The notes beneath the pieces were generated by a model, which worked only from the letters and a program-made list of their open reading frames with translations, searched no databases and was not told where the DNA came from. Shown here in pieces: positions 1 through 64,000 of a DNA stretch of 64,000 nt. The position numbers and the translations under genes are program-made. The stretch is from Octopus vulgaris (lineage: Eukaryota). How positions within the stretch are numbered: the first letter of the stretch is position 1; the number at the start of each line of letters is the position of its first letter. The stretch covers positions 14,322,001 to 14,386,000 of the forward strand of contig OX597823.1 of assembly GCA_951406725.2 (NCBI GenBank). Reading direction: 5' to 3'.

Positions 1-310
1 TATGTATGTATGAATGTATGTATGTATGTATGTGTGTATGTGTGTGTGTATGTTTGTGTATGTATGTGTGTATGTATGTATGTGTATATGTATGTATGTA
101 TGAATGTATGTGTGTGTATGTATGAATGTATGTATGTGTGTGTGTATGTATGAATGTATGTATGAATGTATGTATGTATGAATGTATGTATGTGTGTGTG
201 TGCGTGTGTGTGTGTCAGTGTCTGTGTGTGTGTGCATGTTTCTGTGTGCTTGTGTGTGTATGTGTGTCAGTGTCTGTGTGTGTGAGTATGTATGTATGAA
301 TGTATGTATG

Positions 311-344
<34 letters not shown>

Positions 345-640
345 TGTGTGTGTCTGCATGTATGTATTCATGCATGTAAATACGTATGCATGAATGTATG
401 TGTGTGTACGTATGTATTCTTGCATGCATGTATGCATGAATGTACGTACGTACGTATATATGTAAGTGTATATATGTATATATGTATTTATGCATATGTG
501 TGTATGTACGTATGCATGAATGTATGTATATGTGTATGTATCTATGTACACATGAATTTATGCGTGTGTGTATGTGTGTATGTATGCATGAATGTATTCA
601 TGTAGGTTTATGTGTACGTGTATGCATGTATTCGTACGCA
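1..640. repeat. Degenerate (TATG)n/(TG)n compound microsatellite
   Basis: Direct inspection. The MYVC/HTYI ORFs are its translations. Confidence 0.95.
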
Positions 641-709
641 CAGATACACATATATTTACTTAATAACACAAGAATGCGCCATACTCATGACTTTTTTAGG
701 CCCATGAGT

Positions 710-753
<44 letters not shown>

Positions 754-1707
754 ACTCACAAGCACACACACACACACACACACGACACACTCACAAGCAC
801 ACACACACACACATGGATATATATATGCTGAAAAAGTTGTTATTTCGTATGAGAAAGCGTAGCAATTAACCTCTGCTTAGAACGCGTAAATTCATGCATA
901 GCCGACTTTCATTCAGATATTGAACATGTGCGTGCACGCATACCCGCACCCCCACATGCATACATACACGCACACACACACACACACACACTCACATATA
1001 CACACACGTATACGCGCACATACGTATACACACGAGCGCGCACGCACTCACACGTGTACACCCACTTACATACACACGCGCGCATACACACACATACATG
1101 CACGCATTCACACACATACACGCATACAGACACTTACACACACATACACACATACGCACATACGCACACATACACTCACGCACATACGCATACATGCGCG
1201 CACACACACGATAACACACACACACACACACATACTACGCGCACGTACACACACACACATACTACGCGCACGCACACACACACACACATACTACGCGTAC
1301 GCACACACATACACATATTGATGGACTTCCTGCCGAGGATGACGTGTGTGAGTCCAGCAACAAAGCATAAAATCTTGAAGTTTTGCTACCCCAGCAAACC
1401 CCGTACAAGCATTATACTCTAATTAGAGTGGGTTCAAATTAAGCCTACACCTCTTCTAATTATATAACATGAACTTTTGCACAGTGTACCATACACATCA
1501 CAAAATGATGCATGTTAGTATTGTAGGGATCTAAGATCCGCACAGATCGATATCGATTTTCTAAACGATTGTAATCGATATTATGTATGAGGTCTTCTTA
1601 CTGAAGTTTGTCCAATATTGGTTTCACAATAAAGGCTGGGGTCGATCTAATCGACTGGTCCCCTCTTCAAAAATTTCGGGCTATGTGCCCAGAGTTGAAG
1701 AGAATAA

Positions 1708-2360
1708 GGGCGGTGAGCTGGCAGAAACGTTAGCACGCCGGGTGAAATGCTTAGCGGTATTTCGTCTGTCCTTGTTCGTCCCCTCTGTGTTTAGCCCCTT
1801 GTGGGTAGTAAAGAAATAGGAAATAGGTATTTCGTCTGTCGTTACGTTCTGAGTTCAAATTCCGCCGAGGTCGACTTTGCCTTTCATCCTTTCCGGGTCG
1901 ATTAAATAAGTACCAGTTACGCACTGGGGTCGATATAATCGACTTAATCCGTTTGTCTGTCCTTGTTTGTCCCCTCTGTGTTTAGCCCCTTGTGGGTAGT
2001 AAAGAAATAGGTATTTCGTCTGCCTTTACGTTCTGAGTTCAAATTCCGCCGCGAACGACTTTGCCTTTCATCCTTTCGGGGTCGATAAATTAAGTACCAG
2101 TTACACACTGGGGTCGATATAATCGACTTAATCCGGTTGTCTGTCCTTGTTCGTCCCCTCTGTGTTTAGCCCCTTTTGGGTAGTAAAAAAATAGGTATTT
2201 CGTCTGCCTTTACGTTCTGAGTTCAAATTCCGCCGTGGTCGAATTTGCTTTCAGCCATTCGGGATTGATATATTAAGTACCAGTTGCATACTGTGGTCGA
2301 TCTAACTGACTGGCCACCTCCCACAAAATTTCGGGCCTTGTGCCTAGAGTAGAAAAGAAT
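1708..2360 (+). mobile_element. tRNA-derived SINE family A (Meta-domain-like core), multimer with 184-bp headless units
   Basis: Head GGCGGTGAGCTGGCAGAAACGTTAGC, B-box-like GAGTTCAAATTCC, core GCCTTTCATCCTTTCGGGGTCGATAAATTAAGTACCAG. Units restart at 1827, 2011 and 2195. More than 10 dispersed copies in the window. Confidence 0.85.
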
Positions 2361-2819
2361 ATTTAAGGCGGTGAGCTGGCAGAAACGTTAGCATGCCGGA
2401 CGAAATGCTTAGCAGCCAGCAACTTTAAAGGCGGTTTGTAATCGATCCCAACGACCCAGTATTTGATTTTGCCTTTTATCCTCCGAAGGGATAAAAGGCA
2501 AAATTGACCTCGATGACATTTGAGCTGAGAACGGAAAAAAACCCGGAAGAAGTGCCACTAAACATTTTGTCCGACTCGCTTTTGTCCGACAACGATTGTA
2601 GCAGCGTTGTTGCCCTTTTAATGATTTCATATTTTAGCACGTGGTCAGGAATTTTAGGGGAAAGAGGGAATCGATAACACCCACCCCAGTATTCAAGTTA
2701 TATATATTTTATTGACCCTGAAAGGAATGAAGGGCAACGTTGATCTCGGCGGAATTTGAATTCTGGGCGTAAAGAGCCAGAGGAAATGCCGCAAAGTCGT
2801 CTGTCCGACCGCTAACGAT

Positions 2820-3029
2820 CCTTTTCTACTCGAGGCGCAAGGCCCGAAATTTTGGGGAAGGGGCCAGTCGATTAGATCTACCCCAGTACGCAACTGGTAC
2901 TTATTTTATTGACCCGAAAGGATGAAAGGCAAAGTCGACTTGAACGGAATTTGAACTCAGAACGTAGCAACAGACGAAATACGGCCAAGCACATCGCCCG
3001 GCGTGCTAACGTTTCTGCCAGCTTGCCGC
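2820..3029 (-). mobile_element. SINE family A copy
   Basis: Reverse complement of the family A head, core and tail. Confidence 0.8.
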
Positions 3030-3054
3030 ACTATATAATACCAAACATACTTCA

Positions 3055-3204
3055 GGCGCGGCTGTGTGGTAAGGAGTTTGCTTCCCAACCGAAGTCTGCG
3101 TGGCACCTTAAGCAAGTGTTTTTCTACTATAGCCTAGGCCGATGAAAACCTTGTGAGTGGATTTGGAATACGGAAACTGTGTGTGTGTGTGTGTGTGTTT
3201 GTTT

Positions 3205-3235
<31 letters not shown>

Positions 3236-3500
3236 TGTGAGAGTGTGTGTGTATGTGTGTGTGTCTATCTGTCTGTGTCTATTCCACTCCCCCTCCCGCC
3301 ACCGTTTGACAACCGGTGTCGGTTACGTTTGCACACCATCCCCCGTGACTTAGCGGTCCGGCTAAAGAAAACAACGATTGAAAAATACCAGGCTTAAAAA
3401 ATAAGTATTGGGGTTAATTCATTCGACTAAAAATTCAAGGTGGTGCTCCAGTATGGCCGCAGTCTAATGACAGCGGCAAGTGAAATATAAGAGATAAAAG
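3055..3500 (+). mobile_element. SINE family B, degraded copy
   Basis: GGCTGTGTGGTAAG head, CCTTGTGAGTGGATTTGG, internal (TG)n, GGTGCTCCAGTATGGCCGCAGTC tail. Confidence 0.75.
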
Positions 3501-3883
3501 ATACTTCTTACGAAGTAAGACAAACGCAACTAGTTTAACGTGTCAAATAATCCGTTGTTAACTCAGATTATTAGGGGATTTTAATCACTTCCATTTGTCA
3601 GTCTCCAGTATTTTTTGTATCTCATGGCTGTTGATGGATAATCGGTCATCTTATTTCAGGTACATCTGTCCTTGTGACAAGTTTAATTTTTCTCTCGTTT
3701 GGTGTCTGATGTTGCTGATAAATCTCTTCACAAGACCAGCCATGACATGGCAAGAGAGTGTTTTTCGTCGCCGACGACCAGACGATGGAACATCCTGTAT
3801 TAGGTTTTAATGTTACCATAGCAATCAAAGCGACCTCTCTCATCCTCTTTTTCCTTTTCTTTCTTTCTCTCTCTCTCTCTCTT

Positions 3884-3938
<55 letters not shown>

Positions 3939-3997
3939 CAACACAGGCACACACCCACCGATGCAGATGTCTGTCGTCTGTCTCTATGTTCGTATGT

Positions 3998-4052
<55 letters not shown>

Positions 4053-4066
4053 TAGATAGATAGATT

Positions 4067-4151
<85 letters not shown>

Positions 4152-4204
4152 AACTTACTTGGAAAAGGATGCGTGGAGTTCGATCATAATAATAATGTAA
4201 ATAA

Positions 4205-4361
4205 TTAAGTCGATTACATCGACCCCACTGCGTAACTGGTACTTAATTTATCGACCCCGAAAGGATGGAAGGCAAAGTCGACCTCGGCGGAATTTGAACT
4301 CAGAACGTAACGGCAGACGAAATACTGCTATGAATTTCTCACAGCGTGCTAACGTTTCTGC
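4205..4361 (-). mobile_element. SINE family A partial copy
   Basis: Reverse complement of the family A core. Confidence 0.8.
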
Positions 4362-4431
4362 TTCTTACCACACAGCCACTTTTGCGCTTACGTGTCATAT
4401 TTTCCGTTTGTTGTCTCCTTTTTATTTAATT

Positions 4432-4479
<48 letters not shown>

Positions 4480-4512
4480 AACGGAAACTGCATACATATA
4501 TACATACATACA

Positions 4513-4543
<31 letters not shown>

Positions 4544-4635
4544 GCATACATGCATACATACATACATACATACATACATACATACATACATACATACATA
4601 CATACATACATACATACATACATGTATGCATGCAT

Positions 4636-4666
<31 letters not shown>

Positions 4667-5197
4667 TACAGATATATACACACAAAGAGACACACAGAGA
4701 TTTTAGCAGAATAATTGGTGTTAAAGCAGCACCAATGGTTTCATGCTCAATTTTAGCAAATGTTCAACCGTAGATTGAAAAATTGTTAAGTGTCTGCATG
4801 AAAACAACGGTATCTCATCCACAGCTATCAGTCTATTAAAAGAAAAACCATTCATCCGCCAATATGGCCTTTATTACCCATTTCTTCTTCGTTACATAAC
4901 AGACATACACACACATATTTCCACACAAGCACAAATCAAGCACACACACACACACACACATATATGCGTGTATATATACGTGTAACGTGTATGTGAATGG
5001 TATGATTATTTGTTTTTAACATGTATATTTTCATCATCTCGCCATGTTGACGGCAACCGTGTATGAATTACAGACCTGCCACCTATCCTAATATGAGTTT
5101 ATTACACAAGGAATTGTTCGCCATTTTTGTTTTATATTACTTATTATTTCTGTCCTGTTAATTCTATAGTTTCTGTGGCGTAATTCTGGAGACCATT

Positions 5198-5198
5198 T

Positions 5199-5290
<92 letters not shown>

Positions 5291-5603
5291 TTGTACCTTT
5301 TCTTTCTCTTTCCTGTCTTTCTTTCTCTTTCTCTTTCTCTTTCTTTCCATTTCTCTTTCTCTTTCCTTCCTTTTCTCTTTCTCTTTCTTTCTTTCCTTTT
5401 CTCTTTCTTTCTTCCTTTCTCTCTTTCTTTCTTTCTCTCTTTTTTTTCCTTCTATTTTTTCTCTTTCTTTCGTTCTTCCTTTCTTTACCCTGTCTTTCTT
5501 TCTCTTTCTCTCGCTTTCTTTCCTTTCCTCTTTCTTTCTCTCTTTCTTTTTCCTGTCTTTCTTTCTCTTTCTTTTCCTTTCCTCTTCTCTTTCTTTCTTT
5601 CTC

Positions 5604-5650
<47 letters not shown>

Positions 5651-5700
5651 CTCTTTGTCTTTCTTTCTCTTTCTCTCGCTTTCTTTGCTCCTTTCTTTCT
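5198..5700. repeat. (TTTC)n pyrimidine-rich simple repeat
   Basis: Direct inspection. Confidence 0.95.
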
Positions 5701-5703
5701 CAC

Positions 5704-5731
5704 CGTCTCTGCAATCCTGTTCAACTAAATT
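5704..5731 (-). other. Candidate 28-nt host micro-exon (NLVEQDCRD, phase 0 to 1)
   Basis: The minus strand reads tttttattcccctgttattacag|AATTTAGTTGAACAGGATTGCAGAGACG|gtgaga: strong acceptor, canonical donor, only one open frame. No homology recognised. Confidence 0.35.
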
Positions 5732-5879
5732 CTGTAATAACAGGGGAATAAAAAGAACATTTGTAACTTTCAAGGAAGGCACCTGAAGCACGTTTTATAC
5801 GCTGCAATTAGGTGAAGTCTCTCATGTACATACGTTTCATTCTTCCGTCGACGTTCTTGTTAAAAGCGTTGATGTAATA

Positions 5880-6142
5880 ACAACGACTACGACGATGATG
5901 ATGATGATGATGGCGGTGGTGGTGGTGGTGGTGGTGGTGATGGTGGTGGAGGTTTTGATGACGATGATGATGATGATGATGATAATGATGAAAATGATGG
6001 TGGTGGTGGTGGTGGTGATAAGGATGACGATGACGACGATGGTTATGATGATGATAACAAGGACAGCAACAACAATAACGATGACAACGATAACGACGAC
6101 GACGACCACGATAACAACAACAATAACAACAACAACAACAAC

Positions 6143-6173
<31 letters not shown>

Positions 6174-6245
6174 GTAACAATAGTAACAATACTACTACTA
6201 CTACTAATACTACTACTACTACTACTAATAATAATAATAATAATA

Positions 6246-6307
<62 letters not shown>

Positions 6308-6362
6308 GATGGTGATGGTGATGGTGATGGTGATGGTGATGATGATGATGATGATGATGATG

Positions 6363-6411
<49 letters not shown>
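5880..6411. repeat. Compound trinucleotide microsatellite (GAT/GGT/AAC/AAT/ACT)
   Basis: Direct inspection. Confidence 0.95.
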
Positions 6412-6413
<2 letters not shown>

Positions 6414-6830
6414 GATTCAAAGTGGCAGAAAAGTAGTATGATGGTGAGCCAGCAGCTGTATTGGTGAATAACAATTACAGGATTTTATGGGATTTCTCCA
6501 TAAAAAAATGACCATATTATTGAACCAAGGAGACCAAGTACGTTCGTAGAAGATTTAAAGAATAAAAAAAAGATACCAGGGTTAGATTATACACTTTGCA
6601 GATGTGATGCAATAATAGAATGGATGCCCTCAAAATTGAGAAAATTGAGAAATATCAAGACGTTGCGTGAGCGATGAAGAAATTGCAGAAGATAAAGGTA
6701 ACAATTATTCTTATGGTAAATGGTGGCATTTGGAACAACAGCCAAAATATTCCCTAAGAGATTGAAGGATATTAGAATTGAGACATGTATTTTCGGTCTG
6801 CAGAAAAAAGTGTATTTTACAAGAATGATG
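6412..6830 (+). pseudogene. Decayed C-terminal restriction-like endonuclease (RLE) region of an R4/Dong-like non-LTR retrotransposon
   Basis: Broken translation includes ILWDFSI and KIEKYQDVA, plus a GLQKKCIL-like C-terminus. Abuts (AAT)n. Confidence 0.55.
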
Positions 6831-7008
6831 AAAAAAAAAAAAAAATAAATAAATGAAAGAATATAAATAAATAAAAGAAAATAAAAGAAAAAAAAATCTT
6901 GAAATTTCAGGAGACTTGTTGTCACCAAACCTCAAGACAACAATCCTGCAAACAAATGTAACATGTGATAGCTTGATGATGATGATGCTGATGATGACAA
7001 TGATGAAA

Positions 7009-7051
<43 letters not shown>

Positions 7052-7080
7052 GGATGATGATGAGGATGATAATGATGATG

Positions 7081-7173
<93 letters not shown>

Positions 7174-8559
7174 GTGGTGATGATGATGATGATGAGGAGG
7201 AGGAGGAGGAGGAGGGAGAGGAGGATGATGATGATGAGGGGAACATCACAAAGACAGTCAACAATTTGAGTGGCGGTTGACATATAAGATAAGGAGAAAA
7301 ATGGAAAAGCCATTGAAATTGTGATAAAAGTATACATCGTATACAAAGTATACGATAACATGAATGGTGTAGTTCCCCTAATACAGGAGAAACTCCAGCT
7401 ATGGCTAATCAAGGATCACTACAGAACCAGGGTTACTTTCAGCACCAAAAGCACACGCCCTCACCCAATTGTTGTTCTCCAACATACAGGTGCATGCGCT
7501 CAGTGTAGGGTCAGTAATTCACTCTAACGCATCTTTTCACAAATTCCCTAGGAAGTAGCACTTCCCTCTCTACACCCACTTTCCGGGGTTACGAAAAGCC
7601 TAATTCATAAAATGCCAGGCTGGTTTTAGGGAGAAAAAATCTATGTCGATGAAGGAGGTCAAGTCCATCCCCACTGGGCCTCTTCATGCAAACTTGACAA
7701 CATACAGGACTCCTGATATCAATCCGCCTTTCTATTCTTAGTTTTCTGGTATAAAATACTGGTGTTGGTCCTGTTTAGATGAAGAAAGACAGGCTTTTAT
7801 GAGCTTCCTTAAGCTAACCACTCTAGTGTGGTTGCAGAAACAACTTCAGTTCCCAGTAAGGATCAAATGAAATCATAAATATCATATGTAGTGTAAATTA
7901 CACTAATCATACCGCCTTATCGGTCACGTCGGTTACCAAGGGATATGTAATGATGCATGAAGATAGGGTTATTAAAAAAATTGAACTCTGGAGCAAAGTC
8001 TTAAAATAATAGTCTAAACAATCATCAGAACCAGTAAATCCCCAATCCGAAACCGTTGGATAACCCACCTTAAAATAATTCCAGAAATAAAAGAAAAGTA
8101 AAAGCAGAAATGAATACGAGAAAATTATAAAAAAACTAAATATAAGTATTTTACACGGCACTTAATAGGCCACAGTAAAATATCACCGAACAGGTATACA
8201 ATGAATCGAAAAAGTAAAATAGGCGAAAGCACACGAGTATATATGAATGCCAATAAGCTAGGCAGTAGACGTAGGGATCAGCTGAACGAGATGTAATAAG
8301 GGTACGAACCATCTAAGTGCATGAAGAAATGTTACAAAACGAAACAAGCAATGCTAGCATACCTGTAGTAGCTGTCCACAACATGATAGGAAAAACCTAT
8401 GAGCGAGTAAATGAAATAGAAACGACGAAAGCATTAAGATAACAACCAGGTCCCAGAAAATGTAGGCAATGAAGATGATATCCTACATCTCGAAAGACAT
8501 AAGAAAGAATTGGCCGCAGCCAAAGAAGATATCGTTTGAGATCTGACTATAATACTATG

Positions 8560-8861
8560 TTCCTTCTCGAGCCACGCTTGGCTCATAAGGGCCGGTTTCC
8601 CGGTTTCCTCGGCGTATAGGTTCCCTACCTGGACGGGACGCCGGTCTGTCGCAGGTGAGCTGCAAGATGCAGGAGGAAAGAGTGAGAGAAAGTTGTTCTT
8701 GCGAAAGAGTCAGCAGAAGTTCGCCATTGCCTTCTGCCGGAGCTGCGTGGAGCTTAGGTGTTTCGCTCAAAAACACACACATCGCCCGGTCTGATATTCG
8801 AACCCGCGACCCCTCGACCGCGAGTCCGCTGCTCTAACCACTAGGCCATGTGCTTCCACTC
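8560..8861 (-). mobile_element. SINE family C variant with V-domain-like tail
   Basis: tRNA-like head on the minus strand. Tail CCTGCGACAGACCGGCGTCCCGTCCAGG...GAAACCGGG. 15-bp TSD GACTATAATACTATG at 8545-8559 and 8862-8876. Confidence 0.85.
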
Positions 8862-8984
8862 GACTATAATACTATGCATTGAAATGAAGGACAGAAACCA
8901 GCTGCCAAGATTCCAAAAGAATAAGATAAGCGCATAGAAGATTAAAATGCATAATGCAGCTATGAAATAAATACTAAGAGAAGA

Positions 8985-9368
8985 GTGGAGGCGCAATGGC
9001 CCAGTGGTTAGGGCAGCGGACTCGCGGTCATAGGATCGCGGTTTCGATTCCCAGACCGGGCGTTGTGAGTGTTTATTGAGCGAATACACCTAAAGCTCCA
9101 CGAGGCTCCGGCAGGGGATGGTGGTGATCCCTGCTGTACTCTTTCACCACAACTTTCTCTCACTCTTACTTCCTGTTTCTGTTGTACCTGTATTTCAAAG
9201 GGCCGGCCTTGTCACTCTCTGTGTCACGCTGAATATCCCCGAGAACTACGTTAAGGGTACACGTGTCTGTGGAGTGCTCAGCCACTTACACGTTAATTTC
9301 ACGAGCAGGCTGTTCCGTTGATTCGGATCAACCGGAACCCTCGTCGTCGTAACGGACGGAATGCTTCC
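8985..9368 (+). mobile_element. tRNA-derived SINE family C, full length
   Basis: Head GTGGAGGCGCAATGGCCCAGTGGTTAGGGCAGCGGACTCGCGG...GGTTTCGATTCC. 11-bp TSD ACTAAGAGAAG. Confidence 0.9.
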
Positions 9369-9671
9369 ACTAAGAGAAGTTGAAAATGATCTGATAACCA
9401 TCAGTATCCTTGTAAACTCTATGGCAAGGGCTATGAGCCAACAAATTGGTTTTCAAGAAAACGAGAACATACATGTCAACAAACAACCAAAGTGGAATGT
9501 CAAAATAAAAAATAAATAAAACATCTGAGAAGGGGAATTGTCGATTGTTGAACTTTCGAAGGGAATAAATGTCGAAAGTAGAGAAGTAAGAAAGTTAACA
9601 GAAAGTACAAAATAACAGATGATCAAAGTATTTCTATTATCAAAGAGATCCTAAAACAACGTATGCAAGTC

Positions 9672-10060
9672 AGGAGTGGCTGTGTGGTAAGTAGCTTGTT
9701 TACCAACCACATGGTTCCGGGTTCAGTCCCACTGCGTGGCACCTTGGGTTAGTGTCTTCTACTATAGTCTCGGGCCGAACAAAGCTTTGTGAGTGGATTT
9801 GGTAGACGGAAACTGAAACGAGCCCTTCGTATATATGTATGTATATATATATGTGTGCGTGTATGTTTGTGTTTGTGTTTGTCCCCCTAGCATCGCTTGA
9901 CAACCGATGCTGGTGTGCTTCTGTCCCCGTCACTTAGCGGTTCGGCAAAAGAGACCGATAGAATAAGTACTGGACTTCCAAAGAATAAGTCCCGGGGTCG
10001 AGTTGCTCGATTAAAGGCGGTGCTCCAGCATGGCCGCAGCCAAATGACTGAAACAAGTAA
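9672..10060 (+). mobile_element. tRNA-derived SINE family B (CORE-like segment), full length
   Basis: GGAGTGGCTGTGTGGTAAGTAGCTTG...GGTTCAGTCCC head, internal TA/TG microsatellite, GACTGAAACAAGTAAA tail. Confidence 0.9.
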
Positions 10061-10355
10061 AGTCAAAGCACAATGGGTTAAAATTATGAGCAACGAAGTA
10101 AATTCTATTGACAGAACAAGATTTTCCAGACAGACGCCTAGAAATTTTACAGATAAATGGGGAAATAACCAATAGAAATATAAGATCCGCCTAATGTGAA
10201 TGAAACTGAGGAATTCTGGAAGAACATCAAGCGTAACTGGACAGAACACAACGGGGAAGCAGGTTGCATCAACAAGGAAAATGAAAGGACGAAAGATGTG
10301 GCGCAACGTCAAGAAGTTGAGGTTGAAACGGCAGAGTAAAGGCAAGATCTTAACC

Positions 10356-10759
10356 TGTGTGGTAAATAGCTTGTTAACCAGCCACATGGTTCCGGGTTCA
10401 GTCCCACTGCGTGGCACCTTGGGCAAGTGTCTTCTGCTATAGCTCCGGGCCGACCAATGCCTTGTGAGTGGATTTGGTTGACGGAAACTGAAAGAAGCCT
10501 GTCGTATATATGTATAGATATATATATGTATGTGTGTGTGTGTTTGTGTGTCTATGTTTGTCCCCCTAGCATTGCTTGACAACCGATGCTGGTGTGCTTC
10601 TGTCCCCGTCACTTAGCGGTTCGGCAAAAGAGACCGATAGAATAAGTACTGGGCTTCCAAAGAATAAGTCCCGGGGTCGAGTTGCTCGATTAAAGGCGAT
10701 GCTCCAGCATGGCCGCAGTCAAATGATTGAAACAAGTAAAAGAGTAAAAGAGTAAGAGT
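10356..10759 (+). mobile_element. SINE family B copy
   Basis: Near-identical to 9672-10060, with a (GTAAAAGA)n tail. Confidence 0.9.
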
Positions 10760-11014
10760 ATGGAAGTTGTCAAAAGAGACAGATCAAAACCCAAATTATT
10801 GGTTAAATACATTTACAGTAACACACAAGGCATTAGCCAAAGAAATGAGTGCACTGGTACAAAATCCTGAAAGAATCCTTGACTGGTTCATAGAAGACAC
10901 AGCGTACCCCACCTCCACTAAAAACACAAGAAATTAAAAACCTGAAGGACTATAGACCTGCTTCTCACTATAGACCTGCTTCTGACTTCAATACTTACTG
11001 AAGGAATCTTTTTT

Positions 11015-11495
<481 letters not shown>

Positions 11496-11707
11496 TATGC
11501 ACATTTTTATTTAAGAAAACACCACCATTCCACAAAAACAAAAAGGAGATAAATGGAACTCCTATGGAGGAAAAGACCTACTGAGAATCAACAAAATGAT
11601 TTTAGAAAATTTGTGATGCAAAGCATACAGACTTAAGTACTGCATGGATTAATTACTTAAAAGCTTTCGACAGTGTTCACTGTTTGTGGCTTTTGTAAAC
11701 CCTAGAT

Positions 11708-12088
11708 GGAAGCACTCCGTCGGTTACGACGATGAGGGTTCCGGTTGATCCGAATCAACGGAACAGCCTGCTCGTGAAATTAACGTGTAAGTGACTGAGC
11801 ACTCCTCAGACACGTGCATCCTTAACGTAGTTCTCGGGAATATTCAGCGTGACACAGAGAGTGACAAGGCCGGCCTTTTGAAATACAGGTACAAGAGAAA
11901 CAGGAAGAAAGAGTGAGAGAAAGTTGTGGTGAAAGAGTACAGCAGGGATCACCACCCCCTGCCGGAGCCTCGTGCAGCTTTAGGTGTTTTCGCTCAATAA
12001 ACACTCACAACGCCCGGTCTGGGAATCGAAACCGCGATCCTATGATCGCGAGTCCGCTGCCCTAACCACTGGGCCATTGCGCCTCCAC
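11708..12088 (-). mobile_element. SINE family C copy
   Basis: Reverse complement of 8985-9368. 11-bp TSD AAACCCTAGAT. Confidence 0.9.
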
Positions 12089-12617
12089 AAACCCTAGATA
12101 TATCCAAGATGTCTCCAGTAATCTCCGTCTTTCTCCAACATGCTTTGATAAAACGGAAACTTCTCTTTTTGAACAAAAGTAATGGAGTCAACGTAGTCAA
12201 TCAAAATCAAAATTTTCAAATGTTACTGTCTTTCGCCTCGCGTTTTCTGTATGGTACTCTTTTCGCTTTCTAGCAAACTGAATAACACAGAGTACAGACA
12301 CAAACTAAAGACATCAGTAACAACAACAAAATCAATCGTTTCTTTTTTAACGGAATATCAGAAACTAAATGTTAGAAGGACTTTAAACAACGGTAAAGCA
12401 GTTTAGTAACGACATAAGAATGGAATTTGAATTTGGTAAGTGTGAAAAAGTAACGTTGACGAGAACACCATCCATCAAACGTAACCTAAATGCCTCTATT
12501 AAAAAATTGGATTCTGAGGGCACATATAGATATCTACAGAATCCAACTTATTCAAATGCAGGAAAAGTTCCGAAAAGTGTAAGACGGCTGGTCATGAAAA
12601 CTCAACTCAATTCTGGA

Positions 12618-12929
12618 AAGTGTAACCTCTCGAAAGAGCTGTTCTTCACTCCTGCTCCAGAGTGTCGGCTGCGGGGTCACTCCGAAAAGCTCTATCTGCG
12701 ACGATTTCATCTCAATCGAAGGAGAGGGGCTTTCTCCGTCCGGGTTGCGGATCCGTGGAATAAGCTGCCGGACGAGATAGTGAAGATGCCGACGACCGCT
12801 CGGTTCAAAGACTCTCTTGACCAGAAATGGCATGAACTCTTTGCATGAACACCCTCCCTGTACATAACTCCATGTCCCCCTACATGGCCTTGCTTTTTGC
12901 TTTTTGAGCAAAAAAATTAACTTAACTTA
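12618..12929 (+). mobile_element. CR1/L2-group LINE 3' fragment
   Basis: Translation RLRGHSEKL...AFSVRVADPWNKLP...FKDSLD is typical of a CR1 ORF2 C-terminus. (TTAAC)n tail. Confidence 0.8.
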
Positions 12930-13498
12930 TTATCATCATCATTGTTCGACCGTGGTCGAGACAATGGAATTTACCATGCTACGCCAGACTTCACGGTCCA
13001 TCATGGCATTACGGAGGTCCTGTTGCTGGATGCCTGTATCCCTGGAGATTACATCAGGGTAGGAGAGTGTGCGCCCTCTGGTATTGCGAGTAGATGGCTT
13101 CCAGAGGAGAAGAGTAGAAATTACCTCTTTTTCAGCTCTACAACAATGTCCAGCAAACTGGACTCTCTTACCTTTCACAAGAGATGACACAGGTGGTAGT
13201 TTCCCATATATTTGCATTTTGGTTGGATGGCGCTTCTACGAGAGATTTTGAGCTCTCATAAGGAGGCGAGTGTAGGTTCCATCCAACCGCCTCTCAAGCT
13301 TCTTTGATAACGTCCAGGTTTCTGAGCCATATAGTAGAATTGGTTCGACTGTGGCTTTGAAGATTTCAAGTTTGAAGTCTCTACTTAGATTTGATGACTA
13401 GATCTTATGCATGTCATTACAGGCTGACCAGGCCATGCCCTTTCTAGTTAGAAAGTCTTTTCCAGATGATGATATGTATGAACCAAGATATTTGTAAT
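12930..13498 (-). mobile_element. RTE-clade LINE, 5'-truncated 3' fragment
   Basis: KYLGSYI...VEPILLYGSETWTL...RVQFAGHCCR...DREVWR, one internal stop, short (ATG)n tail. Inserted in the CR1 (TTAAC)n tail. Confidence 0.85.
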
Positions 13499-13802
13499 AA
13501 CTTAACTTAACTAACTTAACTTAACCTACAAATCGTAGCGAGGCTTTCGACATCTTAGTTGTACCTGCAGTGTATTATGATTTCAGTGTCATCAACCGAA
13601 ACCTATCGGACCTTCAAGGAATGGATGGATAAACACGAAAACGTACGATTAATAAAATGCACCTTCCTAAGGCAGACATCAGCCGTCTCTGCCTACCGAG
13701 GCAAAAGAGGAAAGTGAACTCAGCCAAACTGAATTATCCTGTAAAATAACAGCAATTGGCCTGCAAACACATTCAAGCGAAACCTGAGATAGGATTGTGA
13801 TG

Positions 13803-13847
<45 letters not shown>

Positions 13848-13863
13848 CATCACCACCACCACC

Positions 13864-13895
<32 letters not shown>

Positions 13896-13944
13896 CACTA
13901 CTACTACTACTACCACCACCACCACCACCACCACCACCACCACC

Positions 13945-14010
<66 letters not shown>

Positions 14011-14036
14011 GCTACTACTACTACTGCTACTACTGC

Positions 14037-14072
<36 letters not shown>

Positions 14073-14223
14073 CACCACCACCACCACCACTACTACTACT
14101 ACTATTACCACTACCACCACTACTACCATCACCCCCACCACTACTACTACCACCACCACCACCACCACCACCACCACCACAACTACCAACACCCCCACCA
14201 CTACTACCACCACCACCACCAAA

Positions 14224-14272
<49 letters not shown>

Positions 14273-14310
14273 GCTGTTACTGCTGCTGTTGCCGCTGCCA
14301 CTGTTGCTGC
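13803..14310. repeat. (ACT)n/(ACC)n compound microsatellite
   Basis: Direct inspection. Confidence 0.95.
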
Positions 14311-14929
14311 TACTGCTTAATGGTGAGCTCATTCCGTCGGCTATTACTTCTTTATTCCACCATTAAATTCTTGACTTGACAGCATAATCTAATGACATGA
14401 TATTGAAACTATAACCTTAGGCTGCTCGTAAACTTTCTTGAACCACCCCGAATGATGTTAAAACAACGACGGAGTCTTTACATGATCATTGAAACCTCCT
14501 GAAAATAGTAGCGAAATTTTCCTTGCTCCAAACAATATCGTTAAACATTCGAACGTCGGAAACGGATTTATCCGTTCAAAAGTTTATTACTGTTAACAGC
14601 GAAAAGCAGTTTTACTCAGCGGCTTTGAAAAAACAAAAATCTCTTTTTTTTATGCTGTGAGAAAAACGATGACACAACCAATGATACATTTTTACAAAAG
14701 ATAACTTTTCGGGTTTTATTAGTTTTTCACATGTTTCATTATATATGTCTTTAGAAGCAAGAATCGAATACTTTTTGTGGCGAATATGAAAAGGTACTTA
14801 CAGACGATACTGAAAAAGTATTGCGGAAGTAGAAAATATCAATTCTATTTTGTGGAGAGGGTGATTTACATCGTTACGAGAATGAAATTTAATTACCCAG
14901 ACAAAAGGTTAATAAAATGCCTGAATACA

Positions 14930-15630
14930 ATATAGGAGGGGAGATATGTGAGGATGTGTTGGTGAAGGACGAGGTGGAGGTGAGAAAAGACGAGGTTGAG
15001 GAGGAGGTGAAGGTGAAGGAAGGAGGTGAAGGCGGCGAGGAAGAGGAGAACGAGGAAGACTTGTTGGGAGGAGAAGGAGGAGGAGGAGGAGGTGAAGGAG
15101 GAAGAAGGTGATGAGGAGGAGAAGAAAGTGGAAGACGAGGAGGATGGGGGCAGAGAAGAGAGCGAGGAAAACAGGTTGGGAGGAGGAGGAGGAGAAGGAA
15201 GATGATGATGTTGAGGATGATGATGATGAGGAGGAGGAGGAAGTTGAAGACGATGATGATGAGGAATATGAAGACGATGAGGAAGAAGGCGATGATAAGG
15301 AGGAGGAAGATAAAGAGGAGAAGGAGTTGTGTAAGAGGGCGAGATGAAAGTAGATGATGCTATAATGATGATGATGCGGCGGAGAAGGAGGAGGAGGATG
15401 AGGCCGTGGAGGGGAGGAAGAATAGGAGGAAGAGGAAATAGAGGGAACAAAGAAGAGGAAGTGGAAGTGGAGGGAAAAAGAGGAGGAAGGAGTGGAGGGG
15501 AGGAAGGAGTGGAGGGGAGGAAGAGGAAGTGGAAGGAAGAAAGAGGAGGAAGAGGAAGAGGAGGGGGAAGAGGAATTGGAGGAAAATGAGGAGGGAGGCA
15601 AGGAAGACAAGGAAGAGGAGAAGGAAGAGA
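14930..15630. repeat. Degenerate purine-rich (GAG/GAA/GAT) low-complexity tract
   Basis: Direct inspection. Confidence 0.85.
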
Positions 15631-17196
15631 AAACGCCCGTGAATTGGGAGGGCCTGAGTAGAAGTGGTGCAAAACCAGTCAGTTTCGAGGAAGAGAGGAC
15701 ATGAGATACATTAAACAGACGGGATGGCTACGGCTAGAAAGTCTTTGAACATAGGATATGGTTGCTCGACCACTGATGACCTACGATCAAAACAACAGCA
15801 ACAACGAAATAAAAAAAAAAAAAGAAGCCGCTATGACGAGAGCAACAGCAACAACTACAACAACCCCGGCGACGTGAGCAACAACAACGACAACAACAAT
15901 AATACTGAATGGCTGTGAAATGCCCTATAATTTTTGTCAAGCTTATGTGAAATGGTATTTCACTTATGTAACATCAATAAACATAGCTTTTAACTCGTTA
16001 TTTTCGTTGCTAGATTACTTCAAAGGAATTTAAGAGTTAAAAGTGTTGTGTTTATGACACAACAAAAACTATTTAGTTTCGGTTACATTCCATGTATTTT
16101 GCTTTGACGTTTGAAGAAAGAATTTGACAAATCTTCCGTTTAGAAATTTCCATATTCTAACCTGGAACTATTTTGCAGTCAGTCTGTATTCATTGCAGTT
16201 TTTTTCTTAATACTACACTGAATATCAACACTTTATTTATATCTACTACTGTTGTTGTTGATGTTGTTGTTGTTGAGTTGTTGTTGTTGTTGTTGTTGTT
16301 TTTATTTAATGCACATACTGACTTGGCGTTTGATTTAAGCACAACTAAATGTTCTATCAAAAGACTTTCAATATAAATCTGTCGTCTTTCTGCGCTGTCT
16401 CGCTATTATCCTTTCATCCTCTCTTCCTCACTCACTTGTTAGGTTTATAGAATATGTATGTGTATGATATGTATTGGTGTGGCTGTGTGCCTAGACCCTT
16501 CTTTCCCATTCACATGGTTTTCCGGGTTCAGTCCCACTGCATGGCACCTTCGACAAATGTCTTCTACTATATCCTCAGACCGACCAAAACCTTGTGAGTG
16601 GATTTAGTGGACGAAAACTGAAAGAAGATTGTCGTATGTATGTATGTATGTATGTATGTATGTATGTATGTATGTATGTATGTATGTATGTATGTATGTA
16701 TGTATGCATGTACGTACGTATGTATGTATGTATGTATGTATGTATGTATGTATGTATGTATGTATGTATGTGTGTGTGTATATGTGTATGCTCGTGTGTG
16801 TGTTTGTGTGTGAGTATGTGTGTGTGGCCGATAAAATAAGTATGCAAATTAGAGAATTCTTCACAGAGTAACTGCTGCATTTGTTGAGTATATAAACAGT
16901 TTGGCTGTTTGTTTCTGTGGAGACTGTCAGAATGATATAGACGCCAATAAGGTTCGAAAATCGATTAAGGGCATTCATCATTTTTTTTTCAGTCTGCGGA
17001 GAAATAGCTAAAATTTTCCCAGTTTATAATTAATCATACTAGGTGTTATATATATATATAAACATGTGTGTGTATGTATGTATATATGAATGTGTGTGGC
17101 CGATAAAAGTACCAGAATTCAAAAAATAAGCACTAGGGTCGATTTATACAACCAGACCCTTCAAGCCGGTGCCCTGGCATGGCCGCAGTATCAAGA

Positions 17197-17232
17197 CTTT
17201 CTGACGAAGGGCGTACGCTCGAAACGTCAAAG
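17197..17232 (+). ncRNA. Minimal type I hammerhead ribozyme
   Basis: CTTT-CTGACGA-A-GGGCG-TA-CGCTC-GAAAC-GTC-AAAG: stem I CTTT/AAAG, intact core, stem II, palindromic ACGT stem III, GUC cleavage triplet. Confidence 0.8.
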
Positions 17233-17324
17233 ACTTTTCCATTTTTTTCTGAGCGTCAACATAATAATACACTGATATGTTGTTCCCTCACCTGTCTTCG
17301 TTTTTTTGTTTTCTGCAAATTTGA

Positions 17325-17362
<38 letters not shown>

Positions 17363-17774
17363 GAGCAAAACGCCCCCGACCAATGGATGGTGCTGAGTTG
17401 TCAAACATTTAAACCAAATGAGACACCAGCAAAAGAAGAAATAAGGATAGACTTTTTTCTATTCCAAAGAAAAACTATTTTATTCGCACAAATATGCAAC
17501 CGAAGAGTTTAAAGTACCAGTAATGATAAGGCTGTTGACTGGAAGAACACAAACATGGTTTAAACAGTAAGCTTGGCAAGAAGGAAACGAAGTTAAGGCA
17601 AAATAATTTCCGACAGACAGAACGGATTTTATATAACAGCTGATGTACTTGCACGTACAAATGCACGTTCCCACAGCTTTATCGATCGCATTCTCACCTG
17701 GAATCGATTTTTGTAATTTTTTCAAGACTTACACACTCCCTGACACCATCGATATCTACATATCAAATATATAT

Positions 17775-18215
17775 ATGGGGTGTTTCAAACAATTTGATAT
17801 CATTTGAGATGTAAATATCACAGAAATTCCACAGTCAAAGCAAATGAAACTAAACAGGCTTAATGTTGAGCAACATAAGATTTATTCCTCCAAATTTGAA
17901 TGAGAAACTCCAAGACATGTGGATTCCTTGAACGATTTCACAAGTGTTCAATATGCGCAACGCCTGAGACACGGCACACGTCAAGTCGGTAGTGCAGCTC
18001 CTCCCAGACACGCTGCAGTATGTCTTGGGTAACAGTCTCCAGTGCGGTAGTGATTCTCTACTCGAGTTCCTCTAGGTTTGCAGGAAGAGGGGAACTCGGT
18101 TTCTTCAAGATTCTCTTGCATATCAACACAGAATTGTATGCGCTTTCGCTTGTCATCTGCCGTTATGGCCTGAACGAGCTGCAGCTTGTAAGGTTTCATT
18201 AGCAAGCGTTTCCTT
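17775..18215 (-). mobile_element. Internally deleted Tc1/mariner-superfamily (maT/DD37D-like) transposon remnant
   Basis: LMKPYKLQLVQAITADDKRKRIQFC fused to the C-terminal QRVWEELHYRLDVCRVSGVAHIEHL. The end lies next to TA repeats. Confidence 0.7.
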
Positions 18216-18558
18216 TTACATACTGCTTAAATACCAATCATGATAGACTAGGCTTCTCAAAACCAGAAAGGAGAAAGCCGATTCGAAGACGATAGATCCA
18301 AACCATCACTGGAACTGTAAAAATCTGTAAAACTTTCCAGAAGTTTATCATTCAACTATATATGATCAGGTCTAGATATGCAAGTATATGCATGAGAAGA
18401 CATACATAAAACAAAATATACACATCTGTACGTATACGTACATGCATAAAACAATACCCTGTTGTTGATGTTGAAATTCCAGTGAAGGAACCTTGGATCT
18501 AGGTTAGAAACCGGTTCTTTCTGTATTGGCAAGAAATCTTGAAATAAACTGATCAATG
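18216..18558 (+). mobile_element. 3' end of an RLE-type non-LTR retrotransposon ending in (CATA)n
   Basis: IQTITGTVKICKTFQKF-like C-terminus followed by a 3' UTR and (CATA)n. Confidence 0.5.
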
Positions 18559-18904
18559 ACATACATACATACATGCATGCATACATACATACATGCATGC
18601 ATGCATGCATACATATATACATATATTGCATGCATGCATACATATGTACATACATACATACATACATACATGCATGCATGCATACATATATACATATATT
18701 GCATGCATGCATACATATGTACATGCATACTTACATACATACGTAAGTAGAGATGTTAGTAACTGTAACTACGCTAACCAGGATAGCTGGAAATGCGATG
18801 AGTAGAAACAACTTCACTTTTTATTCTTGTGTCAAGTAAAGATTATTTCATTTTTAGAATCACCTGTCACAAAACAACCTACACTTGACTAGCATTAATG
18901 AGAG

Positions 18905-19637
18905 ATCTGTGGGAGACCCCCTTCGGTCATGACTGACCATGGGATTGCACCTAGAATGTAACACTCCGAGGCACAAGTCCGGGCAAGGTTGTTTATGGAA
19001 GACCAGCTGCCGCCCATGCATACCGGCCTCCCTTCTCAACGCCACCGATGTTATCCAAGGGAAAACCTATTTCTTTACTGCCCACAAGGAGCTACACACA
19101 GAGGGGACAAACAAGGACAGACAAACGGATTAAGTTGATTATATCGACCCCAGTGCGTAACTGGCACTTATCTAATCGACCCCGAAAAGATGAAAGGCAA
19201 AGTTGACCTCAGCGGAATTTGAACTCAGAACGTAGCGGCAGACAAAATACCTATTTCTTTACTACCCACAAGGGGCTAAACACAGAGAGGACAAACAAGG
19301 ACAGACAAACGGATTAAGTCGATTATATCGACCCCAGTGCGTAACTGGTACTTAATTTATCGACCCCGAAAGGAATTTGAACTCAGAACGTAACGGCAGA
19401 CGAAATACCGCTTAGCATTTCGCCCGGCGTGCTAACGTTTCTGCCAGCTCGCCGCCAAAGGCCGATACTGCTTGGCACCAGTGACGATGCAACTCATTTC
19501 TACATGTGAGTAAACTGGAGCAACGTCAAATAAATTATCTTGCCCAAGAACACAACACGCTGCCCGGTCCGGGATCCGAACTCCCAACCTCACGGTCGTA
19601 AGTTCGACGCTCTAGCCACTGAGCCATGCGCCTTCAC
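18905..19637 (-). mobile_element. tRNA-derived SINE family D, interrupted by a family A dimer
   Basis: Head GAAGGCGCATGGCTCAGTGGCTAGAGCG...GAGTTCGGATCCC and a CORE-like TTCTTGGGCAAG segment. The body resumes at ~19065. Confidence 0.7.
19068..19456 (-). mobile_element. SINE family A dimer
   Basis: Headed unit plus headless unit, joined at 19250/19251. Confidence 0.85.
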
Positions 19638-19836
19638 TACTGTGTTGTTATTAATAGCAATTAACAAAATCGGGTCACTATTTACAAAAGAGTATCTCTT
19701 GACTTTTAGTAAATTATTAAAGGCGTAACTCACCCTACGTCGTTAATTGGTTCAGGAGACACGGCTTAAGTCGAATTAATTTGTCTCTAGGCTAAACCGA
19801 TAATAACCATTCCCAGTTCTGTACTTTATTTTGGTT

Positions 19837-20224
19837 GTGGAGGCGCAATGGCCCCCAGTGGTTAGGGCAGCGGACTCGCGGTCGTAGGGTCGCGGTTTCG
19901 ATTCCCAGACCGGGCGTTGTGAGTGTTTATTAAGCGAAAACACCTAAAGCTCCACGAGGCTCCGGCAGGGATGGTGGTGATCCCTGCTGTACTTTTTCAC
20001 CACAACTTTCTCTCACTCTTACTTCCTGTTTCTGTTGTACCTGTATTTCAAAGGGCCGGCCTTGTCACTCTCTGTTTCACGCTGAATATCCCCGAGAACT
20101 GCGTTAAGGGTGCACGTGTCTGTGGAGTGCTCAGCCACTTACACGTTAATTTCACGAGCAGGCTGTTCCGCTGATCGGATCAACCGGAACCCTCGTCGTC
20201 GTAACCGACGGAGTGCTTCCATCC
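19837..20224 (+). mobile_element. SINE family C copy
   Basis: Full length. 14-bp TSD ACTTTATTTTGGTT. Confidence 0.9.
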
Positions 20225-20722
20225 ACTTTATTTTGGTTAATAGTACATGGTTAATAAAAACCTGTTTTACACCTACATACAAATAATGTTTTTTTTTTTT
20301 TACTATAGTACAGTAAAAAAAGTAATCTATATTTACGAATACAATTTTGCGGTATTTACCATACATCGCGGACGTATGGTGCACTACAACTAATTCAAAG
20401 GTGCATGTACAGTACATAGAATTATGTAAAAATAAAGTCAGGCAAGTGAACAGGGTATGAGTCATGATATACATGTGTGCATGCCTATGGAGGTAGAGAT
20501 ATCAGGATTGTCCAAAATGTAACATATATCGATACATCAGAGATATAAAAAATAAATAAAAATATGAAAATATATGAATACTAAAAATATACATGGACAT
20601 AAAGGTATATAGATACATGAACATACTAATAATAGAATACAGATAAAAATAATAGTGGAATATAGATAAAACACGTATTAAAAATTTTTTTAAATATGGT
20701 ATCGTAATAGGCATTAAAAAAA

Positions 20723-21141
20723 GGGATCTTTTCGGTTTGAACGGCAGTTTTTAACATAATTTCTAGGTAACTAAAAAATTTTAAACTTCGTATACTGGTA
20801 GAATGTGTTTATAAAACATCTTTTTCTCTTGGCTTTATTGAGAAAATTCTATAGTTTGTAAGATATTTGTTGTTTTTTCTTCTTCAATATCTGCAATTTC
20901 AACCAATCAATGGCGTCCATTGAGGTAAAAAACATCCTGTGCCGTATGAATATGTCCCTCGTTTAAGAAACAGATTGGGTTTATTTACATTTGTGAAGAA
21001 AATAAGATACCCTTCCGCCACCCCTAACCCTAACCCTAAAACAGATTGAAATGCAATAGATCGATTCTAGGGTCATAATTATGGGTGACAATTTCATATG
21101 ACACCGCTAGAAAAAACTGCCGCTCAAACCGAAAAGATCCC
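20723..21141. mobile_element. MITE with ~30-bp TIRs and internal (CCCTAA)3
   Basis: GGGATCTTTTCGGTTTGAACGGCAGTTTTT ... AAAAACTGCCGCTCAAACCGAAAAGATCCC. Second copy at 33676-34115. Confidence 0.9.
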
Positions 21142-21151
21142 AATTAATTTA

Positions 21152-21374
21152 TGGGATCAGGACAAAAATTCCCTCGGACACGTCAGTGATTGGTTGAAAT
21201 TACCGAAATACAAGAACTTTAATGTGAAATAACTTCGTAAATGTAAGTTTTTCTCAACAATGCTAAGAGTAAAAGATGTTTTATATGACACATTCTACCA
21301 GTGTCCGAAGTTTGGAAGGGTTTAGTTACAAAAAAATAATTTTTTAAACCTGTAGGTCAAAAGGTAAAGGATCC
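21152..21374 (-). mobile_element. Diverged relative of the GGGATC-TIR MITE (one arm)
   Basis: The reverse complement resembles the MITE left arm (GGTAGAATGTG, ACATCTTTT, TTGAGAAAA, CAACCAATCA). Confidence 0.55.
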
Positions 21375-21864
21375 TAAATACCAATTGAGCACCGGGATCG
21401 ATTTAATCGATTTGCCCCTACCTCCATCCCCACCCCGAACCCGCTAGCCTTGTGCCAAAATTTGAATCCAATATGTATCATCTATTTAATGGATAGAATA
21501 AAATAATAGGTTCTTAATCAATCAATTCTCGAAAGGCAGTGAGCTGGCAGAAACGATAGAGCGTCGGAACAGATGCGTTGCAGTATTTTTTACTGTTGTT
21601 TTACTTTATGAGTTCGAACTCCGTCGAAGACAAGTTCGCCTTTTAATCTTTCAGAGTCGATGAAATAAGATACCAGTCAAGAACTGGGGTTTTTCTAATT
21701 GACAATACCGTTCAAAATTACTGGTCTTGTATCTAAATTGGAAAACAATTTGTTTACTCACGAATGGAGAGAAGTTAACTTCTTTGAGAACGAAATATAA
21801 ATGCAATTCGGAAAACCTACTAAGAATAAAATAATATAAAAACCAGGATTAGTCTCACATTGTT

Positions 21865-21938
21865 CAGAGAGAGAGAGAGAGAGAGAGAGACGGACAGACA
21901 GAGTGTGTATATCACAGAAAGAGAAAGTGTGAGTGTGT

Positions 21939-21986
<48 letters not shown>

Positions 21987-22026
21987 GTGTGTATATCACA
22001 GAAAGAGAGTGTGTGAGTGTGTGAGT

Positions 22027-22062
<36 letters not shown>

Positions 22063-22461
22063 GTGTGTATATCACAGAAAGAGAATGTGTGAGTGTGTGA
22101 GTGAGAGAGAGAGAGAAAGACAGACAGACAGAGTGTGTATATCACAGAAAGAGAGTGTGTGAGAGAGTGTGTGTGTATGTGTCAGAGAAAGAGTGTGTGT
22201 ACGTGTGAGTAAGAGAGAGAGAGAGAGTATGTGTATCAGAGAGAGAGATCGAGAGAGAGAGAGAGAGGTAAAAGAGAGCGATAGAGACAGAGTGTGTATG
22301 TCACAGACAGTGTGTGTCAGAGAGAGAGAGAGAGGTGGGTTCAGAGAGAGAGAGTATGTATCAGAGAGAGTGAGAAGGAATAAGAGAAAGAGAGGGAAAG
22401 AAAGCAAGAAAAGAAAAAAGTATGTGCGTTACAGACAGAGTGAGAGAGTGTGTGTAAGTGA

Positions 22462-22492
<31 letters not shown>

Positions 22493-22656
22493 TATGCGTG
22501 TCAGAGAGGGAGTATGTATCAGAGAGAGGGAGAGAGAGAGAAGAAATAAGAGAAAGTGATGGAAAGAAACAAGAAAAGAAAAAAAGTACAGGTGTTACAG
22601 ACAGATAGGGTGAGTGAGAGAGAGAGAGAGTCTGTGTGTTAGAGAGACAGTGTGTC

Positions 22657-22688
<32 letters not shown>

Positions 22689-22716
22689 TGTGTTAGAGAG
22701 AGTGTGTGTGTGTGTA

Positions 22717-22762
<46 letters not shown>

Positions 22763-22895
22763 TGAGAGAGAATGTGTGCATCACAGCATCACAGAGAGAG
22801 ACAGTGTGTGTCAGAGAGAGAGAGAGAGAGAGAGAGACAAAGGGAGAGAGAGAAGGAATAAGGGAAAGAGAGAGAAAGAAAAGAAGAAAGAAAAA
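21865..22895. repeat. (GA)n/(GACA)n/(GT)n compound minisatellite with recurring GAGTGTGTATATCACAGAAAGAGA unit
   Basis: Four clear higher-order units at 21865-22160, then degenerate. Confidence 0.85.
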
Positions 22896-23698
22896 ACAAC
22901 GCACAATAGGTGTAAGCATATATGACTGAAGTCAGACACATTTATAAAATGAAAGAAAGATTTTTCAGCAGATATAAAACCTTGAAAAGCAACAACAAAA
23001 AGTGAAAATTAAACACGAGACTTGTCTGTTGCGAAAACATGATAGCAGAGTTTAAAGACGGCTTGACTTTGATGTATTTGCAACGAAAGATTTTCGTCTC
23101 GTCTCTGTATTGCCAACATGGCCGCTTTCCAACACTTCTTCTGAAAAGCATGTGACAGCCAATGGCAAATGATTCATCGTGATATTTGCTACAGTTTTCA
23201 CGGATAATCATGTTGTTCGTTGCAAGTACAAAACTAACAACATTCAATCGATAGCTGATGATTCTATGAGAAAAACCTTAAGGCTAAAACGGATGGTTTT
23301 CTATATCCGACTCTGAATATAATTGGAAGAATATGGAAGAAATCTTTATGAATATTAGCGTTCTCATAAATGGCAAAAGGTTTGAATGTATAGCGTCCGA
23401 TAGAATGCAAAGAAAAAAAGTATAGTCCAGGGCGCTGTAAACGTAAGTGCGTGCGCACCGACACATGCGCGCGCACGTATTCACATACACATTCCACCCC
23501 ACCCCGAGCAGTTCTTTCATTTGGTAAATAGTTACCAAATATACGAATATAATACTATAATACACACCATCGCCAAATGAAGTGCATTATTATGCATCTA
23601 TATGGTTTTGTATTTGCAAGCGAGCATTAAGGAATATGCATGCATGTATGTATGTATGTATGTATGTATGTATGTAGGTGAGTATGTGTGTCTGTGTG

Positions 23699-23737
<39 letters not shown>

Positions 23738-23741
23738 TACA

Positions 23742-23972
23742 TATTTCTTTACTATCCACAAGGGGCTAAATACAGAGGGGACAAAAAAGGACAGACAAAC
23801 GGATTAAGTCGATTACATCGACCCCAGTGAGTAACTGGTACTTAATTTATCGACCGCGAAAGGATGAAAGGCAAAGTTGACCTCGGCGGAATTTGAACTC
23901 ATAACGTAATGGCAGACGAAATACGGCTACGCATTTCGCCCGGCGTGCTAACGTTTCTGCCAGCTCGCCGCC
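23742..23972 (-). mobile_element. SINE family A monomer
   Basis: Full head-core-tail on the minus strand. Confidence 0.9.
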
Positions 23973-24004
23973 TGATATATATCCATAAATGCAAATATGG
24001 TTAT

Positions 24005-24370
24005 GTGGAGGCGCAATGGCCCAGTGGTTAGGGCAGCGGACTCGCAGTCATAGGATTGCGGTTTCGATTCCCAGACCGAGTGTGGTGAATGTTTATTGAG
24101 CGAAGACACTCAAAGCTCCACGAAGCTCCGGCAAGGGGTGCTGGTGAACCCTGCTGTACTCTTTCGCTCTCCTTTTTTTTCCTGTTTCTGTTCTACCTGT
24201 ATTTCAAAGGGCCAACCTTGTCACACTCTTTCACGCTGAATCTCCCCGAGAAATACGTTAAGGGTACACGTGTCTGTGGAATGCTCAGCCACTTGCACGT
24301 TAATTTCACGAGCAGGCTGTATCTTTGACTAGATCTACTGGAACTATCGCCGTCGTAACCGACGGAGTAC
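24005..24370 (+). mobile_element. SINE family C, diverged copy
   Basis: Same head and tail as 8985-9368. Confidence 0.85.
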
Positions 24371-24391
24371 CGTAGTAATATATGTTATTAA

Positions 24392-24788
24392 GACGGCGAA
24401 CTGGCAGAAGCGTTAGTACGCCGGGCGAAATGCGTAGCGTATTTCGTCTGCCGTTACGTTCTGAGTTCAAATTCCCTCGAGGTTGACTATGCCTTTCATC
24501 CTTTCAGGGTAGATTAAATAAGTACCAGTTACGCACTGGGGTCGATATAATCGACTTACTCCGTGTGTCTGTCCTTGTTTGTCCTCTCTGTGATTGGACC
24601 CTTGTGGGTAGTAAAGAAATAGGTATTTCGTCTGCCACTATGTTCTGAGTTTAAATTCCGCCGAGGTTGACTTTACCTTTCATCCTTTCGGAGTTGATAA
24701 ATTAAGTACCATTTGCGTACTGGGTCTATCTAATCGACTGGCGCCTTCCCAAAAATTTTAGGCCTTGTGCCTAGAATAGAAAAGAATA
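24392..24788 (+). mobile_element. SINE family A dimer
   Basis: Headed unit plus headless unit, joined at 24622/24623. Ends in the alternative tail. Confidence 0.85.
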
Positions 24789-25099
24789 TAAGGCGGCGAA
24801 AATAATATATGTTTTGTAAAATATTTGTACGTATGTATGAGTGGATGTGTGTATGTGCAATTGAAACGTGTTGGTTTTAAAAGGCCGTATCTAATTATCG
24901 AATTAAAGGTAATACTATTGTTACTTCGGAGTAATCCTTGTTTTTACATTGTCAATATTTATACTCCAGGAAACCTATATGTTTAAGGAAATATATTCAG
25001 AATAATCCACTAACTTCTAATCCTATAAGAACTTTATTGGATTTATATCTTAACTGTTGAATAACACTTTTGAATACCTACCTGGAAGCAAATTGGATA

Positions 25100-25140
<41 letters not shown>

Positions 25141-25219
25141 AGTTGAGTTGTGGGGTATCGCACGAGTGGGATTATATAAGAAAAAAGGTTTGAAAATGCA
25201 ATTTAAACGATGTTTATTT

Positions 25220-25260
25220 ACTTAACCGGTTTCACTCTTTGGTAAAAGATTGTCAAAAGT
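25220..25260 (-). ncRNA. Variant minimal hammerhead ribozyme in the 3' pLTR
   Basis: The minus strand reads ACTT-TTGACAA-TCTTTTACCAAAGAGT-GAAAC-CG-GTT-AAGT: stem I ACTT/AAGT, U3-A8 core, stem II hairpin, palindromic ACCGGT stem III. Confidence 0.7.
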
Positions 25261-25273
25261 TACATTTAAGGAA

Positions 25274-25500
25274 ACATTGAATAATATGGGTTCAAAAAAG
25301 TTTTTTACATAATTGTCACATTGAATATTATGCATTCAAAAAAGTTTTTTACATAATTGTCACATTGGATATTATGGGTTCAAAAAAAGTTTTTTACATA
25401 ATTGTCACATTGAATATTATGCATTCAAAAAAGTTTTACATAATTGTCACATTGGATATTATGAATTCAAAAATGTTTTTTTATACATAATTGTCACATT
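25274..25500. repeat. ~44-bp tandem repeat x5 inside the pLTR
   Basis: Unit ACATTGAATATTATGCATTCAAAAAAGTTTTTTACATAATTGTC. Also present in both other pLTR copies. Confidence 0.9.
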
Positions 25501-26063
25501 ATTTGGGAAAATTTGGCAGAAAAGGATAAAACAAATATATTATTGGGAATTGGTTGCGTTAATTATTGGTTGTCGCAAATTGTCACATTACATGTATATA
25601 TATACAATCTATGGTATATATATACAGCGTTTTGACAGCAAAAATTAAAATGGCTTTTTTGTACATCTCAGAATATTTTAAGTATGTTTTTACTGACCTG
25701 TCAGTATTAGCAGAAAGGCTGAACTGAGAGAACAGAAGAAGTAGCCAATGTGGTGTATACTTCCCCTTTATGCATGAATGATTTTGGGGTTATCAGGAGG
25801 TTAGTATGCGGGTGTGAATAGATGTGTCTGTGCCTGCTGGTCAGACAGCGTCTGTTTGTCACACACATATATATACACACAAACACACACACACACAACA
25901 ACACACACACACACACACATAGTATACAAACACACACCACATACAAACAACACACACACACACAGAACACACACACCCACACACAACGCACCCACATATA
26001 TCACATATACACACAGCACACAAATATAACATGTATCTATATATAACATACACAGATATATAA

Positions 26064-26133
<70 letters not shown>

Positions 26134-26918
26134 TACATAATATAAATATCACACAAATACACCTAGCATATATATACACACACATACAATACACACATAC
26201 AGCATGTAAGTAATATATATACACAATATATGCATGCAATATACATACGTAATACATACATATAATATATATATATATAGACAATGCATATACATATATA
26301 CACATATACATATAAATAGTGTTTACATACACATACATAGATGTACCACATATACACATAACACACATACATACAATGCATACACATACACATACGCATA
26401 CATATAATATATATATACACACACACACACATAACATACATACACACACAATGCATACATATATATACACACAATGCATATACATGTATTCATGCACATA
26501 TAACACACCTACAATATACATATATACAGTGCACACATACACACAAATATATACACTTAATTGTACACGTACATATACAATACACATACATACAATATAC
26601 ATATACACAATGCGCATGCAAATAATGTACATGTTTATACACACATAAACATGCAAATAAATATACACACACACACATACACACACACACATATATATAC
26701 ACATATATATATATATACACACATACATACATACATACATGCACATACATATATTTTTTCACACACATACACACACATATATATATAAAAAATTCACCAC
26801 CCCCACACACACAAATTACAAACCTATAGCGTACACACTCAAATATATCTCTACATGCCGCACATACACACAAACAAAGTACTAACATATACACACATAC
26901 CATGCATATACACACACA

Positions 26919-26966
<48 letters not shown>

Positions 26967-27138
26967 AGATACATATGTAAATACATACACACGTACACAA
27001 TGCTCACACACACACACACACACACATACACACACACCCGCACACAGTGCACACACACACACACATATATACACACGTGCACACACACACACACATACAA
27101 CGCGCGCACACACACATATACACACACACGCACACAGT

Positions 27139-27170
<32 letters not shown>

Positions 27171-27355
27171 CACTCACACACATACATCACCTACATATAT
27201 ATAATGCATGCGTGTGCATGCCACGTATGTGTGCGGTCAATGCCCGCTAGTGTGTCCTATGCGTGCCGATGCGCGCATGTGCCCGCCCGCACGATATGCT
27301 GTGAGCGTGCGCGCGTCCCTGTGTGCTTGCTCTGGATGTGCTTCCAGGGGGTATG

Positions 27356-29632
27356 TTAGAGTATGTTTAGTTGTGGTCTGTATTTTTGAATAAGATTACT
27401 TTCCTTATTTATTCGTGTTTGGTCTGTGGTGTTGTCCGAGCATTGGTATAGTGGGAAGACTAAGAATTTGGGGGACTTATTGTGTGCACAAAGGTCTAAG
27501 TGTCCACTTAGTGGTATCTGTCTTGTGGAGGGGTCCCTCAGTTGTTGTCGGTGAACTGTCATTCTGTCTCTGAGGGTAAGGCTCGTTTGCCCTATGTAGT
27601 CTTCGTGGCATCCTTCACACCTTATGACGTAGAGTAAATTTTTTGATGCGCACGTGAAGTTATTTTTTATGATGAATGTGTGTCCCGAGTGGAACTTGTA
27701 CGACGATCCCTCAATGAGGTGGATGCGGGTCTTACAGTTGGGGCGACCACATTTTTTGATGGTGGGCGGTGGGTTTGTGTTGTGTAATTTTGCGTTGGTG
27801 AGGAGGTTTTTTAGGGATTTAGGTTGTCTCTTACTTTTTATTATTTTATGAGCTGCCAGTATTTTTTTCAGGCGTGGGTCTTGATTTAGTTGTGGAATGT
27901 TGTTGTATATAATAGTGTAAGCTTCTGCATTCCTTGGGTTGTGTGTTGAGAGATAAGGGAGGCTATTGACTGTACTGTGGATGTGTTTGGGTTTTCGAAG
28001 GTCTTGAATGTTGATTGATTTGGCCCGTTCTATTCCGTTGTCTACTAGTGATGCCGGGTAATGTCTTTCGAGAAGAATTGCCCTTAGTTCCCGGAGTCTT
28101 CTATTTCGTGTTGTGTCATTTGAGACAATAGTGCAGATTCTTCTCGCTAGGTTGAAGGGGATATTTGTCTTTGTGTGTTTTGGGTGATTGGAGGTGAATA
28201 GAAGGTATTGTTTAGAGTCAGTGGGTTTGTAATGGATGTCAGTTTCAATGTTGACGCCTTTTTTAATGATTAGGATGTCAAGAAAAGGGAGTTGGTCCTG
28301 ACTATATTCCATTGTGAATTGAATGTTGTTATTTACACTGTTGATAAGGTTTTTGAAGTCTATAAGTTGGTCGAGTGTGTGGGACCATAGGATGAGGCAA
28401 TCATCTAAGTAGCGTTTCCAGTTCTCCAACAGGTATTTGTGGAAAGACTGGCCGTACTTATATTTGGATTTTTCATAGATATGTGATTCCAGGTAGGCCA
28501 TCACCAGGTTTGCATAGGTAGGTGCAACTTTCGTACCCATTGCAGTCCCTGAGACCTGTCTGTAAGTGTTGTTGTGGAAATACATGAAGTTGTTTTGCAG
28601 AATAAATTTGAGGCCCTCAATTATGAATTCTTTTTTAATTCTTTCCGGGATCTCATTGGGATATTTATCCAGCCAGAATTTAATGGCTTCCAGTCCAAAT
28701 TCATGTGGGATTGTGGTGTAAAGATTAATAACATCAAAAGAAACGATTAAGGTGTCTTTATCGGCATGTTTGGGGAGATGGTTTAATAGGTCCAGGTCAT
28801 CTCTTACAATACTTGGAATGTGTTTCAGTATTGGCTTTAAGATGATATCTATAAAGTTGCTAAGTCTGTGTGTTTCACAACTTGGGCCTGCCACTATTGG
28901 TCTCAGTTTGAGATCAGTGGGATGTGGTATAGTGATGCAGGTTGAAGTGGACTTTTTGCAAGCTTCTGTGATAATTTGACTCTTGTGTATTTTTGGAAGC
29001 CCATAGAGTGTGCTGGTTTTGCAATTAAATTTAGTAATGTAGTCGCATTCCTTTGCTGTCAAGTCATTCCGGTGTTGGTAAATGAGTGCCTTCAGATTGG
29101 TCATTGTTTTGGATTGCTGGTAGTCGACTACTCTTTCGTAGTATGTGGTATCCTCTAAAAGGAGAGATACAGAGTTTTTATACTGCTCAGTATTCATAAT
29201 AACGACCGTACTACCCTTATCAGCTTCCTTTATTGTGACGTCATGATTGTCTCGTAGCGTATGGATGATTTCCCATTCTCTTTTACTGGTGTTGGGTTTG
29301 AGTTTAGGTTGTGGGAGTTCACCATAAGGGAAGTTGGAGATGTAATCGCAAAATTTGTCTAAGGTTTTGTTTTTGCCTTTTATGGGATTATAGTTGCTTT
29401 TGTTACAGACCATTGATTCGTCGTTATTATTAGTTTTTCTGTCAAAAAATTCCTCTGTGAGGCGTAATTTTCTGCAAAAGTGCGAGATGTCATCCTGTAT
29501 TTCCCTCAGGTTAGGGTATTGCGGAGTTGGGGTGAATTTTAGTCCTCTTGAAAGGATTTTTATTTGTGGTGTCGACAGGTTTAGGTTAGAAAGATTCACT
29601 ATTTTTGGTTTTTCGGGGTTGGTATCTACCAT
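27356..29632 (-). CDS. Penelope-like reverse transcriptase plus GIY-YIG endonuclease (ORF2, 758 aa)
   Basis: IVNLS...LSRGLKF N-terminal motif, LYGLPKIHK, LRPIV, SFDVINLYT, QVSGTAMG, RYLDD, LPFLDI, Cys linker CGRPNCKT(R)...C, LLYVIRCEGCHEDYIGQT, R..VH. Uninterrupted. Confidence 0.97.
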   Translation of the reverse strand: MVDTNPEKPKIVNLSNLNLSTPQIKILSRGLKFTPTPQYPNLREIQDDISHFCRKLRLTEEFFDRKTNNNDESMVCNKSNYNPIKGKNKTLDKFCDYISNFPYGELPQPKLKPNTSKREWEIIHTLRDNHDVTIKEADKGSTVVIMNTEQYKNSVSLLLEDTTYYERVVDYQQSKTMTNLKALIYQHRNDLTAKECDYITKFNCKTSTLYGLPKIHKSQIITEACKKSTSTCITIPHPTDLKLRPIVAGPSCETHRLSNFIDIILKPILKHIPSIVRDDLDLLNHLPKHADKDTLIVSFDVINLYTTIPHEFGLEAIKFWLDKYPNEIPERIKKEFIIEGLKFILQNNFMYFHNNTYRQVSGTAMGTKVAPTYANLVMAYLESHIYEKSKYKYGQSFHKYLLENWKRYLDDCLILWSHTLDQLIDFKNLINSVNNNIQFTMEYSQDQLPFLDILIIKKGVNIETDIHYKPTDSKQYLLFTSNHPKHTKTNIPFNLARRICTIVSNDTTRNRRLRELRAILLERHYPASLVDNGIERAKSINIQDLRKPKHIHSTVNSLPYLSTHNPRNAEAYTIIYNNIPQLNQDPRLKKILAAHKIIKSKRQPKSLKNLLTNAKLHNTNPPPTIKKCGRPNCKTRIHLIEGSSYKFHSGHTFIIKNNFTCASKNLLYVIRCEGCHEDYIGQTSLTLRDRMTVHRQQLRDPSTRQIPLSGHLDLCAHNKSPKFLVFPLYQCSDNTTDQTRINKESNLIQKYRPQLNIL

Positions 29633-30969
29633 CTGGTGTCGTGGAAACTGATGCCCTTGCCTAAAAAAGGAATCCTGGGGGTTCTTCTATTTGCGGTATT
29701 TTGCTGTATGTGATTCTGTCCCCCGTTGACATGTCTGTTGAAGAGGTTTTGGTTGTTGTGATTCTGTCCCCCGTTGCTATGTTGTCTGTTGAGGAGGTTT
29801 TGGTTGTTCCAGGGTCTGGGTTGTTGGTGTGGCCTCCTGGAAGAGTTTTGGTTATTCCAGGGTTTGGGTTGTTTGTCCTGGGTGTAATGTTGGTTCCTTA
29901 GAGTGGGTTGGAAACTATATTCATGGTTTAGGAGTGAATTCCTATATGTTGGGGGAGAACTCTGAGTTAGGAGCGGTTTGGGTTGGAATCTACAATCATA
30001 GTTCAGAGATGGGTTTCTAAGTGATGGGTAGGATCTCCGAATCTGGAACGGTTCTTGTGTGGGTTGGGGTCTACGTTGTCTGGTAAAGTTTTGTCGTGTG
30101 ATGATGGGTGTCTCGGTTCTTTTGATGGGATTGTAGTGCTGTCTGTAAGTTCTGTTGTTGTTGTTGTCGATGTTAGGGGTGGTGTGTGTTCGGTGTTTTG
30201 TGGTTGGTTTTCTTTGTTTTTGGCGAGGGGTGTGAGTTGAAGTAGATATTTTAAAATATGGGTTGCTTGAAAGGTGTTCCTTTGTGAACTCTGTTTCATA
30301 ATTGGTGAACCAGCTGTTTTTTTCCCTTCGCTGGAGGGATGTTATTTCTTCATCCTCGCAGTTTTTTCTCCAGAGTTTGGTGGTTTCATCAAGGAGTGCT
30401 CCTTCACAGTGTTTTGAGATTTCAATCTGCATTTCATTGTCAAGGGTCTTGGATTTTTCTTCACTGGTGTTGGCTCTGAGCCGCAAGAGTTCTACTTCCG
30501 TTTTGAATTTTTCAAAAGCTAGTTTCTCCCTGAGGTTTTTTGGTTTTCTGGTTCATTTTGGATGGGTTTTATTTGTAGTTTTCTGGGTAGGATGATAGGG
30601 GTGGAGTTGAGCCACTTTTCATAAATGTCAGCTTTGTTGTTATTTTTTATGAAATTCCAGAAGGCAAACTTACGCGCTTTGAGATTTTTACTCCAGGTGT
30701 TGTTAAGAGAGATTTTTAATTGAGAAGCAGTCTTTAGTTTGCTCCTGCTTTGGGAGCACTGCCGTCTCTATGGATTTCATTAGGTTTTGCAGTGTTGGGA
30801 TGATGTCAGGGATTTGATTGGTTGTTTTGGCCTCCATGAGTCCATTTAGGTATAAGTGCGATTGTTCGACTTTGTTTATTATGGTTGAAAGTTTCGAGGA
30901 GATTTCTTGTAATTCTTTTAGGATATTTTGGTTCATTAAAGATTCTGCTTGTTGTGATTTGGGTGGCAT
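29626..30969 (-). CDS. Upstream ORF1 of the PLE (~447 aa; coiled-coil N-terminus, N/Q/R/P-rich C-terminus), broken by two compensating frameshifts
   Basis: ATG at 30969 (MPPKSQQ) lies just past the 5' pLTR. ORFs 30703-31029 and 29626-30486 share a frame and are bridged by an open alternative frame (LNNTWSKNLKARKFAFWNFIKNNNKADIYEKWLNSTPIILPRKLQI). Shifts at ~30705-30770 and in an A-run near 30540. Confidence 0.7.
29662..29668 (-). promoter_or_regulatory. Candidate -1 ribosomal frameshift slippery heptamer U_UUU_UUA
   Basis: ORF1 codons ccU UUU UUA GGC AAG. The -1 frame is open from here into the ORF2 ATG at 29632. Confidence 0.7.
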
Positions 30970-31085
30970 TTTCGGGACTCGTGTGATGTTTATATATATA
31001 TAAAAAAGTTGAGTTGTGGGGTATCGCACGAGTGGGATTATATAAGAAAAAAGGTTTGAAAATGCAATTTAAACGATGTTTATTT

Positions 31086-31126
31086 ACTTAACCGGTTTCA
31101 CTCTTTGGTAAAAGATTGTCAAAAGT
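31086..31126 (-). ncRNA. Variant minimal hammerhead ribozyme in the 5' pLTR (sense to the ORFs)
   Basis: Identical to 25220-25260. About 115 nt upstream of the ORF1 ATG. Confidence 0.7.
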
Positions 31127-31758
31127 TACATTTAAGGAAACATTGAATAATATGGGTTCAAAAAAAGTTTTTTACATAATTGTCACATTGAATATTATGC
31201 ATTCAAAAAAGTTTTTTACATAATTGTCACATTGGATATTATGGGTTCAAAAAAAAGTTTTTTACATAATTGTCACATTGAATATTATGCATTCAAAAAA
31301 GTTTTTTACATAATTGGCTACTTCTTCTGTTCTCTCAGTTCAGCCTTTCTGCTAATACTGACAGGTCAGTAAAAACATACTTAAAATATTCTGAGATGTA
31401 CAAAAAAGCCATTTTAATTTTTGCTGTCAAAACGCTGTATATATATACCAAAGATTGTATATATATACATGTAATGTGACAATTTGCGACAACCAATAAT
31501 TAACGCAACCAATTCCCAATAATATATTTGTTTTATCCTTTTCTGCCAAATTTTCCCAAATAATGTGACAATTATGTATAAAAAAACATTTTTGAATTCA
31601 TAATATCCAATGTGACAATTATGTAAAAAACTTTTTTGAATGCATAATATTCAATGTGACAATTATGTAAAAAACTTTTTTGAATGCATAATATTCAATG
31701 TGACAATTATGTAAAAAACTTTTTTGAACCCATATTATTCAATGTTTCCTTAAATGTA

Positions 31759-31799
31759 ACTTTTGACAATCTTTTACCAAAGAGTGAAACCGGTTAAGT
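31759..31799 (+). ncRNA. Variant minimal hammerhead ribozyme in the inverted pLTR
   Basis: ACTTTTGACAATCTTTTACCAAAGAGTGAAACCGGTTAAGT read directly on the + strand. Confidence 0.7.
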
Positions 31800-31838
31800 A
31801 AATAAACATCGTTTAAATTGCATTTTCAAACCTTTTTT

Positions 31839-31887
<49 letters not shown>

Positions 31888-32444
31888 TTATATATATATA
31901 TATTTATATATATGTATATATATATGCATATAAAATATATGCATAGATGAATATATATATATATGCGTATACGCATGTGTATATAAATGCACATACATAC
32001 ATACATACATACATACATACATACATACATACATACTCGTATACGAATTTACACACTTACAATCGGATTTTGTATTTGCTTTGCAAGATGTGAAAACAGA
32101 TATTGTTTCACATTGGGAGGTTCATGTGATGAATAAAGTACACGCACTGGTTTTATTTACCTTCATTTTTATTATCAGTTAATTACATAATTAGTTATTT
32201 AAATCACTTCACTAATTAATTGATTTCTCAAAGTTCTTTCGTCGCTGCCTGTGATTTTATCGATGATAATACGTCCCTCATGCATTTCCTTCATAGTAGA
32301 ATGAACTCCATGTTCTTATTGCTTAAATACTTATTGTCCACAGAGTGTAGGTGTATAAGCATTTACATAACATCTAACTGGTGTTGAGGCCGTGTGGAGT
32401 GTGGTGTTCTATATGGAGGAGAAGCTTGTAGTGTTATATTTTTC

Positions 32445-32482
<38 letters not shown>

Positions 32483-32693
32483 ACACATACACACACATTT
32501 GCTGCTGTCATCCTGTCCTACCAAATGACTTTTTTGGCTTTTAATTTCTTAAATTTCATCCATTCATGCATGCCAGCATGCCGTTCCAGTTGACTTGACA
32601 ATTGCTCCTCATACGACAACTCCCCCCCCCACACACCCACGACAACTACCCCCTAGGACAATTAATCCTTGGGTAATTACTCCCTCTCTAATA

Positions 32694-33213
32694 TTGGGTT
32701 GTCCGGAAAGTTCGTGCCGATTTTTAAAGGAAAGAAAAAGATCAATAAATACTTGCCATTACATTTTCAATCAACCAAATATGAACCATTTTGTTGCGCA
32801 ATGCGTCTCCATCTTTCCTTTAACTTGAAAATACCCGCTTCCTAGAAATGAGGTGGTTTCATGGCAAGGAATTGAAATTTTTACTATTAAGACTATTCTG
32901 TAGAGACCTGAATAAGTGGAAATCCGAAGGAGCAATACCTGGTAAACATGGAGGGTGGGGTAACGCATCTCAGCCGAGCTGCAGCAATTTTTGTCTGGTT
33001 CCCAAAGCATCAAGTGCCGAAAATGAACTTTCTTATCTTCCATTTTAAAGGGTTACAGAATTAACACAGGTTAATAAGAACATAAACCTTCTTCCACAAA
33101 CTGTGCTCTAAATGGAGGTGTAGTCAAATCATATTTTATGGACTCAACCATATTCTAAAATAAATCGAAAGGTAAGTTACTATAAATCGGCACGAACTTT
33201 CCGGACAACCCAA
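32694..33213 (-). mobile_element. Internally deleted mariner element
   Basis: Perfect TIR TTGGGTTGTCCGGAAAGTTCGTGCCGATTT and TA TSD. Transposase remnants MEDKKVHFRHLMLWE and IAPSDFHLFRSLQNSL. Confidence 0.92.
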
Positions 33214-33675
33214 TATATTAAGAAGTTGTCCTTGGGGGTTAATGTCTATGGGGCGGGGGTTAAATGTCCTAGACTCCTATTTGTACCTTCATGCATATGT
33301 ACACACATCCACTCTCTATATGTGCATACATATCATTATTATTATATTACGTATGTGTGCGCATACGTCGGGACTGCGACAATAATGGGCACGCCGCCAA
33401 GGTTGTAGTTGATTAGATCGACTCCAGTAGGTATTTTTAAGTCCAGCTTTTTAGAAAAATATCTATATGTTGAACTGCTAAGTTACGGTTACACATACGC
33501 TTACACACGCGCACCTGTGCACATGCACGCACTCATACGTCCACAATAGCTTCTTACAATTCCCATCACCATTTTTACTCACAAAGCATGTGTCGAACCA
33601 AAGCTATCAAAGTGCCACATAGTGGAACTGAACTCACAACCTTGTGGATAAGAAGCAAAACCTCTTAACTATATA

Positions 33676-34115
33676 GGGATCTTTTCGGTTTGAACGGCAG
33701 TTTTTTTTAAATAATTTCCACGTAACTAAACACTTTTAAACTTCGTATACTGGTAGAATGTGTTTATAAAACATCTTTTTCTCTTGGCTTTATTGAGAAA
33801 ATTCTATAGTTTGTAAGATATTTGGGGTTTTTTTTCTTCAATTTCTGCAATTTTAACCAATCACTGACGTCTATTGAGGTAAAAAAAAAACATCCTGTGC
33901 CGTATGAATATGTCCCTCGTTTAAGAAACAGATTGTGTTTATTTACATTTGTGAAGAAAAAAAGATACCTCCCCCCCTAACCCTAACCCTAACGCTAACT
34001 AACCCTAACCCTAAAACAAATTGAAATGCTATAGATCGATACTAGGGTCATAATTATGGGTGACAATTTCATATGACACCGCTAGAAAAACTGCCGTTCA
34101 AACCGAAAAGATCCC
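33676..34115. mobile_element. MITE with ~30-bp TIRs and internal telomere-like (CCCTAA)n
   Basis: Second copy of 20723-21141, flanked by TATATA on both sides. Confidence 0.9.
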
Positions 34116-34853
34116 TATATAGTCACGCCTGCGCCTATGTTAAGCACAAAATCAAGATAATTATGAAACGTTGATTGCACCGTTGGAGAGGAATATTGAC
34201 TGAAAGACGTAAGCGGTCCAAATAAACTTAATGACTTAAGCGGTACAATCTGTTTGAGTAACCAATATCTACACTTTTGCGAGGATCAATATTTAAAATC
34301 GAAGATATTCAGTAAGTATTGAATATCCAGGTTTTAGTCCTGATTGATCACAATAGAAAATGCAATTTTATATGAATTCGTGGAAAGGTAGTGTACACAT
34401 AAAACTTATGATCTCTGTCTGGTAGTCGTAATATTCTAAACTATCGAGAATGTAAAATAATGCCATCGATTTTAGTGCAGCTTTTCCAATGAAGCTATTT
34501 CATAAATAATAGCTTCCAGGTATTTCAAGCTCTGCGTTGCATCAAACTCCGCCTGCTGGGACGATGAATATTTGTTTTATGGTGTGTTCAGTGACAAATT
34601 GGACTAGCTCAAATTTATTTATTCCCATTAAACAGCCGAGAAGGTGAATAATTTATCATAGGAGAGAGTTTGTCTGATTATGTGTTTGTTCGCAGTTTAG
34701 AGTCTTCAATAAAAAATTTTTTTTGTCTTAATACAAATAAACTTAAGCACAAACGTTCTATCGATGTTGTTTTATTTTTAATGTAACCCATCAAACAAAG
34801 TTTTACTGCCAAAAATGTCAGTCATGCCTCTTATGTATGTATATATATGTATG

Positions 34854-34928
<75 letters not shown>

Positions 34929-34970
34929 TGTGTATATATATATATATATATATATGTGTATATATATATA

Positions 34971-35057
<87 letters not shown>

Positions 35058-35398
35058 ATATATATATATATATATGTTATATATATATATGTATATGTAT
35101 ATATATATAATATTTATATATATGTATACATACGTACATATTACATACGTGAATACACACATACGTATATACATGCTTGTGTGTGTATGTAGGTATGTAT
35201 GTATGAGGTTAAGAGGCTATCAAAAAAATACCAACCAAGTTTATGCGATGCAAATAGAGATAAACAATGCTCGTTGCTTCAATAATATGTTCGCTTGTGC
35301 TAAATTCAAAAGCAAGGAGTGGTGAATCACTTTGGTGTAGTGGTTAGCGCGTTGGACGCCATTCGACAGACATGTGAATCAATTCCCGTCATTACGTA

Positions 35399-35560
35399 CA
35401 GTAAAACCTCGATATACGAGTTAATATGTTCCCGGAGACCGCTCGTAGAGTGAAAACTCGTAAAGTAGAGCAATTATCTCCTAGAGTATCAATGTTATAA
35501 ATCGTGTTTCGTTCCCAGAAAAATATTTTACCCATAAAATTTATAATACTCGTAAATAGA
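35399..35560 (+). mobile_element. pogo/Tigger-like MITE left end
   Basis: TA|CAGTAAAACCTCGATATACGAG start. No matching right end was found. Confidence 0.45.
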
Positions 35561-35683
35561 TAGCAATAAAACAACAGAAGAATGTAAAGAATATTTTATG
35601 TAATGCAAAAAGTGTGTCAAGATAATTTATAACAGAAAATATTATCATTATTTATTATAATAATAATAATAATAATAATAATA

Positions 35684-35730
<47 letters not shown>

Positions 35731-35893
35731 CGTTTTGTGAATCATTTTCACCCGCACTAGACTCGCGATCACCACCACTTGTAGACGTGATCGCCAATTC
35801 ACAGGCACTCGTAGACAGGCCTGGAGATTTCTGTTTAAAAACAAGTCTAGAGTGACTGAAACAAGTAAAAGAGTAAAAGATTAAAAGAGAATA

Positions 35894-35989
<96 letters not shown>

Positions 35990-36037
35990 GTAGCAACTAA
36001 ACACACTTTTTTCTCTCCTTGTTTCTTTCTGTATTCA

Positions 36038-36072
36038 TTTCTGTAGAAGAGCGTAGGCTCGAAACGTAAAGG
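36038..36072 (+). ncRNA. Hammerhead-like motif with CUGUAGA core in a short PLE-type end
   Basis: TTT-CTGTAGA-A-GAGC-GTAG-GCTC-GAAAC-GTA-AAGG. The downstream 90 nt resemble 17233-17328 and end in (TA)n. Confidence 0.6.
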
Positions 36073-36159
36073 ACTTTTCAATTCCGGAGCGTTACTAATA
36101 CATCTGTTTGTTTTCTACACCACCTGTCTTCGTCTTTCGTCTTTTTTTTTGTGAATTCT

Positions 36160-36236
<77 letters not shown>

Positions 36237-36547
36237 ATGTGTATGAATACATACGCACTTCGGGATATAACCCTCATCATCTGTCGACTGGATATCAGAT
36301 GAAGCAGCACCTTCCAAATCTTCCTCCCCACCCTGCTGAGGAATACTGATAATCCGAAGAAATAACCAGGATTTCAGCCGACCTCATACCGAACGTTTTC
36401 TTGTTATCAACGTATCTCAGGTAACCAATCAGGGTTTACCTGTAACTACGACATTTATCCATCGATCTCCTTCATTTCCGAATGTTTAAGAATTTCGGTT
36501 TATCAACTGCAACATTGATGCCATTGCATGAAGTCTAAGATATATTT

Positions 36548-36920
36548 TATCTTTTACGTGTCTTAGTCATTAGATTGCGGTCATGCTGGGGCACCGCCCT
36601 GGAGAATTTTTAGTTGAATGGATAGATCTTAATATTTTTATTCTTTTAAATCCTGGTATTTATTCTATCGATGTTTTTTGTCGAACCGTTCAGTTACGGG
36701 GATCGAAAACACCAACACCTGCTATCAATCGGTGGTGAGAGGAAAAATCAGACAAACAGACAGACAGACAAACAGACAGAGAGATACACACACACGCACA
36801 CACACACGACAGGCTTCTTTTATTTTCCATCCACCAAATCCACTCATAAGGCTTTTGTCGGCCTCTTGCTATAGTAGAAGACACTTTCCCAATGTGGAAT
36901 TGAACCCACACAACCACGCC
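36548..36920 (-). mobile_element. SINE family B, degraded
   Basis: Reverse-complement similarity (CATGCTGGGGCACCGCC, CCAAATCCACTCA, GTAGAAGACACTT). Confidence 0.7.
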
Positions 36921-37339
36921 CATTAAATTTTTTTTTTTTTTTTTTTTTGCTATGGCTTCGGGCCGTGGTTGAAGACGGAAGACATGTAGAAATTCGTCGG
37001 AATGAACCTGTGTCGCGATGATTCAGCTCGAGCATGGCCTTTAAGCATTCCTGTGTCTATGAAGCAACCTGCTGTTTCACACGGTAATTTAACGGGCAGA
37101 TATTTCAGTTGATCGCACAACTGAATGTGCATCGTGGAAAGTGACGGAAGATCCATGATCTATTTGACAATCTATTGAGAATTTGCAATTTGCTCTCATC
37201 TTCTCTCCTCCTCTCGTTCTTTCTCTCGCCCTCCCTCTCCCTCTCTCTCTTTTTTCGTTCACTTCCTTGCATCTTATATATACATACATACAAACATATA
37301 TATATATACATATATATATATATACATATATATATATAC

Positions 37340-37388
<49 letters not shown>

Positions 37389-37439
37389 CATATATATATA
37401 TGTATATATATATATGTATATATGTATATACATATATAC

Positions 37440-37470
<31 letters not shown>

Positions 37471-37511
37471 TATACATACTTTATACATTCACACATGCAC
37501 ACAGATACGAA

Positions 37512-37559
<48 letters not shown>

Positions 37560-38962
37560 CATATATATGCATATCCTTATGCGGCGCACGTGTGTGCGCG
37601 AGTATGTGTTTATGTGAGCCAGTGTTAGCGCATAGGTGCATTGTAATCGACTTCACCTTTATGCCGTATTGTACTATATTTACTCTGAAATATCAAAACC
37701 GACGGAATTTCCTTAACAATGAGACGGCAACATCGATTTTGAAATTTTACCAATACTAGAAGCCTACTCAACTGAGAGATATCGTACTTGAAATATCGAT
37801 CGTAAAAATTCGCTTGGTTCAACTTTTATATGGGGAAAAGGATATATAATTGAATCATATTATTAGAATGTTTTAAAATGAAATAATGAAATCTTTACTG
37901 CGAAACGGAATCTGCTGGACGGAAAGAAAAAAAAATTGAAGGAAATCAATAAAAATATATACACTTATATTACTGAAATAAATGTCACAAAAACTATAAT
38001 GTTTCCTATTAAGGAGTAAAATGTTTGTTTTGTCATCTAAACTTTTGTAAGACACAAATGTTTTAACATTTTGGCAACCAGATTAAAATGGGATGTTATT
38101 TATAGTTTTCTATCGATTTCTTTTCGGAAATATATCTTTACGTACACCCCCACCAACCTTCGACCCGTTATTGTGATTCAGGCTACGTCGTTTCGCATCC
38201 TTGGATGTAATTATATGCCAGCATCTCCGTTGCAATGTTGCTTGCAAAATTATTTCATTTTTAACGGCAGAACTCGAAATAGATAAAGCTATAAATAGTA
38301 GAAAGAATTTCTACTATAGAAACAATTGCTGAAGAAAGCTAGCTGGTTAAATCGATCCCATTGCTCAGCTGTTACTTATTTTATCGATGTCGAAAGGCTG
38401 AAAAGCAAAGTCGACTTCGGCGCAATTTGGGCTCATCTATTTTCAACATTGGTACCATAAGCCAAACCCACATTGACTTCATAAACAAGGTTGACATAAT
38501 CCGGTAGAGATATGCTAATCTTGGGACAGCAGCAGGAAAGCACGAATGCTACTCATATCAAAAAATCATCTTGACTTGACCTTCCTCTAATCACGAACAG
38601 CATTTAGCTTGTCATTTTATTTGTTGGTTTTACCATTGCCGTGGGTGTCTGCGAGCAGAAGTACATTCTTCACGCATCTAGACTTGCTTCGCAACGACTG
38701 GCCCTTCTCTTCAAGACCAAAAGATGATTCATTCTCCTCCAGTTATTGATAGTTGTCAAAGTTATTGATAGTTGGCAGGTTTTTTTTTTAAAGAAAGGTT
38801 ATCGTCTTTGTTTAAAAGCAAATGAGCGACTGTTTAGCATAAGGTAAAGAGCAGTTCAATTAAACTGGTAAATAATACATGGATTAATATTACATCTGTG
38901 GTGGTCTTAGAGGTTACTGAGGGTCGCGGGTTCGAGTCCCTCTGTGGGCGTATATTCGTTTA

Positions 38963-39620
38963 AGGCGGCGAGCTGGTAGAAACGTTAGCACACCGGGCGA
39001 AATGCGTAGCCGTATTTCGTCTGGCGTTACGTTCTGAGTTCAAATTCCGCCGAGGTCGACTTTGCCTTTCATCCTTTCGGGGTCGATAAATTAAGTACCT
39101 ATTTCTTTACTACCCACAAGGGGCTAAACACAGACAGGAGAAACAAGGACAGACAAACATATTAAGTCGATTACATCGACCCCAGTGCGCAACTGGTACT
39201 TAATTTATCGACCCCGAAAGGATGAAAGGCAAAGTCGACCTCGGCGGAATTTGAACTCAGAACGTAACGGCAGACGAAATACGCTATGCATTTCGCCCGG
39301 CGTGCTAACGATTCTGCCAGTTCGCCGCCTGGGGTCGATGTAATCGACTTAATCCCTTTGTCTGTCCTTGTTTGTCCCCTCTAAGTTTAGCCCCTTGTGG
39401 GCAATAAAGAAATAAGAAACGTTAGCACGCCGGGCGAAATGCTTAGTGGCATTTCGTCTGTCTTTGCGTTCTGAGTACAAATTCCGCCGAGGTCGACTTT
39501 GCTTTCATCCTTTCGGGGTCGATAAAATTTAGTACCAGTTGCGTACTGGGGTCGATCTAATCGACTGGCCCCCTCCTCCTCCAAAATTTCGGGCCTTCTG
39601 CCAAGAGTAGAAAAGAATAT
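38963..39620. mobile_element. SINE family A cluster (+ copy interrupted by a - copy, then a + unit)
   Basis: 38963-39098 (+), 39099-39329 (-), 39330-39620 (+). Confidence 0.85.
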
Positions 39621-40370
39621 TATGTCTGTTGTGATATGACAGAAAACAGAGATCATTTATCACAGGTCGTGGAACTGTCAAAAGAAATTTTGAAATAAAT
39701 CAAGGCCAGTAGACATTATGCAAAAAAAAAAAAAAAAAATGGCAGATCCTTCGATTGGTTATATGGAAAGCTATCAGAATGTAAAATATGAATGTTACAA
39801 TCAGTTCAATATACAGCTCACAGCAAGATTTTATGTATTATCAATAAACCACTAAATAAAATAACGATTGTTGAAACGAGTCGATAAGAAACTTATTGAT
39901 TTGATGCTATATGTAATCGATCAAGTTGCTAAAGAACACCTAGGATAATTTGAAGCTCCCTGCTTTTGGACAATTAGTGTCCTACGATATTCTGGTGCAA
40001 TTGTTAGTTGCCGGTAGATAGAAGTAACAGAATTCGATTGCAAAAACGCAAAATGGATTATTTCTCCTCTCTTCAAATCATTAATAAATAACAGGAAAAA
40101 TATCGGACAATTAAATATAGCAAAATATACAATGTAAGTCAAGTGAACGTAGGACTACCATACGTAAGTTTACATTAAAACCAAACGCTAGACATTGCAT
40201 CATGAAAGGACATACCCGCAATCTTGTAAATACTCCTCTCAAGTATGTGGTATAGTTCGTGGGGAGGGGCAAGATTTAGGACGTGAATACATAGCAGGCT
40301 GCGATACTCAGTAGTTAAATGAGCTACGGAGGAGTATTATGCACACGTCTCTTCTAATGCATATGGTAAT

Positions 40371-40693
40371 TCTTTTTTCTTTTTCGCCCTTTTCAAGCCT
40401 AGCCAGGCTCATGGGCCCGGTTTCCCGGTTTCTGCGGCATATGTGTTCCCCCCCCCCCCAGCTGGACGGGACGCCAGTACATCGCAGCGTTACTCAAGAA
40501 ACAGGAAGGGAGAGTGAGAGAAAGTTGTGGCGAAAGAGTACAACAGAGGTTGCCACCAGCCCCTGCCGGAGCGTCGTGGAGCTTTTAGGTGTTTTCGCTC
40601 AATAAACACACACCTCGCCCGGTCTGGGAATCGAAACCGTGATCCTCCGACCGTGAGTCCGCTGCCCTAACCACTGGGCCATTGCGCCTCCAC
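40371..40693 (-). mobile_element. SINE family C variant with V-domain-like tail
   Basis: Family C head with a tail like 8560-8660. 12-bp TSD GCATATGGTAAT. Confidence 0.85.
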
Positions 40694-40779
40694 GCATATG
40701 GTAATATTAGTGAAATTCTCAATACAGTGGTTAGAAAATTACTGAATAGAAAAATAACCTTTGGGCGTGGAATGGACTT

Positions 40780-41250
40780 GATAGTCGCTCACTTTATACA
40801 GGGGAACTCTTGTCAACCTTTTCAAAAACAATGGACGCTGAAATCGATATAATAGACAGCCTAGCAGATGTACGATTAAGTTCCAGGCGACAAAAAAAGA
40901 AAAGAACATCGACATGCCCAAAGTATGTTTAAGCGTTATGCATGAACTATACAAGCATACACAGGCCTGTTGCGATATCTCCAGCATCTCCTAGACGATG
41001 AACAGCGCTTGTCAGATGCGTTTCTTCATAGCTAGTATCGTTGACCGAGCTGCGGTCTAGGTGAAGCAAAAATTGAGACATGGTGTTTGGCACATGGAAA
41101 GTCTTCAAGCCCTCGGTTCTCTACCAGCTGGGAAATGCTTCTTGAAGAATTAGTGGTGGACAAAAACGATTATGTTCTTGACCAAATTCTGGCATCGATG
41201 AAAATCAAATGGCTGGTCTATTACGGTGGGCTTTTGTGTTGGGGCCCAAT
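40780..41250 (+). pseudogene. Heavily decayed RTE-like RT remnant
   Basis: Broken, weakly recognisable late-RT motifs (IVDRAAV, ILASMKIKW). Confidence 0.35.
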
Positions 41251-42064
41251 GGATAATTTCCAAAATTTCCTTGTTTCACAGTGCTTGCATCTGGCGATAA
41301 ACTGTACAGACACAGAAGTGCTCCTAGCCGGGTCCTACCGGGATGTACCCAGGGGAACGAAACCGTTTTGCAGGCATTCGTTCTCTATCATAGTGTTACC
41401 GACTTGTGGAATTATGTCGAATAGCTGATATCATGTGTAGGGGGTAATCAAGCTGAATCTATTGTGAAGGTAGTCCCTCTGCCTTCTTTTCATCAGGAAG
41501 GAGAGGTAGCTTTTAAATCTGTCTGGTGACTTAGGTGAAAGAAGCTGTGTGGTGAATAAGACTGAAATGGATGAAGACAGACATTTTCCTTCAGGGCGAT
41601 GCTTTCATCAACTTTCTCAAGTTTCACTTGAAAAGGAAAGTGAAAGTTAAAATGGAAGTGCTGCCAGCCTGCAAATTTATTCAATGATGAACGAAAGAGA
41701 CGAGCATGGCCTGTATCAACGGGCCAACTCTGAGCATGCACCTATAGACTTACGAAGGACAACTTGGGAGCGTAGAACTTGCCTTTGGAGGGAAATTGTA
41801 GGGGTTCCATAAGTTGCTTTTGGGGGTGTCTCCCCAATATTGGGTAACTTTTTCGCTTGAATTTTTGCTTTTGTCTTTCTGTTTGTGATTTCTTTTGTTT
41901 ACATGATTTTTAGTACATTTTCTTATTGTGTCGTCCTCTGTCGTCCACGATCTTTTTATGAACACTTGTGGTTGTTGTTGCTGTTTTTCTTCTTCTTCTT
42001 CTTCTTCTTCTTCTTCTTCTTCTTCTTCTTCTTCTTCTTCTTCTTCTTCTTCTTCTTCTTCTTC

Positions 42065-42136
<72 letters not shown>

Positions 42137-42192
42137 CATTTTATGTAATGTAAAAAGTGTGTCAAGATAATTTATAACAGAAAATCTTACTA

Positions 42193-42263
<71 letters not shown>

Positions 42264-42457
42264 TGTTGTCGTTGTTGTTGTTGTTATCCATTTTCCTTGC
42301 TGTTATTGTTGCTATCATTAAAATTTATGACAGGGTTGTCACATCAAAGAAAGCGCAGATGTCCTCTTAACCCCGTTCTTTGAACTTGAAAAGGCGACTG
42401 CTTTGTTCTATATCATCAGATAAAAGTTATTATACACACGCACACACACACACACAG

Positions 42458-42494
<37 letters not shown>

Positions 42495-43004
42495 CACACA
42501 TACACACACACACATATATATATATATACATACATACATACATAGGTAATGTGCCTGTGTGTATGTATATCTTTCGAGAGAACAAACGATAAATATTGAA
42601 AACCTAAAATTTTTTTTTATCTTCGTTTTAAACAAGATAAAACAAAACCGTGAATTGATATTCTGCTGTGTACAACAAGATGTATATAATTAAACAAGAC
42701 AAGTGGCCACTACACCTTCTTCAGGTAGTCAGAACATGGAAACTGCGAAATTGTAAAAATGAGATAATCTTCTTTAAAAGATAGTCTTCATGTTAGAAGT
42801 TTTGTGAATTTCTTTTTTTTTTTTGTGAGTGGGTGTATCGCATGTCCTCGTAAATTTTAGGTTAGAACCCACCACTCCTCTTTTATCACCTTTATCTACT
42901 GTAAAGCCACAGACTCAAACTTTCATCTCAATATCTCTGCCTCCCATCGTGCGCACACCATCGTAAAACATCTCCAGCGTCAGAAGCTGTGCAAAGACAA
43001 TAGA

Positions 43005-43013
43005 ATAATAATG

Positions 43014-43047
<34 letters not shown>

Positions 43048-43324
43048 TGATAATAATGATGATGGTGATGATGGTGATGATGGTGATGATGGTGATGATA
43101 ATGATGACGACAACAACAGCAACAGCAGCAAAAACAACAACCACAACCACAACAACAACAACAACCACAACCACAACAACAACCACAACAACAACAACAA
43201 CCACAACCATAACAGCAACAACAACAACAACAAACACAACAACCACAACCACAACAACAACAACAACAACCACAACAACAACCACAACAACAACCGCAAC
43301 AACAACAATCACAACAACCACCAT

Positions 43325-43365
<41 letters not shown>

Positions 43366-43415
43366 CCACAACCACAACCACAACCACAACAACAACAACA
43401 ACAACAACAACAACC

Positions 43416-43448
<33 letters not shown>

Positions 43449-43462
43449 CAACAACAACAACC

Positions 43463-43505
<43 letters not shown>

Positions 43506-43607
43506 CCACAACCACAACAACCACAACAACAACAACAACCACAACCACAACAACAACACACAACAACCACAACAACAACAACAACAACCACAACAACCAC
43601 AACAACC

Positions 43608-43674
<67 letters not shown>

Positions 43675-43703
43675 CCACAACAACAACCACAACAACCACA
43701 ACC

Positions 43704-43743
<40 letters not shown>

Positions 43744-43765
43744 CCACAACAACACAACCACAACC

Positions 43766-43841
<76 letters not shown>

Positions 43842-43942
43842 CCAGAAGAACAACTACAACAACCACAACAACCACAACAACAACCACAACGACAACAACA
43901 ACAACAACAACCACAACAACAACAACAACCGCAACAACAACC

Positions 43943-44003
<61 letters not shown>

Positions 44004-44042
44004 CCACCACCACCACAACAACAACAACAACAACAACAACAA
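43005..44042. repeat. ~1 kb (AAT)/(GAT)/(CAA/CAC)n microsatellite
   Basis: Direct inspection. The poly-T/Q/V/C ORFs are artefacts. Confidence 0.95.
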
Positions 44043-44059
44043 TCACTTTCTGATTTCTC

Positions 44060-44200
44060 AGAAAAGTGCTAAGTGAAGAATTTGTGGAGAAAATGGTGAA
44101 ACTGTATGGCATATTACCAATCAATGTACGCCACTGGCCCAGAAGGAACATGAGACGTCACGACAACAGAACAAGGATTGTCCATTGGACACTTTGCAAC
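44060..44200 (+). pseudogene. R4/Dong-like CCHC knuckle fragment
   Basis: ICGENGETVWHITNQCTPLAQK...RRHDN...IVHWTLCN, homologous to 49816-50000. Confidence 0.7.
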
Positions 44201-44395
44201 ACTCGACCAGAAGAAAATTTTAAGTGGGCTCCACCTGCATGGTCATGCGCCTTGGAATCATAATATGAGATCACCATGTCGCCCACATGCGGTTGTGATA
44301 TATGTGCTTATCAGACGGGTAGTCATGATGGGTATACTGGGTTTCGTATATTTTACCCCAGTGTTACTTTGATGGTATGCATTGCACTCTCTCTC
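44201..44395 (+). mobile_element. Family E (AAT-associated non-coding retroposon), 5'-truncated
   Basis: Matches the 3' ~200 nt of 54766-55258 and ends in (AAT)n. Confidence 0.8.
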
Positions 44396-44406
44396 GATAA
44401 TAATAA

Positions 44407-44823
44407 TACTCTTTACGCTTTACTCTTTTACGTGTTTCAGTCATTTGACTGCGGCCATGCTGGAGCACCGCCTTTAGTCGAGCAACTCGACCCCGGGACT
44501 TATTCTTTGTAAGCCCAGTACTTATTCTTTCGGTCTCTTTTGCCGAACCGCTAAGTGACGGGGACGTAAACACACCAGCATCGGTTGTCAAGCAATGCTA
44601 GGAGGACAAACACAGACACACAAACACACACGGACACACATATATATATATACATATATACGACGGGCTTCTTTCAGTTTCCGTCTACCAAATCCACTCA
44701 CAAGGCTTTGGTTGGCCCGAGGCTATAGTAGAAGACACTTGCCCAAGGTGCCACGCAGTGGGACTGAACCCGGAACCATGTGGCTGGTAAACAAGCTACT
44801 TACCACACAGCCTCTCCTGCGCC
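44407..44823 (-). mobile_element. SINE family B copy
   Basis: Full length on the minus strand. Confidence 0.9.
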
Positions 44824-44866
44824 TCCACACAGCCACTCCTCCTCCTCCTCCTCCTCCTCCTCCTCC

Positions 44867-44911
<45 letters not shown>

Positions 44912-45080
44912 TAATAATAATAATACTTTCTACTCTAGGCACAAGGCTTGAAATTTGTGGGTAGAGGGCTTGTCGATTGGATCGACCCCTGTACGCAACT
45001 GGTAGTTAATTTATTGACCCCAAACACTTGACGGAAAACACCCGGCGAGAAATGGAAGAAAATTTGAAGAAAAAAAAAAA

Positions 45081-45163
<83 letters not shown>

Positions 45164-45253
45164 GAACAATAATAATAATAATGATAATAATAATGATAAT
45201 AATAATAATAACAATAATTTTTGAACAGGGCCAGTAATTTCGCGCGCGAGAGT

Positions 45254-45318
<65 letters not shown>

Positions 45319-45464
45319 TTGATTATCTCGATTCCAGTGTTCATCTGGTACTTATTTCACTGACCTTCAAAGGGTGAAAGGCAGTCACCCTTGGCAGAAT
45401 TTGAACTCAGAATGTAAAGGTGGACGAAATACCGCTAAGCATTTTCCCCAGCGTGCTAACGATC

Positions 45465-45697
45465 CTATTTCTTTACTACCCACAAGGGGCTAAACACAGA
45501 GAGGACAAACAAGAGCAGACAAACGGATTAAGTCGATTACATCGACTCCAATGCGTAACTGGCACTTAATTTATCGATCCCGAAAGGATGAAAGGCAAAG
45601 TCGACCTCGGCGGAATTTGAACTCACAGCGTAACGACAGGCGAAATATGGCTACACATATCGCCCGGCGTGCTAACATTTCTGCCAGCTCACCGCCT
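45465..45697 (-). mobile_element. SINE family A monomer
   Basis: Full head-core-tail. Confidence 0.85.
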
Positions 45698-46204
45698 TCT
45701 ATAATAATAAGAAAAGCCATTCGTAGCTTTCGAATCTGCAGCATTACCGCCGGCGATTTTTTTTTTTTTTTTTGCCAGAAGCTGGATGTAATACAAAACA
45801 ATATGAAAATAAAACAGTTGAATGTCTTTCTCTCAACGAATGATTTCTATGGCTTTATTTTGACGTCCTTATTTGAATGCTTCAACAGAGCGCTCTACTT
45901 CCATGTTTGAAACCGGTCGTAAAATAGATGTTAACTTCATTGTAAAAATTGATTAATTCAATTTTTGATGACGTAAATTGAGTTCGTTTATTGGATATTA
46001 TTGTTTCACGCAGTCCTTTCAATGGAAAAAAAAAATCACGGAGTTTGTTTAATGCTCCATTAGAAATTGTTGGTGTTTTCGATGCAACACAAGAACATTT
46101 TGAGAACGATTCAGTGACAGCATACCGTATTTTATTGTACTCTGGTCAGACATCGACGAAATGTATTCAATGCCATCGTTCAGAAGTTTTTGGGCCTTTC
46201 ATTA

Positions 46205-46589
46205 TCTCTCTCTATATAAACGGCAGTTTGTCTGTGCGTGTTTCTGTGTGTCTGTTTGCTTGTACCCTCACCCTGACCACGGCTTTCAACCGATTCTGAT
46301 GAAACTTGACACACACATAGCCCAATGCCATAATTCAAAACTAACGCAGCGAAAATTTTGATAAGTTCCCCCAGTTCTGAAAAAAATCGATAAATTCGAC
46401 ATGGGGTCGAGAATCAGAAATACGAACCACAAACTGTCTAGGGGACGCAACTCCACCTTTTTTAAATCTCAAAAAAAAATTTACCATCATTTTTTTCCAT
46501 TTTTTTTCTATTTTTTGGCTATAACTCTCTAAAAATGCTTTATAGTTATTTCCCTTACAAACCTGAGCAACGCCGGGCGATACTGCTAG
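46205..46589 (+). mobile_element. Non-autonomous Helitron
   Basis: A|TC start, subterminal GC-rich hairpin CCTGAGCAACGCCGGG, CTAG|T end, no TSD. Confidence 0.75.
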
Positions 46590-46892
46590 TATTCTTTACA
46601 AAGTCTGTTAAGAACTGATTGACGTGGAGGTCATTAATTTGACTACTACATCTATATCGAACTGCATTTTCAGCCAGCATCAATAACTACTACTGTGCTA
46701 TGTACCTGTGATATTCAAGTAATTGAGTAAATTTAGCTGGGAATAATCATTGAACTGCAGCATTTAAAAAATGCCAACAGTACTTGAAATACGTCATCTT
46801 TTTATCTTATTTTCAATTAAATGCCCGTCTTTAATATTTAGATTTCTTTTCTGGCCAACCATTAGGAAATAATTATTTAACTTGAATAATAG

Positions 46893-47310
46893 GAGCAGGA
46901 GTGGCTGTGTGGAAAGTAGCTTGCTTACCAGCCACAAGGTTCCGGGTTCAGTCCCACTGCCTGGCACCTTGGGCAAGTGTCTTCTACTATAGCCTCGGGT
47001 CAACAAAAACCTTGTGAGTGGATTTGGTAGACGGAATCTGAAAGAAGCCCGTCGTATATATGTATATGTATATGTATATATATATATATGTGTGTGTGTT
47101 TGTGTGTCTGTGTTTGTCCCCCGGAAATCGCTTGACAACCGATGCTGGTGTATTTACGTCCCCGTAACTTAGCAGTTCGGCAAAAGAGACCGATAGAATT
47201 AGTACTGGGCTTACAAAGAATAAGTCCCGGGGTCGAGTTGCTCGACTAAAGGCGGTGCTCCAGCATGGCCGCAGTCAAATGACTGATACAAGTAAAAGAG
47301 TAAAAGAGTA
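46893..47310 (+). mobile_element. SINE family B copy
   Basis: Full length. Confidence 0.9.
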
Positions 47311-47600
47311 ATATTGAATCATATTTCATGACTTCATTGTGGAAACCATTCCATCAAGATTTTCATTCCCGATTCCAAACCTGGACAGATTATAATTTCA
47401 TTCTTTTTTTTTTTTTTGTGACTTTTGTCAAAATCGCAATCAGATCCACTCAGCAGTCTTGCTAATGCATCAGCCTTGTTGTGTTGTCTGAAACTTTATA
47501 TCAATCATGACTAAGCTACAGCCCGCGGGGTTTTCCGAATGACACGAATATGGAAAAACTACGATGAATTCACTTTTTAACTTTTAGTAATGCGGCTCAC

Positions 47601-47642
47601 CTGCACTTTGTGGAATCGAGGTCTCGATTATCGTCCAATGGT
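47601..47642 (-). other. Candidate 42-nt host exon
   Basis: The minus strand reads tttttcgctcggcttag|ACCATTGG...AAAGTGCAG|gtgagc. Length is a multiple of 3, two frames are open, and it lies in unique DNA. Confidence 0.35.
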
Positions 47643-48453
47643 CTAAGCCGAGCGAAAAATACTTCGGAATATATAAAACATAAATGATCGATTTTATATT
47701 TGATATTCAAATCAGCAGAATTATTAACATTATTCAGACTATCAGTAGTATATATTTTTGACTGTAGATCACGGCGTTATATTGATTTCAAATTTTGGCA
47801 CAAGGCCAGCAATTTCGGGAGAGGGTGTAAATAAATTACATCAATGCCAGTGTTGAACTGGTACATATTTTATCGACCCTGAAAGGACGAAAGGCAAACT
47901 CGATTTCAGCGGAATTTGAACTCAGAGCTTAAAGGACGGGCAAAATTTCGGTAAGCATTTTGCCCGACGTTCTAACGATTCTGCCAGCTCACCTCCTTGA
48001 TAACAACGATATAGTGAACGTTTTTAACCAATTTTATTCTGAAGTTTTTGGAACCCATTTCAGAAAGAAAATGACAATAGGTTCTAAATATTGTGCTGGT
48101 TTATTTCAAAATATGAATATTTAAGAGACATTTTCTTTCATTTTGGAATGCTGCTTTTTCTTTTTTTCTTTTTTTTTTATACTTCAATTAGCTTTTAAAA
48201 TCAATACAGGGGCCAAGGCTGCAGAACCTATAATTTTGTATGTATTTAAATGTAGTATCTTGTTAGTACTGAATCGATTTATTATTGATTTATGTCGAAA
48301 TATAACATATAATTTCGATTTCTTCATAAATATTTTGAATATACATTGAATTAGTTTCAGTATTTAAATCATTTGATTCGTATGTAAATAGTATCGGCAG
48401 GAATATTATCGAACCGATTGTTTTATTAAGAATTCACTTGACGATCACTCGGA

Positions 48454-48533
<80 letters not shown>

Positions 48534-48540
48534 CATCATC

Positions 48541-48599
<59 letters not shown>

Positions 48600-48609
48600 C
48601 ATCATCATC

Positions 48610-48677
<68 letters not shown>

Positions 48678-48690
48678 CATTATTATTATT

Positions 48691-49205
48691 GAGTGAGAGA
48701 GCAGTTCATGCCATCAAAGTGACACTGGGGTAAAATATACGAAGCCCAATATACCCATCATGACTACCCGTCTGATAAAGGTACACCAGGCACATGCATC
48801 ACAACCATATGTGCGCGACATGGTGATCTCATATCAAGATAAACAGCACATGACCTTGCAGGTGGGGCCCAGTTAGAATTTTCTTCAGGTTGAGTAGCCC
48901 ATCCCGCTCAAACGGTCCCTGAATAAGGGTTGTTTAAGGATGTTGAAAGAACCACCCATGTTTCCAGAGGTGAATTATTCAAACCCCAAAGAATCCCTCT
49001 CAACACATGGCTATGATGCTCCCCCACTACTTCTGCTCGTGATCAGAGATGCACATATCGTCATCCACTAAGGGACATGCTCAACTGGTTAAGGTCAAAC
49101 AACTGACAAGCAAATCTGTGGTATTGAGCAGAATATTTGCTGTAGCCCATCTTTTATACCAAGACAAAACAATGTACATGATAACACTTCCAATCAGTTA
49201 AGATC
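48691..49205 (-). mobile_element. Family E copy between (ATT)n tracts
   Basis: Shared terminus GAGTGAGAGAGCAG. Homologous to 51578-52134. Confidence 0.85.
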
Positions 49206-50967
<1,762 letters not shown>

Positions 50968-51577
50968 GATATTATCATTATTATCATCATCACCATCGTC
51001 ATCGTCATCATCATCATCATCATTATCATCATTCATAATGCGCCTACTATGATAGGGATTGTTTCTGTTTTTAGATTCCACATTCGAGTTACCTCTATTT
51101 CCAGGTCTTTCCATTTTGTAAGTTTCTCCATTTCTTTTAAAGAAACATTGTCATCTGTTGGTGTTGATACATCAATTAGTAAGAATTTTTTTCTTGATTA
51201 TCTCTGACAACTATATCCAGCATATTGGCCTTAATTTTTCTAGTTGTGTGTATTGGCATATCCCAGAGTATGGTTGCTTTTTCATTTCCTGTAACCTTTT
51301 CTGGCGTGTGCTCATACCATGTTTTTTCTGTTGTTATTCCATAGTGTTGGCACAGCTTCCATTGTATATAGGTTGTGTCTGTGAATATATTCTTTCTTAG
51401 CCAAGACTAGGCAGCCAGAGTCAATATGATTTATTGGTTCTTCTCCATCTCCACGTATTCTACAGTTACTTGCATCTTTTCATATATTTTTGGTAATTTC
51501 TAGTGGGAAGGCTTTGACCTTGTGTTGTTGTCGTCGTCGTCATCACCCTCCTCCGCCTCCTCCTCCTCATTATTATT

Positions 51578-52134
51578 GAGTGAGAGAGCAGTGCATGCCA
51601 TCAAAGTGACACTGGGATAAAATATACGAAGTTCAGTATACCATCATGACTACCCGTCTTATAAGGGTACACTAAGTACATGCATCACAACCATATGTGC
51701 GCGACATGGTGATCTCATATCAAGATAAACAGCACATGATCTTGCAGGTGGGGCTCAGTTAGAATTTTCTTCTGGTCGAGTAGCCCATCCCGCTCAAAAG
51801 GTCCTTGAATAAGGGTTGTTTAAGGATGTTGAACGAAACACCCATGTTTCCAAAGGTGAATTATTAAAACCTCAAAGAATTCTTTTCAACACATGGCTAT
51901 GATGCTCCACCACTACACCTGCCCGTGATCAGAGATGCACATATCGTCAGCCACTAAGGAACATGCTCCACTGGTTAAGGTCAAATAACTGACAAAAGGA
52001 AATCTGTGGTATTGAGCAGAATATCTGCCGTAATCCATCTTTTATACCAGACAAAAGAATGTACATGATAACACTTCCAATCAGCTAAGATCAGAAGCCA
52101 TGGCAGCCACTGCCAGGTACTGTATCAGGGCATT
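51578..52134 (-). mobile_element. Family E copy, longest (~555 bp)
   Basis: Homologous to the three other copies, with (ATT)n on both sides. Confidence 0.85.
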
Positions 52135-52179
52135 TATTATTATTATTATTGATATTATTATTATTATTATTTTTTTTCC

Positions 52180-52686
52180 TTCTTTCAAATTTGCTTCCAT
52201 TTCTTGCCGAGTGTCTTCCCGACTCCTAGGGCAAAGAAACTCATAGTATACATTGGTAGGCCATTAAACCAAACTCAATAGTTCGTTCATTTTTTTTTTT
52301 AAGTTAATTAAAATGCATGAGCAGCAACAGTTCTCACATCGACAATGCTCTTCTCAATACGTGTGATGTACCAGTTAAGACAATCTTTTGCACTTCTTGC
52401 AGGGATGGTAAGCCAGGGATCATTCTCATATAATTTTCGGTTCCCTTCTTGATCATTCCTAGTGCTCCTACGATCACTGGTATTGTAACCGCCTTGAGAT
52501 GCCACATTTTCTCAATTTCAATGAGTAGGTCTTTATATTTTCTGAGCTTGTCAAACTCTTTCGCTGAGATATTATGATCACAGGGGATGCTCATGTCGAT
52601 CAATAAGCAAACTTTATTGTTTTGGTCTTTCAATAAGCAAACTTTATTGTTTTGGTCTTTCATAAGCAAACTTTATTGTTTTGGTC

Positions 52687-52689
<3 letters not shown>
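52180..52689 (-). mobile_element. R4/Dong-like LINE 3' end (RLE C-terminus plus UTR)
   Basis: LIDMSIPCD...KLRKYKDLLIEIEKMW...IPVIVGALG...VQKIVLTGTSHVLRRAL. Confidence 0.85.
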
Positions 52690-52754
<65 letters not shown>

Positions 52755-52758
<4 letters not shown>

Positions 52759-52975
52759 TAGTTTTATTTTTATTTTTATAGCGTGCTTTCACTTCACTAC
52801 CGAGCGCAGCTCTGTGTGCCTTGGGTATGTGCTGTGATTTGTTGTGATGCTCTGATGGTTATTGTATGGAAAGTGTTCTGCGTAGGATGTGGGCAGTGCC
52901 TAGTAGTGCAATTTTCTGTATGTTATATGTGTTTGTAAGTCCTGGTGTTTTTGTTATGTATTTGTCTGAATATTT
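52755..52975 (-). mobile_element. R4/Dong-like LINE extreme 3' end
   Basis: IQKIALLGTAHILRRTL, then a UTR and (AAT)n. Confidence 0.8.
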
Positions 52976-53039
52976 AAAAAATTTTTTTTTTTTTATTATT
53001 ATTGTTATTATCATTATTATTATTATTATTATTATTATA

Positions 53040-53110
<71 letters not shown>

Positions 53111-53299
53111 CATTACTATTATTATTATTATTTTTATTATTATCATCATCATCATCATCACCATCATAATAATAATAATAATAATCATCATCATCATCAT
53201 CATCATTTAGTTAAATGTAATTGGTGTTACAGTCGGTTTAGTTATGCATTCTATTGAACCCCATAACATGAAGTCTAGGATGATAAGCTTTCCTTTCTG

Positions 53300-54150
53300 T
53301 TTCTTCTCTTCATATCTATTCCTATTCAGTGCCGTGGATTTTCCAAGTAATTAGGTTTTTTGCACTGCTCTCACTCCCAGATTAATGTTTAATTTTCCAA
53401 GATTTGTTCTCAAAATTATTCTCAAATGTGACGTTTGGCAAGGTCATGACCTTGTTAACTTCTTTTTTCCAGCATTAGCGGATTTGGGTCTTTCTGTTGG
53501 TATTATACACCATATTTTCTTCCCTTATTCTTGATTCCGGTATCAAATGGCTATGCCACATCAGTAACAAAACAGTTTCTTTTCTCTATCAACGACTACA
53601 ATATCCGCTTTGTTGTGCTCTGTTCTCCTTTCGGTGTGTATAGAAAGTCCTTTAACAAATCTCACTTCAAGGACTTTTAATTCTCTTTCCACAAAGTAAT
53701 CATAGCTCTTTTCTGTGAATGCAAAACTCAATATTTTGCAATTATTCCAGTAAATTATTGCTATCTTATCATGCCTAGACGTTTGTATTCATTGTGAGCT
53801 AACTGTGAACATTCCAATACAGTGTGTGATCTAGGCTCATCTGAATCATCGTACAGTCTCTATTCGAATGAACAGTTCTTCTTGAGCTATCATTCTCTAG
53901 GACCGTGTGCTATCACTCTCTAAGCCCATTCGTGTGCTGCTAAATTCACCACTACCTGGTATTTTCTTCTTTCAGTTCTCCCTCTAACAATATCCAGCTG
54001 CCCATGTCATCTTTTATCCCTTTCGTCATGTTGAAAAACATTAGCTGAAAATGTTTGATTTCTTTTGTTTGGAAATTTTCTTATTTCCTCTTTTGGGTTC
54101 TACAAATTTTGTAACTAATGCTTCACTTATTATTTCTTTTATTCCTTCTC
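53300..54150 (-). pseudogene. Decayed R4/Dong-like RLE region
   Basis: Broken RHDKIAII, HNKADIVVV and DVA.PFDT motifs. Confidence 0.55.
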
Positions 54151-54701
54151 TACCAGATAGAAACTAGATTATGATTCAGGGAACTCTTTCAACCAATTAC
54201 CACAAAATATTTATTTACGCTGACGTTACCCACCTTCATTTGAAAGGAAGAAAATCATAGATTCTTTGAATTCAAAGGGTTTATTGAACCTATGTCATTG
54301 AATCTATTTATATAAATCTATTTACATTGGATAGATGCAGTGTTGCCAGAAGAAAAAAATTCTGTCGTAACAAGGAACAGGGTTTTTAAAATATAATTTT
54401 ACTTATGTCTAACGACTCCTCATTACCCACCAAGAATTTCATATTACTCCACTTCAGGTAATTTAACCCGGTTCGCCGACTCCTGGGTTAGATAGAAACT
54501 TAGTCTTGTATTCTCTAGTCCTACTACCTCCTCGTTATTTACATTTGACGGATATTTATCCTCATCGTTTCGCCTTCATCAGGTGTCTACGGGAAATTTC
54601 GAACCACGGGCATATGGCGTAGTGGTTAAGAGCGCAGGCTACTAACCCAAATATTCCGACTTCGATTCCAGGCAATGACCTGAATAATGATAATAATAAT
54701 G

Positions 54702-54765
<64 letters not shown>

Positions 54766-54766
<1 letters not shown>

Positions 54767-55258
54767 TATCATGTACATTCTTTTGTCTGGTATAAAAGAT
54801 GGGTTACAGCAAATATTCTGCTCAATACCACAGATTTGCTTGTCAGTTGTTTGACCTTAACCGGTTGAGCATGTCCCTTAATGGCTAATTATATGTGCAT
54901 CTCTGATCACGAGCAGAAGTTGTGGGGGAGCATCATAGCTGTGTGTTGAGAGGGATTCTTTGGTGTTTGAATAATTCACCTCTGGAAACTTGGGTGTTTC
55001 GTTCAACATCCTTAAACAACCCTTATTCAAGGACCTTTTGAGCGGGATGGGCTACTCGACCAGAAGAAAATTCTAACTGGGCCCCACCTTCAAGGTCATG
55101 TACTGTTTATCTTGATATGAGATCACCATGTCGCGCACATATGGTTGTGATGCATGTGCCTAGTTTACTCTTATCAGACGGGTAGTCAAGATGGGTATAC
55201 TAGGCTTCGTATATTTTACCCCAGTGTTACTGTGATGGCATGCACTGCTCTCTCACTC
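54766..55258 (+). mobile_element. Family E copy inserted in (AAT)n
   Basis: Reverse complement of 48691-49190. Confidence 0.85.
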
Positions 55259-55259
55259 A

Positions 55260-55323
<64 letters not shown>

Positions 55324-55397
55324 TAACAATAACAACAACAACAACAACATCGAAAAATACCTTACGAATGAGAACCCAGGTTCGAAATTTCCCCAAG

Positions 55398-55441
55398 ACA
55401 CCTGTTGAAGGCTGGAGGGTATATCATCCGAAACGTTGTGT
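55398..55441 (+). ncRNA. Minimal type I hammerhead (mutated copy)
   Basis: ACAC-CTGTTGA-A-GGCTG...CATCC-GAAAC-GTT-GTGT. The inverted sister copy retains CTGATGA. Confidence 0.65.
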
Positions 55442-55852
55442 TAACAACAAACAAGACGAGGACAACTATCCGTCAATTGTAAATAATCTACATAATTCCT
55501 CATCTCTTAAGTATGGAACTGTACTACTACCTCTTCGTCACTCATTAATCCTCTTTCACCTTCAGCTCTTTCCCAGTGAAACCGCTCCACGTATGATTGG
55601 GATATCTTTCTTTGCATTATGCTCTGTTTTCTTCTTTTCTTGTCGATCTCCTTCAAGTCACTCCTACCCCTACCAACAATTCCAGTTTTCATATCTTATT
55701 AGTTATACTCCCCTCAGGTTGATTGCATATTTGATATTTCCAAAAATCCAATTTGAATTTTAAAATCTCTCTACTGCAATATTCTCTACAGAGAATCCTC
55801 TTTTATTCCTTTACCTTCGATTCTGTTACTTTCCAGTATTCTCATATATATA

Positions 55853-55995
<143 letters not shown>

Positions 55996-56047
55996 GCATG
56001 CATGCATACATACATACTTATATATATATATATATATATATACATAT

Positions 56048-56080
<33 letters not shown>

Positions 56081-56398
56081 GCGATTTTTATTTTATCGTC
56101 GGTAGATAGAAGTATTCCAGAACATTTTTATGAATTTTTCCCGTTCCAGCTTCATCTTCGCACATTTCTTTTCTCGTTTCCAAATGTCATTCCAATGTCA
56201 CTAGTAAATATTCTTATAGTTTGCATTAAGAAATACAGTCGATTTATTTCTTTGCTACGAAGCTTTAAATCATCTATAAATAGAAGGCAGCTCACTTTTC
56301 CGCCATTTTTTCCCCGTGAACATCCTTTCTAAGCTTTGTTCACTATAATCAACAAACGGGTTTGTGTTATTACACACAAGATAAGAGAGAGAGAGAGA

Positions 56399-56452
<54 letters not shown>

Positions 56453-56780
56453 CAGCTTCTTGAAAGATATCTCTTCTGATCTGTATATCTGCTAAACTTA
56501 CTCCTCCAAGTGTTAACTCTGCTCTCAACCTTTCGCGTTGCAGTTTGGCAGTCTTCTAACCTTTTTCGAGATCTTGAACACTTCCAGGCACCGCTTAATT
56601 CCCGAATGTGCGAGCAGGTCACACACATTTCTATAATCGAATCATCAACGCGATTCATAAATTCGTCACTCTCTTTCTGCAATACTTCGAGACCATTTCG
56701 TTAATTATTAATTGGTCTTTCATTCCTTCACTTATCTTATTTTAGCTAGGTTCCTCCTCCCCATCATCATCATCATCATT

Positions 56781-56850
<70 letters not shown>

Positions 56851-56963
56851 ACATCCTTATCATCCTCATCATCATCATCATCGTCGTCATCCTCCCCTTC
56901 TGCCTGCTCCTCTTCTTCTTATTCCTCCTCCTCCTCCTCCTCCTCCTCCTCCACATCCTTATC

Positions 56964-56997
<34 letters not shown>

Positions 56998-57289
56998 CCT
57001 CATCGTCATCGTCATCCTTCTTATCTTCATCTTCATCCTCGTCCTCATTCACATCATCATCTTCCTCATCATCACCCTCATCGTCATCCTCCTCTGCTTC
57101 CTCTTCCTCCTTCTCCCCTGATCCTCCTCCTCCTCCTTCTCATTATTATTATTATTATTCTTATTATTATTATTATTATTTAGTTTTACTCTGCATGTTT
57201 GCCAGGACACAACCAGCGTCCTAGGGCGAGTAAAGGATAAGAGATGTTATAATATGACTGAAAGTTTGGGGAGGGGAAGTGGAAGGGTC

Positions 57290-57830
57290 AGTAGCCAAAT
57301 ATCTTCATATAATACAAAACAGGCATTTAAATTGATATGGCTTTTCTAAGGATGTGTGCAGTACTTATTTCTGATATCCCATTCTTATACCAAGGGCACC
57401 CACTATAACAGGAATAGTCCTCGCTTTGAGATGCCACATCTTTTGTATTTCAATTTCCAGGTCCTTATATTTACTTAATTTTTTAAAGTCCCTTACAGAT
57501 ATATCTAGTCTACACGATTTTCTATTAGTCTACAAGTATTTTCTTCGTCTTTAGTCCTTAATGACTATGTCTGGTCGATTATCCTGAATCGTTCTGTCGG
57601 TGTTGACTGGAAAATCTCAGAAGATAATAACATTTTTAACTTCAAGGATAAGGATGGCTCAGGATGATGTTCATATCAGTAAGCAGGAGTGCTGATTTTG
57701 TAGTGTTTACATATTTTCCAATGTAAATACTGTCCTACCCTATTGTGGCAATTATTGTATTCGTTAGGTGTCAGCACAGGACAAACCCAAGAAGAGATAG
57801 TCTATTGTTTCATCAAATTTATCGCAGAAT
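57290..57830 (-). pseudogene. R4/Dong-like CCHC plus RLE remnant
   Basis: NRPDIVIKD, KLSKYKDLEIEIQKMWHLK, IPVIVGALG. Confidence 0.8.
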
Positions 57831-57834
57831 ATAC

Positions 57835-58000
57835 TGATGCTGGTGTATTTACGCCTCCGTAACTTAGCGGTTCGGCAAAAGAAAACTACAGAAATATAAA
57901 TACTAGGCTTACAAAGAATAAGTCGTGGGCTCGATTTGTTCGATTAAAGGCGGTGCTCCAGCATGGCTGCAGTCAAATGACTGAAACAAATAAAAGAATA
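57835..58000 (+). mobile_element. SINE family B, 3' half
   Basis: GATGCTGGTG...GGCGGTGCTCCAGCATGG...GACTGAAACAA. Confidence 0.8.
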
Positions 58001-58406
58001 AATGAATAACAGAAAGAATATATACATACATATATTCATGTATATATTATGCATATATGAATAAAAATCTATATATGGTATATGGTTTTATGTTCTAAAA
58101 AGACCCCACCTCCGCCCCAAAAATTGTGACTTATAAGGAGATACAAAAGAAATAAGTTGAGATGAAGCTTTGCACTTTTATTTTCCGATATTTCAGAGTT
58201 AAGACCCCGTCCTCAGGTTAAGTAAATCGAAGAACTGGGGTCACGACCTAGCTTTCTCATCTGCAGTGTGTACGTAAACACACATAGATACACCAGAGAG
58301 CAGAAAAACTAACGCACACGCACACACAAACACACTTATTTAACAAATCAGTAATTTCCCCGAGGATGGGGAAATATCGAAATACAAGACTTATCATATT
58401 TCTCTT

Positions 58407-58468
<62 letters not shown>

Positions 58469-58506
58469 CAAACACACATATATATGTATATATATATGTA
58501 TGTATG

Positions 58507-58602
<96 letters not shown>

Positions 58603-58663
58603 CATATATACATACATATATACATACACACACACATATATATATGTATATATGTGTATGTAC

Positions 58664-58700
<37 letters not shown>

Positions 58701-59148
58701 ATGTGTGTGTATACATATATAAATGTGTGTCTGTATACATATATTTTTCTATTTCCGTATGTTATATATTTTAATAATTACTGGTATCTTTATATATTAT
58801 ATATGTAAAGCATATGTATATTGTTGTAATTGTCATTTTAGTAAATAAATAAATAAATTGACATAATATAATGTCTAAAAGTTGATGAATACCACCTATT
58901 GATCCCCTCCATTTTCTTATTGCTCTCTGTCTATAGATCGACCCCACTACGCAATTAAGTACCAGTTGCGTACTAGGGTCGATCTAATCAACTTGCCCCC
59001 TCCTTCAAAATTTCAAGCCTTGGTTCCTCGTTCATTTTTACACCGAGCAACCTAGAGCAAGTCTCTTCTGCTATAGCCTCAGGCCGACCAAAGCCTTGTG
59101 ACTGGATTTCGTAGAGGGGAAACTGAAAGAAGCCTGATGTGCATACAC

Positions 59149-59190
<42 letters not shown>

Positions 59191-59300
59191 TGAGGGATGC
59201 ACGTAAACAATTTAATTACTTCAAATATATTTGGGATGTATTTGACCAGTCAAAAATGGTCGATTTCTCTACGATTTGCAATGGAGAAAAAGATGAATAT

Positions 59301-59379
<79 letters not shown>

Positions 59380-59771
59380 TGTGTGCATGTAAATATTTAC
59401 ACTTTGGCTTCACTGTATGTATGCTGTAGGCACACCATTCTTCTTTTAGTGGTTTTGGGGTTACTCTGTTTGTGAAACATACCTGCCTGCTTTGTATGAT
59501 ATTATTCAGGAATTCTCCATTCATTTGTATCATTGTCAATGTCGCTTTGATGAAGTTTTAATTAATTTTCTTTCACTATCGGGGTATTTACTGCAAAGCT
59601 CTTTATGTTGGTTTTTATTTTTAATCCTCTTTTTGCAACGATATCACACGTATAAATGAATACCTGCGCGCGCGCACATACACACACATGTACAGAGAGA
59701 GAGAAAGACAGCAAGAGACAAAGAGACCATAGGTAATGAATGTATTCACAACACACTGACACAAACATATT

Positions 59772-60159
59772 ACTCTTTTACTCTTTTACTTGTTTCAGTC
59801 ATCTGACTGCGGCCATGCTGGAGCACCGCCTTTAGTCGAGCAACTCGACCCCGGGACTTATTCTTTGTAAGCCCAGTACTTATTCTATCGGTCTCTTTTG
59901 CCGAACCGCTAGGTGACGGGGACGTAAACACACCAGCATCGGTTGTCAAGCAATGCTAGGGGGACAAACACAGACACACAAACACACACACATATATATA
60001 TACATATATACGACAGGCTTCTTTTCAGTTTCCGTCTACCAAATCCACTCACAAGGCATTGGTCGGCCCGGGGCTATAGCAGAAGACACTTGCCCAAGAT
60101 GCCACGCAGTGGGACTGAACCCGGAACCATGTGGTTGGTTAGCAAGCTACTTACCACAC
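59772..60159 (-). mobile_element. SINE family B copy
   Basis: Near full length, abutting a long (TA)n. Confidence 0.9.
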
Positions 60160-60378
<219 letters not shown>

Positions 60379-60583
60379 CGTATACATATATATTTATATA
60401 TACAGGAAGCGTTGATGCTTCCTAGGGCTAAATAGCGGTGTGATTCCCTTTATGGGACTGTCAGTTAAGGTGACAGTATACAACTGCTCTATCGTTCCAC
60501 CACTGCTTATATTTGTCTGAGATATTTAGAAATTTAATATTTTATATATATATTTACAAGAAAAAAGCAACAAGAATGGATTA

Positions 60584-60678
60584 GTTTTTCAGTACAATTG
60601 TTTCATACGAAGAACAGCTTTATTAAAAGCTGCAAATATTGCAGCAAATACAAGTGTCCCGTACTTATCAGCCAAAAC
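60584..60678 (-). ncRNA. Hammerhead-like motif with extended stem II
   Basis: The minus strand reads GTTTTGG-CTGATAA-GTACG[~50 nt with inner hairpins]CGTAT-GAAAC-AATT-GTA-CTGAAA. G8 is A in this copy. It points toward a (TA)n. Confidence 0.55.
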
Positions 60679-61350
60679 ACATATGAGTTCTCCAAACATC
60701 CTAAGGGGTGAGGCTACACTCATGAAGTATCGAAGAGAGTTCTATAAAAAGCAAATTTAGATTGTAAGCAGACTTCAAAGTTCTCTAATGATGCACAGTT
60801 TTATAACAGGTTTTAAAAAAGCTTGTTAGCTTCACAGAAAAGGTAAATCCATCCATAATAATGTAGGTGTAATTTCCGGAGATATGAGGAGATATTTCAT
60901 ACTCAGAGACGATGAATTTATCCATAATTTATCCATAATAAAAGTGGGTATAATTTCCTGATATATGAGAAGATACTGATCACACTTCTGTTCATTTCAC
61001 AAAACTACTATGTTAGAATTATAATGGTTAAAAAAATTTAGTGGAGCAGAAAAAACCATCCCACAGGGCATTATGGGATAACTGGGCGGAAAGGGTCGTA
61101 AGTACACACCTACACAGAATAGTCTATTTCTGTGGAGACAGAAAGTCTGGCTTAGATTTGCAGGAATCTGAGATTTATAAAAGAGAACATTACTTTTGAC
61201 TAGTATACAGCTGTTAATTGCCAATTCTACAGAGCTAAAGCAGATATAAGAATATAAAGAGAACAAGGGAAAGTAATAAAGGGGTCAATGGCTATCAATA
61301 GAGGAAAATATTGTTTAAATATTTCTGTTTATTTATAAAATATTTCAATT

Positions 61351-61445
61351 AACCTGAAGATTGACTGTAACCATAACTCGAATTATTAATTGAATTTAAA
61401 TTATTGTTATTCGAATTGGTACAGCTATGAAACGATCGTAGTGTT
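61351..61445 (+). ncRNA. Hammerhead ribozyme with extended stem II
   Basis: AAC-CTGAAGA-TTGACTGTA...TACAGCTAT-GAAAC-GATC-GTA-GTGTT: intact core, palindromic ACGATCGT stem III, weak stem I, (TA)n downstream. Confidence 0.65.
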
Positions 61446-61824
61446 TTACTCTTTATCTTTTATTAAAATTTTAAATACTTTTGATATTTATATATAAAAA
61501 AAAATAAATAAATAAATAAATTAATTAATTAAATAATATATAGATATAAAAATATACATACATACATATATATATATATTTGTATATATATATATATATA
61601 AAATTTATAAGTTTAATTATTTAAATAATTTTTTATTTTTACTTTTATTTTTAAAATTAATTTTATGTATTGGCTTATGTTTTTCGCTGTTTGATTTGCC
61701 TAATAGTGGTTTTATCTCTAATTTAATATAATATAATATAATATATTTATACTATAAAATTGGATTTAATCCTAAATCTAATTTTTCCCTGTAAGTTTGG
61801 ATTTATTCCCTAATATCATTATTA

Positions 61825-61880
<56 letters not shown>

Positions 61881-62342
61881 ATATATATACATATACATAT
61901 GTATATATATACATATACATATGTATATATAATACATATACATATGTGTATATGTATATATATATATACATATGTATAAACACACAGAGACATACATACA
62001 CACACATATGTGTGTCTGTGTGTGAGTGTATGCATATAATTATATATGTGTGCGTAAACATGTATTTATAAAATGTATATCCGTTATCTATGATATGACA
62101 TTTACGTATGAATACATCATCATTTTATGTGGTTAAAATGTAACAAGACTTCTTTTCTTCTTTCCAACGTTCTTCCCACCCAACACCGCCCCTTCCACTC
62201 TCTCCCTCCTGCCTCTATTTCTCTGATATTTAACATTTTACCATTCTGAAGTAAACAAGGAATGAAAGGAAATGAGTTTATCGCACGAATTAAAGAAATT
62301 ACAAACACGAATGTAGGAAAGAAATCAGAGCTGGAGAAAAAA

Positions 62343-63420
<1,078 letters not shown>

Positions 63421-63850
63421 ATGCTTCTTATTGGCCACACAGGGCTGAACAGGGAGGGTACAAAATATGAAGTAGAGCTTTTCTTTTTGGGAAGGAAAAG
63501 GGTTGAATTTCGATCAAAAGGGATCGTAAAAGGAAAGAAAGAGGAAAGCAAAAGCAAAAACAAAAAAAAGATAGATTGATAGGAAACAATAACGCGAACG
63601 AATTTCGGTTAATGGAAGCGGTTCTGATGTCAGAGGAAGAGTAAGAAGGCGAACTGCGCGTCCGCTTTGAGTCAAAGCTTAAAATTACAAGCTAAGCAAG
63701 ATTCGTAGGCACAGACACACACACACATGTATATAAATGTATTCAAATGCGCAGATATATGCAGTGATAACGACACTTATACATCAATATATATTCACCA
63801 ATATCTGTCTATATAGAAGTGTGCATGTGTGCGCATATATATATATATAT

Positions 63851-64000
63851 AGGGAGAGTTCACGAAAAAACAAAAGACGAAAATAGGTGGTGTATAAAAC
63901 AAACAGATGTATTAGTATAACGCTCAGGAATAGAAAAAGTCTTTTACGTTTAGAGCCTACGCTCTTCTACAGAAAGGGACACAGGAAAAAAAAAAACAAG
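63851..64000 (-). mobile_element. Short PLE-type end, same family as 36005-36161, with a degenerate hammerhead at 63941-63976
   Basis: The minus strand reads CTTT-CTGTAGA-AGAGCGTAGGCTC-TAAACGTA-AAAG and ends in (TA)n. Confidence 0.75.

Follow-up and report, generated by a model that had tools for sequence, protein, structure and literature searches.

How is the enzyme of a retrotransposon produced when its open reading frame (ORF) overlaps the end of another in the -1 frame? The question is raised by an element on the minus strand of a 64,000-nucleotide stretch of Octopus vulgaris DNA (assembly GCA_951406725.2, contig OX597823.1, positions 14,322,001 to 14,386,000), referred to here as the window. 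The element is a two-ORF, endonuclease-bearing Penelope-like retrotransposon (PLE). Canonical endonuclease-bearing (EN+) PLEs are described as single-ORF in the available text of PMC8557442; the window element, in contrast, has two ORFs and a conserved slippery site, and because it is not single-ORF it is a variant rather than a canonical member of the group.

Structure of the window element

The transposed unit measures about 6.2 kb (Table 1); four other copies align across its whole length, and copies are scattered over many contigs. A search with protein P0085 as the query returned mostly matches from the window element's own family. Two 1-nt indels, near 30712 and 30535, break ORF1 of the window copy upstream of the junction, so the copy as assembled cannot make an intact ORF1 protein (ORF1p); an intact 447-aa ORF1 is found in 11 of the 30 family copies fetched.

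Table 1. Features of the Penelope-like element and its ORF junction, in window coordinates
Feature	Position	Strand	Remarks
Slippery heptamer U UUU UUA	29668-29662	-	Phased; read as Pro-Phe-Leu by ORF1 and as Phe-Phe by ORF2
Heptamer-to-stop spacer, dual-coding, 33 nt	29629..29661	-	G-rich, U-poor, without conserved fold
ORF2 AUG inside spacer (window element's family)	29632-29630	-	Within AUGGUAG, overlapping the ORF1 stop
ORF1 stop UAG	29628-29626	-	40 nt from heptamer start; mode in relatives 37 nt
ORF1	29626..30969	-	447 aa where intact; window copy interrupted
ORF2 (PLE-type RT and C-terminal GIY-YIG endonuclease)	27356..29686	-	-1 frame; 776 codons stop to stop; 758 aa from AUG
RT core	28340..28903	-	Pfam RVT_1, E 5.9e-8, residues 262-449 of ORF2 translation
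CX4CxxC linker (Neptune/Nematis type)	27725..27751	-	Third Cys is Arg in window copy
GIY-YIG endonuclease with CCHH motif (LLYVIRCEGCHEDYIG...H...H)	27356..27637	-	Read from translation
3' UTR, mostly TG/TA microsatellite, within transposed unit	25750..27355	-	Copy alignment
3' pseudo-LTR that contains a 44-nt tandem repeat and ends at (TA)n	25136..25749	-	Repeat comparison
5' direct partial pseudo-LTR, upstream of ORF1 AUG	31002..31316	-	Repeat comparison
Inverted pseudo-LTR copy at 5' end, then (TA)n	31313..31846	+	Repeat comparison

ORF1 comprises a conserved Trp-rich N-terminal region of about 240 aa and a basic, low-complexity C-terminal half rich in N, R, Q and P. Its homologs form 464 clusters at 50% identity; the lineage, which the original prediction had thought possibly undescribed, is not a small one. 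A Pfam scan of ORF1 and 67 aligned homologs found no family in more than one member, and the best match in an ESM Atlas search (0.76) was uninformative. The RT of ORF2 is identified as PLE-type by its Pfam RVT_1 match, and many of the 659 ORF2 homologs carry Pfam RT and GIY-YIG marks. The C-terminal GIY-YIG domain with its CCHH motif was read by eye in the window ORF2 and in relatives; a local Pfam scan of ORF2 did not score it. The third Cys of the RT-EN linker (CX2-5CxxC) is present in all 12 other copies read, and the linker also occurs in relatives whose C-terminus was read. Partial tandem and inverted pseudo-LTRs and (TA)n targets are likewise present. Near the 3' end, neither an Rfam hammerhead match (E up to 1) nor a hammerhead core of the form CUGANGA...GAAA within 40 nt was found, although minimal ribozymes could escape both searches.

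Neptune and Nematis EN+ PLEs share with the window element the PLE RT, the C-terminal GIY-YIG domain with CCHH, the CX2-5CxxC linker, the direct and inverted pseudo-LTRs and the (TA)n flanks (available text of PMC8557442 and PMC3846280). The window element is of the Neptune/Nematis type by these features, the rows of the RT tree described below carrying no named references.

The heptamer and the -1 offset in copies and relatives

At the junction the minus strand reads att ccT TTT TTA GGC AAG, and the ORF1 frame ends P-F-L-G-K-G-I-S-F-H-D-T-R-W-stop. The original prediction had placed here a U_UUU_UUA heptamer phased to ORF1, with ORF2 in the -1 frame, and both are present. ORF2 is open at the heptamer as proposed, but its opening begins six codons before it; the heptamer does lie near the ORF1 stop, but the stop comes 13 codons after the Phe codon rather than the 12 codons first counted. 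Six-T junctions occur in 56 exact genomic copies and the seven-T form that would fuse the ORFs in none, so the offset is not an assembly error. Among 29 anchored copies the -1 junction is kept in 25, and the other four carry a 1-nt deletion that still does not fuse the ORFs; the longest of 59 scored ORF2 frames is at most 876 codons. Contigs from all four presumed-RNA runs, whose RNA status is guessed and whose assembly drops rare forms, span the heptamer site without an indel or joint. Outside the junction, six-T runs start at only 13 of 33,084 positions in 17 elements, so the junction heptamer is not a chance occurrence.

A phased U UUU UU(A/G) with a -1 offset is common to 17 family representatives: the window family, five other families of the same genome and 11 from outside, L038 being left out as a near-copy of L037. 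Their RT identity to the window element ranges over 27-63% (53-63% for the five same-genome families). Of 98 loci, 49 were excluded because the N-terminal part of the RT or 250 nt of upstream sequence was missing; among the 49 usable ones, 12 outside loci have the phased site and the offset, as do 8 of the 10 usable outside loci with at least 40% RT identity. Two close loci without an in-phase site, L078 and L087 (five-T junction), both appear decayed. The T run is exactly six long in 17/17, always phased to the ORF1 codons and always followed by A or G (Leu). Four of the 17 have U UUU UUG, a form whose final G usually slips poorly in eukaryotes. With the encoded amino acids fixed, codon usage would by itself produce the U run with a probability of 0.009-0.25 per family, a range that is descriptive only, the families having been chosen for having the run.

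Of 155 ORF1 homologs retrieved at the protein level, and thus unbiased by DNA, 70 are at least 330 aa long, and 58 of these have Phe-Leu within the last 45 aa, against 3/70 and 5/70 in control windows; in these proteins Phe-Leu is visible and the heptamer itself is not. The shorter homologs (<330 aa, n=85), counted apart, have Phe-Leu in 18 cases, one of them at distance 8. In a quick RT tree of unnamed rows, which omitted L039, L078, L087 and L042 for short matches, 14 heptamer-bearing rows fall within one clade (SH-aLRT 99), apart from single-ORF relatives. A search of viral contigs found no relatives.

The phased X XXY YYZ heptamer thus lies inside an overlap with a -1 ORF, and the site is conserved among divergent relatives. 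Because the heptamer and offset are kept across divergent families, most of them without a usable ORF2 AUG, programmed -1 ribosomal frameshifting on U UUU UUA near the end of ORF1 is the probable source of the ORF2 enzyme, a reading given a probability of roughly 0.85 from sequence comparison. The original prediction of such a frameshift gains support from the 17 representatives and the 56 to 0 copy count, and the conservation it called for, in family copies and in relatives, was found. Most ribosomes would terminate 11-12 codons past the heptamer and release free ORF1p, a 447-aa protein that probably binds RNA or forms particles. A smaller share would slip back one base with tRNA-Phe and tRNA-Leu on the heptamer and produce an ORF1-RT-GIY-YIG fusion of about 1,204 aa, a count over both ORFs that agrees with the predicted size of about 1200 aa. 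The balance of ORF1p to fusion would resemble a gag:pol ratio. The transframe peptide proposed for mass spectrometry would be cut by trypsin after IPF(L/F)R.

Other routes to ORF2

Stop-start reinitiation or internal initiation at AUGGUAG would give a free 758-aa RT-EN and make the U run incidental. The ORF2 AUG does overlap the ORF1 stop in the window family, family E has an AUG at the same codon, and many gene-called RT homologs start with a Met there, just before the conserved region, as gene-caller bias would favour. Against this, 14 of the 17 representatives have no AUG between the heptamer and the RT-homologous region; a spacer AUG is present in the window family and in L148 and L048. 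The first AUG lies downstream of the conserved GLKFTP motif in 10 representatives, at codons 151, 154 and 155 in three same-genome families, and only at codon 155 in a young family with intact ORFs. The window-family AUG may be a by-product of a UGG codon where relatives have their stop. Reinitiation, named as the alternative in the original prediction, also leaves the conserved phased U run unexplained and is improbable as the route to ORF2; it could add to expression in some families, since spacer AUGs and Met starts exist there.

The remaining routes act on the RNA or dispute the offset itself. If UUUUUUAG were a 3' splice acceptor, a spliced RNA would join an upstream exon to ORF2, and AG does directly follow the U run in 11 of 17 representatives; PLE introns are also mentioned in the legend to Fig. 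1 of PMC8557442. UUU UUR is kept without AG in the other 6/17, however, splicing would not fix the ORF1 frame or the Phe-Leu codons, and the contigs of the four presumed-RNA runs, with the limits given above, show no joint, all of which makes splicing very unlikely. RNA-polymerase slippage on T6, adding one U to some transcripts, would produce the same fusion with no structure, from a homopolymer that is the very feature conserved. Such slippage needs no phase, yet the run is exactly six and ORF1-phased throughout; no insertion appears in the presumed-RNA contigs, though this counts weakly, and six nucleotides is short for transcriptional slippage, an explanation that is again highly improbable. 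That the true element is single-ORF, with a homopolymer error or private indel behind the offset, is already refuted. Other homopolymer indels do occur in ORF1 of the window copy, and in a copy from a different family, L170, an extra A fuses ORF1 to ORF2 in a frame that stops at 984 codons; but no seven-T copy and no continuous family ORF was found, the same offset recurs in 17 families from independent assemblies, and short-read contigs concur.

Possible stimulators and the place of the element among known systems

The original prediction had also proposed stimulatory pairing just downstream of the heptamer, which did not hold up and is not conserved. Local folds at the window junction are no better than shuffles (z of +0.64, +0.94 and +1.38 at 50, 70 and 100 nt), 62% of shuffles reach its best pseudoknot score, and among the 17 representatives z falls below -2 in 2/17 (70 and 100 nt), with a mean near 0. 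A hairpin or pseudoknot 5-9 nt downstream, as expected of -1 frameshifting, was not found among the local folds examined. Local hairpins and H-type pseudoknots just past the heptamer were rejected as candidates, being strong in only 2-3 of 17.

The position of the ORF1 stop is constrained instead: among the 58 Phe-Leu homologs it is never closer than 12 codons, and it is exactly 12 codons away in 20. Twelve codons is about one ribosome length, and this floor is a hint of queued-ribosome stimulation. The roadblock may be a ribosome that pauses on the ORF1 stop, a tentative proposal in which the slipping step would be the trailing ribosome's translocation into contact with the terminating one. 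A lineage-specific, long-range or protein-bound structure is a credible stimulator but not a favoured one, and a bare heptamer working at low efficiency with no extra stimulator is comparably credible. The full proposition, a widespread EN+ PLE clade with structure-free -1 frameshifting and a terminating ribosome as roadblock 11 codons past the slippery A-site, is on balance doubtful.

UUUUUUA is the HIV-1 gag-pol frameshift site (available text of PMC12086091), and HIV-1 shares with the window element both this heptamer and the logic of joining a structural protein to an enzyme. HIV-1 has a downstream stem-loop, whereas the window group has none conserved and a zero-frame stop at a floor of 12 codons. 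In SARS-CoV-2, -1 frameshifting can be tuned by where the stop lies and by the ribosomes that follow, and a stop five codons away is proposed to let the pseudoknot refold (available text of PMC8168617); in the window group the stop lies roughly one ribosome length off, with no common fold. Among PLEs, the available text on a killifish Neptune describes two non-overlapping, ATG-called ORFs and mentions no frameshift (PMC12602865), the supplement of PMC8557442 has no frameshift or slippery-site note for Neptune, and the Fig. 1 legend of that paper describes ORF1 of some PLE types as separable by a frameshift with a pseudoknot. None of the literature searched describes a slippery site for EN+ PLEs, although earlier PLE papers or figures may already show one. 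The types meant in the legend are presumably Athena. Athena/Terminon and Coprina elements are EN-minus and telomere-sited, whereas the window group has an intact GIY-YIG domain, is dispersed and lacks a conserved pseudoknot.

The two-ORF finding alters the single-ORF picture of endonuclease-bearing PLEs and would connect EN+ PLEs with those EN-minus PLEs that frameshift. A gag-like partner would come from the extensive ORF1 family, most of it unannotated (464 clusters, no common Pfam family). ATG-based annotation would truncate the real enzyme, which is relevant to reconstituting Neptune-type retrotransposition. The heptamer-to-stop floor offers a natural case in which to test if ribosomes that collide or terminate are able to promote -1 frameshifting when no RNA structure is involved. 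If the queue reading were true, enzyme output would track ribosome density and termination speed, and hundreds of natural variants would be available for testing.

Element architecture and the ORF1-ORF2 junction

The Penelope-like element (PLE) is about 6.2 kb long, lies on the minus strand of the window, and is bounded by (TA)n runs. Its components are ordered as 5' partial direct and inverted pseudo-LTRs, ORF1, ORF2, a microsatellite-rich 3' UTR, and a 3' pseudo-LTR. Judged from sequence, ORF2 is probably expressed by programmed -1 frameshifting (probability about 0.85). The window copy is damaged: ORF1, with the C-terminal residues P-F-L-G-K-G-I-S-F-H-D-T-R-W-stop, carries two 1-nt indels, and the third linker Cys is replaced by Arg. 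Named relatives are for the most part molluscan, the nearest (80%) being from Octopus, which points to a probable octopus host. The TG/TA microsatellite (about 1.6 kb) is a fixed component of the 3' UTR, found in four other copies; the 44-nt tandem repeat within the pseudo-LTRs has no match in Rfam.

Features of the element and neighboring repeats, in window coordinates
Feature	Position	Strand	Remarks
ORF2	27356-29686	minus	RT (Pfam RVT_1), Cys linker, GIY-YIG domain with CCHH; -1 frame
Slippery heptamer U UUU UUA	29668-29662	minus	phase correct for ORF1
UAG in third frame	29661-29663
TG/TA microsatellite	25750-27355
44-nt tandem repeat	25250-25484, 31117-31352, 31581-31745
Another dispersed repeat, fragments	23738-23925, 24391-24724, 39012-39550	direct and inverted	80-93% identity

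Genome-wide, 56 copies match the six-T junction exactly, whereas a seven-T junction, which would join the ORF1 and ORF2 frames, has no occurrence in the same genome; the junction is thus not a sequence error. Among 30 fetched copies, ORF1 is intact at 447 aa in 11, and the junction anchor is present in 29, of which 25 keep the -1 junction; in the other four, a 1-nt deletion leaves the frames unfused. The longest of 59 scored ORF2 frames does not exceed 876 codons (a fused frame would have about 1,200). Contigs from four of four presumed-RNA runs cover the junction without indel or joint; because the RNA status is a guess, they back the junction sequence rather than expression. One copy of an 811-codon family (L170:2702-2760) has an extra A 3' of the heptamer that fuses the two ORFs, with a stop at 984 codons.

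Conservation of the phased heptamer

A phased U UUU UU(A/G) is also found in five more families of the same genome (RT identity 53-63%), in which copies lacking the site are 5'-truncated or have single indels. On outside contigs, where 49 of 98 loci are usable (L017 included), the phased site lies close to the end of the upstream frame in 12 loci. It is present in eight of the ten usable outside loci with at least 40% identity, and the two exceptions appear decayed. Most relatives at 24-30% identity have a single long frame, and the Cys linker is absent in three of them, the only ones whose C-terminus was read. Of 33,084 positions away from the junction, 13 begin a run of six T. In a quick RT tree (53 rows), one clade (SH-aLRT 99) unites 14 heptamer-bearing rows with four that have no upstream sequence; the heptamer-bearing loci L048 and L055 are placed in a second clade, so the heptamer may have had one origin or more than one.

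ORF1 homologs form 464 clusters at 50% identity, and no Pfam family common to them was found. Independently of the DNA filter, and revealing a peptide trace only, Phe-Leu occurs within the last 45 residues in 58 of the 70 homologs that reach 330 aa (155 retrieved), compared with 3/70 and 5/70 in control windows; these tails are otherwise unalignable. In the tails of three homologs (P0168, P0182, and P0201), YF-R or FF replaces FL about as far from the C-terminus, and may reflect variant slippery sites. In three distant loci with no GIY motif found (L069, L101, and L107), the upstream ORF is 413-771 codons long and overlaps that of the RT at a -1 offset, with heptamer-like phased runs in the first two and none in L107. 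The PLEs L110-L127 are on contigs binned in bacterial MAGs, which most likely hold host contamination.

Alternative routes to ORF2

Reinitiation at an AUG could also yield the ORF2 protein, and may contribute in the window family, yet it requires an AUG, and none lies upstream of the RT homology in 14 of 17 representatives (this family, five others of its genome, and 11 outside loci), which counts against it. The first AUG falls beyond the conserved GLKFTP motif in 10 representatives; one of these, a young family whose ORFs are both intact, has it only at codon 155. A splice acceptor at the heptamer would suit the 11 representatives with UUUUUUAG but not the other six, and splicing would leave the phase of the heptamer unconstrained; polymerase slippage on the T-run, which might likewise join the ORFs, is independent of codon phase. 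In the third frame, UUUUUUAG gives UAG in the same 11 of 17, so that a -2 or +1 slip would terminate immediately. Programmed -1 frameshifting is the reading preferred here.

Candidate stimulators and comparison with known elements

The stimulatory pairing placed after the heptamer by the original prediction is not borne out (z +0.6 to +1.4; 62% of shuffles match the pseudoknot score), nor is a shared 3' fold evident: for windows of 70 or 100 nt, only 2 of 17 representatives have z under -2. The distance from heptamer start to ORF1 stop is 34-67 nt in the DNA of all 17, and exactly 37 nt in seven (0.6 expected from codon shuffling), although under a stricter local-composition null the distance floor reaches only P 0.001-0.01. 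None of the 58 Phe-Leu proteins has fewer than 12 residues from Phe to the end, where the rate of stops past 12 predicts about 32; 20 have exactly 12 (4.6 expected), and no residue in between is conserved. With a 37-nt spacing, 11 codons separate the slippery A-site codon from the stop. The footprint of collided ribosomes is 60-64 nt (PMC12086091), or about 10 codons each, so a trailing ribosome would probably meet one terminating at the ORF1 stop just as it translocates off the slippery codons.

Given frameshifting, such a queued ribosome is a possible but rather unlikely stimulator. Against it, tails are longer than 12 in 38 of the 58 proteins, and 19 of the 20 exact-12 proteins share one subclade (7 tree changes versus 16.8 shuffled), so these cases are not independent. 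In the window family UGG occupies the modal stop position, with the stop one codon later; the nearby stop of SARS-CoV-2 is accounted for by pseudoknot refolding (PMC8168617). L102, in the second clade with L048 and L055, has a different slippery site, a phased U UUA AAC directly followed by a stop codon (485-494), a counter-example to the 12-codon floor. A distant PLE-like locus with no GIY motif found (L094:1215-1254) has a 395-codon ORF1 and a phased A AAA AAC 37 nt before the stop, one case that fits the spacing idea.

Canonical EN+ PLEs are described as single-ORF in PMC8557442, whose Fig. 1 legend notes an optional ORF1 frameshift with a pseudoknot and names no clade. The window element, with two ORFs, departs from the single-ORF form. 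The optional frameshift of that legend is presumably the Athena feature. A killifish Neptune has two ORFs, with no frameshift reported in the passages covered of PMC12602865. The passages covered of PMC3846280, PMC6431247, and PMC5408684 contain nothing on a slippery site in EN+ PLEs, and no report of one was found in the part of the PLE literature searched. The domains are of the same type as in Neptune/Nematis. As its sequence suggests, the window element would work like gag-pol retroelements.

Follow-up and report, generated by a model that had tools for sequence, protein, structure and literature searches.

Results

Organization of the element

The window analysed here is a stretch of 64,000 nucleotides of Octopus vulgaris DNA (contig OX597823.1), and its minus strand carries two overlapping open reading frames, ORF1 and ORF2, flanked by pseudo-LTRs (Table 1). 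The reverse transcriptase (RT) of ORF2 is of the Penelope-like element (PLE) type: it scores 33.1 bits against RVT_1 (cut-off 29.6), contains the motifs DKG, GTAMG and YLDD (YLDD at 28411) and has 235 relatives at E≤1e-20. The C-terminus reads LLYVI..C..C..YIG..R..H..H, that is, a GIY-YIG nuclease with CCHH, which Pfam missed in the window and scored above cut-off in P0001, a protein 72% identical. The third Cys of the linker, replaced in this copy, is kept in the nearest relatives and hardly varies across alignment A1. The layout of the RT-nuclease linker agrees with the Neptune rows in the Fig. S2 text of the PMC8557442 supplement; our RT tree was built without named references.

The pseudo-LTRs occur in both direct and inverted orientation, as in endonuclease-bearing (EN+) PLEs. 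They also harbor a candidate hammerhead, and the same GAAACCGGTT occurs at loci L002 and L011; a pattern scan returned three copies in the window, every one in pseudo-LTRs (1/1000 shuffles), and Rfam reported no hammerhead there, its matches being microsatellite-driven miRNAs under the gathering score. No relative was found among viral contigs, and no RNA data set was listed as carrying the sequence. In public run X7, depth declines toward the 5' end, as 5' truncation would give, although depth provides no copy number.

Table 1. Features of the element and its flanks (window coordinates).
Feature	Position	Strand	Basis or remark
ORF1, ~447 codons read through	29626..30969	-	two compensating 1-base indels in this copy
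ORF1 piece A, with the ATG and an N-terminal coiled coil whose heptads begin at 30921	30714..30969	-	family profile E 1.7e-05; piece A is itself one profile row
First copy-specific break, leading to the stop at 30703 in this copy	30712..30713	-	comparison with contigs of public runs
Second copy-specific break, frame restored	30535..30536	-	comparison with contigs of public runs
Conserved all-helical core (W..L..RK..W, PRK, EI.LL..R, D..M, W...C..EE..S...W)	30250..30711	-	locus and profile matches, structure model
Basic N/R/Q/P/T-rich low-complexity tail, 48-nt duplications at 29710-29862	29671..30249	-	composition, repeat scan
Slippery heptamer U_UUU_UUA, in frame with ORF1 (context Pro-Phe-Leu-Gly) and within the ORF1/ORF2 overlap	29662..29668	-	locus comparison, homolog C-termini
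ORF2, 776 codons open: PLE RT, Cys linker, GIY-YIG nuclease with CCHH	27356..29686	-	-1 frame relative to ORF1
Third Cys of the CX2-5CxxC linker, Arg in this copy	27725..27727	-	sequence reading
Upstream direct pseudo-LTR part	31002..31316	-	repeat comparison; 98% identical to 25136-25446
Inverted pseudo-LTR copy adjoining (TA)n	31313..31846	+	repeat comparison
Downstream pseudo-LTR, ending at (TA)16 (25104-25135)	25136..25749	-	repeat comparison
Candidate minimal type-I hammerhead, U3-A8 core	31086..31126	-	identical copies at 25220-25260 (-) and 31759-31799 (+); cf. PMC4209133

ORF1 is interrupted by two lesions in this copy

ORF1 begins with the ATG at 30969 and is read in three pieces: piece A stays in frame 0 until the stop at 30703, frame +1 takes over for piece B (about 30712-30536), and piece C is again in frame 0 and terminates at the stop at 29628-29626. 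The dominant contigs of 4/4 public runs are 1 base shorter at 30712-30713 and 1 base longer at 30535, and both indels are absent from them; both are therefore lesions of this copy. At locus L002, pieces B and C match adjacent parts of a single continuous frame (E 2e-12 and 6e-15), and the pieces read through match P0145 at 43% over 243 aa, spanning both breaks (E 1e-68). The preliminary description held that two compensating frameshifts hide ORF1; the two compensating indels are real, but ORF finders do detect piece C, of 308 aa. Its coordinates are correct, as are the peptides it quoted: LKELQEISSKLSTIINKVEQS starts at 30921, PWNNQN occurs at 29862 and 29814, and NGGQNH at 29775 and 29727. 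If correctly assembled, this genomic copy yields just an 88-aa stub and is dead.

ORF1 represents a conserved family upstream of related RTs

The ORF1 core profile matches 1,013 clusters (50% identity), and related RTs are preceded by continuous homologous ORFs of 405-434 codons. Pfam detected no family at cut-off in the window pieces or in six locus ORF1s, and any one family appeared in at most 2 of the 123 rows; PHROGs gave 0 families for 4 proteins. The proposal of an unrecognised PLE ORF1 holds, for a conserved family that has no Pfam model. Purifying selection, whose absence the preliminary description would have counted against the gene, is evident between families: in the core of L002 versus L011, pN (0.21) is far under pS (0.85). 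Among near copies (39/98 rows) the signal is far weaker for ORF1 (10 synonymous and 20 non-synonymous differences, expected share near 0.2) than for ORF2 (7 and 2).

That weak signal would suit an upstream frame with no more than a resemblance to a gene, being A/C-rich leader or captured host sequence, as would the empty single-sequence searches with piece C, in which residues 5-100 gave 44 candidates, none at E≤0.001, and the ESM Atlas no usable match. The homologous ORFs, the number of clusters and the pN and pS values refute this explanation, a confident fold model also speaks against it, and we assign it practically no weight. An ESM Atlas search with P0128 had as its sole match a coronavirus nucleoprotein (0.78, 0.75), which lay under the tool's mark, was probably driven by the basic tail and was rejected.

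ORF1 combines a coiled coil, a helical core and a basic tail

Heptads, helical models and composition bear out the architecture proposed for ORF1: a coiled coil, a W/F-rich middle region and a low-complexity C-terminus. Of the two heptad-like helices put forward, the N-terminal one has a best period of 3.50, which 0/2000 shuffles reach, whereas the second is weakly periodic (p 0.05). When the PDB was searched by sequence, the top match was a designed coiled coil covering the ORF1 N-terminus (E 3e-05). The structure models (pLDDT 90 and 98) are all helical, with no strand of at least 3 residues. The core model (pLDDT 98) has no specific fold match: searches of PDB and BFVD with the ORF1 models yielded nothing at E≤0.001, and the best matches (Z 9.0-9.1, rmsd over 6) were generic helical bundles, for which the tool's mark is Z about 13. 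L1 ORF1p and capsid proteins were absent among the fold matches listed, an absence that does not exclude them. Pfam found neither an RRM nor a zf-CCHC match in the 123 rows scanned, and the ORF1 pieces of the window hold 4 scattered Cys. A trimer prediction scored 0.02 in a run in which the alignment went unused, and says nothing either way.

Prion-like domains are rich in Q/N/G/S/Y and poor in charge. The 194-aa tail contains 31 K+R, 6 D+E and 53 N+Q, and its final 85 aa ahead of the slip site 32 N+Q and 11 R+K. It is net-positive in 76/78 homologs, with its sequence not kept. The internal repeats first described (PWNNQN x2, NGGQNH x2) are present, but they are 48-nt DNA duplications found in 0/164 homologs and private to this lineage. 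The term "prion-like repeat tail" is an overstatement as worded: the tail is basic and the repeats are not conserved.

A conserved slippery heptamer lies in the ORF1/RT overlap

What the preliminary description overlooked is the main point, a conserved -1 slip site that would link ORF1 to the RT. In all six retrieved loci that contain this ORF1 family, the RT lies in the -1 frame to ORF1; five carry an in-frame U_UUU_UUA and the remaining one U_UUU_UUG. In one RT clade the RT is preceded by the conserved ORF1 family, from which it is offset to the -1 frame, and the overlap holds an X_XXY_YYZ heptamer in the zero frame, as -1 frameshifting demands. At the 4,316 other codon positions examined, no in-frame T_TTT_TTA occurred. 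The encoded Phe-Leu lies within the last 35 aa of 78/95 homologs (those of at least 330 aa, from 164 matches), as against 6/95, 7/95 and 2/95 in upstream control windows. The heptamer is A_AAA_AAC at L008 and G_GGU_UUU/C in another PLE clade. PMC5009743 gives U_UUU_UUA as the site of the HIV frameshift and describes the heptamer G_GGU_UUU as strongly shifty.

A gag-pol-like -1 ribosomal frameshift, which would yield ORF1p and a fusion of about 1,200 aa, is the best reading of this junction sequence. A stimulatory structure is expected 5-9 nt downstream of the heptamer. The 80 nt 3' of it in the window fold worse than shuffles (z +1.6), and 2/7 family junctions fold better (z -4.0 and -3.0), with structure seen in L001 and L005. 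No conserved 3' stimulator was found at these junctions: the consensus fold has 0 pairs, and no pseudoknot exceeds its shuffles. No fused ORF1-RT protein appeared among the 120 RT relatives listed, the longest of 839 aa (427-1357 aa searched).

ORF2 might instead be a separate protein made by reinitiation or internal initiation, like L1 ORF2, which is produced without frameshifting according to the portion of PMC5009743 available. In this copy an AUG at 29632 overlaps the final ORF1 codons, adjoins the ORF1 stop and would permit reinitiation; P0001, the nearest RT relative, is annotated with a similar start, and AUGA stop/start overlaps exist in a different PLE clade (L024, L028, L033, L035, L036). 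However, none of six relatives has an RT-frame Met ahead of the first conserved RT motif, and the heptamer and its Phe-Leu footprint would be left without explanation, so that we regard this route as very improbable.

About as improbable, if marginally less so, is a joining of the frames at the RNA level by an intron or by polymerase slippage on the U6 run. Spliceosomal introns occur in PLEs (PMC4209133, text in part), and the Mytilus gene model P0017 places the ORF1 tail and the RT in a single frame. Run X1, which we guess to be RNA, nevertheless crosses the junction gap-free and with no joint, a weak point since contigs drop rare forms; A_AAA_AAC and G_GGU_UUU/C, moreover, fit tRNA re-pairing and not a fixed homopolymer. 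Across the run contigs there was no indel row at the junction, which was bridged gap-free in 3/4 runs, one with 29 differing letters in 270, and in run X7 two low-depth joints bypass it.

Discussion

Penelope-like elements are the sister group of telomerase. We interpret 30969-29626 (-) as ORF1 of a Neptune-like Penelope retrotransposon that bears an endonuclease and has two ORFs, and give this explanation, including the frameshift and a ribonucleoprotein, a probability of roughly 75%. The first step is very probable, as judged from sequence. Most ribosomes would terminate at 29626 and release ORF1p, while a minority would slip one base back on U_UUU_UUA and continue into an ORF1-RT-nuclease fusion of about 1,200 aa, setting the ORF1p:RT ratio high in the manner of gag-pol. 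We are more reserved about the second step, which we consider somewhat favored: ORF1p would self-associate via its coiled coil, its basic helical core and basic tail would bind element RNA, and the resulting ribonucleoprotein would take in the fusion by co-assembly. As first proposed, ORF1p may act as an RNA chaperone or form condensates, and an ORF1p design of coiled coil plus arginine-rich peptide has a precedent in the text available from PMC3905857.

Alternatively, the frameshift may be correct while the helical core of ORF1p attaches to membranes or to a host protein, serving targeting, trafficking or counter-silencing with no RNA packaging. ORF1 does lack an RRM or zinc knuckle, its best fold matches, syntaxin Habc for instance (Z 8.5, rmsd 6.4, 118 aligned), are long-helix bundles of a generic kind, and membrane roles have been proposed for other ORF1ps (PMC3905857). 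Such Z values fall short of the tool's mark, however, and a tail that keeps its charge and not its sequence is expected of an RNA-binding disordered region. We therefore judge this alternative unlikely, though it carries more weight than the others, and prefer the packaging role.

Canonical EN+ PLEs have been described as single-ORF (Craig et al. 2021, PMC8557442, accessible text), whereas the window and 6/6 related loci with this ORF1 have an overlapping ORF pair. The Fig. 1 legend of that paper allows, in some PLEs, an ORF1 separable by a frameshift with a pseudoknot and marks a coiled coil. Unlike the Neptune-type EN+ PLEs described there, the present element has an ORF1 of about 450 aa that precedes and overlaps the RT, which is in the -1 frame. 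The Neptune repeat CL27 of Fundulus (PMC12602865) is likewise reported to have an upstream ORF1 without database similarity; as described in the text at hand, it differs in being 420 nt long and non-overlapping, with frameshifting unmentioned. Our full-text literature search found no description of this ORF1 family or of an EN+ PLE slip site; figures, Repbase, Dfam and Arkhipova 2006 / 2017 (MBE) were beyond its reach and may contain one.

Several other systems share parts of this arrangement. Athena/Terminon elements use a -1 frameshift. Like Athena/Terminon and Coprina, which are EN-deficient (PMC6431247, PMC13159263, in part), our element carries, ahead of its PLE RT, an ORF1 in which a coiled coil accompanies disordered regions, a likeness drawn from descriptions; unlike these telomeric, nuclease-free elements, it has a GIY-YIG domain and sits in (TA)n. 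With HIV-1 gag-pol (PMC5009743, in part) it shares the identical heptamer U_UUU_UUA, the frame relation and the order of structural gene then enzyme gene, but no conserved stem-loop or pseudoknot was found after the heptamer here, nor a zinc knuckle, a protease or, among the fold matches listed, a capsid protein. Similarly, LINE-1 ORF1p and ZfL2-1 ORF1p (PMC3905857, in part) are first ORFs with an N-terminal coiled coil, basic segments and a presumed ribonucleoprotein role, whereas the present protein has no RRM/CTD and no esterase and its core consists of four long helices. Because ORF1 has no RRM or zinc knuckle, the likeness to L1 ORF1p or Gag is one of position and architecture, with homology not implied.

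Taken together, these data raise the possibility, which we advance tentatively, that a widespread marine-invertebrate clade of nuclease-bearing Penelope elements encodes an undescribed class of retroelement structural protein, built from a coiled coil, a new long-helix core and a basic tail, that self-assembles on element RNA, the fusion of about 1,200 aa being the working enzyme. If so, 5' truncation of copies and annotation centred on the RT would account for the "single-ORF" picture, and the coupling of ORF1 to the RT would vary among PLE clades, by a U_UUU_UUA slip, a G_GGU_UUU slip or AUGA reinitiation. Libraries and gene models that start at the RT lose about 1.3 kb per element, and the ORF1 family explains one class of the "hypothetical proteins" that are annotated in assemblies of molluscs and in metagenome bins of symbionts. 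A biochemical study of a PLE used a single-ORF Poseidon element (PMC11167929, available text). The ORF1 family bears on how PLEs package and deliver their RNA, and thus on whether they have a gag-pol-like stoichiometry and which protein forms their ribonucleoprotein.

Results

The preliminary description held that the first gene (ORF1) of a Penelope-like element (PLE) is hidden by two compensating frameshifts. Indeed, ORF1 consists of three pieces, A, B and C, in frame 0, then +1, then 0, and every quoted peptide lies where it had been placed. Comparison of four public sequencing runs across window 28900-31010 revealed one extra base at 30535 in the dominant contigs of 4/4 runs (depth with/all: 23.9/23.9, 274/312, 7.4/13.9, 239/267), and at 30712-30713 these contigs are one base shorter in 4/4 runs (23.9/28.7, 274/274, 7.4/10.3, 232/312). 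Therefore, the breaks belong to the window copy or its assembly. None of the indels listed for the four runs lies at the ORF1/ORF2 junction; gap-free contigs span it in three of them, one contig representing a diverged subfamily, and in run X7 two low-depth joints (~13-14 vs ~1,600) bypass it. The window copy is probably dead, because its ORF1 ends after 88 codons and one linker Cys is replaced by Arg.

The surrounding DNA is rich in microsatellites and animal-like in character, and (TA)n adjoins the PLE at each outer end. ORF2 exceeds the RVT_1 cut-off and also contains a Cys linker and a GIY-YIG/CCHH region; among the 120 matches listed, its named relatives originate from mollusc or mollusc-symbiont assemblies. 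We call the element Neptune-like.

Features of the PLE, its hammerhead candidates and neighbouring repeats (window positions unless a locus is named)
Feature	Position	Strand	Remark
Single PLE	31846 to 25136	minus	pseudo-LTRs, ORF1 and ORF2
Inverted pseudo-LTR	31313-31846		upstream end of PLE
Direct pseudo-LTR, partial	31002-31316		between inverted pseudo-LTR and ORF1
ORF1	30969-29626	minus	
ORF2	29686-27356	minus	776 codons
Downstream pseudo-LTR	25749-25136	minus	
Minimal type-I hammerhead candidates, pseudo-LTR	31086-31126	minus	
	25220-25260	minus	
	31759-31799	plus	
	L002:3750-3800		
	L011:845-890		
	L005:3237-3292		
44-nt tandem repeats	31140-31316, 31562-31745, 25274-25500		4-5 copies
Mixed (CA)n/(TA)n/(ACAT)n	25860-27350		1.5 kb, ORF2 stop to downstream pseudo-LTR
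184-bp tandem unit	1764-2305, 24439-24724		

The hammerhead candidates have a U3-A8 core in the window and L005 and a C3-G8 core in L002 and L011, with a palindromic helix III in every case. In the window, helix II contains two unpaired bases and may be weak; Rfam detected none of the candidates. The 44-nt repeat occurs in every pseudo-LTR and varies in copy number among the three. Only 21 nt and (TA)6 (30970-31002) separate the ORF1 ATG from the upstream pseudo-LTR; shortly 5' of this ATG, as in L002 and L011, a T-rich stretch and AG resemble a 3' splice site, and introns are possible in PLE leaders. The 1.5-kb microsatellite may either belong to the element or have expanded locally. The 184-bp unit, present twice and far apart, is likely another repeat family. 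L002:71-5354 is a partial head-to-tail tandem, in which ORF1-RT-pseudo-LTR is followed by a second, identical ORF1.

Searches with piece C as the sole query had found no usable match; 122 loci were fetched via their RT. The suggested search for homologues upstream of other PLE RTs was positive: in L002 and L011, matches to pieces B and C are adjacent within a single open frame 5' of the RT, and the two pieces match L005, L007 and L077 too. With a cut-off of E<=0.001, a seven-row ORF1 core profile matched 1,013 representatives, of which 496 remained at 1e-10 and 50 at 1e-30; the nearest (P0145) has 43% identity over 243 aa in an alignment spanning both breaks. No Pfam family fits ORF1. In the RT tree (45 rows), the window groups with five of the loci that carry this ORF1 in one 17-row clade with support 100/100; L011 is absent because its RT segment is too short. 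Purifying selection is evident between families, with pN 0.21 and pS 0.85 for the L002-L011 ORF1 core, similar to their RT start (0.18 and 0.72). Among near copies it is weak in ORF1, with 10 synonymous to 20 non-synonymous changes (expected share ~0.2), or 9 to 15 by hand count without six rows beside an indel; ORF2 gave 7 to 2, these counts resting on 39/98 rows.

The proposed coiled coil was borne out, since family hydrophobicity over P0145 residues 13-46 has a top period of 3.50, reached by 0/2000 shuffles; residues 49-72 gave 3.55. AlphaFold2 models of P0145 residues 1-267 (mean pLDDT 90) and the 166-aa L002 core (pLDDT 98, pTM 0.87) are all helical, and W, R, P, E, D and S occupy conserved positions. 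Fold searches returned generic bundles only (top Z 9.0, rmsd 6.3, 124 aligned), so the fold is unplaced and its newness unproven. As for the prion-like repeat tail, its low complexity and charge are conserved, while PWNNQN and NGGQNH, which originated from 48-nt DNA duplications, recur in 0/164 homologues. The window tail is basic (K+R 31, D+E 6, N+Q 53 per 194 aa). In 78 homologues, the 110 aa ahead of a C-terminal Phe-Leu average 16% N, 13% R and 9% Q, with positive net charge in 76.

The ORF2 frame, -1 relative to ORF1, opens 58 nt 5' of the ORF1 stop, and the overlap contains CCU UUU UUA GGC, which places U_UUU_UUA in frame with ORF1 at 29668-29662. The RT lies in the -1 frame in 6/6 fetched loci with this ORF1, and five carry the in-frame heptamer (L077: U_UUU_UUG). 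Among members of the same RT clade with the ORF1 core off contig, L015 has U_UUU_UUG, L008 A_AAA_AAC and L042 an imperfect C_AAA_AAC. A check of 4,316 further codon positions gave no other in-frame copy of U_UUU_UUA. Phe-Leu falls within the last 35 residues of 78/95 homologues of at least 330 aa (69 shorter hits excluded), compared with 6, 7 and 2 of 95 in three upstream windows. In six relatives the RT frame contains no Met ahead of the first conserved motif, unlike the window copy (Met at 29632). Folding against shuffles, consensus folding (0 pairs) and pseudoknot searches, in which none stood out, found no conserved stimulator at the junction; the fold of the window junction is worse than that of its shuffles (z +1.6), and those of the L001 and L005 junctions are better (z -4.0, -3.0). 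A short G/A-GC-G/C-A word recurs ~6 nt 3' of the heptamer in the junction alignment.

A separate RT clade from one assembly (L052, L054, L055, L056, L059, L063, L065, L070, L073, L074, L075) also has its RT in the -1 frame, with in-frame G_GGU_UUU/C 0-6 nt from the ORF1 stop in 11/12 loci examined; its helical ORF1s (<=430 aa, Q/P-rich tail) do not match the window family profile. In a third clade, ORF1 is long (<= ~700 aa) with an RG-rich tail. Five of its loci, from one assembly (L024, L028, L033, L035, L036), have an AUGA overlap of ORF1 stop and RT start, and three (L016, L029, L030) have an AUG nearby but in another frame; these sequences suggest termination-reinitiation rather than frameshifting. 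Several PLE proteins and contigs (P0016, P0022, P0030, P0123, P0124, L076-L122) sit in genome bins assigned to bacteria (Thiodiazotropha, Solemya symbiont, SUP05, Bacteroidota and others) and are most likely host DNA. The Mytilus gene model P0025, annotated as 'Toll-like receptor 4', joins a PLE RT fragment to a TIR domain and is probably misjoined.

Discussion

We established the ORF1 gene, its family, the -1 frame relation and the heptamer, which is the HIV shift site (PMC5009743). Judging from the sequences, -1 ribosomal frameshifting would yield abundant ORF1p (~447 aa) and a rare ORF1-ORF2 fusion (~436 + 768 aa), with a probability of roughly 0.85. Somewhat less securely, by analogy with the ORF1p classes of PMC3905857, ORF1p would plausibly oligomerise via its coiled coil and bind element RNA via basic surfaces, and the fused enzyme would thereby co-assemble with its own template.

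In the portions available, canonical nuclease-bearing PLEs are given as single-ORF (PMC8557442, PMC4209133, PMC11167929, PMC6515669). The Fig. 1 legend of PMC8557442 marks a coiled coil and states that a frameshift with pseudoknot can separate ORF1 in some PLEs. Upstream ORFs are reported, in sources seen in part, for a Chlamys PLE (zinc knuckle), Fundulus Neptune (420 nt, without similarity; PMC12602865) and Penelope elements (esterase-bearing). Neither this ORF1 family nor its slip site is described in the published text covered, which also included parts of PMC3846280, PMC5408684, PMC13159263, PMC5718144 and bioRxiv 10.64898/2026.07.22.740005.

Taken together, ORF1 is a real feature in an ordinary host context, and a probably dead copy exposes a large unannotated ORF1 family, with gag-pol-like coupling of ORF1 to RT probable in this nuclease-bearing PLE clade.
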